64,000 nt of DNA from Cyanophora paradoxa CCMP329 (taxonomy: Eukaryota > Plantae > Glaucophyta), in the NCBI GenBank assembly GCA_004431415.1, contig QPMI01000015.1:124001-188000 (forward strand), written 5' to 3'. Of this stretch, positions 1 to 64,000 are shown in pieces. Positions within the stretch are counted from its first letter, which is position 1; every line of letters starts with the position of its first letter. The notes below the pieces were generated by a model. That model saw only the letters and a program-made list of their open reading frames with translations. It ran no database searches and was not told the DNA's origin. The position numbers were made by a program, and so were the translations under genes.

Positions 1-8970
<8,970 letters not shown>

Positions 8971-9668
8971 CCCCAGCCAGAGTTAATTTAACAGATCGAG
9001 ACCTGTTGAAGCATAGAGGCCTAAGCTTAAGCGCCGGCACAGGGCGGGGCGCGCGGGCAGCGTATACGTAGAAACAAAATTTAAGGACTCTGAGAGGGGG
9101 GGACTCTCCGGGATGCACTGCGGCATATGGGCGGATCCGGAGGGAGCTCGAGGGGGGGAATTCGAATTCGAAGCTTAAGCGGAGCGAAGGGCCGGGATTG
9201 CAATTGCGATATCGATGCCGCAGTGCGTGAGACCGGTCGAGCGCGCCCCGCGCGGCACAGCGATTGCAATTGGATGGGGGATGGGAAGGGGGGGAGGACA
9301 TGGAAGTTTGGGCGGGGTACCGCTCTGGGAGAGCCGACTTCGCGACTAGTACTGTTCTCAAAATCTGTACAAGCCCGCGCTAGGAGCGCCTTGCGCCATC
9401 GATAGAACTTTCGAAGCGCTACACAGTCGTACAGCAGGCTCCCCCGGAAGCGGAAGTGGCACTTTCGGACTTCGCGTGCGCGGCGCTCATGCATCAGCTG
9501 CAGGTGCAGAAGAGGTACGGTCCGATGCCCCGCATCGCGCGGAGCTACTATACTTTCAGATAGTGCGCGTCATGATCATCGCGCGTCGCGCGTCCGTACG
9601 CATCTGACAATACTTTCAGATATCGATAGCGCGCTCGAGGCGCCATGTGCTAGTGGCGCGAACTCGGC

Positions 9669-10763
9669 ATGGAGCACAGGCGGGACACAGTCAAGCGGCC
9701 GCCGCCTACGCCCGTGAAAACCAGCGCAGACAGCGCGCCGGAGAAACCCGGCGAGCAGGCCGAGCAGCCCATGGCCAGCGACGAGCCCGACTGGTCGGCG
9801 CATGAGCCGGGTACGGAGAACAGCAGCGCGCAACCGTCCAGCGACAGCTCCAGCTCTGATCCATCGAAGTACGCGACCGACCGGGCGGCAGCCGCACGCC
9901 GGGCAAAGCGCCGGAAAGCCAAGAAGCACCGTCAGCACGTGAAGCAGCTCCACGACGGCAGGGATGAGTATAACCAGAGCCGACAGCAGCGCGAGCGGCG
10001 CCCGCGGCGCCAGCTGGAGCTCAGCAACACCCCCGATCCCGCGCCAGCGCCGGCGCTTCCCGCGCTGGAACCACCTCTTGCGCTGCCGGCGCCAGAGCCC
10101 GCTCCAGATTCAGCAGACCAACTCCCATCTCCAGCTCCCACGGCCGCCACAACCTTCGCGGCCGATTTCGCGCCCGTCGCTCTTTCAGCTCCCGCCCCGG
10201 ATGCGCAGCCGCAGGCGCCGCCTGAGCCGGGTGCGGAGCTCGGGTACAGCGGCTCGCCGCCTTCCGACAGCTCCAGCTCCGATGAGTCGAAGCACGCGAC
10301 CGATCGGGCGGCAGCGGCACGCCGGGCCCGGCGCAAGAAGCTCAAGAAGCAGCGCCAGCACAAGCAGGCGCTCTCCGCTGGCAGAGATAAATACAACCTC
10401 AGCAGACCGGAAGGCAGGCGCCGACAGCAGCGCGCGCGGCGCAGGCGGCGCCAGCTGGATCTGAGCGACGCCCCCGATCCCGCGGCCGCACCAGCGCCGG
10501 CCCTTCCAACGACGGAACCACTTCTTGCGCTTCCAGCGCCAGAGATCGCTCCATGGCCAAGATCAGCTGCCCAACTCGCGCCTCCAGCTCCCCCGGCCGC
10601 CACAACCTCCGCGGCCGATTTCGCGCCCGTTGCTCTTCCAGCTTCGGATCCCGGGGCCCCGGATGCGCAGCCGCTGGCGCCGCCTCCCCTTCCTGCGGGC
10701 GTCTGGAAGTGGCATGCCCTTCAAAAGGCTTGTATTTTGGACTGGCATTGCTTTGAAAGGTAG
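9669..10763 (+). CDS. Orphan low-complexity basic/Pro-rich protein with an internal ~140-aa duplication
   Basis: Intact 364-aa ATG ORF with two diverged units (SDSSSSD..ATDRAAAARRA.R.K.KK.RQH...GRD.YN.SR...QL.LS..PDPA...AADFAPVAL) at ~9835-10220 and ~10260-10685. Confidence 0.5.
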   Translation: MEHRRDTVKRPPPTPVKTSADSAPEKPGEQAEQPMASDEPDWSAHEPGTENSSAQPSSDSSSSDPSKYATDRAAAARRAKRRKAKKHRQHVKQLHDGRDEYNQSRQQRERRPRRQLELSNTPDPAPAPALPALEPPLALPAPEPAPDSADQLPSPAPTAATTFAADFAPVALSAPAPDAQPQAPPEPGAELGYSGSPPSDSSSSDESKHATDRAAAARRARRKKLKKQRQHKQALSAGRDKYNLSRPEGRRRQQRARRRRRQLDLSDAPDPAAAPAPALPTTEPLLALPAPEIAPWPRSAAQLAPPAPPAATTSAADFAPVALPASDPGAPDAQPLAPPPLPAGVWKWHALQKACILDWHCFER

Positions 10764-11064
10764 GTAGTGCGTATTCATGCTGAACTCAGTGACTCTTAGA
10801 GATAGAACACTCGTGAACTCGGGTTAAGGATGAGGAGGAGCAGGGGGGCCGGGTCCATATATATATATAGCCCGGGGGTACCGGTACCTGAGCGAATTGA
10901 AGGGCCGGCGTTGAGGTCATTGAGCGCGCCCGCCGCCCGTGATATTTAGAGGTGCACCATCGGATTCGCCGCGCTCGAGGGGGGGAGGAGGGGGGAGGGG
11001 GCGGGGCGAAGTTCAACGGGGTCCTGAGGCGAAGGTCGGCGTCGGGGGGGCGAGGGGGGGTATC

Positions 11065-11882
11065 CTATCTTACCCCGACGCGCCCCGGCGTGCCGCACCT
11101 CGTTGGAACGGGGGCGACAAGGAGAGTCCGGCGGTAAGGACGGCGGGTCTCCGGAGGGCCGGCGTGGAGGGGTACACCGGCAATACTGGCCGGGCGGGCG
11201 TCTCGATCAGCGGCGGCGGGGGAAGCCGAGGGGAAAGCCGAGAGGCGGAGAGGCGGGCTGCAAGCGCACCGTGGTGCACGCAGGGAGCCGCTCATAAGCG
11301 GGGAGGCCGCATGCCATGATGGGTCCCGCCTGGCCACCACGCGCGCCCGCCCGAGCTCAAGGACCGGCTGTCCTTGGACGCTCCGCGCCCGCTCCCGCCT
11401 CCAGATCGCCTTGCGGACCTGTCAAAAGGCGTTAGAAGCGCAAGCCGCGGCGTCTTCGGGACGGGCGCACCCGCTGGATCGAGAGGCCGGGCCGCAGCTG
11501 GTGCGTGCCGGCGGCCACTGAGGCGGTGCCGCCGCAATGGCTCTGTCCCGTCAAAAGAGCAAGCACCCTCGCATGAGCCCTGGAAACGCGACCTGCGTGC
11601 GGGCGCGAAGTGCGAAGCGCGAATCGCCCACCGCGACGACATCGCCCGCCGCCGGCACGCGCCGCACGCGCGCCGGTGCCACCGAACGAACTGGACCATG
11701 GGCAGCCACGCGCAGGCCGACCACGAGAGCTGCGCGGGGCTGCCGAGCCAGTTGCGCGCGGCGTCTGCCGCGGCGCGCTTGGGTCGCTGGGGCTGGCTCG
11801 TGGTGCAGATGGCGCCGCGGGCCGACGGCGCGGCGGAGCGGACGCTCAGGGGCTGGCTCACGGCGCAGGCGACCGAGAACAT
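11065..11882 (-). CDS. Possible small spliced gene with a transit-peptide-like N-terminus; product unknown, 3' end uncertain
   Basis: ATG at 11882 reads MFSVACAVSQPLSVRSAAPSARGAICTTSQPQRPKRAAADAARNWLGS (Ser/Ala/Arg-rich, early Phe). Several GT..CAG intron-like segments follow. It is divergent from the gene at 12060. Confidence 0.3.
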
Positions 11883-12059
11883 GATGCGACCGAAGCATAC
11901 CCCAGCAGCAGTCGCTTAATTATAATGCAGCAATGCCAAGGCGGCGGCACAGCGCGGGGCGGCCGGCCCGGCCCCGGGCGGCCCCCCCGGGGCGGGGTGA
12001 AGGGGGGTAGAGGCGTGCGCGGGCGCCAGCTCGCCAGCCACACCAGCTGCAGCAAGGCC

Positions 12060-12875
12060 ATGGTGAAGATCAAGGACGGGCAGGTGCGTCGGAAGCCTGC
12101 CGAGGTCGAAGGGCGGGGCGGTCGGGGGCGGGCGCGCGGTCGATGCCGGTCGCACTCTATGCGCTTCTTCCCCCTCTTCGTTTCCAACGCACCCGCGGGA
12201 TAGCTACCGCGCGTCCGTGAGATGGGGCCACCGACAGCCGCCGGCCGCATCTCGTCAGAACGACTGCAGTTCTAGCGTGACCGGGGCCGGTTCGCCAGCG
12301 GCTCACCGCGTACGCGCCAGATCGTGCGGGATGAGGAGGCAGGCACGTCCGCGCCCTCCAGCTCCTCCGCGGGCTCTTCGAGCGGCGGCGGCGACGGAGG
12401 CGGCCTCTTCCAGCGGTGGATGAACTGTATGGCGTGGCTCGAGTCGAAGAAGATCTCGCCGCGCATGCTCCTCATCATCTCCATCTTCGCCATGATCTTC
12501 TTCGGTGCGGCCGGCCGGCCGGACGCGGACCACATGCGCATACGCGTGCCCCGCGCGGCTCCGCTGAGCGTCGCCCCGCGCCATGCGCAGGGATGAAGGG
12601 ACTCCTCATCGTCGGCGTCCTGATCGGCCTCGCGCTGCTGTACGCCAGCTCGCAGGGCGGGCCGCAGGGCGCCAGCTCCAGCTCCGGCGGCGCCGTACCC
12701 ACCGGCAACCGCCTCGGCGGCGGCGGGCGCGGCGCCAACATCCGCGGGGTAGGGGACTTGCCTAAGCCCCCTCCCTCCGCCTGAGGTCCGCTCCCCCCTC
12801 CCCTCCCCGCTTGAATTCGATCCCCCGGCCGCCCCGCCGACGCCCGGCCGCGGCGCAGGTCGAGGCCCGTGCTAA
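12060..12875 (+). CDS. Candidate selenoprotein: FAM241/DUF4605-like membrane protein with a SelK-like Sec tail (139 aa, Sec134)
   Basis: Exons 12060-12083, 12321-12504, 12591-12785 and 12859-12875, all GT-AG. Product: MVKIKDGQIVRDEEAG...KISPRMLLIISIFAMIFFGMKGLLIVGVLIGLALLY...NRLGGGGRGANIRGVGDLPKPPPSA-U(TGA 12782-12784)-GRGPC-TAA. A SECIS-like hairpin lies downstream. Confidence 0.8.
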
Positions 12876-12919
12876 GCGCGTTCTTAGCACGGGCCCTGCC
12901 CTCTCCGCTTGCGAGCGGC

Positions 12920-12997
12920 GCTCCCCGCGGCCTCTGTGACGCGCGCCGGCCCACCGCACCCCGTGCGAGCCGCCGCGCCGACCCGCCGCCCCGGAGC
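12920..12997 (+). promoter_or_regulatory. Type II SECIS element, non-canonical (GUGA core, C-rich apical bulge)
   Basis: Helix I: gctcc/ggagc and gcggc/gccgc. Core: GTGAC (12936-12940) opposite CGAC (12979-12982). Helix II: gcgcgccggc/gccgccgcgc (9 of 10 pairs). Bulge CCAC, then mini-stem cgcac-ccc-gtgcg. Confidence 0.75.
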
Positions 12998-13244
12998 CCC
13001 TCACCCCACCGATGGCGCCGGCCCCCGCGCCGGCCCGCCCAGCTCTCTCATGTACATAGCTCCTCGTCATTCCAACCTTCTCCTCCCGACGCCCCGCCAG
13101 GCAACGCCCCAGCCAGCTCGCTCCCAGCCCTCCGGTCGGGAGCTCGACGCGGCCAGCGCGCGCGCCCCTGTCGTCCCGGCGTCCACTGTGTCCGTGAAGT
13201 ACTCTCTGTTCCGCACAGCTTACAGCTGCCACTTTCGCTCGGCG

Positions 13245-14168
13245 CTAAGATGCGGGCGGGGCGGGCCCGCTGCGCGTGTAGTGGACAAGTCCCCACGTGA
13301 ACAGGACAGTGAAGGCCATCCCGCTGCGGGGTTCGGGGCGTTAGAGCAGCGCACGTCGGGGCGCCCCCGGCAGATCGGGGGAGGCGGGTACCTGTAGACG
13401 AGCCAGCGATCCGTGTACTCCCGCCGCTCGATCATGCGCATGATCGTGTTCGAAAGGCCCAGAGAGTTCATCACGTCCAGCATCCGCCGCTGCACGCGCT
13501 GCGCACGGGGCTCGCCACCACGCCGCGGCTGGCGGGCGGGCGGGGGGCGGGGCGCGCCTTGAGCCGCTCGCGCTGCCCGACCAGGTTGCGGAGCACATCG
13601 GCGCCCTGCGTCAGCATGCCCTCCACCGCAGCGTGCGACCGGTTCAGCGACGTTCGCTCGTTTGTGAGCATGTTGATCACATGGCTGTCCCCGCCCTGCA
13701 CCTGCGCCGCCTCCCGCGTCGGCCGGCCGCGAGCGGCGCGACTGCGCGGACCCGCCGCGCCGCACCTGTTGCCTGCCGCGGAAGAGCGCCTCGCGGTCCG
13801 CCGCTTCCTTCTGTTTCCTGAATGTCCGCTCCATGTATGTGTCCATCGAGCTCCGCAGCGCCGTGTACTCGTCGGCGACTTGGTTCGACTTCCTGCGGCC
13901 GCCGTGCGTCAGGCGCCCGTGCCGCCGCGCGCGGCTCGCGCGTCGCACGGCCGCACTTGCGCCACATCTCGCGCCGCTGCCCGGGCTCCATTGCGACGAG
14001 CCCGTCTAGCGTCTGGATGAGGCGGCCGAGCTCATTCAGGCTGCGCGACAGCTCGCCCTGCAGTTGCAGCGATGTGTCCTTTCCGCTCTCTAGCAGTTCC
14101 AGCTGGTGCTGCACCGCAAGTGTCGTCTTCTTCACTTGCGTGAAAACCTGATCTATCTGCTGCGCCAT
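13245..14168 (-). CDS. GOSR2: Membrin/GOSR2/Bos1-type Golgi Qb-SNARE
   Basis: Spliced product MAQQIDQVFTQVKK...RREMWRK|...DREALF...ERTSLNRSHAAVEGMLTQGADVLRNLVGQRERLK|RVQRRMLDVMNSLGLSNTIMRMIERREYTDRWLVY|..GMAFTVLFTWGLVHY. The LGLSN..MR.IERR...D SNARE motif is followed by a C-terminal TM segment. Confidence 0.9.
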
Positions 14169-14317
14169 CGCTGCGCAGCCGCCGCTGCGGACACTAGCTC
14201 TGCGATCTCCTGGCGCGTGCTTCGATATGTCCCTCGCGCTGCTGCGTGCTTGACAGGGCGCGTTCAGTTTTCGCGTACCCCGCAAGTTTTGCAACTGCGG
14301 CGAAACAAAGCGCTCCA

Positions 14318-15511
14318 ATGGACGCCCCAGGGCGCTCGCCGAGCGCTCCCCTGCGCGACCTCGCGCTTTGGCTTGCCACCCTTGCGGTCTGCAGCGTGGT
14401 TGTGGGCCTGCTTGATCGCTGGGTGGGCATTGGTTCAAGCGCGCCCGCCTCCCTCGCCATGCCCGCGGCCACGCTCGCATGCTTCTTCGTCACCCTCTTT
14501 CTCACGTTTCGTGCGATCCCTGCTGCCGGTAAGCCCCGCACAGCGACCTTTCCTCTCCGCCCATGCCAAACGCTCAGCGGCTTGCAATTGACCGTGAGCG
14601 CAGTCTATTACGTGCTCGCGTTCTTCCACTTCTGCTTCGTCAGAGTCCTTCTTCCTCTTCTGCTTCGTGCGCGATTCCCACTGCCCCACTGCGCGCCGCT
14701 GCAGCTGCAGCTGTCCAGCGCTTTCTGAGCCCGTTCGTTCTGATTCCGACGACATGCGCGCAGTAATCTGGAACGCGGATGATCGACTCCCTGCCCTCTT
14801 CGTGTCTTGGGCTTGCCGCGCGCACGAAGCGCTGTCGTCGACGCGCATGCGCAAGCAGGACTTGTGCATCGACTCCGCTGAACCGGGGATCGACTCACAG
14901 TCTTCCAGCGAACATCTTCCCGGTGGGGCCGCGCCCGCTCTCTGTGCGTCGCCGCCGGAGCTTGCAGCTGGCGTGGACCATGAAATCGTCCGCCCCTCAT
15001 CTGTGGCGCCGCAAGCCGCTGAGCCATCGACATCGACGTCTATGTCCGGTGCCGGCTTTGCTACTCGAATCAGTTCTGCCCGAGGCGTCCCCTCTGATGC
15101 TGTGTGCGCCCCGTCGCAGGTGATCCGCTAGCACTACTTGCGCCTCCTGTCAGCTGCGGCTCGGCGGATGCGTCGGCTGCGGCCGGGGATGCGCCGATCC
15201 TCTCGGCGGAAGCCCACACAGGCCCCTCGCGATTGCAGCTTGAGGTTGCGATGCCGGACGCGCAGGGCGACCCAACCCCGAGCACCGGATCCAGGCCCGT
15301 CCCGCCTCCGCTCTCGATCTGCCCAAAAGCTTCTCGCCTGACGTCCCTTTCCGCAGCTCCACGGCAGCGCGGCCCGCCAGCGAGCCCGCTCCGCCGGCGG
15401 CCGTCCCCGCTCGCATCCCGGCGCCCGACGTCGACCGGCCTGCTCGGGTCGCCGAGCTCCCGAAGCTCCCGAAGCCGCCGAGTGCCCCCGCCCCTGCAGC
15501 TGCGGAAGTAA
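14318..15511 (+). CDS. Hypothetical membrane protein (about three N-terminal TM segments, disordered Ser/Pro/Arg tail)
   Basis: Hydrophobic runs LALWLATLAVCSVVVGLL, ATLACFFVTLFLTF and VYYVLAFFHFCFV are joined by short introns; ends ...PPLQLRK*. Confidence 0.5.
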
Positions 15512-15522
15512 TCGACCTAGAA

Positions 15523-16720
15523 ATGGAAGAGGGTCTGTACATTTTCGAATTTGGATCTGAAAATGATCCGTTGTGAGCCCGCAGTCGCCGCAGATCCCGA
15601 CGCGACACAAGACATGCAAGTTGAAGCAGCTGCCCCATCCCCCGCGGAGGCGCGCGCCGCGGCCGCGGTAAGGATTTCGTTACGTTTCGAAGCCCTGGTC
15701 CCAATCGATCCGATACGGCAGACCGGAGCGAACCAGCCGCAGCAGGCGGAGGACTCGAGCGGCGGCAGCCGCCGCGGCGCGTGGCTGACGAAGTACGGGT
15801 GGTCCTCTCTGCTCGCGAGGTGCCTTCATCTATTTCAGATCGCCTGCGCGGTCCATGCCGCCCTCGCTGAAGGCCGCCCTCAGCCTCCGCCTCGCCGCGG
15901 GGGCGCAGCACGAGACGGCGAGCCCGCCGGGCCTCGCCAAGGCCGCCTGGCACCCTGACGAGTTCTACGGCGCGGGACCGCCCTTCGAGGCGACGCTGCG
16001 GTTCCCGTGGCCGGCGCCCGGCGGCCCGCCGAAGCTCTTCAGGGGTCTAGGCCCCTCGAAGGACGCCGCAAAGGCCGCGGCCGCTCGGGCGGCCTGCGAG
16101 TGGCTCGACCAGCTGGCGCGCCTCCTCCTCCTCCCCCTCCCTGTCCTTATCGTCGCTCACCGACTCGACTCGCAGGGACGCCTCCGGCCGTGCCCCTCGA
16201 CGGGCCCGAGCAAGCCGCCCTTCGCCGCCCGCCCCTCCGCCTCCGCCTCCGCCTCGGTTGGCGAGAAGCGGAACCGCTCCGGCGGACCGGCCGCGGTGCA
16301 TGCGCGCCGTACCCTCTAGTTAGAGCCCTAGAGCCGCGCTCCTTCCCCCCTGACGTCATTACTCCATCCAGGCTGCCGCAGGGGAAGAAGAGGAGGCGCC
16401 GGGAGCTCCAGAGAATGGTGTGCTGAAGGAGGAGGAGGAGTCGGGGCAGGAGGGGCAGGGGGAGGGGGGGGAGGAGGGCCCCCCGCGCTCCCGCCGGCGC
16501 CTGGCCGAGGCGGACGACGACGACGACTCCTCGACCACCACCCGCGGCTCGCCGCCGCCCCCGCCCGCCGGCCCCACCTCTGTGCGTTGCCTATAGCTAG
16601 GACTCCGGCGGTCGCTTTTCCTTGTCTTGTCTCGATTCTAACGCTGATCTTGTGCAGGCCGACTTCGACGCGGGGACGGAGCGCGAGGCGGGGCACCGCG
16701 AGAGAGAAACCGGTGCTTGA
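15523..16720 (+). CDS. Protein with a single dsRNA-binding-motif-like domain and an acidic tail; 3' end approximate
   Basis: GPPFEATLRF...LFRGLGPSKDAAKAAAARAACEWL at ~15975-16110 resembles the dsRBM pattern P.F...V....F.G.G.SKK.A...AA..A. Confidence 0.55.
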
Positions 16721-17120
16721 GAGCCGCAGGCGGCTCCGGGCCCCGGGCCCGCGCTGAGCCGGCCTTAGGATCGCCGGCACGAGGGTCTCCGACCGCTCCG
16801 CGCAGCTTCCGCGGATTCTTCTCGCAGCCCGTCGTCGGCTGCGCCTGGTTCCGCGGCCGCGGCTGATACGTGGCCCCAGCATGCTCTTTTGATGAAGGAG
16901 TTGCTTAGCTGTAGCTAGTGGACGCCACCCATCGGCAATGTACATTCGACGCTCTTGATCAATTGTAATTACAAGCGAGATCGATCACCGGCGCACATCG
17001 ACGCCTCAGGGGCCGGGGCACGTGCACATCGCTGAGGCGGCGCGATGAGGGGCGGGGGCTGGCCCGGGCTGAGGGCGAGAAGGATAGTTCTCGGCTCCGC
17101 CCGCAGTCTAGATCTGGCGC

Positions 17121-18772
17121 CTACTCCCAGTGCCCCGTGACGAGGGGCTCCACGGGCAGCGAGCCGCGCTTCAGCCGCAGCTCCTTGAACAGCTGCGGCG
17201 AAGAAAGACTAAATTTAGACCAGTATTCGAATTCGAATTCGAATTCGGAGAAAGGCGTACCCGGTCGGGGTCGTCGAGCTCCTCCTCGGCCTCGGCCAGC
17301 GAGCCGAGCTGCTGCCCCGGCTCCCCCAGCTCCTCCACAACGTCCACGTCCGCCCCGCTGCGAACGAAGCAAACGGCTCGAGGGGGGTACGCCGGAGTAC
17401 GACGCAGGGGGGTACGCACATGAGGATGAACTGGACGTTCTTGTAGTTGAGGAGCTCCAGGGCTGCGAGGTACCGTGAGGGACGGTGGGGTACGCGTCGA
17501 GAGAAGAAAGGGGGCACCTTGCATTGGACGAACTGGTACCCCCGAGCGATCTCCATGAGCTGCGGGGGGCACTCAGATGGGATTTCGGGGCGGATGGGGG
17601 GTCCAGGCGCAGGCCTTCTTGGGGTACTCGGGCTTCGCCTTCGGGCCGAACGGGGTACTGGCCTCCGGGTTCTAAGGGGCCGGATCAGGGGGAAGTGGAC
17701 TCGGGAAGAAAGGGGGCGGGGGTACGGGCCTTGATCTGCAGGATGTAGGAGCCCTGGTCGGGGATGTTGAGGGCCTCCTGCACCTCCCCGGGGCCGTCCT
17801 GCGCGCGCCGGGAGGCGCGCAGCTCAAGAGGGCGCCGCCGCGCGGAGCTCGAGGAGGGCACACGGCGGGGAGCTCGAGGAAGTAGGCGAGGTGCGTGTGC
17901 TTCCCCGAGTGAGACATGATCTCGTACCTGCGCACGCGCGCCCGGCCGAAGACCAGGCGGCGCGGGGGGTGAAGCTCTTAAGCTTCTGAGATGGACGAGC
18001 GGAGAATGCGCATGCGCACACGCCCTCGCCGGCGGGGCGGGCGGCGCCCTGGACGCGGTGGCCCCGCGTGGCCGTCTCGTACTCCTTGGGGAGGAGCTCG
18101 CGTGAGATATCCTCGATGTCGCTGCTCACGTTCTGCACGAAGCCCAGGTGCGTCGCCTGCGCGCGCGCGAGTCGACGTCAGCCGGCCGCGCGCGAGTACA
18201 TAAATCGAAAGGACGGCCGCGCCTTGCGTCCGGTGCCCTTGGGCGTGAGCTTCGGGAGCTGCTTCTTGGGGACGATGAGGAGGCGGTTCAGATGCTCGGC
18301 GGGGATCGCCGTCTTCTGGTTCGCGAAGGGCCGCAGGACGATGTACAGCCGCTGCACCTGCGCCGCGGGGCGTCGCCACTGCTTCTCGAGCCGCGCTTTT
18401 AAGGCGCACATCGTCGAAATCATCCGCTCCGTCGTTGTGCCCGCTACCGATCTGAGGGTCGCAAGCGGCGCGCTCCCGTCGACGGAAGCCCGCGCCGCGC
18501 GGCGTTCGCAACGCGACAGGGGCGGGCGCTTGAAGTTGCATTCTGCAGCGCGGCGCGCGCTGGCTGCGCTCGCGGACGCGCCTTCGGTCGGTAGAAGAAG
18601 TAGATGTGCCTGCGCATTCAGCCGTGCGCCGCCGATGAGGCTCGGGCGCACGCGTGGCGAGAGAGCGCGGCGCGCGCTCGGCCGGCGCTCACCCCGCCTC
18701 GTAGATGTCGCGGTGCAGGCGGAGCTCCATGTTGTCGAGGTCGACCTCCTGGGTCTCGGGATGCTTTTGCAT
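17121..18772 (-). CDS. Conserved uncharacterised protein (G.IYFFYRPK / VQRLYIVLRP family)
   Basis: Spliced product ...DIYEAG|HIYFFYRPK|IGSGHNDGADDFDD|VQRLYIVLRPF..NRLLIVPKKQLP|..GFV..|RYEIMSHSGKHTHLAYFLEL..EALNIPDQGSYILQIK...ELLNY..VQFIL...PVEPLVTGHWE*. I recognise these motifs from a family of unknown function seen in plants, fungi and some prokaryotes. Confidence 0.75.
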
Positions 18773-18935
18773 ATCTCTGCGGGGCTGTAGAACGCGATGT
18801 CTGTGCGTCGGATGCCTGGCGTGCCTGTGCAAAGCGCAGCGAGTTGGTTGGAGTTGCGGCTTGCGGGGTACACCCGCCGTCCAGTCCATGTCTGCTAAGG
18901 CAGAATCGTTCAACGGGAAGGCCGCGGGTGCAACG

Positions 18936-21900
18936 ATGCCTGCCGACGACAAGCGCAAGCAGGCCCGTGCGGCCGTCAACCCGGCCGATGGCGCCACGCT
19001 GAGCGGTGCTCGTGGGCCCGCCCGCCGTGCCGCCGCAGCCGCTCACTATCAACGCGCGTGACGCAGTCAACGAGCGCATCCTCAAGAAGGTGAGGCGGGA
19101 TAGCTTGCGTGCGGGAGCCTTGGGGTGCCGAAGAACCTCCAGCCGGACGCAAACCACGCGCGCGCAAGGCCATATCGCGGAATTCGCTCTAGTAGTCATA
19201 TAGACATCTCTTCCCGTGCACGGCGGGTGCCCGCAGCCGCAATGCTGCCGCCTGCCGGAAGTGTTGCGCCGGACAAGCGACATCCGGCCTAGGGAACGGC
19301 TCCATCGCGCGAGCGCTCTCCTCTGAGTTGCTCACCGCTCGCATCGCGCGCAGGTCCACGAGGTTCGCGCGGACAGGGGTTTCGAGGTTGAATGTGCCGT
19401 TGCAGCGCGTCTGAGCTGACGCTCGCGACGGGCAGATCTACACCAAGAGCGAGAGCGGCGCTCTCAAGGAGATCGCGGACTCGCTTGATCTTCAGGCAAG
19501 CCGAGCCGACCTGGGCTCCGCCGGATCCGATCCTCTTCAAATCTGATCCGCCCGCAGCCGAAGATCCTCGCCCCGCGCAAGCGCATCTCCGTTCTGATCA
19601 TCGGTAACCACTCTGCCGGCAAGTCTTCGTTCATCAACTGGTGCGCGCGCTTTTCAACTTTTCTTTCTCTTGTGCTGCGCATACCATACCATCCCGGAGA
19701 ACCACAAGAGCGGCTCCCTTCGAAACTCCCCGCGGGCTGCTTGCGCAATCCGAATGACGTGTTTGCAATAGGTACTGCGGCGAGACCGTGCAGAAGACCG
19801 GCGTTGCCATCGAAACCGCCGGCGTGACCGTCATCCACAGGTCCATTACCGCGCCGCGCCACGCCCTTCCTTTTGTTCCCTTGTACTCACGAGTGCCGCA
19901 GCGGCAAGAAGCGCGAAACGTGGCGCGGCGAGGGTGCCTGCCCCCCTTTCCGTCTTCCCGGCGAGCCCCGCCCACGCCCCGCTCACTCTCCTCTCCCTCC
20001 TTCCCGCAGCGACTCTCAACTACTTTACGTGCGCCTTTCAAGCGGCATTCTCTTTTTTAGCGCGCGCCTGATGGCGGCGCGGCGGCGGCGCAGGCACCTC
20101 ACCCCCCTCCGCCAGTACCCCAACCTCATCCAGAACGTCGCGACCGGTACCCCTTCCCGTCCCTACCTTCCTCCGACTCCGACTCCGACTCCAACTCGCG
20201 CGCAGAGATCTCGGAGTCGAAGGAGCGGCTGTTCGGCCTGGTCGACTTCATCGACACGCCCGGGCTGGTGGACGGCAACCTCTCGTACCCCTTCGACGTC
20301 GACGAGGTCATCCTCTGGCTCGCCTCGGTCGTCGACCTCATCTTCGTCTTCTTGTGCGCCCCTCGCCCCTCGCCCCTCGTCGAACTAGAGAACATTAGAT
20401 CTCAACGAACTAGAGCCATAAAACAAGCAAACGACCTAAGACCGCTTAGACAGTCTTCGACCTGATCTTGGTCTTCTTGTGCGCCCCTCGCCCCTCGCCC
20501 CTCGCATCAGTTCCTCTTAAGATGCCGCGGACCGTTAAGACTCCCCGACCTACCATCCGAACTAGAGAACACAAGATCTCAAAGAGCTAACGCTAACAAG
20601 CAAACGAAAGCAAAACGACAGGCTCGCTCAGCGTTCACGAAAGCGCCCGCCCGCTCTCGTCTCACGTCTTCTGACGGCCGCCCCTTTCGCCCCTCTCTTT
20701 TCGCGCACAGCGACCCCATCGGCAAGTCCCTCACCTCTCGCACCATGAACATCGTCGAGCGCCTCAACGTGCGTTCGATCATTTGTCTCTCTCTTTGTTT
20801 GCTTCCGCTCCGTCTCTGGCGCCCGCCCGCCCGCCCCTGACATTCAGCCGCGCGCAGTCCGAGGAGAAGCTGCGCGACAAGATCAAGTACTACATGGTGC
20901 ACTCCTTCTCCTCCTCCTCCGTCTACATCGGCTTCGAGTCGCCGCCGTCGCCCCTGTCTCTCACCTCCTCGCCCCTCGCTCCGCGCCCCGCAGACGAAGG
21001 CGGACACGGTGCCGGACGCTGGGGACAGGCAGAAGGTCCTCATCCAGATCACCCAAAACCTCACGTCGCGCGTCCGCAACGCCCACGGTCCGTTCACGTC
21101 CTCTTCCTTCTTCTTCTTCTCTCTTCGCCTCGGCATAGCCTAGCCTGATCTTCGCCCCGCGCGCAGCGTTCGACCTGCCGACGATCTACATCCCCCAGAA
21201 GGACGAGCACGGGAACGAGCGGAAGAGCAACGTGACGAACAAGCTGCACGAGGTCGTCGAGGCCATCGAGCAGACCGTCAACCTCTCCGTCCAGGTGAGA
21301 AAAGAAGAGAAGAGGAGAGGAGAGGAAAGAATGTGGAGAAGAGAGCTGACCACCGCTCCGCAGTCCTCCCTCAACGTCCTCAAGCGCGACTGCGAACGCA
21401 GCCTCGAGGCCATCCAGGAGTACGCGATTTCTCGCTTCTGGGGGGTACGACGATACGGAGCTGAGGGGGGTACGGGCGCGCGCAGGATCGAGGAGCGGGA
21501 CGCGCGGCAGAACAGCGCGAACCTGTGGGCGCGCATGAAGGGCTTCGCGCTCCGCCTGGCGGCCCTCGCCCTGCCCGCCCTCCTCCTCCTCCACGTCGCC
21601 GCCGGCGTATCCCCCGACGCCTTCGCCCCCTTCCGCAGCGGCCGCCTCGGCGCGCCCCTGCCCAACCCCCGTCCCCGCCCCGCCCCCGCCTCGCTTACCC
21701 GTACCCCCCGCAGCCACGGCCTTCGCTGTCTCCGACTTCGTTCGCTCCCGTGCGTCCGCGGCCGTACCCCTCCTCTCTCCCCCCTGATCCCCCCCCCCCC
21801 CCCTCCAGAGGACGCGACCGTGCAGCAGTACATGGCGGCGGCCCTCGGCGTCGCGTTCCTGTTCCTCTACGGCGTCTCCTGGGTACCCATCCTCTCTTTC

Positions 21901-22238
21901 CTCCCCCCCCCCTCTTCCTCCCCGATCCCCCCTGACCTCGTGGGGGGTACAGTGGACGTGGCGGATCAAGCCGACCCTCTCGAAGAAGGACCTGCAGGCC
22001 CTGCGCCAGGCGCGTATCGACGTACCCCGCGCCTCTGCCCGCGCCCCCACCTCGCTGCTCACGCCGGCCGCAGAAGCGCACGACGGTGCAGGGGATCCTA
22101 AAGGTCCAGAGCGGTGCGCCCAGTCGCTTCCCGCCTTCCCCGTTGTCCCTGTACCCAAGCTAACGCTCATGTACCCCCGGGCACGCAGAGCTCTACAAGC
22201 TCTACTTCAAGCAGAGCGTGCAGCAGGAGTTCGAGTGA
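18936..22238 (+). CDS. EHD/dynamin-related P-loop GTPase with C-terminal TM segments
   Basis: MPADDKRK..VNERILKK|VHE|IYTKSESGALKEIA..RISVLIIGNHSAGKSSFINW (G1), TGVAIET (G2), FIDTPGLVDG (G3), DLIFVF.DPIG and KADTV..GDRQKVLIQITQNL. A hydrophobic C-terminal region follows and the gene ends ..SVQQEFE*. Confidence 0.85.
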
Positions 22239-23129
22239 GGGCGGTCCCGCCCACTGCGCGCGACGCATGCGCCCCCCACCAGCATTGTACATCAACGTAG
22301 CTTTTATCATAGTATACTGCGAGTGTTGATGTTACAGTGCATGCAGGTTCTAATGCTTACAAATGCACATGGATGTGTATGGCTAAAGACATCCGAACGG
22401 GTCGACGGTCAATCGATATCGATGCAGAGCTCGAGTACTGCAGCTGCAGCTGCGCGCGCGCGGTCGCGACGTCCGACGGTCGACCGATATATATATATAT
22501 ATATCGATATCGGCCGCGCGCGACCCGGTACCGGTGCACGTGACCGTACGCGTCGGACGTCGACGTTGACCGATATATACCGGCCGCGGCGCCGCGGCGC
22601 GTTTTTAGCGCTATAGCTAGCTACACATACGTATACGTAATATAGTTCTTTTAGCGAGCTAAATGCATATGTACGTAGTCAACTACGTACGCGCTAAGTG
22701 TAGCGGAGTCAATATCTATACCCCATTTCTTCGCGTACGCCTACCCCTTCTGTCGTTCATCAAAGGCAAGTTTAAGTTACGGTACGCCAAGGCGACCCGG
22801 GATGACCCGCTTGCCATAGGCGCTGTCGGTCTGCTAGACATGCGCATGCCTTACTGACTGCGCCCTCCACGCCGTCTTCTTTCGCATCACCGAGTACAGA
22901 ACCTCGCGGAACTTCTGTGCGTCCGACGGTCTCCTTTCGCTTGCGCCTCGTCCTTTTCATCGAGATTTTCTCGTGGGCTAGCGCTCAGCGCCTGGGCCAC
23001 CGGGCTCGCGCACCCTAGCCTGACTGAAGCCATAAACCATTGCCGCCGGGGCGGCCGACACGGCAAGCCTATGTGCTAGTTGCAATAAGCTTGTTAAAGC
23101 TAGTTGAACATGCGAGCTGATAGTTCGAC

Positions 23130-24617
23130 ATGCGAGCCTACGTACAGACCGCGTCGCACGTACCGCAATGCACGACCATAAACAATTGCACTCACTGGCA
23201 GCTGATCATAGAGCACGCCCCGCGCAGGTGGAGAATGCCCAGGCAGGATTTTGGCACCATCGCGGAAGCGTGGGGAAGGCTCGACCAGAAATGGGTCGAC
23301 ACACTGGGTAACGCGAGGGATCAAGCTCAGATCACATCGAACCCGGTCGCGGGGCGCGGGATCATGTCGTCGGACATCAGGGTCAAGGCCAACGTCGACC
23401 AGATCAAGGCGTTCGGGGCCAGTGCGCGGCGGCCGCGCGCGCGGCCGCACGCCGCGCGGCGCGCACTTGATGCCGACCCGGCCCCCGATCCGTCGCAGAT
23501 CTCGCCATAAGGCTCATGGGAAAGCACAAGGGGCTTAGCTGCACCCACTACCAAGGGGACCCGAGGCAGAAGACGGTGAGCTGCGAACGAAGCGCCTCGA
23601 GGCGCGGGCGCTGCGGCGCGTGTGACGCCGGCGGCGTGACGGAACCAGATCATGGTACCCATCCTCACAAGGAACGCATCAATCGGCGGCACGGTGGTGG
23701 AAATCAAGGATGGCAGGCTGCTGGAGATGGTAGCGGCGACGGGCCAGCAAGGCTCAACGAGTGGCGGCGACTCTCTTTATGCGTGCGCACGCTAGCTATA
23801 TATAGCCCGCCCGGTTGCCGCCCGGTCGCCGCGTCCCGAAGAACCGAATGCTGACCAACGGCGCAGGTGGAGCGAGGTAGGCCTTCGGACCCCTCCCTTC
23901 CCCCCCCCCCCCCCCCCCCCCACACACCCCCACCCCGCCCGCCCCCGCGGGCGCCCGGCCCTGCCGCCGGTGCACTCGGCACCTAGGCCTGCCGTCCTTA
24001 CTTGAGCCCCCGCCGGGCCGTGCAGAACCAGCTGGCGTGCTGCCCGGAGCTCTCGATCTACGCGGCGGCGCCGGAGGACGGCACAGCGTTCCCGAGCTGC
24101 CGCTACAACGAGAGCGCCTCCTCCGTCGGCCGCAAGGGCGACTACGTCAAGAACGGCGCGGGGCAGACCGTCCTCCAAGTCGACGGCGGCGTGCAGGTGA
24201 GAGCTGGGCCTGCTACGGCTATCTAACCCGGGTCCAGCTATCTAATCCCGCTTTAAATAACATACAAATACGGCTACTAGGGCTACCTATCATACAAATA
24301 AGCCGGGCCTCGCTCCCGCTTTGAATTGCGGACAACGACGGCTTTCCGACCCGAACCGGGCCGGGCCGCTCGCAGGCCTACAGCGCCGCCGACTTCGAAC
24401 TCGCGGAAGCCGACGCCGCAGCCGCCGACGGCGACGCCGACGCCGCCGTGAGTCACCGCCGCCGCCCCGCATCCCGTACCCCTCGCCTCGCCGACGTCGC
24501 CCCGGGCCCGCGCAGGCGGAGGGCGGCGCGGACGCCGCGGACGGCGCCTTCGGGGACGCGGGCGAGCACGCGGCCGGCTACCTGTCGGCCCAGGCCCCGG
24601 GCGAGCACCTCCTGTGA
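23130..24617 (+). CDS. Orphan multi-exon protein with a Cys-Cys motif and an acidic Ala-rich tail; start uncertain
   Basis: Coding-like exons WRMPRQDFGTIAEAWGRLDQKW.., IMVPILTRNASIGG.. and NQLACCPELSIY..GGVQ, ending ..AQAPGEHLL*, each bounded by splice signals. Confidence 0.45.
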
Positions 24618-25213
24618 GATTTCCAGACACCCCCTTCGAATTCCATAGCATGCCTCAGTGGAAGGATGTACACTGCTAGATCTGCTGCGAATTTGAACAC
24701 TCGACGACCACACTAGTTAGTACCCGCGGGGCGCGGGTGGGCGAGGATGGTGCCGAGGGCCCCCGCGAGGCGGACTGGTCCAGGGCCCCGCTCGGCCACT
24801 TCACCGCCTCCTCCGCCCCCCGCCCACCGCGGCGAAGGCCTGGCGCCCGCCGCGCCGGCGCCACGTGCACCGCGCGCGCCGCCGCCGCGCGCGCGCCGCC
24901 GCCGGCGCCGCCGCGCCGCGCGCTGCGCATGCCCGCCGCAGGCCGCGGCCGGGCGGATCGGAAGCCTAGGCCTGGCCATGGTGTTCTGGACGAGGCCTCA
25001 GCTGCAGCTGCAGGGCCTATATAGCTAGCTATGGCCTAGGGGGCCTACCGTAGTACCGTAGTACGTTAAACTTGAAACCGGTACCCGTGACTGGTGGAAA
25101 GAAGTTCCCGGGTACGTATACGTATAGTATACCGGATCCGAGTCCGAGCTCCGAGACAGCAGGCCTATTGCTAGGAATCTCGAAGCAGTTTCGAAAAGCT
25201 CTAGGCCTAGGCG

Positions 25214-26385
25214 ATGGGCAACTGCCAAGCGTCTAGTACAGATGCCGCAAGCACTGCATGCAAGTTCCGCGACGCGACGGCATGCGAAGGCCCCGTCATC
25301 CACAACATAGGTGAGATGAAGAACGATCTAGCGAACAAGCTTCAGTACGATTACATCATAAGCTATCGGGACGGTGCCACCGGTAATGTGCGTGCCTGGC
25401 CTCGAGCTAGCGCGGCGCTCCGAACTCGCCGGAGCCGCAGTCCAAGCCCGCTAATGCACTCGCAGTCCAAGGGAGAAACGGCTATACCGCCTTCGAAGGT
25501 CGCTTGCTGCCCTAAAGGTGCGCGCGCGTCGCACAACGCATATGCATCTGCGGAACATCTTGAGCTAGCGCTTCGACGGTCCGAAGTCGAACTGCGGGAT
25601 GCGTGCAGGGTCGAATGCGAAGTGGGCTTTCCTGGAAGCCGTGCAGAAGCCGGGCGACGTTGTGGAGCATCAGGTCTACTGCTGCAGCTCCGACCCTCCG
25701 CGGTACGTTCACGATTCGAACCCAACAAAGACCGACAACGACCCCACAAACGACAAGGACGGGGCCTTGAAAGAGTTCAACAGGACTTGCAGACGTGCGC
25801 ATGCGAGATCTAGATACCCCTAACCCCCCGCCCCCCCCCCCTCCCCTCCATCCCCCCCCACTCCTGCCTCGCCCCTCCTCTTCGCTCACAGCCGCGCCAG
25901 CGGCCCTGGATCGCTCCGCGAATCCGAGGGGCTACGCCGGGAAAGGGGAGCACATGACATGGCCGGCCTCGGCGACGGCGCGGTCGGCGCCCGTGGCCTC
26001 TGCGGCTCGCCTCCTCGACTCCTCAGAGATGATAGTCGCCTACGACGCGGGGGCGGGGGCGGGGGATCCGGAGGCCGACATTGGCGCCGGCACTGGCACC
26101 GCCCTGGAGGTCAGCGTACCCCTGGGCCTCTTCCCCTGCAGCCCCGGCCCCGCTGGCCTGCTTCCTGGAATGCTCTCCGCTGTCTTTCTTTAGTTCTAGA
26201 CTGGCATCCTGCCGGGCCCGGCCCGGGGCCGCGCTGACGCTCCGAGGCCGCAGGGCGGCTCCTGGTGGGAGGACGGGGCGCTGGCGGAGGCGCTCGGGGC
26301 GGGGGGCGACGCGGCGGGGGGGTACGCCCTCGCGGACGAGTCGGCCCTCGCCGACGCCGCCCGCCACGCCGCCCCGCTCCTGTAA
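25214..26385 (+). CDS. Orphan Cys-rich multi-exon protein with an acidic Ala-rich tail
   Basis: MGNCQASSTDAASTACKF..YRDGATGN|SKGETAIPPSKVACCPK|..QVYCCSSDPP..FNRTCR|...GGSWWEDG..RHAAPLL*. Confidence 0.45.
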
Positions 26386-27067
26386 AGCCTGATCATGAGA
26401 CTCTGAGAGCCCGCTGCAGACCCTTCGAATCCCCCGCAGCCGGATCGGATGTGATTATTATAATATTAATGTATGCAGAGTACATAGATACGGGTCCCGC
26501 AGGCCCAGGGGCATCGACGCCGGGGCCGGGTTCGAATTCAGCCGGGCCCGTGGGGGGGCCAGCACCAGCGCTAGCGCCAGCGCTAGCGCTGGATCGACAT
26601 CCGATCATCGGCCACCGGGCCCCCCGCCGCGGGCCCAGCCTCAACACCGTCCTCTAGATCAGCGCCGGCGCCTGGCTGCGAGCTGTGAGCGGAGGCTACG
26701 GAGGTCCCAATTCAGCTCTGATAAAGTCGGCCTGACAAAACGTGGGATCCGGAGCTCGCAGGCCGGGCTCGCTCCGCACGAGCCTCGAGCTCATACAGAG
26801 CCGCTCAGAGCGCGTGGATCAGAGACTGAGGACGGACTACCGGCCTTTGCAACCCCCCTCCCCCTCCCCTCCCCCCCCCTCCCCCTCCCCCCCCCCCCCC
26901 CCCCCCCTCCCACACCCTCCATGATGACACCCGCCGTTCCGCTCGAGTCGACAGGGGAGCTCGACCCGAGGCTGAGCCCGGCCGCGCGCGCTGAGCGCGA
27001 ATTGAAGCTGCGAACTCAAATCGGCAAACACGCTCATGATCAGGCCGGGCGAACTGCCATTCGAGCT

Positions 27068-30000
27068 CTACGGGGGCAGGGGGGTCGCGGGGGTCGCGGG
27101 CCGCGAGTGGGCGAGGATGGTGCCGAGGGCCCCCGCGAGGCGGTCCAGGGCCCCACTCAGCCGCTCCACCGCCTCCTCCGCCCCCCCGCCCACAGCCGCC
27201 ACGGCCCCCTCCTCCTCCTCCAGCGCCAGGGCTCCCTCCGCCCCCTCATCCTCCTCCCCGAAGGCCCCCTCGAGCTCCAGCGCGCGCCGCGCGTGCCAGC
27301 CCCGCGCCGCCGCCTGCAGCGCGACGGCGGCGCCCTCCTCGCGCGCCCGCCGCCGCTCCGCGATCGCGAGCTCGATCGCGAGCTCCCGCGGCGAGGCGGC
27401 CGCCGCCGAAGCCGAAGTCAAAGTCTGAGGGGCCGTCGCCGGGCGGCCGGAGTAGGGCGTCGTGGCCGTGGGCGGCGGCGGCGGAGCGGGGCGGCGGGGC
27501 AGGAGGCGCCGGGGCGCCATGAGCTCCCGCCCGAGGGCCGCCGACGCAAGGGACCGAACCACGAACCGCCGCCACGCCGCCCCGATCGCCGTCACCGCCG
27601 CCGACGAGGACGAGGAGGAGGAGGAGGAGGCGGCTGCCGCGGGCCCCGCGGGCTGGACGCCCCCCCTTCCTCCCAGGCTCGCCCTCCGGGGCCCGGGCGC
27701 AGTGGGCGGAGTCGCCGGGGGCGCGGGTAGGGCGCGCGGCGCGGCGGGCCGCTCTACGGAAGACGGCTGCGGCTGCTGAGGCGCCGGCGGGCGCCCGAAC
27801 AGGGGCGCGTAGTGCATCTGGGAGCGCTCGGGCGGCCGCGGGACGTAGAGGAACGTGTTGGGGTGCCCGTGCCCGGGCCCTGGCTGCCGGCCCGGCGTCC
27901 CGGCTGCACCGGGGCCGGCGGCTGCGCCGGGGCCGGGGAGTCCCGCGGGGCTTCGGGAGGGGAGGGGAGGCCCGCGGGCTGTGGGGCGCGGCGCGCGGCG
28001 GCGGGTCCGGCCGGCCGGGCGCCGGCGGGGCGGCGCCGGCGACAGGGGCGCGGAGAAGGGCACCGCGAGGGCGACGGGGCGAGCGAGGTGCGGGGCTCAC
28101 GCTGGCCCGGGGCGGGAGGGGCGCGGGAGGGCGGCGCGGGGCTGGCGGACTCGTACAGCGGCGCGGGGGGCGCCGCCGCACGCTTCGGCGTGGGCGCCGC
28201 CGGCCGCGCCGGCAGGTCCGGGGCGGGCGCGGGCGAGGCGGAGAGGAACGAGCCGATGCCAAAGCGGGGGGAGGGGACGAGGAGGGGGACGGGGAGGGGT
28301 ACTCGGACGTGGAGTACGGGAGAAGGGGACCGCGGGGGGAGGAGGGCGCGGGTCCGCCGGGCAGGTCGATGGAGGGCTGCCGCCCGCGGCCGCGGGGCAC
28401 GCGCTGCGCCGCGCTCGGCGAGAGCGGCCCCGCGCCCCACGCCGTCGGCGGCGCCGTCCCAGGGCGCTCGGCCGGCGGCGTGGAGGGCACGGCGGGCGGA
28501 GTCGGGGCCGAGGCGGCGGGGAGGGGGGGAACGAGTCGGCGGGGGCGGCCGAGGAGCGGGGGAGGGTACGTGAACGCCGTACGCTGCGGCGTGGGGCCCG
28601 GCGCCGCGGCCCCGCGGGGCCGGGAGCGGCGCGGCGTGCGGCGGGGGCCCTGCGGGGCGTGCAGCTGGGGCCCGGGCGACCCTCCGAGGGCGGCCGCGGC
28701 CGGTCGAGCTGCGGCAGCGGCTGCGGCGTCGGGAAGCCGTTCACGGATCCGCCGCCGCCGCCGCCGCTGCCGTTGGGGGGGGGCCCGTACGGATCGGGAG
28801 CATACTCGGCCGCGGTGACCCAGCCTCCCCCGCCCCCGCCTCCTCCTCCTCGCCTTCCGCCCCCGGCGGCGGCGGCGGGGGCGGTGGCGGGCGCATGCCC
28901 CGTCCTGGCCCAGTGCCTGGGCCACGGGACGCCCTTCATCGGCCCACGGGGCGTCGTCGTCGACGCCTTCGAGGACGTCGAGGAGTGGGAGCGCTGGGAA
29001 GGGGACGGCCGCGGGGCGGCGCCGGCGGCGGGGCGGGGCGGGGCGGGGCCGCCGGAGGAGGCTGCGCGGCGCAGGACGAGCGTGAAGGGGTGCGCCTCGC
29101 CCAGGGCCGTGGCGGCCACGCGCAGCGCCCGGCGGCGGTAGGCCGCGCCCGTCTCGCCCCGCGCGCCTGCGGGGCCGGCCCGGCGTCGGCGGGGCGGGGG
29201 GGGAAGAAGAGAGAAGGAGGGAGGAAGGGGGGGTACCGGTCGCGCTGGCGATGACGTCCTTCTCCTGCGCGGCGTTGTGCAGCGCGAGCGCCAGAGACAC
29301 GGCGACGCCCGTCCCCGGCCCCTCGTCCTCCTCGTCCTCCTCGTCTTCCTCGTCTTCCTCCTCCGCGCGCCGCCGGGAGCGGACGGCGGCCGCCGCCCTG
29401 GACTCGTCCTGCATGTCCGAGAGCTGGGCGATCGCGTGCTGGCAGTGGCTCAGGGCCTCTACGTGCCGTCCCGAAGCCGAGGCCGCCGCCGCTGCGGGGG
29501 CATCAGAGTGGCGGCGGCGGGCGGGCTGCTGGGACGCGGCGGACCGAGGTTCAGGTGCGTCCAGGGCACGACGGTGATCAGCTTGAAGCGCTTTTGCAGC
29601 GCCAGGGCGCGCCGCGCGATCTCGGTGGCAGCGGCCAGCTTCCCTCGGCTGCGCGGGCGGGCGTTACGGGGCCGGGCCGGGCGGGGCGGGGTGGGGCGCG
29701 CGCGCAGGGCGGACATTCTGTAGAAAGTGGAGAGCTGGTTCTGCGTCAGGCTGAGGACGGGGCTGACGGAGGCGACCGAGCAGGCGGCCGTCTCGCAGAC
29801 GGTCTCGGCGAGCAGCAGGAGCCGCAGCGCGTCCTCGAGGTAGTCAGGCGAGCGCATGAGGATGTCCGCGCGGTAATTCAGCGCCAGTACGATCTTCTTC
29901 ACCGCGTCCACGTCGGTCAGCGGGTCCTGCAGCTGCTTCTCGAGCTCCCAAATCGGCGGCTGCCCGCCAAGTCAGCAAGGTGCGGGGATCCGTGCGCGCG

Positions 30001-30133
30001 CTCGCCATTGCAAGACGCTGCGTTGGCTACTCACCTCGGCCGGATTGGAATCGCGCAGCTGGCGCATCAGGCCGCTGGCGGCGGGGCCGCACATTTGGGC
30101 CGTCAGCGAGATCAGCTCCATCGACGCCGACAT
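27068..30133 (-). CDS. TPR-repeat protein with a long Pro-rich region and a C-terminal IQ motif
   Basis: Helical TPR-like segments LEDALRLLLLAE, LSLTQNQLSTFYR|GKLAAA...RRALAL, THLNL, LALALHNAAQE and RRALRVAATALGEAHP. IQ motif AAVALQAAARGWHARRAL at ~27285-27335. Confidence 0.7.
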
Positions 30134-30483
30134 GGCAGTTGAAGCTGTCCTGTAAATATAACGACAGCTGCGGTGCTCTGCCTAACGTGTGCCGGGCCGG
30201 GCGGCCCGTCCGGCGAAACCCCCACGTTAAGGCGCCGGGCTCCGGCTATGACGCGAAGGGTTCAAGCTGCCACGTTTGCAATCGCTTTGGGCGTCGCAGC
30301 TAGCCGGCTTGAGCAGCTTGCGATGGAGTTGAGGGGTACGACTCAAGTGGGCAAATTGGTCCGACCCCGCACACAGGGTCCGAGGGCATTACTAGCGCAC
30401 AGCGGCCTTCAGCGCAGTTTGCGTCAACTACGAGCAGCCAGCCAGGCGCCTCGGCGGCCCGGCGTGGCCTGCAGCGGGCAGCC

Positions 30484-33212
30484 ATGGCCTCGAAGGCCTC
30501 CAGATACAAAGACGAGCGCCGTGGCGCGTGGGGCATGAAACCGGTTCGTAGCTCCGAAATCGCGGGACCGCAGCCCCCGGAGCCGCCCGCGGTTCCACTT
30601 CCCCTTCTCGCGCGGAGGAACTCCGCCCCGCGGGCCGCCTAGAGGGAGAGGCACCGGGATCCGGCTGTTCGTAGCGTGCTGCGGGCACTGTCCCTTGCGG
30701 GCGCGGCGCTTGCGGGGAGCGGTTCTGGGATTCGGCTATGCCCTTCGGGGAGGTAACGCGTGCGCCGCGCAGGTCGACAGGCCGCGGGTCAGAGTCCTCT
30801 CGGGCAGCGACGCGGAGCGCGGCGGCTGGGTCACTCCTCCACAGAAGGGCCTGCAGCGCTACGACGCGGTTCTTGATCCACACTGCACAGTGTTCAGGTG
30901 CCTCGCTTGCGTGCGTGGTGGGATCCCGGCGCCTCACACGGAGCGAGCAGGACGCCGGCGTGGGAGCAGCACTACAGGATAATGCGCCTCTCGGAGGACG
31001 AGAAGAACAGGTGGAACGAGCGATCACAGTCCTTCCTCCCGCCCCTGCCGAACAGGGCTGCGGCGACGCGCATCCCCGTGACGGCCTCGCCGCACTTCGA
31101 CCCGCTCGCCCCAGCGAACGCGATCAAGGCACTCCGCCGCCCGCCCCGGCCCCCCAGGGGCCGCGCCTCACGCGGCCTTGCAGGTGTACGCCCCCGGGAT
31201 CAGCTTCCCCCCTCTCTACCACGCGGTGGCGGCGGCCGGGTACGGTGCCGATGGCCCCGTGCAGAGCAACGCGCGGCACAGCGAGCGCCGGGCGGCCGGC
31301 ATGGCGATGACGTACCCCGCCTCCGTGAAGCTCGCCGTTGCCGTGGCGCCGGACGGGACCATGTCGTACTCCGCGTACCCCGTCTCGGACACGCCCCCCG
31401 CGGACCCGTACAACCCGCACGTGGGCGTCCAGCCGCAGGCTCCGCCGCAGTCGGTGCGCGGGGCCCCGCCCGACGCGACCGGCGGGCGCGCCGCGTGACT
31501 GTACCCCCGCCCGGCAGTACTACTACCCCTCCACGGTCATGGCGGCGGGGCGGCCGAAGGCGAACGCGATGGGGGGCACGCGACACCCGGCGACCCTCGC
31601 CCCGTCGGCGCCGGCAGGCAGCCGGGGCCCGCAGGGGATCCCCCTCGTGCCGGCCCCCGGCCATCGCTCGGAGTCGCGCGGGGAGGTCGGGCGCCAGGCT
31701 CAGGCCGCGGTCGCCGTCGCGGCCGAGCAGCGCCGGGCGGAGGAGGCCGCGGCGGCCGCCGAGGAGGAGGCCGCGCAGGCGGCGGCGGCGGCGGCGAGCG
31801 GGGCGCGGCCGATGGTCGTGTGCGGGCCCAGCGGCGTGGGCAAGGGCACGCTCATCCAACGCCTCATGGCGCGGCACCCGGACTCGTTCGGGTGAGCGAG
31901 CCGTGCCCCCCTCCATTGCTCCCTCGCTCCTACCCCCGCCAACACCACCCGTACCCCAGCTTCGCGGTGTCGCACACGACGCGGGGGCCGAGGCCCGGGG
32001 AGGAGCACGGGGTACACTACTACTTCGCGGAGCGGGGGGAGATGGAGGCTGCGATCGCGCGGGGCGAGTTCCTCGAGAGCGCCCACGTCCACGGGAACCT
32101 GTACGGGACCTCGTTCCGGGCCGTCCGGGAGGTCCTCGCCTCGGGCAGGGCCTGCGTCCTGGACATCGACGTCCAGGGCGCGAGGCAGGTCCGGGCCGCC
32201 GCCGACCGGGGCGCCCTCCCGCGGCCCCTCTTCGTCTTCATCGCGCCGCCCTCCTTCGCCGAGCTCGAGACGCGGCTGCGGGGCCGGGGTACCGAGACCG
32301 AGGAGAAGATCGCGCTGAGGCTCAAGAACGCCCGCGCCGAAATGGACTTCGCCGAACAGGTACCCCCCCCCCCCGCTCCTCTCGCTTCGCTTCTTTCCCG
32401 CCTGAACTCGGCACCCACCATCGCAGAGCGAGGGATTCTTCGACCAGACAATCGTGAACGACGAGGTGCAGATAGCGTACGCGGAGCTGGAGGCCCTCGC
32501 CTCCTCCCTGGTCAGAGGAGGGGGCGAGGGGGAGCCCGCGGCGGCCCCGGCCGAAGCGGACGCGGAGGCGGGGGCGGCACCGGAGGCAGAGGCGGCGCCA
32601 GAGCCGGAGGCGGAGGCGGAGGCAGAGGCGGCTGCGAAGGCGGCCCCGGAGGCGGAAGCAGAGGCGGCTATGGAGGCGGCACCGGGGGCGGAGGCAGAGG
32701 CGGCGCCGGAGGCGGCGCCGGAGGCACTGGAGGCGGAGGCGGAAGCGGCGCCGGCTCCGGAGGCTGAGGCGGCTCTGGAGGCGGCGCCGGACGCGGAGGC
32801 AGAGGCGGGGCCGGAGGCAGAGGCGGCTCCGGAGTTGGGGACGGAGGCGCCGGAGGCGGAGGCGGAGGTGGAGGCGGCTCCGGAGGCGACGGAGGCAAAG
32901 GCGGCTCCGGTGGCGGCTCCGGAGGCGGAGGCGGGGGCGGAGGGGGAGGCAGAGGCGGAGGCGGAGGCGGCGCCGGGGGAGGCGCCGGAGGCGGAGGCGG
33001 CGGCGGAGGGGGGGGCGGAAGGGCCGAGCGGGGCCGACGCGCCGCCCCCCGAGGGGCCCGCGGAGGCGGCGGCGCCGGCCGATGAGCCCGAGGTCGGAGA
33101 CCCGGCGGCGGGCCCGGGGCCCATTGACGTGCCCCTCGTCGCCCCGGCCGCGGGACCCCTCTCCCACCTCAACCCTCCGCAGAAGCCCCGCAACGCAATC
33201 GTTTACCGATAG
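30484..33212 (+). CDS. Guanylate kinase domain protein with a long N-terminal extension and an Ala/Glu/Pro repeat tail; start approximate
   Basis: VVCGPSGVGKGTLI, VSHTTRGPRPGEEHGVHYYF, FLESAHVHGNLYGTS, LDIDVQGARQV, FIAPPSFAELETRLRGRGTE and FDQTIVND. Confidence 0.9.
32530..33090 (+). repeat. Coding minisatellite (gcggcNccggaggcRgag; EAEAAP units)
   Basis: Many degenerate EAEAAPEA units form the kinase C-terminal tail. Confidence 0.85.
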
Positions 33213-33964
33213 GGTGCGCCGTAGCTCGAAGCGCTAGGCCTAGGCCTGTCCGGACTCCGGAGGCAGCGCTAGCGCTGCTCGTCCCGCCAGTACTTTGTTT
33301 ATTATAAACGCGCTGCTGCCAAGCTGCTCGTGGCAACTTCCTGCTACTTTTTTGAATACTATGATATTCGCTCGCGCGAATTGCGTACCGGATTCGGAGT
33401 TCGCATGCTCCGCGTATAGCTTGTGTCAAGTTGTGTAGGGCAGGGGAGTACAGCAATTCCCCAGCACAGGCCAGACGTCGACGTCGACCGTCGGACGTTG
33501 ACATCGATCGCCGCGCGCGGGCTTCTCTGCGGGCGTCATTCAGGCCCGCACGTGCGCATCAGCTGCGTCTTCGAGGGGCTGTGGCTCGTCATCCAAGCCG
33601 CTTGCCGAGTCGGCGTTTGCTCGCCGGCGCCCGGTGGCTCTTCGTCAGCGAGCCGTCCGGCTGTCGCCCCGGCCCGTTCAGAGAATTTCCTCTTGAGAGG
33701 AGTTGCAGAGCTTCAGCTTTTCGCCCGCCAGCCGCAGGAGGCGCCGCGCCGGTCGCGGCGCATCGGCCGCGGCTGTACCACGTGCGCCGCGCGCGATTCG
33801 GACTCTCTCGGCGGAAAGGAGATCTAGAAGGGACTCGTCGCAGCTCTGGACGCGAACCCGCCGCCTTTTCTATGGTCTGCTCAAATGCCTTGATTTAAAA
33901 CGGCCGATCGAGGGCTTTGCCCAGCCTGCATGCGATGCCTCTGACGCGCGCGTTGGATGAATAG

Positions 33965-35077
33965 GACACTCTGCAGGACCCGAGCGCGTACGGACAGGCG
34001 CATGGGACGCGGAGGCACAGCACGAACACGAACAGCGGGGGCCCCTACGGCGTAGAGATCGTGAAGCTTAACCTGCGCGGCCGCATCTTCGTCACGTGTG
34101 CTCTCTTTCTCTCTCTCCGTCTCGCGCTCAAGAATTCGAATGGGCGCTAAGGACGCGCGCGCGTGCAGGACGCGGGACACGCTCCTGGCGGGCGGCTCGA
34201 CGTTCTTCTCGGGGCTGCTGAGCGGCCGCTTCCGGTCGCCCGTGTGGATCGACGGCGCTATCTTCATAGACCGCGACCCGGAGAACTTCGAGCGCCTCTT
34301 GAACTTCTTGAGTGCGGGCCCCGCGTTTTGTGTCTCTCATCTCTCTAGATTTGATCCGGCTGACCTGAACTCTTTCCTTCTCAGCAACGAAGTACCTGGA
34401 GGTACCCAGGGACACCGGCGCCCTGCGGCGCCTCCTCGCCGATGCCGATTACTACTGCTTACCCATCCGCGACGGTATAGCGTACCCCCCCCCCGCCCCG
34501 CCCCATGTACCCCGGCCCCGCACGCGAGCGTGTACCCCGGCAGGCCTGAGGCGGTGCGGCCGGTGCCGGACGATCTACCTGGCGGAGGGGGATCCGTTGC
34601 CGGAGTGTGCCTGCGAGCTGCACCCGGGGGAGTACCGCCAGGGGCCCCTCGAGCACACCGGCTCCTCCATGATCCGGTACCCCTCCTTTTGTCGCCGCTA
34701 TCCCCTGCTTCTGACCGTTCCTCCGGGGTACAGTTGCCTCGGGGAGGATTACGACACGAACGTCGTCATGCCGGCGACCAGCAATCACTGCCTCGAAATG
34801 TCCCGGGTACGCGGTTTCCTATCGCCCAGCCCCTGTACCCCCGCTGAGGGGCGCATTCCAGGGCAAGGCGGCGACACAGGGCCTCTTCTGCGAGCGGTGC
34901 GCGCACGGGGAGAGCAGGGGTACGGGAATGGCGTGGCGGGAGCACCGGCGGGAGCACGCCTTCCAGTGGGCGTGGTCCTGCTGCGGGGACCGGAGGCACG
35001 ACGCGCCGCCCTGCGCCGCCGGGCCCCACGTCCCGGGGCCCCTGGCGCCGCCCCCGCCCGAGCCCCATCACGTCTGA
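33965..35077 (+). CDS. KCTD-type BTB/POZ protein with a C-terminal Cys/His (Btk-like) motif; start not resolved
   Basis: EIVKLNLRGRIFVT|RDTLLAGGSTFFSGLLSGRF..GAIFIDRDPENFERLLNFL..LLADADYYCL, followed by CELHPG...WAWSCCG....PC...PH. Confidence 0.8.
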
Positions 35078-35893
35078 GTTCTCGGATCTCGGATCCAATA
35101 TCGGTTCGCGATTGCCATGCGGTGCACGATACGCTCGATCGCTACTGCTAACGCTAGCGTTTGATCCTGCTACTAGGCTTTTAGTCAGCCTTGCAGTACT
35201 AGTACTGCTATATCATAGTACATTGCATGCATTCTTCCTCGACTGCACGGCCATCCCCAGCTCTCCGAGGCTCGTCAATTGGATCCGGCGCTCTAGGTGT
35301 AGAAAGTTTTGCATACACTGCGATCGATGTCGACTGAGTCGATATTCTTCGATTCTTCTGCTACTTCATGTTTGCTATCATAGTATGAATTATCATAGTA
35401 TCATAGTAGTATCATGACTTCGAATAAACTTGTGATCGATCATGATCATGAAACTTGTGATCGATCATAATCATGATGCACTGCACTACCGCCCGGCGGC
35501 CGGGCCGCTGCGGCACTAAGGCTTCATAAGATAAGGCGGCCCCGGCATGCGCATGCGCACTCCGACGTCGACTCGGCGAGGCTCTAGATGTTCATAATTT
35601 TAAGGCTTCCCGGGTCCGGATCCGATGATCCTTGCATTTGCACAGTACTAGCCTAGTAGTGAAGAATAGTAGAAGAATATCGACTCAGAACTATCAACTC
35701 AGCTACTGCGTCGTTGGCAGGCCTAGGGCGGACCGCTGCTGATAAGGAGAGATAGCCTAAGGCGGCTTAGGTGTGCCGCAGTGCACGCGGGGGCCGGGCC
35801 TGGGGCGCCCCAGGGCAGCTGAAGGCGGAAGAAAAGTAGATGCTAGCTACTGCTAGCTACTGCTAGCTACTGCATGCGCATGGGTCTACATAG

Positions 35894-38082
35894 CTACTGG
35901 ATGCATTCGCGATCGGCCGGCGCCGCGGCGGCGTCGCGCTCGCCCCAGGGCAGGCGGAGGCGCATGCCGTCGTGGGCGGGGCGGACCTCGAGGGCCAAGC
36001 GCCCCGCCGCCCGCAGGCCCCGCAGCTCCGCCTCCAGCCCCTCGTGCTCCACGTCGCTGCGCGCGCGCAAGAACGAAGTTAGCGCACGAAGTAAAACTTC
36101 GTTCGAGAGCGCTCTTAAAGTAGAGCGAACGAAGTAGGGCGAGCTTGCTTAGAAAGAAGCTCAAGTCAAGCTCTGAGTCGTGAGGGATTGATTGATCGTA
36201 AATTCTAGCTTATGCGAGCTTGATCATGAGCGCGGGAAACGGTTTGGGGGCCGCACTGGGCGAATCCGACGAGGAGGCCGAGGGCCGGGGCCGGCTCCAA
36301 GCGCGCGAGCTCCCCCAAGGCCTGGTCCACGCTGAAGTGGCTCGGGTGCAGCTCCCGCCTCTGCGGGGGGAGGGGGGGGAGGCAAGGTGAGAGGCGAAGA
36401 GGCCACTCCGCAGGGCTCGGAGGGGCGCCCGGGCTCCAGGGGCTCGGAGAGGGGGGCGAGGGGGGAAGGGGAGGGGTGAGTAGAGGTTCTGTCATGGTAC
36501 GATCTTGAGAGCGCAAGGGCAAGAGCGCGGTCGGAGCGCGTGGGCGCGGGGGGCGGCGCGGGGGGGGCAAGGGGGGGGGGGGGGGGGGACATGGCGGCAG
36601 CCGGCTGATCTAAGAGCGTAATGGTTGGGAGAAGCTGAGAGCTCTCTCCGGCCGGAGGCCACAGCGTAGAATAAATGGGTTTAGAAGCGTCAGGGAGGTC
36701 TGGTCGCCTCTATTTTATGAGAGAAAGGAATGAGGGGATGACGAAAGCGGACCCGCAGGGAATCGAGGACCACGATCTCGGAACCCTGCATCAGCTGCGC
36801 GGGCCGTCAGAGGAGGGGGGGGGGGGGGGGAGCCGGGGGGGGGGGGGGGTGTTACGTGCCTCGCGGGTCGAATCGGGGAGCTCGGACAGGTCGGAGATGT
36901 AGGAGAAGTTCCCTATCCGGAAGCCCAGCTGTATGTACCGGCAGGTGTCAGAGGAAGAAGGGGGGTACGGGAAAGGGGCTAAAGGGGGTACCGAGATGTA
37001 CGGCTCGCCGCGGACGCGGCCGTGGACGACGGGGAGGGGTACGAAGCGCGTGCCGAGGACGTCGAAGGGCTCGAGGAGGGGGGGGTCCCCCGGGGCCGCC
37101 CCCGGCCTCTCCGGAATGACGTGGAAGGATAGCGAGGAGACCGATCCGCCCCCTGTCGTCGTCTTCGAGTCCACCAGGTACAGGAATCTGAGGGAGGGGG
37201 GTACGCTCAACTCTGGGTTAGGAGAGAGGGAACAGAGGGGGGTACCGCGTTCGGAGGGCGTCGAGGTCCGTCTGGCGGAGGTACACGGGGATGCTCCCCT
37301 GGTACCGGCTGCGCGACGGATTCGATTCAAAATCGATTTTTTTCGGGGGTGAGGGGGGCGGGGCTGGAGGGGCGTACGGCACCTGAAGTCGCGGAGGTCG
37401 TCGAGGCCGCCGGTGGCGTCATGGTGCTCGTGGGTCAACACGACGGCGTCGATGCGGGAGACGCCGATCCGCGGCAAGAGGTGCATCGCCGCTTCCCACC
37501 AGAACTGCAGTGGCGCGGACCGTCGGACCGGATCGGATCAAATTCGAGAAGGAGCCGCGGCCGGCGCTGACTCGCCTTGCCCACGTCCACTGCAATGACG
37601 ATCTCTCCCTCCTTCCCGTCTGCCATCCGCTTGCGCCGCCGAATCAGGAGCCCCGTCTGTGGGCGCGGCGCTCATTGGCACGGCGATCGCTTCCCGAGCT
37701 GCAGCAGCGAGCCCGGCCGCTCACGTTGCGGCGGCGGTTCTTCGATTCCGGAAGCATCGCGTGCTTGCACGCGCACGGGTGCTTCGAGCTCTCGTGGCCA
37801 GCGTTCAGGCCAGTGAGGCAACTGATGCGAGGGATGCCCTGCGCGCGGCCCCTGTCGGCAAATGCTCCGCTGAGAGAGCGTGATGCGGTCTATCTCAGAG
37901 CGTCGCCGCGCCGCCGCGCCGCCGCGCCGCGCGCGCCCGCAGTTGGCAGCGGCATGGCTTAGCGCCCGCGCCCCGGCGGCGGTACGCACCTCGCTCGTCC
38001 CAGTTCCTGTGAAGATGATCTCATCCTGGTGCTCGTCCCCGGGTCCCAGCTCGAACGCGGCCGCTGCGGTTGATGGACTCAT
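35894..38082 (-). CDS. PhnP-like metallo-beta-lactamase-fold hydrolase
   Basis: EIIFTGTGTSE|GIPRISCL, VDVGK, IDAVVLTHEHHDATGGLDDLRDF (HxHxD), LPVVHG, LGFRIGNFSYISD, HPSHFSVDQAL and PAHDGMR. Confidence 0.9.
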
Positions 38083-38687
38083 TGGAGGCCGCTGCTCGGT
38101 GGCGCCTGGCTCTTCCGCAGGCTTGATTGAGCCGTGCTGGGCTTGCCGCAGTGCTGGCTCGGGCTCTCAGGCGCGTCAGGCAATGTTATTTCTTGCACCC
38201 CACCCGCGTGCCATCCCCCTTCAAGCTCGCGCCTACCCCCAACTTCAAGCCCCCGGCCCCAAGTCTAGCTTCAGCGGTTCGCAGGCTATCGCAGCCTATA
38301 CAGCTACCTGGACGGTTCGCCGGAGCGTCTGGCCATGACCAGCACTGGCAGATTGGCAGCACTGCAGCTGCGGCAGTAGTGTCCAGCGCGAGCACTGCCA
38401 GACAGTGCACGGTGGGGCCTGCTGCCGGTGCAACGTGTACCTGCAGCTGCAGCAGCCGCTGAGCCTGTACCGGTCTCGCGTGCAAGCGTAGCCTATAGCT
38501 AGCTATCGGTACGCGTTCGCTACCGCTAGCTACGCGCGCAGCGGAGCGGAGCATCGCGACGGTCTCTGCTAGATCTCGGTCGGCCAGCCGCGGAGACCCG
38601 ACCGCGTCGCGCTTCGTGCAAGTTGCACGTGGGCTGCCGCCCCATTGAGCGTCGACGTCGTCGGCCCGCGGGGGCCGGGCCTCGAGG

Positions 38688-41600
38688 ATGGTCGTCGAGG
38701 ATGGGGCGGCTGCTGCGCCTCCCGTCGCGGTGGTGGATGAGGTCGCGATAGACCACCTCGACCGTCTCATCCTGTCCACTGCTGCGCTGCAGCTGGGGGA
38801 TGACGCCGAGGACCCGGCCTCGGAGCTCGAGCCGCCGCCGGCTCCGGCGCTCTTGCCGGCGCCGCCTGTGGTGGAGGAGCTCGTCTTGCCGCCCGTGCAA
38901 TCAAGTCTGCAGAAGGCTGCGGTGCAGTCCACTATCCACGCGCCGCAAGTACAAGTCGTGCGCAGCCGCAGCCCCCCCGCGCGCGCTCTTCTCTGTGCGT
39001 CGCTGTATCGCATGTGCGCTGCTAAGAGAGGGCGCGCGCGGAGCGCAGGCGCCGCCCTTCTGGGCGTCGGACGGCGAGGTGGAGTCCCTCGCGGCGGCCG
39101 CCGAGGTCGCCGGCTCCGCCACGGACACCGAGGGCGGCCGGGCGCGCCTGGCGGGGGCCCTCTGCGACCCGCGCCTCCTCGCCTCGCCCCTCTTCCGCTC
39201 GTTCTCGGGGCGGCAGCGCCTCCACGCGCTGCTCGCCGCGCTCCGGGCCTCCACGCCCGACGCCGAGGGCTCCCGCCTCGCCTCGGCCGCCATCGCTGCG
39301 CTCGCCGAGGCGCTGCTGCGGCCCCTCCCGCCGGCGCCCGACTCGCCCGGGCCCGGCCCCTTCGCCGAGGCCGACGTCGCCCGCCTCATCGACCTCGCCG
39401 CCTCCTTCGTCGAGGTGCCCCCCATGGGCCTGGGCCGGCTAGATGCAACTAGAAGCTTAGTTTAGGCCTGGGTGAGCTTAGCTTAGGAGGCACGCTTAGC
39501 TCGACGTTAATTGCTTCTAGATACATCTAGAAGCAATTTTCATCTAGAAGCAATGAACGTCGAGCTAAGCCTGCCTCCTGAGCTAAGCTGAAGCTGAGGC
39601 TGAGGCTCATTAACCGTCAAGCTTAGCCTCTCTCTTAAGCTTAAGCTTAACCTATAGGCGCAGACGTGCACGACGTGGGCGTCCCGGAGCGACCCGCACC
39701 ACTTCCTCCTGCCCCCGCGCCTCTGCGACCGCCTCGCCCTCTGCGCCGCCGACCTCGCCCTCCCCTTCGCGTCCTGCCCGGGGCCCATCTACGCCCGGGC
39801 GCTCCTGCTGCAAGCCAACGTCCACCGCGTCGTGCGTACCCCCCCCCTACCCCCACATACACCCGCCGCCGCCACCCCCCATTCTTTCTTCGCAGCACGA
39901 TCGGACAGCGCCGGCCATCGAACTGTACTACGAGGTGCCCCCCCCCCTCCTCTCTTAATCTTGCGCTGGCAAAGCTGAGTGGAGGGTGCAGGCCTGGTCC
40001 GAGCTGCGCCGAAAGGGACTCGTACCCAGCGACGAGGAGGCCCACCTCATACCCCGCCTCAGCCTGCTCCTCTGTGCGCCTGTGCCCCCCGCCCCGCCCC
40101 GCCCCCCCCTGGCCACCTTTCACCCGCGTCCGCCGCGCCCTGCGCAGTTGAGACCTTCCAGCTGCGAACGGCGCTGTACGGTGAGCGAGCGAGAGACGGC
40201 GCCCGCAGCGCGCAGCCGGCGCGCCGCTGATCCGGGGCCTGCTGGGCCGCCCATCCCCCCTCAGTGAGCGGGAACGCGTACGTCCCGCCCAACGCCGCCG
40301 GAGAGGACCGGACGATGGCGGAGTTCCACGTCGCTTTTGTCACCAGTGCGCCCCGGACCCGCCCCGCCCGGCCCGGCTCGGCCCGTGCTGCCACCTTCGT
40401 GCTGGGGCTCACACGCCGCGCGCAGAGACGGCTCTCCGCTGGCGGAAGGAGTACGCGGCCGCCGAGCGCATGGGTCGTCGCTGCCTGGAGATCGCCGGCC
40501 GCCTCGACCCCCGCGCCTCCAGGTGCGCCCTACGCCCAGGCCCAGGCCTCCGGGCCCCTCGGCCGCCCCCTCCAGACCCGTCGCGCTGACTCGGCGGCGC
40601 TCTCGCGCCCGCCCGCCCGCGCGCCCGCGGCGCAGCGTCCTCCGGATCCGCGTGATCAGCGACTTGATCGTGATCGCGAACCACCGCAGTGCGCGCCACC
40701 CGCGCTACCCGTGGGTACCGCCAACAACGCTCTAACGGAAGACTGGCCTCCGGCTCGCAGTGCAGCCCCTGTCCCTCTTCTCCTTTGGCCAGCAGATCAT
40801 AGAGCTGGCGTATTCCCTCCACGTGCGCATGCGCCGCGCGCCCCCCCTCCTTTCCCTGCGATTGCACGCCCGCGGGCGTCGTCGACCGTGACGGCGATTC
40901 CGACTGGGCGCGCGCGTACCCCGCAGGACCCGACGCTCCCGGAGGTGGACATACTGGGGTACCTTCGCTACGTCAGGCTCTTCGTGCGCAGTCGCGCGGC
41001 TCGGCTCGGCGCCGCCCTCCCTGCGGCTTCAGCCGCTGCAGCCGCTGATCGCGATCGCGACCGCGACTGCAGGCCCCCGCTCGGGTCGCCGTCAACGTCT
41101 GCAAGCTCTCCGTCGCGCTCATAAAGGTCCCGCCCGACGCCCCGACCCGCCCGCCTCGGCCGCGGGCAGCGTCGACGACGCTGACGCTCGCTCGTGGCCC
41201 GTCCGCAGCGCTCCGCGCACTCCAGAGGCTCGCCCATGCTAGCCCACGGCCTCTACCAGCTCGGCGAGGCATACCTGGTCACCGGGGACGGCCCCGCCGC
41301 CGCCCGCTGCTTCGCCGCCAGCCTCGCGGCCCTCGAGCCTTTCTTTCACTTGTTCCCCCCGGAGCACCCCCGCCGGGCGCGCCTCGCGTTCGCCCTCTCC
41401 GAGCTGCGCGCCGGGCGCCTGCCCCGCCCCGTCTTCCCGCCGCCCCAGTACGAGCCCGCGACCACGGCCAGCGGCGGCAAGCTCGACCCGCCCTCGCCCA
41501 GCCCCGCCGCTGCGCCCGCCCCCCGCTCCTTCAAAGAGACCTTTCTCGTCCGCCGCGCCATGGATATCCCCGTGGACACGGACTCGCCCCCCCTTTCATC

Positions 41601-42072
41601 CCCGTCGGACTTCGACTCTCCGGACACGGCCGTCTCGAGCTCGGGCAGCACCGCGGCCTCTGTACCCCGCCAGGAAACCACCTCGGCGGGGGTACCGGTA
41701 CAGGTACCGGCCTCGCTCGGCCGGCGGCGGCGCCCCAGCGCCCCCAGCGACGACGAGGACCCCGAGCGGCCCCCGAGGCCCCCGCCCGTGCCCGACTCTG
41801 GCGGAGATGATTGCAAGTGCAAGCCGCCCCCGTTCGCGCTGGCGGCCCCCATGCCGATGGTCGAGCCGTCGGGGCGCATCGCCAGATGCGCCCTCGTGGC
41901 GCAACACTCGGAGGGGCCGCCCCCCATCTGTCTCGCGGCCCCCGTCGCGCTGAACGCTCCGGCCGCTTCGGCCTGGCATGCTCAGGCCGGTCCCTTGCAG
42001 GAGCAGCTGCAGTACGCCTCGGTGCCTGTCTTCGTGCCTGCACCCACGCCTAGCTCGCTCCAGTACCTTTGA
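38688..42072 (+). CDS. Hypothetical helical protein with a TPR-like segment and a disordered C-terminus
   Basis: Multi-exon. TPR-like LAHGLYQLGEAYLVTGDGPAAARCFAASLA at ~41240-41330; ends ..SSLQYL*. Confidence 0.5.
39475..39589. repeat. Intronic near-perfect inverted repeat (hairpin)
   Basis: 39485-39522 pairs with 39542-39579 at 36 of 38 positions and extends about 10 bp outward (agcttagctt/gagctaagct). Confidence 0.9.
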
Positions 42073-42109
42073 GTAGTTTCTTTAGTTATTTCTCTAATGA
42101 AAATTAAAT

Positions 42110-42288
42110 ACTCCACGCCCGACGCCGACGCCGAGGGCTCCCGCCTCGCCTCGGCCGCCATCGCTGCGCTCGCCGAGGCGCTCCTGCGGCCCCTCCCGCC
42201 GGCGCCCGACTCGCCCGGGCCCGGCCCCTTCGCCGAGGCCGACGTCGCCCGCCTCATCGACCTCTCCGCGTCTTTCATCGAGGTGCCC
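42110..42288 (+). pseudogene. Duplicated exon fragment of the upstream gene (copy of ~39249-39420)
   Basis: Near-identical STPDA(DA)EGSRLASAAIAALAEALLRPLPPAPDSPGPGPFAEADVARLIDL..F.E, including the GTGCCC donor. Confidence 0.9.
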
Positions 42289-43054
42289 TGGGCCAGCAGC
42301 TAGCTAGCGCTATAGACCTAACTCGAAGCAGTTAACGCAAAGCTGAGCCCGTCTCTTAAGCAAGGCCTAGGCGTTGATCGCGACGTCAGATCCCGCCCCT
42401 CCCATTCTCGATGTTCAATATCAATCTTCCTCGTCGACCGTCGGACGTCGGATCCGGAGGCGCTTCCTCATGCTCATGTTGCAATTGTACACTACGACTA
42501 GCGTCTCATATATATAGCCCGGACAAGCGTCTCGTCTTGCGGATCCCGGAACTTCGGAACCTCATAGGCCAGCATAGGCATATGCATATATAGGCCTCAA
42601 CCTGCGATTGCAAAGCGCTAGCTATATATAGCTATTTATCTAGCATGCGCAGCATGCGCAGATCTAATTGTTATGCGTGCTATGGTCATCGATCTCGAAT
42701 CGCAAAGCACTAATCATTATCATATCATTACGTGCACGCTTATACATGCTACGGTAATTGTGGGCTGTCATTGTAAAAGAAAACTTCAGACTCTGAGATT
42801 CGGAAGTCGAATTCTGCTTCTAATTCTGTAAAAATCAAAGAATCATGATCATAATTTAAATTGGACCGAATGCAACATTTATAAAATAAGGAACATACTT
42901 TCCTGAAACACTCTTCTATTGTAGAAAACGCATAACGTACGCCTAGGCACAGATCTTCGAAATTCGAGATTCGAAGCTTAGCTGAATTGCAATCAAAATT
43001 TAAAGCTAGCTATAGCTATAGCTTCGATTTCAAAGATGATCTCCACTTAAACAC

Positions 43055-45782
43055 TTAATGAGTCGAAGCCAAATCTTTAATGGTGTTCAAGGTATTTCTC
43101 AAACGAGTCGCCTCATCAAGAGCCCTAAGGGCCTGTTGGCGTGCGTCCTCCGCCTGTTGGCGTGCGGCCTCCGCCTGTTGGCGTGCGGCCTCCGCAGCCT
43201 CTAGCCGTGTGCGCAGTGCTGACAGCTCAGCCACTGCATCGCTCATCTGCAGGAAGCAGGGCGAGGGTTTGCTATTGACTAGAAAAAGTTGCATTTGAAA
43301 GCATGGAGTTACCCGCTTCCGCAGACCTTCGTTCTTCTTTGTCTGGGAAGGACAAAAATTCGATGTCATAATTATGATAGAAGATCTATAGAGCCTCGCA
43401 GATACATATGCATAAATTAAAGAAAGGTACCTGCTGGTCCAGCCGCCTCCGCAGCTCCTCCTTTTCCTTCCTGTGCTCACTCGCTTGGCGCTCCTGTTCC
43501 TGTCAAACACGTAATTAGCACTTTTATACGCATAATCCATCATAATAATCAGCTGCACACCGCTTCGAACATTTCCTGTACACGCTTGGCGAAGTCCAAA
43601 TTCTGCGAGCTGCCGCCGTTGCTGCTGCTGCCGCCGCCGCCACCGCTGCTGCTGCTGCTGTCGCTTGCGCCCATTTCTGCTGTGTAGAAAGGAGTGGAAT
43701 CGTAGGCTGAACTGGCTGCAGCTGGCTTCCGCTCGAGCTCGGGATCCGAGGAAGCGCTGGCGCTGCAAGTGCCGCCCGAGCGGGGGACCTTCGCGGCACT
43801 TCCGGGCACCTCCGGGCCCACGGCCTCCTCGAGGCCAGTGGGCGATCGCGACCCCGAGCTCGAGGGACCCCGCCGCCGCTTCTTGCGATTGCTGTCCATT
43901 GCAGGCTCTTCGCCTGACGTCTCACCCGAGCTGTTCCATTCAGATGATTGGTCGTCGCCTCCGGGCTCCAAATCTTCTTGCGTCTGACTATCCTCGATTG
44001 CCTGACTTGCGTTCACCTTCTCTTGCATGGTGACTCCATCAGATGTGTATTGTTCCCGAATAGGGGAGACTGCGCGCAATGAATATTAATAATGAGAAGT
44101 CGATCAGAGATTAGAATCGGGCTAAAAGAATCCAATTGCAAATAAAAAAGACGCACAGAAGCCCTCGAGAAGCTGCTGCTTGAACATGACATAGCACTCG
44201 TCGTTCTCGAACCACTGAGGGAGGCAAAGACTCAGATTCTCTGACGTAGAGGGGTGCGCGATGTCTGCTGGAGCTCCACCACCCTCGACCAGCTTCTTCT
44301 TGAGATGGTTCAGCGCCTCAGGAACAACTTTCTTGTAGTTCGGCGGAGCTTGCTCGATGCCCAAGTCGATGGTGAGCTTGAAAGGCTTGCCGGAACTTCT
44401 GCATCGCATTGCCGCCACAGCTGAGAAAGTTGCAGCGTTCTCGGCGAAGCGAGTGAAGCAGCCCTTGAAAACCACCTTATGCAGGGCCGGCAGGCGGTTC
44501 TCTATACAGTACGCGAGCATAGCCACCTAGTCATGATCAGCGACATGACCTGGAAGATTGCGGAAAGCTCAAGAAGACAAACCCGTTCATCGTTCAAGTC
44601 GATCTTCTCGAGTACAATGGAGCGTAGAGCGGGTAGGCGGCTGATTTTATGAAGGACGTCGTCCCACTCGTCCGTCATTAATTGAGTCGTTTGGTCGAGA
44701 TCTCGGCTGAAGGTGATGCTACGCAGCTCCAGCGTCCGAAGCTTCTTGCAGAGCGCGATCGCATGCCCAACTTGCTTCGCTTGCTTCTCAAAGCTCAGCT
44801 CTTGCAGCGTGAGCTTTCGCAGCGTCCCGCGGACTCCTTGCAACACCGCGCATGTGCCTTCCACGAGCCGGAGCTGTTGGGGCGTCGTAGTCTCTTTGTC
44901 CTGTGAGAGAGCAGAGTAAGTTAAACATCATTGACTCAGATTTAATAGTGTCATTTCGCACCGAGTTCGTGTGATTATTGGAAATCTTGCCGATGAGAAG
45001 GTTGTGAAGATGTGGACGGCTGCCGAGCGCGTTGCGAAGCCGATTGAATGGGTCTCGGCTGTCACTAACTGTAGTACGGCCGCGGTTGAGAGTTGGAATC
45101 TCGATATCATAAATGGAGCAGATATGGAGCTCGGCCGAGCTGGAGATGGCGCTGACGAGGGCTTCTGCGCCATTTTGGTCGAGGCGAAGCTTGAACACAT
45201 TAAGGCTCTGCAGAGGAGAGTCTGGTTTGGCAGAAGATGCGAGGGCTTCCTTCAAGAAAGTACTCCAGGCTGCTATGGACCGAAACATGTCCATGTGGAT
45301 CGATTCACCCATGTGGGGCCGCCCCAAGGCCAATCTCGTGCGCGTGTGCTGGCCGATTGCTTCCCCGAGCTGCTTCAAAGCTTTCTCGAAATCCTTGTCG
45401 CTAGCAGTTGTCCTCTCCGGCGGGCCGGCGAGCTGCGCATGCGCACGGACAGACCGTTGGCATGGGCCTCGAATGCATGACAGCAAAAAAGACGGGAGAT
45501 GCATACCGTCAGTTGAATCGTGCTGCGAACACGTACAACACAAACACCGGTCAGTCAAGTACGCGTACGGCTAAACGAGTGCACATATCTAACAGTGCAC
45601 CTGATCTGAGGATTCTCGAGCTCATGATCATGGATGATCTTCGCAATCGCCGCCAGATCGGTGTCGGTCAGCCTTTTGGGGACGCCGTTCTTCCCGCACT
45701 CGACGGCCAGGGTGCCCTGCCTCAACACGTCGCTGCTGCGAATCGTCTGGAGCCAGGCCGGCTCCCCCGCCTCGTTCGCCAT
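43055..45782 (-). CDS. LRR (RNI-like) protein with a C-terminal coiled coil; lower GC than neighbouring genes
   Basis: LxxLxL patterns PLQSLNVFKL, TLRKLTLQEL, KLRTLELRSI and ALRSIVLEKI; heptad repeat AEAARQQ. Introns are relatively AT-rich. Confidence 0.6.
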
Positions 45783-46509
45783 CGCGCTTCCTGCGATTAC
45801 GACGAGAATGGCTCAGTGAGCGCTGGTCCGACGATCCGAGGCCTAGTGCGTCCGGGCGCGCGCACGCGACGATGAAGGCCCCACCTTGCTACCCCGCTGC
45901 TTTCCTGCAAGTGCGATGAGAATGAGAGCTGGTTCGACGGCGCGCGGCCGGTTGGGGCGCGCGCGAGGCTAGGCGAGATGAAGGCCACGAACCTTCTAGA
46001 GACCCACGGCTACTGCGCGCGTTCACGGGTGTGTGGTCACGAATCTGCAATTGCAAGAGAAAGATGTTGCCGAATGACTCACCGGACTCACCAGAACCCC
46101 AATCACCAGACTCACACGACACGTGGCATGAGCACTCATGCCATGATGGGCCGGGGGGGTGAACACAATCGTTTTCCCCGTACCCGGAAGCGAAGCAAAC
46201 GCAGCAGTTAGTCCGACAGTTGCGGCAGTTACGAGCTCCAAGTCGTGATCGAGAAAGCTACCGGGACGAACCGGAGGCAGCCGCCCCGCCCGCGGCGGTT
46301 CCAGCTTCCCAGCGCCTGTACGGACGCGCATGCGTGCGTCCGGCATGGCGCCTTTGAGCCCTCGAATCACGAGGAGCGGCCGCGGCCTCGAGCGGCGCCC
46401 TCCTCGAGCTTGCGACCGCAGCCGACAGCAGCGGACCGGACCAAGCGACCGCATATGATAGTACTACAGCTAGCCCTCCCCCGGCATCGTCTGCTCGCTC
46501 CCATTGCGG

Positions 46510-46580
46510 CAGTTGCGGCAGTTACCCCGCCAGTTGCGGCAGTTACCCCGCCAGTTGCGGCAGTTACTCGCGGCAGTTAC
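46510..46580 (+). repeat. 21-bp tandem repeat cagttgcggcagttaccccgc (about 3 copies)
   Basis: Seen directly; a further 16-bp core copy is at 46217-46232. Confidence 0.9.
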
Positions 46581-46620
46581 ACCGGCGTGACCTATCCGAA
46601 TCCGATGGGGATCGCTCCGG

Positions 46621-48351
46621 TCACAGCGGACGGCGCCCGCGAGACGCGCGCCGTGGCCGTGGCCGCCTTCCTGAAGGCCTCCGGCCTCCAGCACGGCCCC
46701 GTCTTCCACAGCGGCGCGCTCCGCGCCACGCAGACCGCCGAGATCCTCGCCGGCGCGGACGGCGAATAGCGAGGGCCGAGGCCGAGGCCGAGGGCGAGCC
46801 GGCGGAGGCGCTGCGGGCGGTCTCGGAGGCGTGCAGCGACGCGCGCGAGCGAGCGGTTCTTCCCGATCCCCGACCGCGAGCCGTGGTATCTGTGCCGCCG
46901 GGCGCCCGGGCGCCCACGCACCTTCCACACCCTCCTGACCCGAGCGCGTGCAGAGTGCGGCCCCAGATTCCACACCCTTCTGAAGCGCGCGCGAGCAGTT
47001 CGTCCCGCTGCTCGTGTCGCACATGCCGTTCGTCGACCGCGATCCCCGACCCCGACCCCGACCCGCGGTACCTGCGCCGCCGGGCGCCCGCGCACCGCCC
47101 ACAACCGCGCCTGACTCGAGCGCGCGCAGACTGCGGCCCCGGAGTCCGCTCTGAACGTTGACATGGCGCGGAAAGGGGGGAACTGCTGGGGGACGCGCCG
47201 ACACAATTCCGAAGGCCTCCTGGGGCTGCCGGAGCAAGGCGCAGAGGGGGGTCTGCCAGGCCCCGGCGCGCCGTCTCATCCTCTTTCCGCCCCCGCCCGT
47301 CCCACCCCTCCTTCCCCCCCTCCCCTGGCGACCCGTCGAACGCCGTACCCCCTCCACCCCTCCGCCCCGTCATACTCCCTCCGCCCCCCGCGCCGTCGTA
47401 CCCTACCCCCTCCGCCCTCCGCCCCTTCATACCCTCCCCGCCTCCCCGCGCCGTCGTAGCCCCTCCGCCCTCCGTCCCGTCGTACATTATCCGCCCTCCC
47501 CCGTCCTACCCCCTCCGCCCCCCGCCCACCCCCCACCCTGCCCTATCGTACCCCTCCGGCCCCACCACCCGGCCCGTCGTAACCCCCCCCCCCCCCGCGT
47601 CACCGTAACCCCCCCCCCCCCCCCCCCCGCCCGCTCCTTCGGCCCGTCCTTCCCCTCCGGGCCTCTGCCCGCTGTCCCCTCCGGCCCGTCCTATCCCTTC
47701 CGGACCTCTGCCCCGTCGTCCCCCTCCTCCCCTCCGCGCCATCACGCCCCCTCCTCTTCCTCCCGGCCCTCTGCCCGGGCGCGGCGGCAGCCCCTGTCCC
47801 CGTACCCCCGCGACCCTCGCCTCACTCGCGCAGAAAGCGGAGGCTCGAGGCGCAGCTGGAGGCGCTGGAGGCCCTCCTTGCGTTGAAGTCAAGGCCAGGT
47901 CGCCACCGCCGGCGACGCCTCCCGCGAGGTGCGCGAGTGGGCGGACGAGGAGGCTCCTCGCGCTGGGCCGCCCGGCCGCCCCCGGGCCGACGCGCGGGTC
48001 CCGGGGCCGCGGGGCGGGCCGGGGCGGCGGTGGACGGCGGCGGCTGGCGCGTCGAGGCTCTCCTGCCCCCGTCCCTCCTCCCCGCCGCCCGACCCGCCCC
48101 GTCCCGCGTTGGCAAGGCCAATTTATTATCATCAACTTCAATTTGGCAAGTCGTTTATATAATTGTTTCTACAAGCGCCCGCCGGCAACACGGGAGGGCC
48201 GTGGGGGCCGGGCCGGCCCCGAGGCGCCGGAGGGGGCTACAGTCTCTTAGAGGATCCAGGGTACGGGGCAGAGGGAGCGGGGTCCGAGGGGCAGGAGGCG
48301 GCAGAGGGGCCCAACGGGCCCGCCGGCCTCTCGGGAGAGCAGGAGGGCCGG
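46621..48351 (+). pseudogene. Inverted, disrupted copy of sixA plus the 3' end of the U-box gene (from ~63028-63760)
   Basis: TADGARETRAVAVAAFLKASGLQHGPVFHSGALRATQTAEILAGADGE* lacks the N-terminal QHA motif, stops at 46767-46769 and is broken by insertions. 48168-48351 is the reverse complement of ~63028-63212. Confidence 0.85.
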
Positions 48352-49009
48352 GCAGAGTCCGGCCTAGTCCTCAGGGCCGTCACGCGGCGTCAACGGGGCA
48401 GAACTGTTGCCAGTTGAACCGCTGAGCCTATGCCTCACTGAGCTGCAGGCCTAGGCCACCCGGCCGCGAGCCGGACTCTGAACCTTCCAACTGGGCCCGG
48501 GGTGCCAAAAGAGTTCCGAAGTTCGAAGCTTCAAAGCGCCCTTCAAGGCTTCAAGGGCTCACTGAGTCAGCTTGAAAAGTAGAAGCTTGAAAGAACCCGC
48601 GGGCCGTGAGACAGTGACCGTCGGACGTCAGACTTTGAAACCATCATGGCATCCCGGAGCTCGAGTCCGCCGGGCCGATGATCATCGGGCATCATCATGG
48701 CATGGCATCCGATGATATATCGATGACCATGATCCGATCCGATGATCATGGCACTGCGGCATGGCCTCGGCCCCTCGCCCGCGGGCGGGCCCGGCTGCGG
48801 GGCCTGCCACTATCTATCTGGCCCCGGGCCCCGTGGGCGACCACTAGTGTCATGATCGCGATCGGGGCCAAGTCGGGGCCAAGCCTTGAGGGCTGGATGG
48901 AATATCAATTGATACTGGAGCAGGACGATAAAAAGGGAAAGCCGACGAGCGGGACAGGGCAGGGGGCGGATTCGGATCGGGAGGGCTGGCGGGGCGCGGG
49001 GGGCCGAGG

Positions 49010-52000
49010 CTAGGAGAGGCGGGCGCCGGCGAGGAGGCGGGTGGCCAGGTCCGCGGCGCTCTGCGGCACCGACGCGTGGCACGCCGTGAAGACCTCCGCC
49101 GAGGCTTCGAACCCCTGCCTCGAATTGTTCGAGGAGGCCCAGGCCTCGCGGCTGGCCGCGGGGCCCCAGAGGCGCCCCGCGGCGACGAAGGCCGAGGGGT
49201 GGTGGGGGTCCTCGCTGGGGGAGAGCAGGGCGCCGACCTCCCTCAGCCCCGCCGCCGGCCCCGGGCCGTTCGCCCGCTCGAACATCGCCGAGCGCTCCGC
49301 CTCCGCCCGCGCCCGCTGCTCCTCCCTGCTCTCCTCAGAAGGAGGCTTTCTTCGAGTAGAGGAAGATGAGGAAGAGGAGGAGCGGGCGGGGCCGCCGGAG
49401 CAGCGGACGAGCGGGCCCCTCAGCGCCGCGTACGCCTTGAAGAACTCGCGGCGGGCGGCCGCCAGGAGTGGGGGAACGGGGGCGCTCCCCCCGGGGAGCA
49501 GCGGGGCGAGGAGGGTGCCGGAGGGGGGGTACAGGAGCACGTAGTGGAGGAGGACGTTGGGTCGCCCCGCCGTGATCCTGCCGGGCGCGGGGAAGCTCAG
49601 CGAAGGAATGGGATAGGACGGGAGGCGGCCCTAGGGAAGCCCTGGGAGGGGGGGAGGGGGGGGGGCGGCCGTGGGCCATGGGCGGGGCGCACTGCAGGCC
49701 AAAGCCTAGCGAGCAGAGCTCAGGGGAGATTTTAAGGAGCCTGGATTTTAAAGGAAAGCGAGGGGAGGGGGGAAGCGAGGGGCGGGGCGGCCCAGAGGCT
49801 AGGAACATATCGGGGCGGGGCGGGGGCGCGCACTGCCAGGGGGCGTCGGCGCTGGCGGCGGCCCAGCGCTTCGGGTCCAGCAGCGCCGCCGCGTGCGGCT
49901 CCGGCTGCGGCAGGCGTCAGCAGGAGCCGAGGGCAGGGCAGGACGGGGGAGAGGGGAGGGGGAGGGGGGGGGGAGGGGGTGGAGGGGGGGCTGGGAGAGG
50001 CTCTCTAACAAAAGGCAGGCCCGTTAATGCTTTTGAAGGGTCCAAGGGATGTCTAATGTTGAAGGCTTTAAGGTCCTCTGCTAAAGTAGAGGGCGGGGGG
50101 ACGCGGGCGCGCCTGGGAGAGGGCCCCGGCGAAGAGGCTCTGGAGGATCTCGCGCCCGAGGGAGGCCCCCGCCTCCTGCGCCGCCGACCACAGGTCCACC
50201 ACCGCCGGGATCTGCGCGCGCGAGCGAGCGCGGGGCCTCATGATCAGCCCATGAAGCAGGAGACTCGATCAGAGCCCTCCCAGCACAGGAAAGGGAGGGG
50301 CCGGGGGCGGGGCGGGGCGGAGGTTAGCCGCAGGGGCCGGTGGAGCGGAGGGGATTCGAGACGCTAGGCTCGACCCGGCAAAAGAGCCGGGCAAGAGAGA
50401 GGAAGTTGGAAGGCGGCCACGACGTGCTCGGCGAAGCTACGAGAAAAGCTACGCGATCTCCAAAACAGTCGCGCGATTCGGTCGGGTCGGTCGGGGCGGG
50501 GGCGGAAGGCGCGCCTTCTCGGCCATGAGGCCGTCGAGGGGCGCCGGCGGGGGCGGGGAGTTGGGTTTAGGATGCTTAAAAGGGTTTACGATGCTTCAGG
50601 GTTTACTAGTTAGATGCTTGGTTAGAAGTTAGATGTTAGATGTTAGATGAAAGGGCGGGGGCGGGTTGCGCGCCTTCTCGGCCATGAGGCCGTCGAGGGC
50701 GCGGAAGCGGCCGGCGGCGCGCAGCCGGTGCAGCGCCGCCTTGCAGTCCACCACCTGCGGGGCGGAGGAGGCTCAGGAGAGGCGGCGAGGCGCAGGGCGA
50801 GGCGCGGGGCGTGGGACGAGGCGCGGAACGTGGGGCGCGGTGCGGGGCGCGGGGCGGAGCGTGGGGCGGGGCGGGGTACCTGGTAGGGGTCGATCTGCCT
50901 GCGGGGCCGAAGACAACGAGTCAGCGCCGCCCACCCGGGCCCGCGCCCGTGCGCGATCGGGCCGCCGGGGGCTCGGCGCACCCGAGGGTAGGGAAGCGGG
51001 GGTACAGGAGGAGGCAGAGAAGCTGCTGGGACTGCGATCGCGTACCCCAAGGAATCAGATCAGGTCAGACGAGGGGTACGACGAGGGAACCCAAGAAATC
51101 AGATCAGGTCAGATGAGGGGGCACCTGGGCGACGCAGACGAGGACGCAGGGGTGGACGGCCCCGGGGGGCGCCTCGCCCCCGCCCTCCGCCGCCTTCTCG
51201 GGGGGCCACCTGCCGAAGGGGCCTCAGGCGAGGGTGGGGGGGGGGGGGGGAGGGCGGGGGGAGGGGGGGGGAGAAGGGGGGTTTGGGTGGTGGGGTGTTG
51301 GTGTTGGTGGGGGCCGGGCGAAGAAGGCTTGAAGACTAGAAGGGGCTAAGGGGACGGAGGCTACCTGCACGGGGTGGGTGGTGTGTGTGTGTGGGGGGGG
51401 GGGGGGGGAGGGGGGGGAGGGGGTGGCAGGGAAGGTCGAAGGGCGGGGGCCAGCTAAAGAGTAAGGCGTACCCCTCACGGAAGACCTGCTGGACTATGAC
51501 CGTCTCGCCGGCGTCTGCGGGGGCGCAGGTCTAGTCAGCCAAAAGAGACAGGGAGGGCGAGGTAACGAGCAGAGAAAGCTCTCCAGGCGGGGCGGCGCGG
51601 GAGCGCGAAGGCTCAAAGACTCGAAGGGGACAAAGGCTTTAAAGGTTCTCGCACCGACGGGGGCGCCGAAGAGGCGGCGGGCGGCGCAGAAGCGCGCCAC
51701 GTCCCGCAGGTCCCCCGCGCCCATCGCGCTGCAAGGCCGTGAGGGGGGGGGGGGGGGGGGGGGGGGGGGCACGCGCCTGGCGACGAGGACGCCCCTGTGG
51801 AAGAGGCAGGCCCCGAGGGGTAGGCAGGAGCGACCGCCGGACTAAGATAGACGGGGGTTCAGCGGGGCCGAGGGGGGTGGGGTGGAGTTGGGGTGTGTGT
51901 GTGTGGGGGGTACCGTGACGTAATCGTACTCGCGGTTGGGGGAGAGGAGGGAGTTCAGGGTATCCCCCAGCTGCGCCCGCACCTGCGCAGGTGTCAGAGG

Positions 52001-53141
52001 CGAGTAGGGGGGAAAGGGGGTACGGGGTGAAACCCGCCTCCATCGAGGGGTGGAAGAATTTCGCGCCCTGGGGGTACGGGCGCGCGGGGTAAGATGGGAG
52101 GGGAGAAAATGATTGGGGGTAGCGCGCCATGCCGAGGGCGGCGAAGAAGCCCTGGTGCAGAGCGTCCTCTGGGCGGAGGATGGAGTTGGCGGGAGCGGTG
52201 TGGGGTTGGCGGGGCGGGCGGGCGCCGGTTCGGCACCGGAGAGGGCCACTTCGAAGAACCGCGCGAAGAGGGGATCCAGTTGGGTCGCCAGGCGCCGCTG
52301 CTGGGCCTCAGAGACGGCTGGGCGGAGAGGGCGGCGCGGGGCGGCAGCGGCGGCGGCGCACGGGCCGGCTCGGGTCGCCGGCAGCGCCGTCTGGCCCCCG
52401 TACGACGCCCTCTGCGGGACGGGCTCTCGTCTTCAGAGGCGGGGGGAGGGGGCGGAGAGAGGGGGGTACGCCGCACCGAGGGAACCGGCGAGGAAGCGGA
52501 GGGACGAGAGGAACTCCTGCGGGGCGCCGTCAGATGTGGGCGGCGCGCGGGGGACGGGCGGCTCAGGAGCCGCGCACCCGCACTAGCGCAGAGGCGAGGG
52601 CCTCCGGCACGTTCTTGGGGAGTACAGCGACGAAGAGCGCGGTCTCCAATGGCGCGTAGATAGCCAGAAGCTGCGGCCCCGGCCCGCGCGGCTCGAGCGG
52701 GGCAGATGAATTCGAACGCGCCGCGCGCGCTCGCCTTAACTGATCGAGTGGAGACCGATCCGTCCGGCATGCGCTCATCCTGGTGCTGCTCGAAGCTCGC
52801 CGTGTTGCACTGCGCCCGGCCGCGGGAGGCGCGTTAGATGCCGGCGCCCGGCGGCCTCGGAATGCGTTCGGAAAGCAATCTACGCGCACGGATTGGCCCG
52901 TGAGCATCCGCATCACGCCGTTCAGGGCCACAAAGACGCCCTTCAGGCGCTCGACGCTCGCCTGGTTCACATTGCGCGTCTCCGGAGGCGGATACGCGTA
53001 CAAAATCTGCTCGAAACGCAAGCCTCAGTCATTCCGATTCTTTAGCTAAGCGTCGGCGGGCCGCACGTCGCTGCTGGTATCCTCCTCAGGCCGCGGCCTG
53101 GTATCCAGGAACAAGGCGAGGTGTGGCTGTGGCGCAGCCAT
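49010..53141 (-). CDS. INTU: Inturned-like tri-longin-domain protein (INTU/CCZ1/HPS4 family)
   Basis: MAAPQPHLALFLDT..EEDTSSD|QILYAYP..LKGVFVALNGVMRMLTG (longin 1), CLFHRGVLVA..GDLRDVARFC (longin 2) and FVAAGRLW..EVFTACHASVPQSAADLATRL (longin 3). These parallel INTU motifs as I recall them: EILYHYP, RGIFLTL, YWVVGR and ELYVCFHDSV. Confidence 0.65.
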
Positions 53142-53258
53142 CGCTGGTCCTGCCGGTGCCGCACGGGCGCCGGCCCGCCTCCCGAGGTCCCGGAGCTTCC
53201 CGCCTTGCTGCGGCTCTTTCTCAGTATCCCCCCCGGCTGGCTCCCAGCGGTCGCGGCC

Positions 53259-56170
53259 ATGGCCCCCGCGCCGCGCATCTCCGTTCAGAGCTTGGATGCG
53301 ACGGGCAAGCAGTTTGCGGTCGAAGTCAAGACGGCCGGCGAGGGCGGCGAGACAAGCAGGTCGGCCTCCCGCGCCCAGCCCCAGACCCGCCGCTTCGTTC
53401 GCGCGGCTGACGAATCTCTGCGCGACAGCATCGTCTCACGTCGCGACCGCGAGTTCACGGCGCTGCAGAAGCTCCTTTCAGAAAGCCATCCGGACTGCGC
53501 CGTGCCCGTGATTGCCGGCGGGCTCATCGACACGGTGTCGACGATACTTAGCGGCGATGTGCCGCTCGCAGAGCGCCGTCGGCGCAGCCTCCAGGCGCGT
53601 CTGACCGCCCCGCGCTCCTCGCACCTCGCGCACCGCTGACCGGACGACTTGCGCCTCGCCCCCGCGACGCGCAGGCCTTTCTCGACAAGATCTCGCGGCA
53701 TCCGCGTCTCAGCCAGGTCCGCGGCGCGCCCTCGGCCGCCCGCTCGCCGCGCTGAGCTCTTCGTGCCCCGCAGTCGGAACTCTTCCGCTCGTTCTGCAGC
53801 TCTGCCACGGAGGGCGTCTTCGGCGGCGAGGAGGCGAAGAAGAGCCCCGGCGCAGCGTTCCTCGGGCGCATCGCGGCGGCCGCGTCGGCCGAGTTTCAGG
53901 AGGTGCGTCCGGCCTCCGCGGATCGAATTCGCCCGCGCGGGCACGAGCGGCGGCGCGCAGGTGAAGAAGGACCTGAAGGAGCTCCAGACGGCGTCCTCCA
54001 AGCTCGTGAAGGGCCCCTCCGGCCGGTGCCGCCCGCCCGCCCTCCCGCCCGCTCCGCCTTCGCCTTCGCCTTCGCCGCCGCCTCTGCCGCCTTTGCCGAC
54101 CGCCCCGCGCGCAGCCTGACGGAGCTCGGAGCCAACGTGGAGCTGCTCAAGGAGCGCGACTCGCTGCTCGAGATGGAGCACCACCTCAGCGCCGTCCTGC
54201 GGTGCGCGGCTCTCCTGCGCGCGTGCGGGACGAGCCGCGTGTGCGCGGGCTAATTGGCGCTCGCAGCTGCGCGGAGCGGGCGGTCGTGGCTCGCAACGAG
54301 TACGCCGAAGAGATGCTCAACCTATGTGCGCTCGTACCCCCCTCCGCCCCCTCCTCTGCCTCCGCCTCGCGGCCGACGCCGGCGCGGCGCGCAGCCAAAG
54401 CGGTCGCTGCGCTCGCGGGCACCTCCGCCGCCGAGGGCCCCGCCCCGCTCAGCAAGGACCGGCTGGAGGCGTACGGCCAGTCGGCCGAGGCGCTGGCGCG
54501 CTCCCTGCGGAAGCAGTCGCAGGAGGAGGAGGAGCAGCTCGTCGAGGTCCTGAGCGACGTCCTTAGCAACGTGGCGCCCTCCAAGACCCTGCTCCGCCGG
54601 CACGACGAGATGCTGATGGAGTACGACGCCGCCGCCGCGCGCTTCGAGGGCGCCGTGCGGGACCGCCAGCGCGCCGACGGCTCCCCCGCCCCGCCCCCTT
54701 TGGACAACGGGCCCGAGGGGTCGGGGGCGGCGCCCGGGTCGCCTGCGGGCGCCGGGAAGGCCCGCGCCCTCTTCAGCCGAGTGAAGGCGGCCGTGCCGGC
54801 GGCGCTGCCGGCGCTGCCGGGGCGCCAGGTGGACCGGAGCCCCGCGGCCCTCGACCGCGCCATCGTCGCGGTGCGCCCTCGAAAGCTAAGAGAGCGCTAA
54901 GAAAGCCTTGATATAAGAAAGAAAGCCTGCCTCCTGCCCCCGAGGTCTCCCTGCCCCTGACCCCGCCCCGCGCCGCGGCCCCCGCAGGCGCAGGCGGAGC
55001 TGGAGGCGGCGCGGCGGCGCTACGAGGCGCTGGCGCTCGGCGTCGCCTCCGAGGTCGAGCGCGAGCGCAGCATCCGCGCCCACGAGGTGCCCCATCCTGG
55101 CTTCTTGTAGCTTCTCGAGGCTCTCTAGGGGGCGAGAAAGCCTCTTCGAGCTATCTTGAGCTTTCTCATAGCATCCGCGCCCACGAGGTGCCCCCGACCT
55201 CGACTCTTTCTATGCTCGCTCGGCGCCTCTTGGCGTTTCTAGGCCGTGTTTTAGGTCGTTTCTAAGCCTCTAGAGCCTTTTAAGCCTAAGCGAGCGCAGC
55301 ATCCGCGCCCACGAGGCGCCCCATCTTGGCTTCCTGAAGCTTTTTGAGGCTTTCTGAGCTTTCGCTCACCCCAGAGCTGTTTAATAGCTAGCTGAGCTTT
55401 CTAGGGCGCGGCCGACAGGCTTCTTCTACGAGCTTTCTAAGCTTTCTTTCATTCTAGGGCGCCACGAGCTCGAGCGCATCTTAGCTCTGCTTAGCTTAAA
55501 TTTTCAGGCTGTACCCCTCCCATCCCATCTCCGAGCTCGTTTCGAAGATCTCTCTTGGCCCTTCTGAGCTGCGTCCGTTCGTCAGGTGGTGGCGGCGCTG
55601 CGGGACTCGGCGGCGCTGCACGCGGCGGCCTGCGGGGCGGGCGCGGCGGCCTGGCAGCCCCTCTCGGCGCGCCTCGCGGACGACGAGGACTCCCTCATCG
55701 GCTCCCGCCCGCCCTCCGCCCCGCCCCCGGCCTCGGCACAGGCCTCCTCCTCCGGGCCCCGGGCCTCCCCGGCGGCAGCCGCCGCCGCCGCCGGCTCTTC
55801 CAAGGCCTCAGCGGAGGCGGCGGCGCCCTCCCCGAGCGGCGCGGCGCTGGCGACGCAGCTGGCGCAGACATTCACGCCGGCCGTGAAGGGCAAGCCCCGC
55901 TCCGGCTCGAGCTCCTCCCCGGCCGTCGGCGGCCCCGCCGACCGCGCCTCGCCGGCCGCGGCCGCCCCCGCCGGCGCCGGCGCGAAGGCCGCCGAGAAGA
56001 GCGGGACGCCAACGCCCGCGGCCGCGCCCGCGGCCGCTAAGCCCAGCGCTAGCCCGAAGACAGGCGCCGCCCCCTCGCCGGCGCCCGCCTCCCCCGCCAC
56101 CGCCCCCGCCGCGCCGGCCGCCGCCGGCGCCGGCGCCAAGGACGAGGAGGACGAGCAGTGGAAGCTGTAG
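53259..56170 (+). CDS. PX-BAR sorting nexin (Vps5/SNX-like) with an Ala/Pro tail
   Basis: VSRRDREFTALQKLLSESHPDCAVP..AERRRRSLQ|AFLDKISRHPRL..SELFRSF is a PX domain, followed by BAR-like helices. Confidence 0.85.
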
Positions 56171-56265
56171 TACTAGTACTTGTTTGCAGCTGCAGGGCGG
56201 CCCGGGCCACAGCCGCGCCCGCGCGCTTCGTATGATGCTGTATGTAACACGCTGGAAGCCTGGCG

Positions 56266-57353
56266 CTAGTATCGAAGGGGGGCGGGCATCGGGAAGACGC
56301 GCTCCGAGTCGAGGTTAATGCCCCCGATGGGACTGTAGATCGTCACTGCTCGGGCCAACCGGGAGGGCCCAGGGATCAGCTTTCCTGTAAGCAGGCAGCT
56401 ACGGGCCCGGGCGCAGGACGACGCACCGTAGTCGTCGGGCGTGCAGAGGTCCTCGCTGCCGGCCATGAGGGAGAGCAGCGCCCCCGTCGGGAGCAGCGAG
56501 TCCGCCGACCGCGCCCGCATGTGCATCTGCGCCGCGCCCGCCGCCCGTGATCAGCGGAACTCGTCCTCGTCGGATCAAATCTCGGATCAAATTCTCGCGC
56601 CTCGAACTCTGCGTCGACCTCCTCCCTGTTCCGCTTCGTCTGGAGCGCCCGAGCGAGGGCCAGCATGCAGAGGATCGTGCGCTGCACCTGAAAGATTTGA
56701 TCCGAGCCAAGTAAGAGGGGCGGCGAACGAGCGATCGGGGGCGAGCGCGAGCGCACGTGAGGCATGACGTCTTTGGCCGCCCCTTCGGGCACGTCGTCGC
56801 CGGCCGACATTGTTATGGGCCGCTGCGAGAAGGGTGGGAATACCGGCGCCACCTGCGGCGGGCGTCAGCGGCGGCTTCGAGCTTCGAATCGCGCCCCACG
56901 GGCCTCGTCCGTGTTAAGGAGGATCCTGTAGGACGTTGCGGGCCGGTGCGTCTTCCCCTTCGTCGCCATCTCCTTCGCCAGCGTCATCATGAAGCGCGGG
57001 GACGCTTCCACGACCGCGAGCGCCGCGCCGTTGTAGAGGAGAAGGATGCCGGTGAGCGGCAGCTCCTCCCCCTGCGACGCGTGCGCGATGTACTCGTTGA
57101 AGTGCTCGGCAAAGTCTTCGGCCCGCCAAGTCGGGTCGGCTTCCCGCGCCGCGATGACCATCCTGTTCACGAGGTGCTTCTGCTCGCCCCGCTTGTAAGC
57201 CGCAGCGCTGTGCGCGAGCTGCGGGGCCCGAACCTTCGCGGCCCGCGGCGAGTTCAGCCCCGCCTCGAGCGCCGCTTGCCGCTGCTCCTCGGCGATGCGC
57301 TGTATCCTCTCCTGGATGACATCAAGAAAGCTCTGTGACCGCACCGCCTCCAT
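56266..57353 (-). CDS. TEX47: TEX47/MOT7/DYBLUP-like axonemal BLUF-like protein
   Basis: SFLDVIQE, KHLVNRMVIAA, LTGILLLYNGAALAVVEAS, RILL and the C-terminus DLCTPDDY|VTIYSPIGGINLDSERVFPMP. Confidence 0.7.
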
Positions 57354-57461
57354 GTGCGCCGCTGCCGCGTAGCTAACGTGCTAGACTGGCCAGACCCGGC
57401 GGCGAGGGAACGCTCTAGCTATAAGCGATGCGGACGGCCTGGCTGCGTTCAATAGACTCGT

Positions 57462-58753
57462 GGCACTTCCGCCGCGTGTACAGAGGTGGCCGGGGCCGCG
57501 TCTCCCAAAGTGCTTCGCGATTGGCACTGTACCCGGCCACAAAAAAACTAGCCAGGAGAGTCGGTCGTCGCGCGTAACCGCTGCGACAGCGCGAGCGATC
57601 GGCAAGCTTTCTAGCTCCATTCCGCACATCCAGCGTACCACCAGCTGGCCCAGCGCGCGGCCGTGAGCATGGAGGGTGGCGCCTTCGGCTATTGGATCGC
57701 AGTCGCCTTGATTGGAGGCGCATTCGCGGCCTGCATAGGCTCGCTTGTGATTTCGAAGTGCTGCATACGCTACGCTTCCCGCCGCGCTCGCGAGAGAGCG
57801 CACCGCATGCGCAGGTCCGCGGCTGCTCGTGCATGCTATCGCTCTCCTCAGAGGCTCGCGCCCGCGCTTTAGCTCTTCGAATTGCTTCTGCTAGCTTGCA
57901 CGCGCGCAGGCCACGACTCCTGCAGCGCTTGAGGCGGCGTCCGACGGGCGCTGGCGGGCTAGCCACGCCCTACACCGGCCTACCCCCGCCCGCCCCGCAC
58001 GCCGGCGCCGCCCCGCCCGCCCCGCAGCCCGCCGCCAGCCCCGGCGGCCCGCTCCGCCTGTGCGCATCGTGCCGGCTGCCGCGCCCTCGCGTCCCGGGGC
58101 CGGCCGCGGCGGCGGCGGCAGCGCCGCGGCCCGGGCCCGATGGGCCGGACCGGGCGGCGATCGAATCTGCGCGGCACGCCCTCGCCGAGGCGCGCGCCGC
58201 TTCTCCCGCCCCGCGCCCGGCCATCAAAATTGATCCGGGGGGCCCCGGCAGGTCGGAATGGAGCTCGGCCCCGACGCCTTCTCCGCCCTCGTGGAGCGCT
58301 GCATCCGCGCCGCCCGCGCTGCCGAGGCCCGCCCAGCGCTTTGCCTTGGGCCTTGTAAGCTGCTGAGGGCCCTCGCGCAGGAGGACGCGGTGGGCAGCGC
58401 GTGGGCGTCGGGCCCTGCCCCCGGAGCTCATCGAGCTCTCCCCAGCGTACCCCCCCTCTCTATCCCTACCCCCTACCTCCTAGCTCGACCTAAGCCTTTG
58501 TTTCTCACCAGAGACCCCGAGTGGCGGGCCCTGCTCTCGCACCCCGAGTACCTGGACGCCGCCTACTACGGGGCCCACGTGTACCGCGTACCCCCCCTCG
58601 CCGTCGGGGCCGCCCCCAGTGGCCCCCCACCCGCCTCCTCCTCGCCGCCGAGCGCGCCGTTGGTACCCCCACCGAGGTCGCCTTCCTCTGGCCCGCCTTC
58701 CAAGGCTCGCCCTCCCCGCGGCCGGCCGGCCGACCCGTGGTGTGCTGCCCCAA
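57462..58753 (+). pseudogene. Direct partial duplicate of the TM+U-box gene and its upstream region, lacking the U-box
   Basis: 57462-57965 matches 60644-61138, then the match jumps to 62069-62876. Confidence 0.85.
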
Positions 58754-59044
58754 TCCAGTATACGTACACCTCCCTTAAAAGCTTCTTCCCTCCCGCCGCC
58801 GAACCGAGCAGAAAGACGCCGCCCTCTTTCGCGGTCGTCAGCTGCAGCTTCGCTGTTTTCGCCTACCCCTGGTGCAACACTGCCCCATCCAGTACGTATA
58901 CCCCCTCCCCTGATCTAAGAAATGATTCCGAAGTTCAAGAATATCTAGAATTTAATATCTAGCTATTTTTTTTGGCGAATTACCGGCGCCAGCCTGGCAG
59001 CTATAGCACGAGTTGGCATTACTAAGTTACTGAGTTCTTTGAGC

Positions 59045-59325
59045 AATGTCTACTGAAGCGTCCGATGATCTGTACAGAAATGATCTAAGCGATGTCTAGC
59101 TTTCTTTAGCTGGCCTCAGCCAGGCCCTCAGGGCCTGTGCAGGTATATATATATGATCTGATCATGAGAAACAAAATGTCTGCTGTAGCGCCCGACAGTC
59201 TGTACAGGAATGATCTACGAATTGTCTAGCCTTCTATAGCAAGAATGAGCAGGCCTGGGAATGATCTGACTGACTCAGTGAAGCGTCCGACGGTCTGTAC
59301 AGGAATGATATAAGAAATGTCTTAG
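59045..59325. repeat. Three degenerate ~45-65-bp direct repeats
   Basis: Core gWagcgYccgaYNNtctgtacagRaatgatMta at ~59055, ~59185 and ~59280. Confidence 0.8.
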
Positions 59326-59422
59326 AAAGTGATCAATTATATTTTTTAAACTACATCTGCCCCAAAATAACATTAAATGACATGTCCCCAAAACTGGCAT
59401 GGACCCTACTCTGTCGCATCGC

Positions 59423-60548
59423 TCAGCGGCTGTCATCACTTCGGTCCGTGTTTGGCTCCGTGCTGCTTTCCATGCCGCTCGAGGAGGAGCTGGATGGGAC
59501 TAGCCACATAGGCAAGCCTGCAGCAAGTGGGGCCTGTGCAGCCCGGCCGGCCGGTGGGGTGGGGCCAGCAGGTGGGCCAGGGATTCCGGTCGTGCCATGG
59601 CCGGCTGCAGCTGCGAGGGCAGGGCCCGCGGGTGGGATGGGCACGGCATGCCCCGCTGGCGGAAGAACGCCGACCGGCGGTGGAAGGCCAGCGGGGGCGC
59701 CGGCGGCTGGAAGAGCAGGAGCGGCGGGTGGGACGGGCGCGGCATACCCAGCTGGCGGAAGGGAAGGAGCGGCGGGTGGCACAAGCCCCACAAGCGGGGG
59801 AGCGTTGACGCCAATTGCGAGATGTGTTGAGCGGCCGGCTGGGAGAGGGCCGCGGGCGGTGGGCGGAGCGATGTTTGAGGGAGGGACCTGGGTTAGCGGG
59901 ATCGGGGAGGCCGCATTGGGGTCTGAACCGTTGCACAGTCGTTGATTGACTGCAGATCACATAAAGTATCTCAAGGACACGCGTACCTCAAGATTGACGC
60001 GTTTAGCGAAGAGCTCGCCGCGTCGCTGCCCTCGCGGCGATCATCCGCGATTGCGCGGCCGCCGGAAGCTCCAGCCCCTTCCGCGCTGCGCTGAAATGCA
60101 CGGCGCACCACTGCAGTTTCGCTCGAGGTTTCCCTCGGCGTTGAGACGGGCCTGGGGACGGATTTCTCTGCGCCGCAAGAGATCGTATTAACGTTACGTC
60201 GGCGGCGCGTCAATTCACTAGCAAGAAACTCACGTCCGGCATTTGTGGGGGTTCCATTGTGTCGTGCTCAAGCAGCTCTAGAGACGAAATGACTGCACCA
60301 GCGAGAAACATGAGGGACATGAAGTATCCGAGCACGGCTGGAGCGCACCCCACCGGGAAACATCTTCTATCGGCATTCCTGCGGATCCATTTCCGCTGAT
60401 GAGCAGGAAAGGAGGAGATGATGCAAGGCGGGCGTTGCAGTCTAAGCGCACCCTGATGAACGAGGCGTTGAAGGCCAGCGAGCACTCGAGCTTGCGTCTC
60501 CTCCGCGCTCTCGGCGCTTTCCACATGCGCGGTGTGCGTCACTTCCAT
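59423..60548 (-). CDS. Possible orphan spliced gene with a Pro/Ala/Gly-rich C-terminus
   Basis: ATG at 60548 (MEVTHTAHVESAESAEETQARVLAGLQRLVHQ), splice-like signals, and a last open segment ending ..RSDDSR*. No recognisable domain. Confidence 0.3.
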
Positions 60549-60850
60549 GCTCTCCGGCCATGCGTACACTGCCTTGTCGGAGCGGCAAGCTGAGGCGATA
60601 CGGGTGCGGCCCGTGCGGGCAGCCTTGCTAAAACAAAACGAGCGGCACTTCAGCCGCGTGTACAGAGGTGGCCGGGGCCGCGTCTCCCAAAGTGCTTCGC
60701 GATTGGCACTGTACCCGGCCACAAAAAAACTAGCCAGGAGAGTCGGTCGTCGCGCGTTACCGCTGCGACAGCGCGAGCGATCGGCAAGCTTTCTAGCTCC
60801 ATTCCGCACATCCAGCGTACCTCCAGCCGGCCCAGCGCGCGGCCGTGAGC

Positions 60851-63136
60851 ATGGAGGGTGGCGCCTTCGGCTACTGGATCGCAGTCGCCTTGATTGGAGG
60901 CGCATTCGCGGCCTGCATAGGCTCGCTTGTGATTTCGAAGTGCTGCATACGCTACGCTTCCCGCCGCGCTCGCGAGAGAGCGCACCGCAGGTCCGCGGCT
61001 CGTGCATGCTATCGCTCTCCTCAGAGGCTCGCGCCCGCGCTTTCGCTCTTCGAATTGCTTCTGCTCGCTTGCACGCGCGCAGGCCACGACTCCTGCAGCG
61101 CTTGAGGCGGCGTCCGACGGGCGCTGGCGGGCCAGCCAGCCCCGCGGTCTCTCGCTCGGGGTCCTCTGCAGAGGCGCGGGCGCGGATCGAAGCGCTAGCG
61201 CGCGCTATGATCGCCGGGAATGCTTCCAAGACCGGAGACGGCGCCCTCGAAGCTGCAGCCGAGGAGAATACCTGCCCGATCTCGTCCCGGCTCCTGCGAG
61301 AGCCGGTCCGGACGCCCTGCGGGCACGTGTTCAGCCGCAAGTCGCTTCTCACATGGTTCGCTCCCATATCCGCCTGTGTCGCTTCCCAAGTCGCCGACGC
61401 GGCGCGCAGGCTCCTGACGAAAGAGGAGTGCCCGATGGTGAGATCGAGACAGCGCCGCTCGCCGCTGGTGCCGCCTGACGTCCCGAAACAGTGCCGCTCG
61501 CCGCTGGCCGCTCATCAGCTCCAGGACGACCATGCCGCCCTCGTCCGTCCCGGCCGCCCGCGTCCCGTTTGAAATTTAAACATTTGAATCTGACGCGGAA
61601 GACAGGCGCGGGTGGAGGCGGCCTTGGCGGAGCGACCGGAGCTGGAGCAGGAGGAGGCGGAGGAGGCGGAAGAGCAGCCAGTCTTCGGGCACGCCATCTG
61701 CGCCGTGCCCGTGAGCCTTTCAACTCCTTTCGACAAAACAGCCTTGCGCTTCGTTCTCCTGAGCGCGCGCGGGGGCTCAGGCGCAGCCGACGCTGCGGCA
61801 GCTGCGCGGGGCGGTGGCGCAGTGGCACGCGTACGCGCGGGGCCTCGGCGCGCGGGCCGCCCAGTCCGAGGCCCGCATCGGGATCCTGCTGCTCTACGAC
61901 CGCGCGCTGGCCCGCCTCGCCATCGGCCCGAGCCCGTGCGCGGCCCCGCGGCCCGGCCCGGCCCGGATGTGTGCAGAGTGGAATTTGATCCGCCGGTCGC
62001 AGGGCCGCCGCGTTTCTGGCGGACGAGGAGGAGGGCCCGGCGCTGCCCCCGGGGCTGGTCGAGCAGTACACGCCCTACACCGGCCTACCCCCGCCCGCCC
62101 CGCACGCCGGCGCCGCCCTCCCGCACTGCAGCCGGCCGCCAGCCCCCGGCGGCCCGCCCCGCCTGTGCGCGTCGTGCCGGCTGCCGTGCCCCTCGCGTCA
62201 CGGGGCCCGGCTGCTGCTGCGGCGGCGGCGGGCCTCGGGCCCCATGGACCGGACCGGGCGGCGATCGAATCTGCGCGGCACGCACTCGCCGAGGCGTGCT
62301 TGTACCCTGCGCTGCGTTACCCCCGCCCATCGAAATTGATCCGGGGGGCGTCGGCAGGTCGGTATGGAGCTCGGCCCCGACGCCTTCTCAGCCCTCGTGG
62401 AGCGCTGCATCCGCGCCGCCCGCGCCGCCGAGGCCCGCCCTTACGCTTTGTCTACCTTCGAATTATTCGCGTCCCGCTCTGGTCAGGGCCTTGCGAGCCG
62501 CTGAGGACGTCCCCGCAGGAGGACGCGGCGGGGAGCGCGTGGGGCGTCGGGCCCTGCCCCCCGGAGCTCATCGAGCTCTCCCCAGCGTACCCCCCCATCC
62601 TTCCCCCTACCCCCCAGCCCGACCTGAGCCTTCGTTCCCCTCTAGGGACCCCGAGTGGCGGGCCCTGCTCTCGCACCCCGAGTACCTGGACGCCGCCTAC
62701 TACGGGGCCCACGTGTACCGCGTACCCCCCCTCGCCGTCGGGGCCGCCCCCACCCGCCTCCTCCTCGCCGCCGAGCGCGCCGTCGTCAGCTTCCTGAATC
62801 CCGGTACCCCCGTCGAGGTCGCGTTCCTCCGGCCCGCCCTCGCCCGCCCCGCCGACCCGTGGTGCGCTGCCCCAACCCCGTACCCCACTCTTCCCCGCCC
62901 CCTCTTATACCTCTTACAGGTCGCCGCTGGATGCGTTCTTCGACCTGCGGGTCGGGGGCCGCAGCCTTGGGGCCGTCTGCCCTGGGCCGGGCTTCACGCT
63001 GCTGCTCCCGCCCCTGAGCCCCGCCGACGGCCCGGCCCTCCTGCTCTCCCGGGAGGCCGGCGGGCCCGTTGGGCCCCTCTGCCGCCTCCTGCCCCTCGGG
63101 CCCCGCTCCCTCTGCCCCGTACCCTGGATCCTCTGA
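60851..63136 (+). CDS. Membrane-anchored U-box/RING-like E3 ligase
   Basis: N-terminal TM FGYWIAVALIGGAFAACIGSLVI, then spliced CPISSRLLREPVRTPCGHVFSRKSLLTW|LLTKEECPM|CRSPLAAHQL; ends ..SLCPVPWIL*. Confidence 0.75.
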
Positions 63137-63269
63137 GAGGCTGTAGCCCCCTTCGGCGCCTCGGGGCCGGCCCGGCCCCATGGCCCTCCCGTGTAGCGGG
63201 CGGGCGCTTGTAAGTAACTGTACATGTGCAATCAGAGAAATTGGCCTGGCCAGCGCGGAGCGGGGCGGG

Positions 63270-63823
63270 TCAGGCGGCGGGGAGGAGGGACGGGGGCAGG
63301 AAGGCCTCGACGCGCCAGCCGCCGCCGTCCACCGCCGCCAGAACGATCGCCCCCGAGTTGACGCACTTCACCACCTGCCGCCCCGCCCCGCCCCGCGCGT
63401 CAGGGGCGGCCGTGCGGCCAAGCGCGAGGGGCCTCCGCTCACGCCACGCACCTCGCGGGATGCGTCGCCGTTGACGAGGAACGCGACGAAGCGCCCGACA
63501 AACGGCATGTGCGACACGAGCAGCGGGACGAAGCGCTCGCGCGCGTCGCTGCACGCCTCCGAGACCGCCCGCAGCGCCTCCGCCGGCTCGCTCTTCGCCT
63601 GGAGCTGCTCGAGCTGGTACGCGCTGTCCGCGCCGGCGAGGATCTCGGCGGTCTGCCTGGCGCGGAGCACGCCGCTGTGAAAGACGGGGCCGTACTGGAG
63701 GCCGGAGGCCTTCAGGAAGGCGGCCACGGCGCGCGTCTCGCGGGCGCCGTCCGCTGTGATCGGGCGCTCCCCGTCGGGCTCGGCAAGCGCGTGCTGGCAG
63801 ACGATGATCCGCGACAGGGGCAT
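63270..63823 (-). CDS. sixA: SixA-like phosphohistidine phosphatase with one intron (63375-63451)
   Basis: IIVCQHALA, ERPITADG, VFHSGVLRARQTAEIL, LLVSHMPFVGRF and W.VEAFLPP form a compact SixA-type histidine phosphatase. Confidence 0.85.
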
Positions 63824-64000
63824 GGCGACTGTCGGACTCGCTCACGCTTACGGGGAGGTGCTTTCGCGTGCGCGCTTGGAAGCTAAAACGTTAACGCCGG
63901 GCGCTGGGCTTCAAAGGATAAATGTACGCGTCCGTTGAGGTTGAGTCGAGGGCGGGGGGCCAGAGGGCGGGGGCCCGGGGCAGGTTTCAGGGGGTACGTC

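Follow-up and report, generated by a model that had tools for sequence, protein, structure and literature searches.

The selenoproteins closest to the one described here are SelK and SelS, a family defined by architecture rather than by sequence (PMC10650576). SelS forms a Cys-Sec bond (PMC10650576) and acts in ERAD (PMC10650576, PMC6844570). In mammalian SelK, the Sec codon lies in the penultimate exon beside the last junction (PMC4105750), and a stem-loop is found after the stop (PMC6844570). Such local structures can act in either direction: the SRE of SelN raises recoding, and the proximal stem-loop (PSL) of SelS/SelK lowers recoding in SelS (PMC6844570). An algal survey lists SELENOK, SELENOS, PUB, Hypo and other selenoprotein families (PMC7539508). 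In the draft genome of Cyanophora paradoxa, SecS, eEFSec and selenoproteins were found and SBP2 was not found (Liang et al., PMC6627142); SBP2 was counted in glaucophyte transcriptomes (PMC6627142). A second point of comparison is FAM241, which is ER-associated, of unknown function, reported as absent from single-celled eukaryotes and not reported as a selenoprotein; it has a conserved N-terminal motif of 20 residues, as in FAM241B, and its membrane segment lies close to the C-terminus (PMC11880036).

The window analyzed here, that is, the whole 64-kb stretch of C. paradoxa DNA, contains a gene that resembles both groups in part. It is made up of the following features, and we regard it as very likely on sequence grounds that its in-frame UGA is decoded as selenocysteine.

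12060..12083, plus strand: coding exon 1; Met start; K-I-K-D-G-Q forms part of the N-terminal K/R-I-x-[ND]-G-x-V motif
12084..12320, plus strand: intron 1, 237 nt, GT..AG; spliced out in runs X1 and X2
12321..12504, plus strand: exon 2; Ser/Gly-rich linker and first membrane helix (about 12459-12503, residues 55-69)
12505..12590, plus strand: intron 2, 86 nt, GT..AG; splits a Gly codon at the hairpin turn; spliced out in X1, X2 and X8
12591..12785, plus strand: exon 3; second membrane helix (about 12593-12652), Gly-rich linker, conserved motif, UGA
12737-12775, plus strand: conserved N-I-R-x-[VI]-x-D-L-P-K-P-P motif within exon 3
12782..12784, plus strand: in-frame UGA, putative selenocysteine 134; UGA at the matching place in 5/5 lineages with DNA
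12786..12858, plus strand: intron 3, 73 nt, GT..AG; starts one base after the UGA; spliced out in X1 and X2
12859..12875, plus strand: exon 4, coding part; G-R-G-P-C, then TAA (12873-12875); Cys139 codon at 12870-12872
12864..12895, plus strand: 13-bp hairpin, SRE/PSL-like; in the spliced mRNA, it begins 6 nt past the UGA, and the UAA is buried in it
12927..12989, plus strand: type II SECIS; helix I, GUGAC/CGAC core, 10-nt helix II, unpaired CCAC, 5-bp mini-stem

The four joined exons give 420 nt, or 140 codons, of which just two are stops, codon 134 (TGA) and codon 140 (TAA). The spliced mRNA reads U-G-R-G-P-C-stop, and the product has 139 residues. All three introns are removed in the RNA contigs of runs X1 and X2, which come from separate studies; in X8, a third run, intron 2 is removed as well, and run X18 is unspliced where it covers the gene and looks like DNA. 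A sequence-only reading had proposed this four-exon GT-AG model of 139 residues, including the 73-nt intron just after the TGA, and both the model and the 12785/12859 junction were borne out by the contigs of the two studies. The contigs extend upstream of exon 1 to about 12012. Since they are unstranded and merge the selenoprotein gene with its convergent neighbor, they do not prove a single transcript. In X8, the contig of the neighbor stops at 13029, downstream of the SECIS. The coverage of 12859-13029 in X1 and X2 would therefore come most simply from the selenoprotein gene.

The public protein that matches exon 3 (EukProt EP00741, Cyanophora paradoxa tig00000076_g2328.t1; hereafter P0001) starts at an internal Met, with the N-terminus missing, and uses a donor at 12749 that bypasses the UGA and results in a frameshifted tail. 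This donor is absent from the RNA contigs and was rejected. The expectation that standard annotation would truncate the protein was thus wrong in its detail, since the public model is mis-spliced instead. Wherever the family was met, it was mis-annotated, being either cut at the UGA or mis-spliced around it.

Homologues were sought with the region before the tail. A HMMER search with residues 1-82 of P0001, the tail excluded, gave one relative, a 140-residue protein of Mantamonas plastica (CRuMs; E 5e-4), which ends D-L-P-K-P-P-P-S-S, exactly at the position of the Cyanophora UGA. A profile search then found proteins of Leptocylindrus danicus and Trieres chinensis and one metagenome eukaryote protein. 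Their E-values are weak (2e-3 to 7), but all three have the hydrophobic hairpin and linker, and all end at the position of the Cyanophora UGA. In addition, a DNA pattern for I-R-x-[VI]-x-D-L-P-K-P-P, written without the TGA, gave 33 metagenome matches. A TGA stood three or four codons past the motif in 6/6 matches with the N-I-R context vs 1/27 of the others; these six comprise five family loci from three lineages and one PUB-domain protein. The pattern matched no viral contig, and the three matches in prokaryote genomes had neither the family linker nor the UGA (0/3). L004, which has a TGA at the same offset, was rejected as an unrelated bacterial-looking protein. The family as it stands includes Cyanophora, two diatoms (Leptocylindrus and Trieres), Mantamonas and three further protists, with pairwise identities between lineages of 25-43%.

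With exon 3 or P0001 as the query, word-based protein searches recovered nothing beyond the mis-modelled gene itself, the PDB sequence search gave no match, and the Atlas search with residues 1-82 of P0001 gave none above 0.80. The Atlas feature search with the Mantamonas protein returned a diatom cluster first (0.92, 175 members), an oomycete cluster at 0.87 (52 members) and a DUF4605 cluster third (0.86, 187 features). It is worth noting that in L007 (1298-4373), L034 (32-1765) and L037 (5001-6552) the family gene and a ciliary B9-domain gene converge; in L007, TMEM107 follows. This B9 neighborhood is conserved in two flagellates of 30% and 46% G+C; L007 and L034 are taken to come from flagellates because they adjoin the ciliary gene.

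In the five lineages with DNA, the reading frame continues past the UGA as follows.

Cyanophora: U-G-R-G-P-C-TAA
L034 and variants: U-G-R-G-G-C-TAA
L002/L007/L024/L033: U-S-R-G-S-G-C-TAA
Leptocylindrus (L001/L003): U-C-K-V-TAG
L032 (diatom-like): U-C-V-TAA

In all five, the UGA is followed by Cys within six codons and then by a different stop, UAA or UAG. G-R-G-x-C is kept between Cyanophora and L034 with synonymous change. The Sec position is 6th from the C-terminal end in Cyanophora and L034, 7th in L007, 4th in L001 and 3rd in L032. The spacing between Sec and Cys varies, and no other Cys is conserved. In the diatom members P0003, P0004 and L032, the N-terminal motif is lost or altered and Cys follows Sec directly. 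This U-C order is the reverse of the C-U order of thioredoxin reductase.

The SECIS of Cyanophora has its core strands at 12936-12940 (GUGAC) and 12979-12982 (CGAC), and the unpaired CCAC at 12951-12954 carries CC for AA. It lies 78 nt after the UGA in the mRNA, with the core 60 nt past the TAA. The element had been noticed before as a SECIS-shaped hairpin about 45 nt past the TAA; the SECIS stands, but helix I starts about 51 nt past the TAA, and 45 nt marks the outer flank. It departs from the consensus twice, with CC for AA and with CGAC where the 3' core consensus is KGAW; cytosines in place of AA are known in a few SECIS elements (PMC3753652). Canonical AUGA/AA SECIS elements are found 100-160 nt after the stop in Leptocylindrus (L001), L007 and L034, whose sequences have 30-46% G+C. 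A SECIS is thus seen in 4/5 lineages; the L032 contig ends 188 nt after the stop.

One descriptor matches the SECIS of all four lineages, with 0-1/150 shuffles matching in each, and since it was written after the sites had been seen, this is not a blind test. The same descriptor finds one site in the whole 64 kb on both strands, and 0/150 shuffles of the Cyanophora 3' UTR. The folding z-score of the Cyanophora SECIS alone is modest (-1.6 to -2.3). The Rfam SECIS models gave no match in the window; since they also missed the canonical diatom SECIS, this blank is uninformative. This CC-type element, with its CGAC core, is relevant to the SBP2 that was not found in the draft Cyanophora genome, and the two together may reflect relaxed SECIS recognition.

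The hairpin after the UGA has a z-score of -4.1, and 10/1404 matched random 50-mers were as stable; a weak Rfam MIR164 match in the window corresponds to this hairpin. Its first pair is at +7 after the UGA in Cyanophora, L034 and L007, and the paired letters differ at several positions. The SelN SRE is likewise separated from the Sec codon by a six-base spacer. With z-scores of -3.8 in L034 and -6.7 in L007, the hairpin, of 12-18 bp, is conserved in position across three lineages. It begins at +11 in L032 and at +8 in the PUB-domain protein, and Leptocylindrus has no confident hairpin. A stable stem-loop right after the Sec codon is also the arrangement of the SelN SRE and the SelS/SelK PSL (PMC6844570). 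In the Cyanophora family, the stem extends from coding codons through the true stop into the 3' UTR, and it is kept by position, not by sequence, across supergroups. A hairpin fixed in this way is a ready-made system for testing how Sec insertion beside a stop is tuned by local RNA structure.

Taken together, the splicing, the UGA and Cys conserved in five lineages, the SECIS in four and the post-UGA hairpin strongly support the selenocysteine call. The selenoprotein call of the sequence-only reading, with coding sequence beyond the TGA and a 3' SECIS, has held up well: homologues have the TGA at the place of residue 134 in 5/5 lineages with DNA and a SECIS in 4/5. Its idea of the following Cys as a possible partner of Sec is supported by conservation.

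The relationship to FAM241 is less firm. DUF4605 (PF15378) is the best Pfam match for both the Cyanophora protein (20.3 bits, E 5e-4) and the Mantamonas protein (21.7 bits, E 2e-4), both below the Pfam cut-off of 27 bits. Among eight aligned members, two have the match, and six, including the stramenopile-type members, do not. An exon-by-exon Pfam search of the Cyanophora gene gave nothing, because intron 2 splits the DUF4605-like turn, and the Atlas fold search gave nothing. The likeness to FAM241A/B (C4orf32, C10orf35) lies in the size of 112-160 residues, the short conserved N-terminal motif, the variable linker, and a hydrophobic stretch with an F-G-M-[KR]-G-L-L turn that weakly matches DUF4605 positions 22-52. 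The N-terminal motif appears to resemble the starts of FAM241B and SelK. In FAM241, the membrane segment is near the C-terminus, whereas here about 50 extra residues with Sec and Cys follow the membrane part.

From these sequence likenesses, we somewhat favor the view that the membrane hairpin is a distant homologue of DUF4605/FAM241, in which case animal FAM241 would be related to this family but lack its Sec tail. The link is suggestive, and the Cyanophora protein is not filed as FAM241. Of the earlier assignment to a FAM241 type, the weak DUF4605 likeness remains; the cut-off was not reached and most members lack the match. Searches for literature linking FAM241 or C10orf35 to selenoproteins found nothing relevant. 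The family might then link FAM241 to SelK/SelS. A bolder reading, which we put forward tentatively and which falls a little short of our favor, combines an undescribed family that predates the Archaeplastida/SAR/CRuMs split, a Sec-bearing FAM241/DUF4605 of which animals kept the N-terminal motif and hairpin and lost the Sec-Cys tail, and a recoding hairpin whose six-base distance from the UGA is the same across supergroups. If the FAM241 link is true, it would overturn the published view that FAM241 arose with animals, and two human proteins whose function is unknown would gain their first mechanistic lead, one that points to redox or quality-control complexes of the ER.

There is another possible interpretation of the same likenesses. 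The selenoprotein could be a divergent SelK/SelS member or a paralogue already catalogued as SelK/SelS-like, SELENOK, SELENOS or a 'hypothetical' algal family, in which case its likeness to DUF4605 would reflect convergence of a small membrane hairpin. Since SelK/SelS membership is a matter of architecture, the tail and terminal Sec of the Cyanophora protein would fit. Both are small membrane proteins with a disordered tail rich in Gly, Pro and basic residues, Sec near the C-terminus, a type II SECIS and a stem-loop just after the UGA or stop, and in both mammalian SelK and Cyanophora the Sec codon lies in the penultimate exon. However, with queries that ended before Sec, neither Pfam SelK nor Pfam SelS matched any member or exon at E<=10. 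SelK and SelS have one N-terminal helix, whereas this family has a two-helix hairpin in mid-chain. Their Sec is second or third from the C-terminus, and here it is 3rd to 7th from the end, so that the ranges touch in L032. SelS also has a Sec-Cys pair, but its Cys precedes Sec; in the Cyanophora family, the conserved Cys comes 1-6 residues after Sec. The family also has a tail motif of its own, N-I-R-x-[VI]-x-D-L-P-K-P-P, which does not occur in the Lobanov 2007 supplements; no searchable paper contains it together with 'selenoprotein'. Furthermore, no SelK is listed for Thalassiosira pseudonana (PMC2375036). We consider a catalogued SelK/SelS protein unlikely.

The sequence comparison suggests instead that the Cyanophora protein would work like SelK/SelS and is not a SelK orthologue by Pfam. 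The SelK/SelS-like character of its tail, proposed earlier, is supported by conservation and composition: 50% of the 46 tail residues are G, P, R or K, 28% are Gly, and one is acidic. As for the statement that it is not a catalogued SelK orthologue, non-orthology is supported by the lack of a SelK/SelS Pfam match, and the cataloguing part applies to the portion of the selenoprotein catalogues that was covered. Neither that portion nor the literature searched yielded a description of the family. Few new families of eukaryotic selenoproteins come to light, and members of this one occur in at least three supergroups. It would add a third sequence type to the SelK/SelS group, and its Sec-then-Cys pair can be tested on a short peptide.

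Two other protist selenoprotein groups should be compared. The first is represented by the PUB-domain protein mentioned above (L027 223-1062 / L042 1-738; PUB E 1e-14), a soluble protein with an internal motif of the same type as the family's N-terminal one (R-V-M-Q-N-G-V-L) and the same tail, ending U-G-TAG. Its hairpin from +8 is strong, and there is no clear SECIS within its contigs. PUB domains bind p97, and the protein has a further stretch that we take to resemble a p97-binding motif. This suggests that the Sec tail may be a mobile module of p97-linked proteins. Algal PUB-domain selenoproteins also carry a C-terminal Sec on a flexible tail but are soluble, without the membrane hairpin or a Cys after Sec. 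The Ostreococcus proteins of PUB type end G-C-U-G and lack the D-L-P-K-P-P motif; Ostreococcus hypothetical protein 1 (PMC2375036) looks like a PUB-family selenoprotein. The second group is MSP (Ostreococcus, Chlamydomonas, Dictyostelium), a protist membrane selenoprotein with a U-C dipeptide, as in the diatom members here. In MSP, however, Sec is N-terminal in a multi-helix protein, and the MSP alignment compared (PMC2375036) has no motif in common with the Cyanophora family.

The extension beyond the UGA could also arise without selenium, if a near-cognate tRNA (Trp, Cys or Arg) reads through the UGA, stimulated by the hairpin, to give a minor extended isoform. A strong hairpin a few bases after UGA also marks programmed readthrough, and a hairpin follows the UGA in most of the lineages. 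Moreover, the SelN SRE promotes readthrough of other stops (PMC6844570). The downstream SECIS in 4/5 lineages would have no place in this scheme, and the following Cys fits a Sec redox pair. In addition, leaky UGA contexts have C as the next base, and in this family the base after the UGA is G or U. Readthrough is therefore very improbable. Scarcely credible, and already largely refuted by the UGA/Cys conservation, the homologue SECIS and the DNA-pattern matches, is that translation truly ends at the UGA, giving a 133-residue membrane protein, with intron 3 in the 3' UTR and chance SECIS-like and hairpin shapes in DNA of about 72% G+C near the gene: UGA is a common stop in Cyanophora (PMC6627142 supplement), and the SECIS is modest in z-score and unmatched in Rfam, but UGA, Cys and then UAA or UAG recur in 5/5 lineages, G-R-G-x-C is kept through synonymous change, and the canonical homologue SECIS, likewise missed by Rfam, lie in DNA of far lower G+C.

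For the selenocysteine-containing protein, the following mechanism can be proposed. With high confidence, the SECIS in the 3' UTR would direct the ribosome to insert selenocysteine at the UGA; the hairpin six bases after it probably tunes the insertion, and five more residues would then be read up to the UAA. Hydropathy and AlphaFold (pLDDT about 75 in the helices, pTM 0.25) give helices at residues 55-69 and 71-90 joined at Gly70. AlphaFold shows disordered stretches on both sides of this hairpin, and 49 residues follow the second helix. By analogy, and with moderate confidence, the two short hydrophobic helices with their Gly turn would hold the protein in the ER membrane, its two ends facing the cytosol; in the predicted model, the helical pair is possibly re-entrant rather than a spanning hairpin. 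The K/R-I-x-[ND]-G-x-V motif lies near the start of the Cyanophora, L007 and L034 proteins. The N-I-R...D-L-P-K-P-P motif is probably where a partner docks.

The flexible basic Gly/Pro tail would carry Sec134 and Cys139, which may cycle between a reduced form and a selenenylsulfide. Because Sec is followed in every case by a Cys, although at varying distance, and this Cys is the only conserved one, we hold such a bond on the cytosolic tail to be likely, with good confidence. At moderate confidence, the selenenylsulfide would be re-reduced by thioredoxin and thioredoxin reductase, and Sec134/Cys139 would act on disulfides or peroxides at the membrane. The most likely setting, again at moderate confidence, would be p97-linked protein quality control, as for SelS and SelK. 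We lean slightly towards a role in ER quality control with p97, given the SelK/SelS analogy and the same tail on a PUB-domain protein. As a whole, a 139-residue selenoprotein of an old protist-wide family with a Sec-Cys redox mechanism at the membrane appears probable.

Several neighboring features were also observed in the window. On the opposite strand, a spliced RNA runs across the 5' part of the selenoprotein gene. In X8, a loose contig end consists of 12088-12096 joined to 12193-12203 and continuing from 12307, which defines two minus-strand GT..AG introns (12097-12192 and 12204-12306) with typical donors, both within intron 1 of the selenoprotein gene, in one contig of depth 3.7. At 9669-10763, there is a 364-codon ORF composed of two imperfect internal repeats that have acidic, Pro/Ala-rich and basic stretches. 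The convergent neighbor, at about 13200-14170 on the minus strand, encodes a membrin/Bos1-type SNARE (V-SNARE_C E 1e-7) and has four RNA-confirmed introns, one of which is GC-AG (13499-13557). The 3' UTRs of this SNARE gene and the selenoprotein gene probably overlap.
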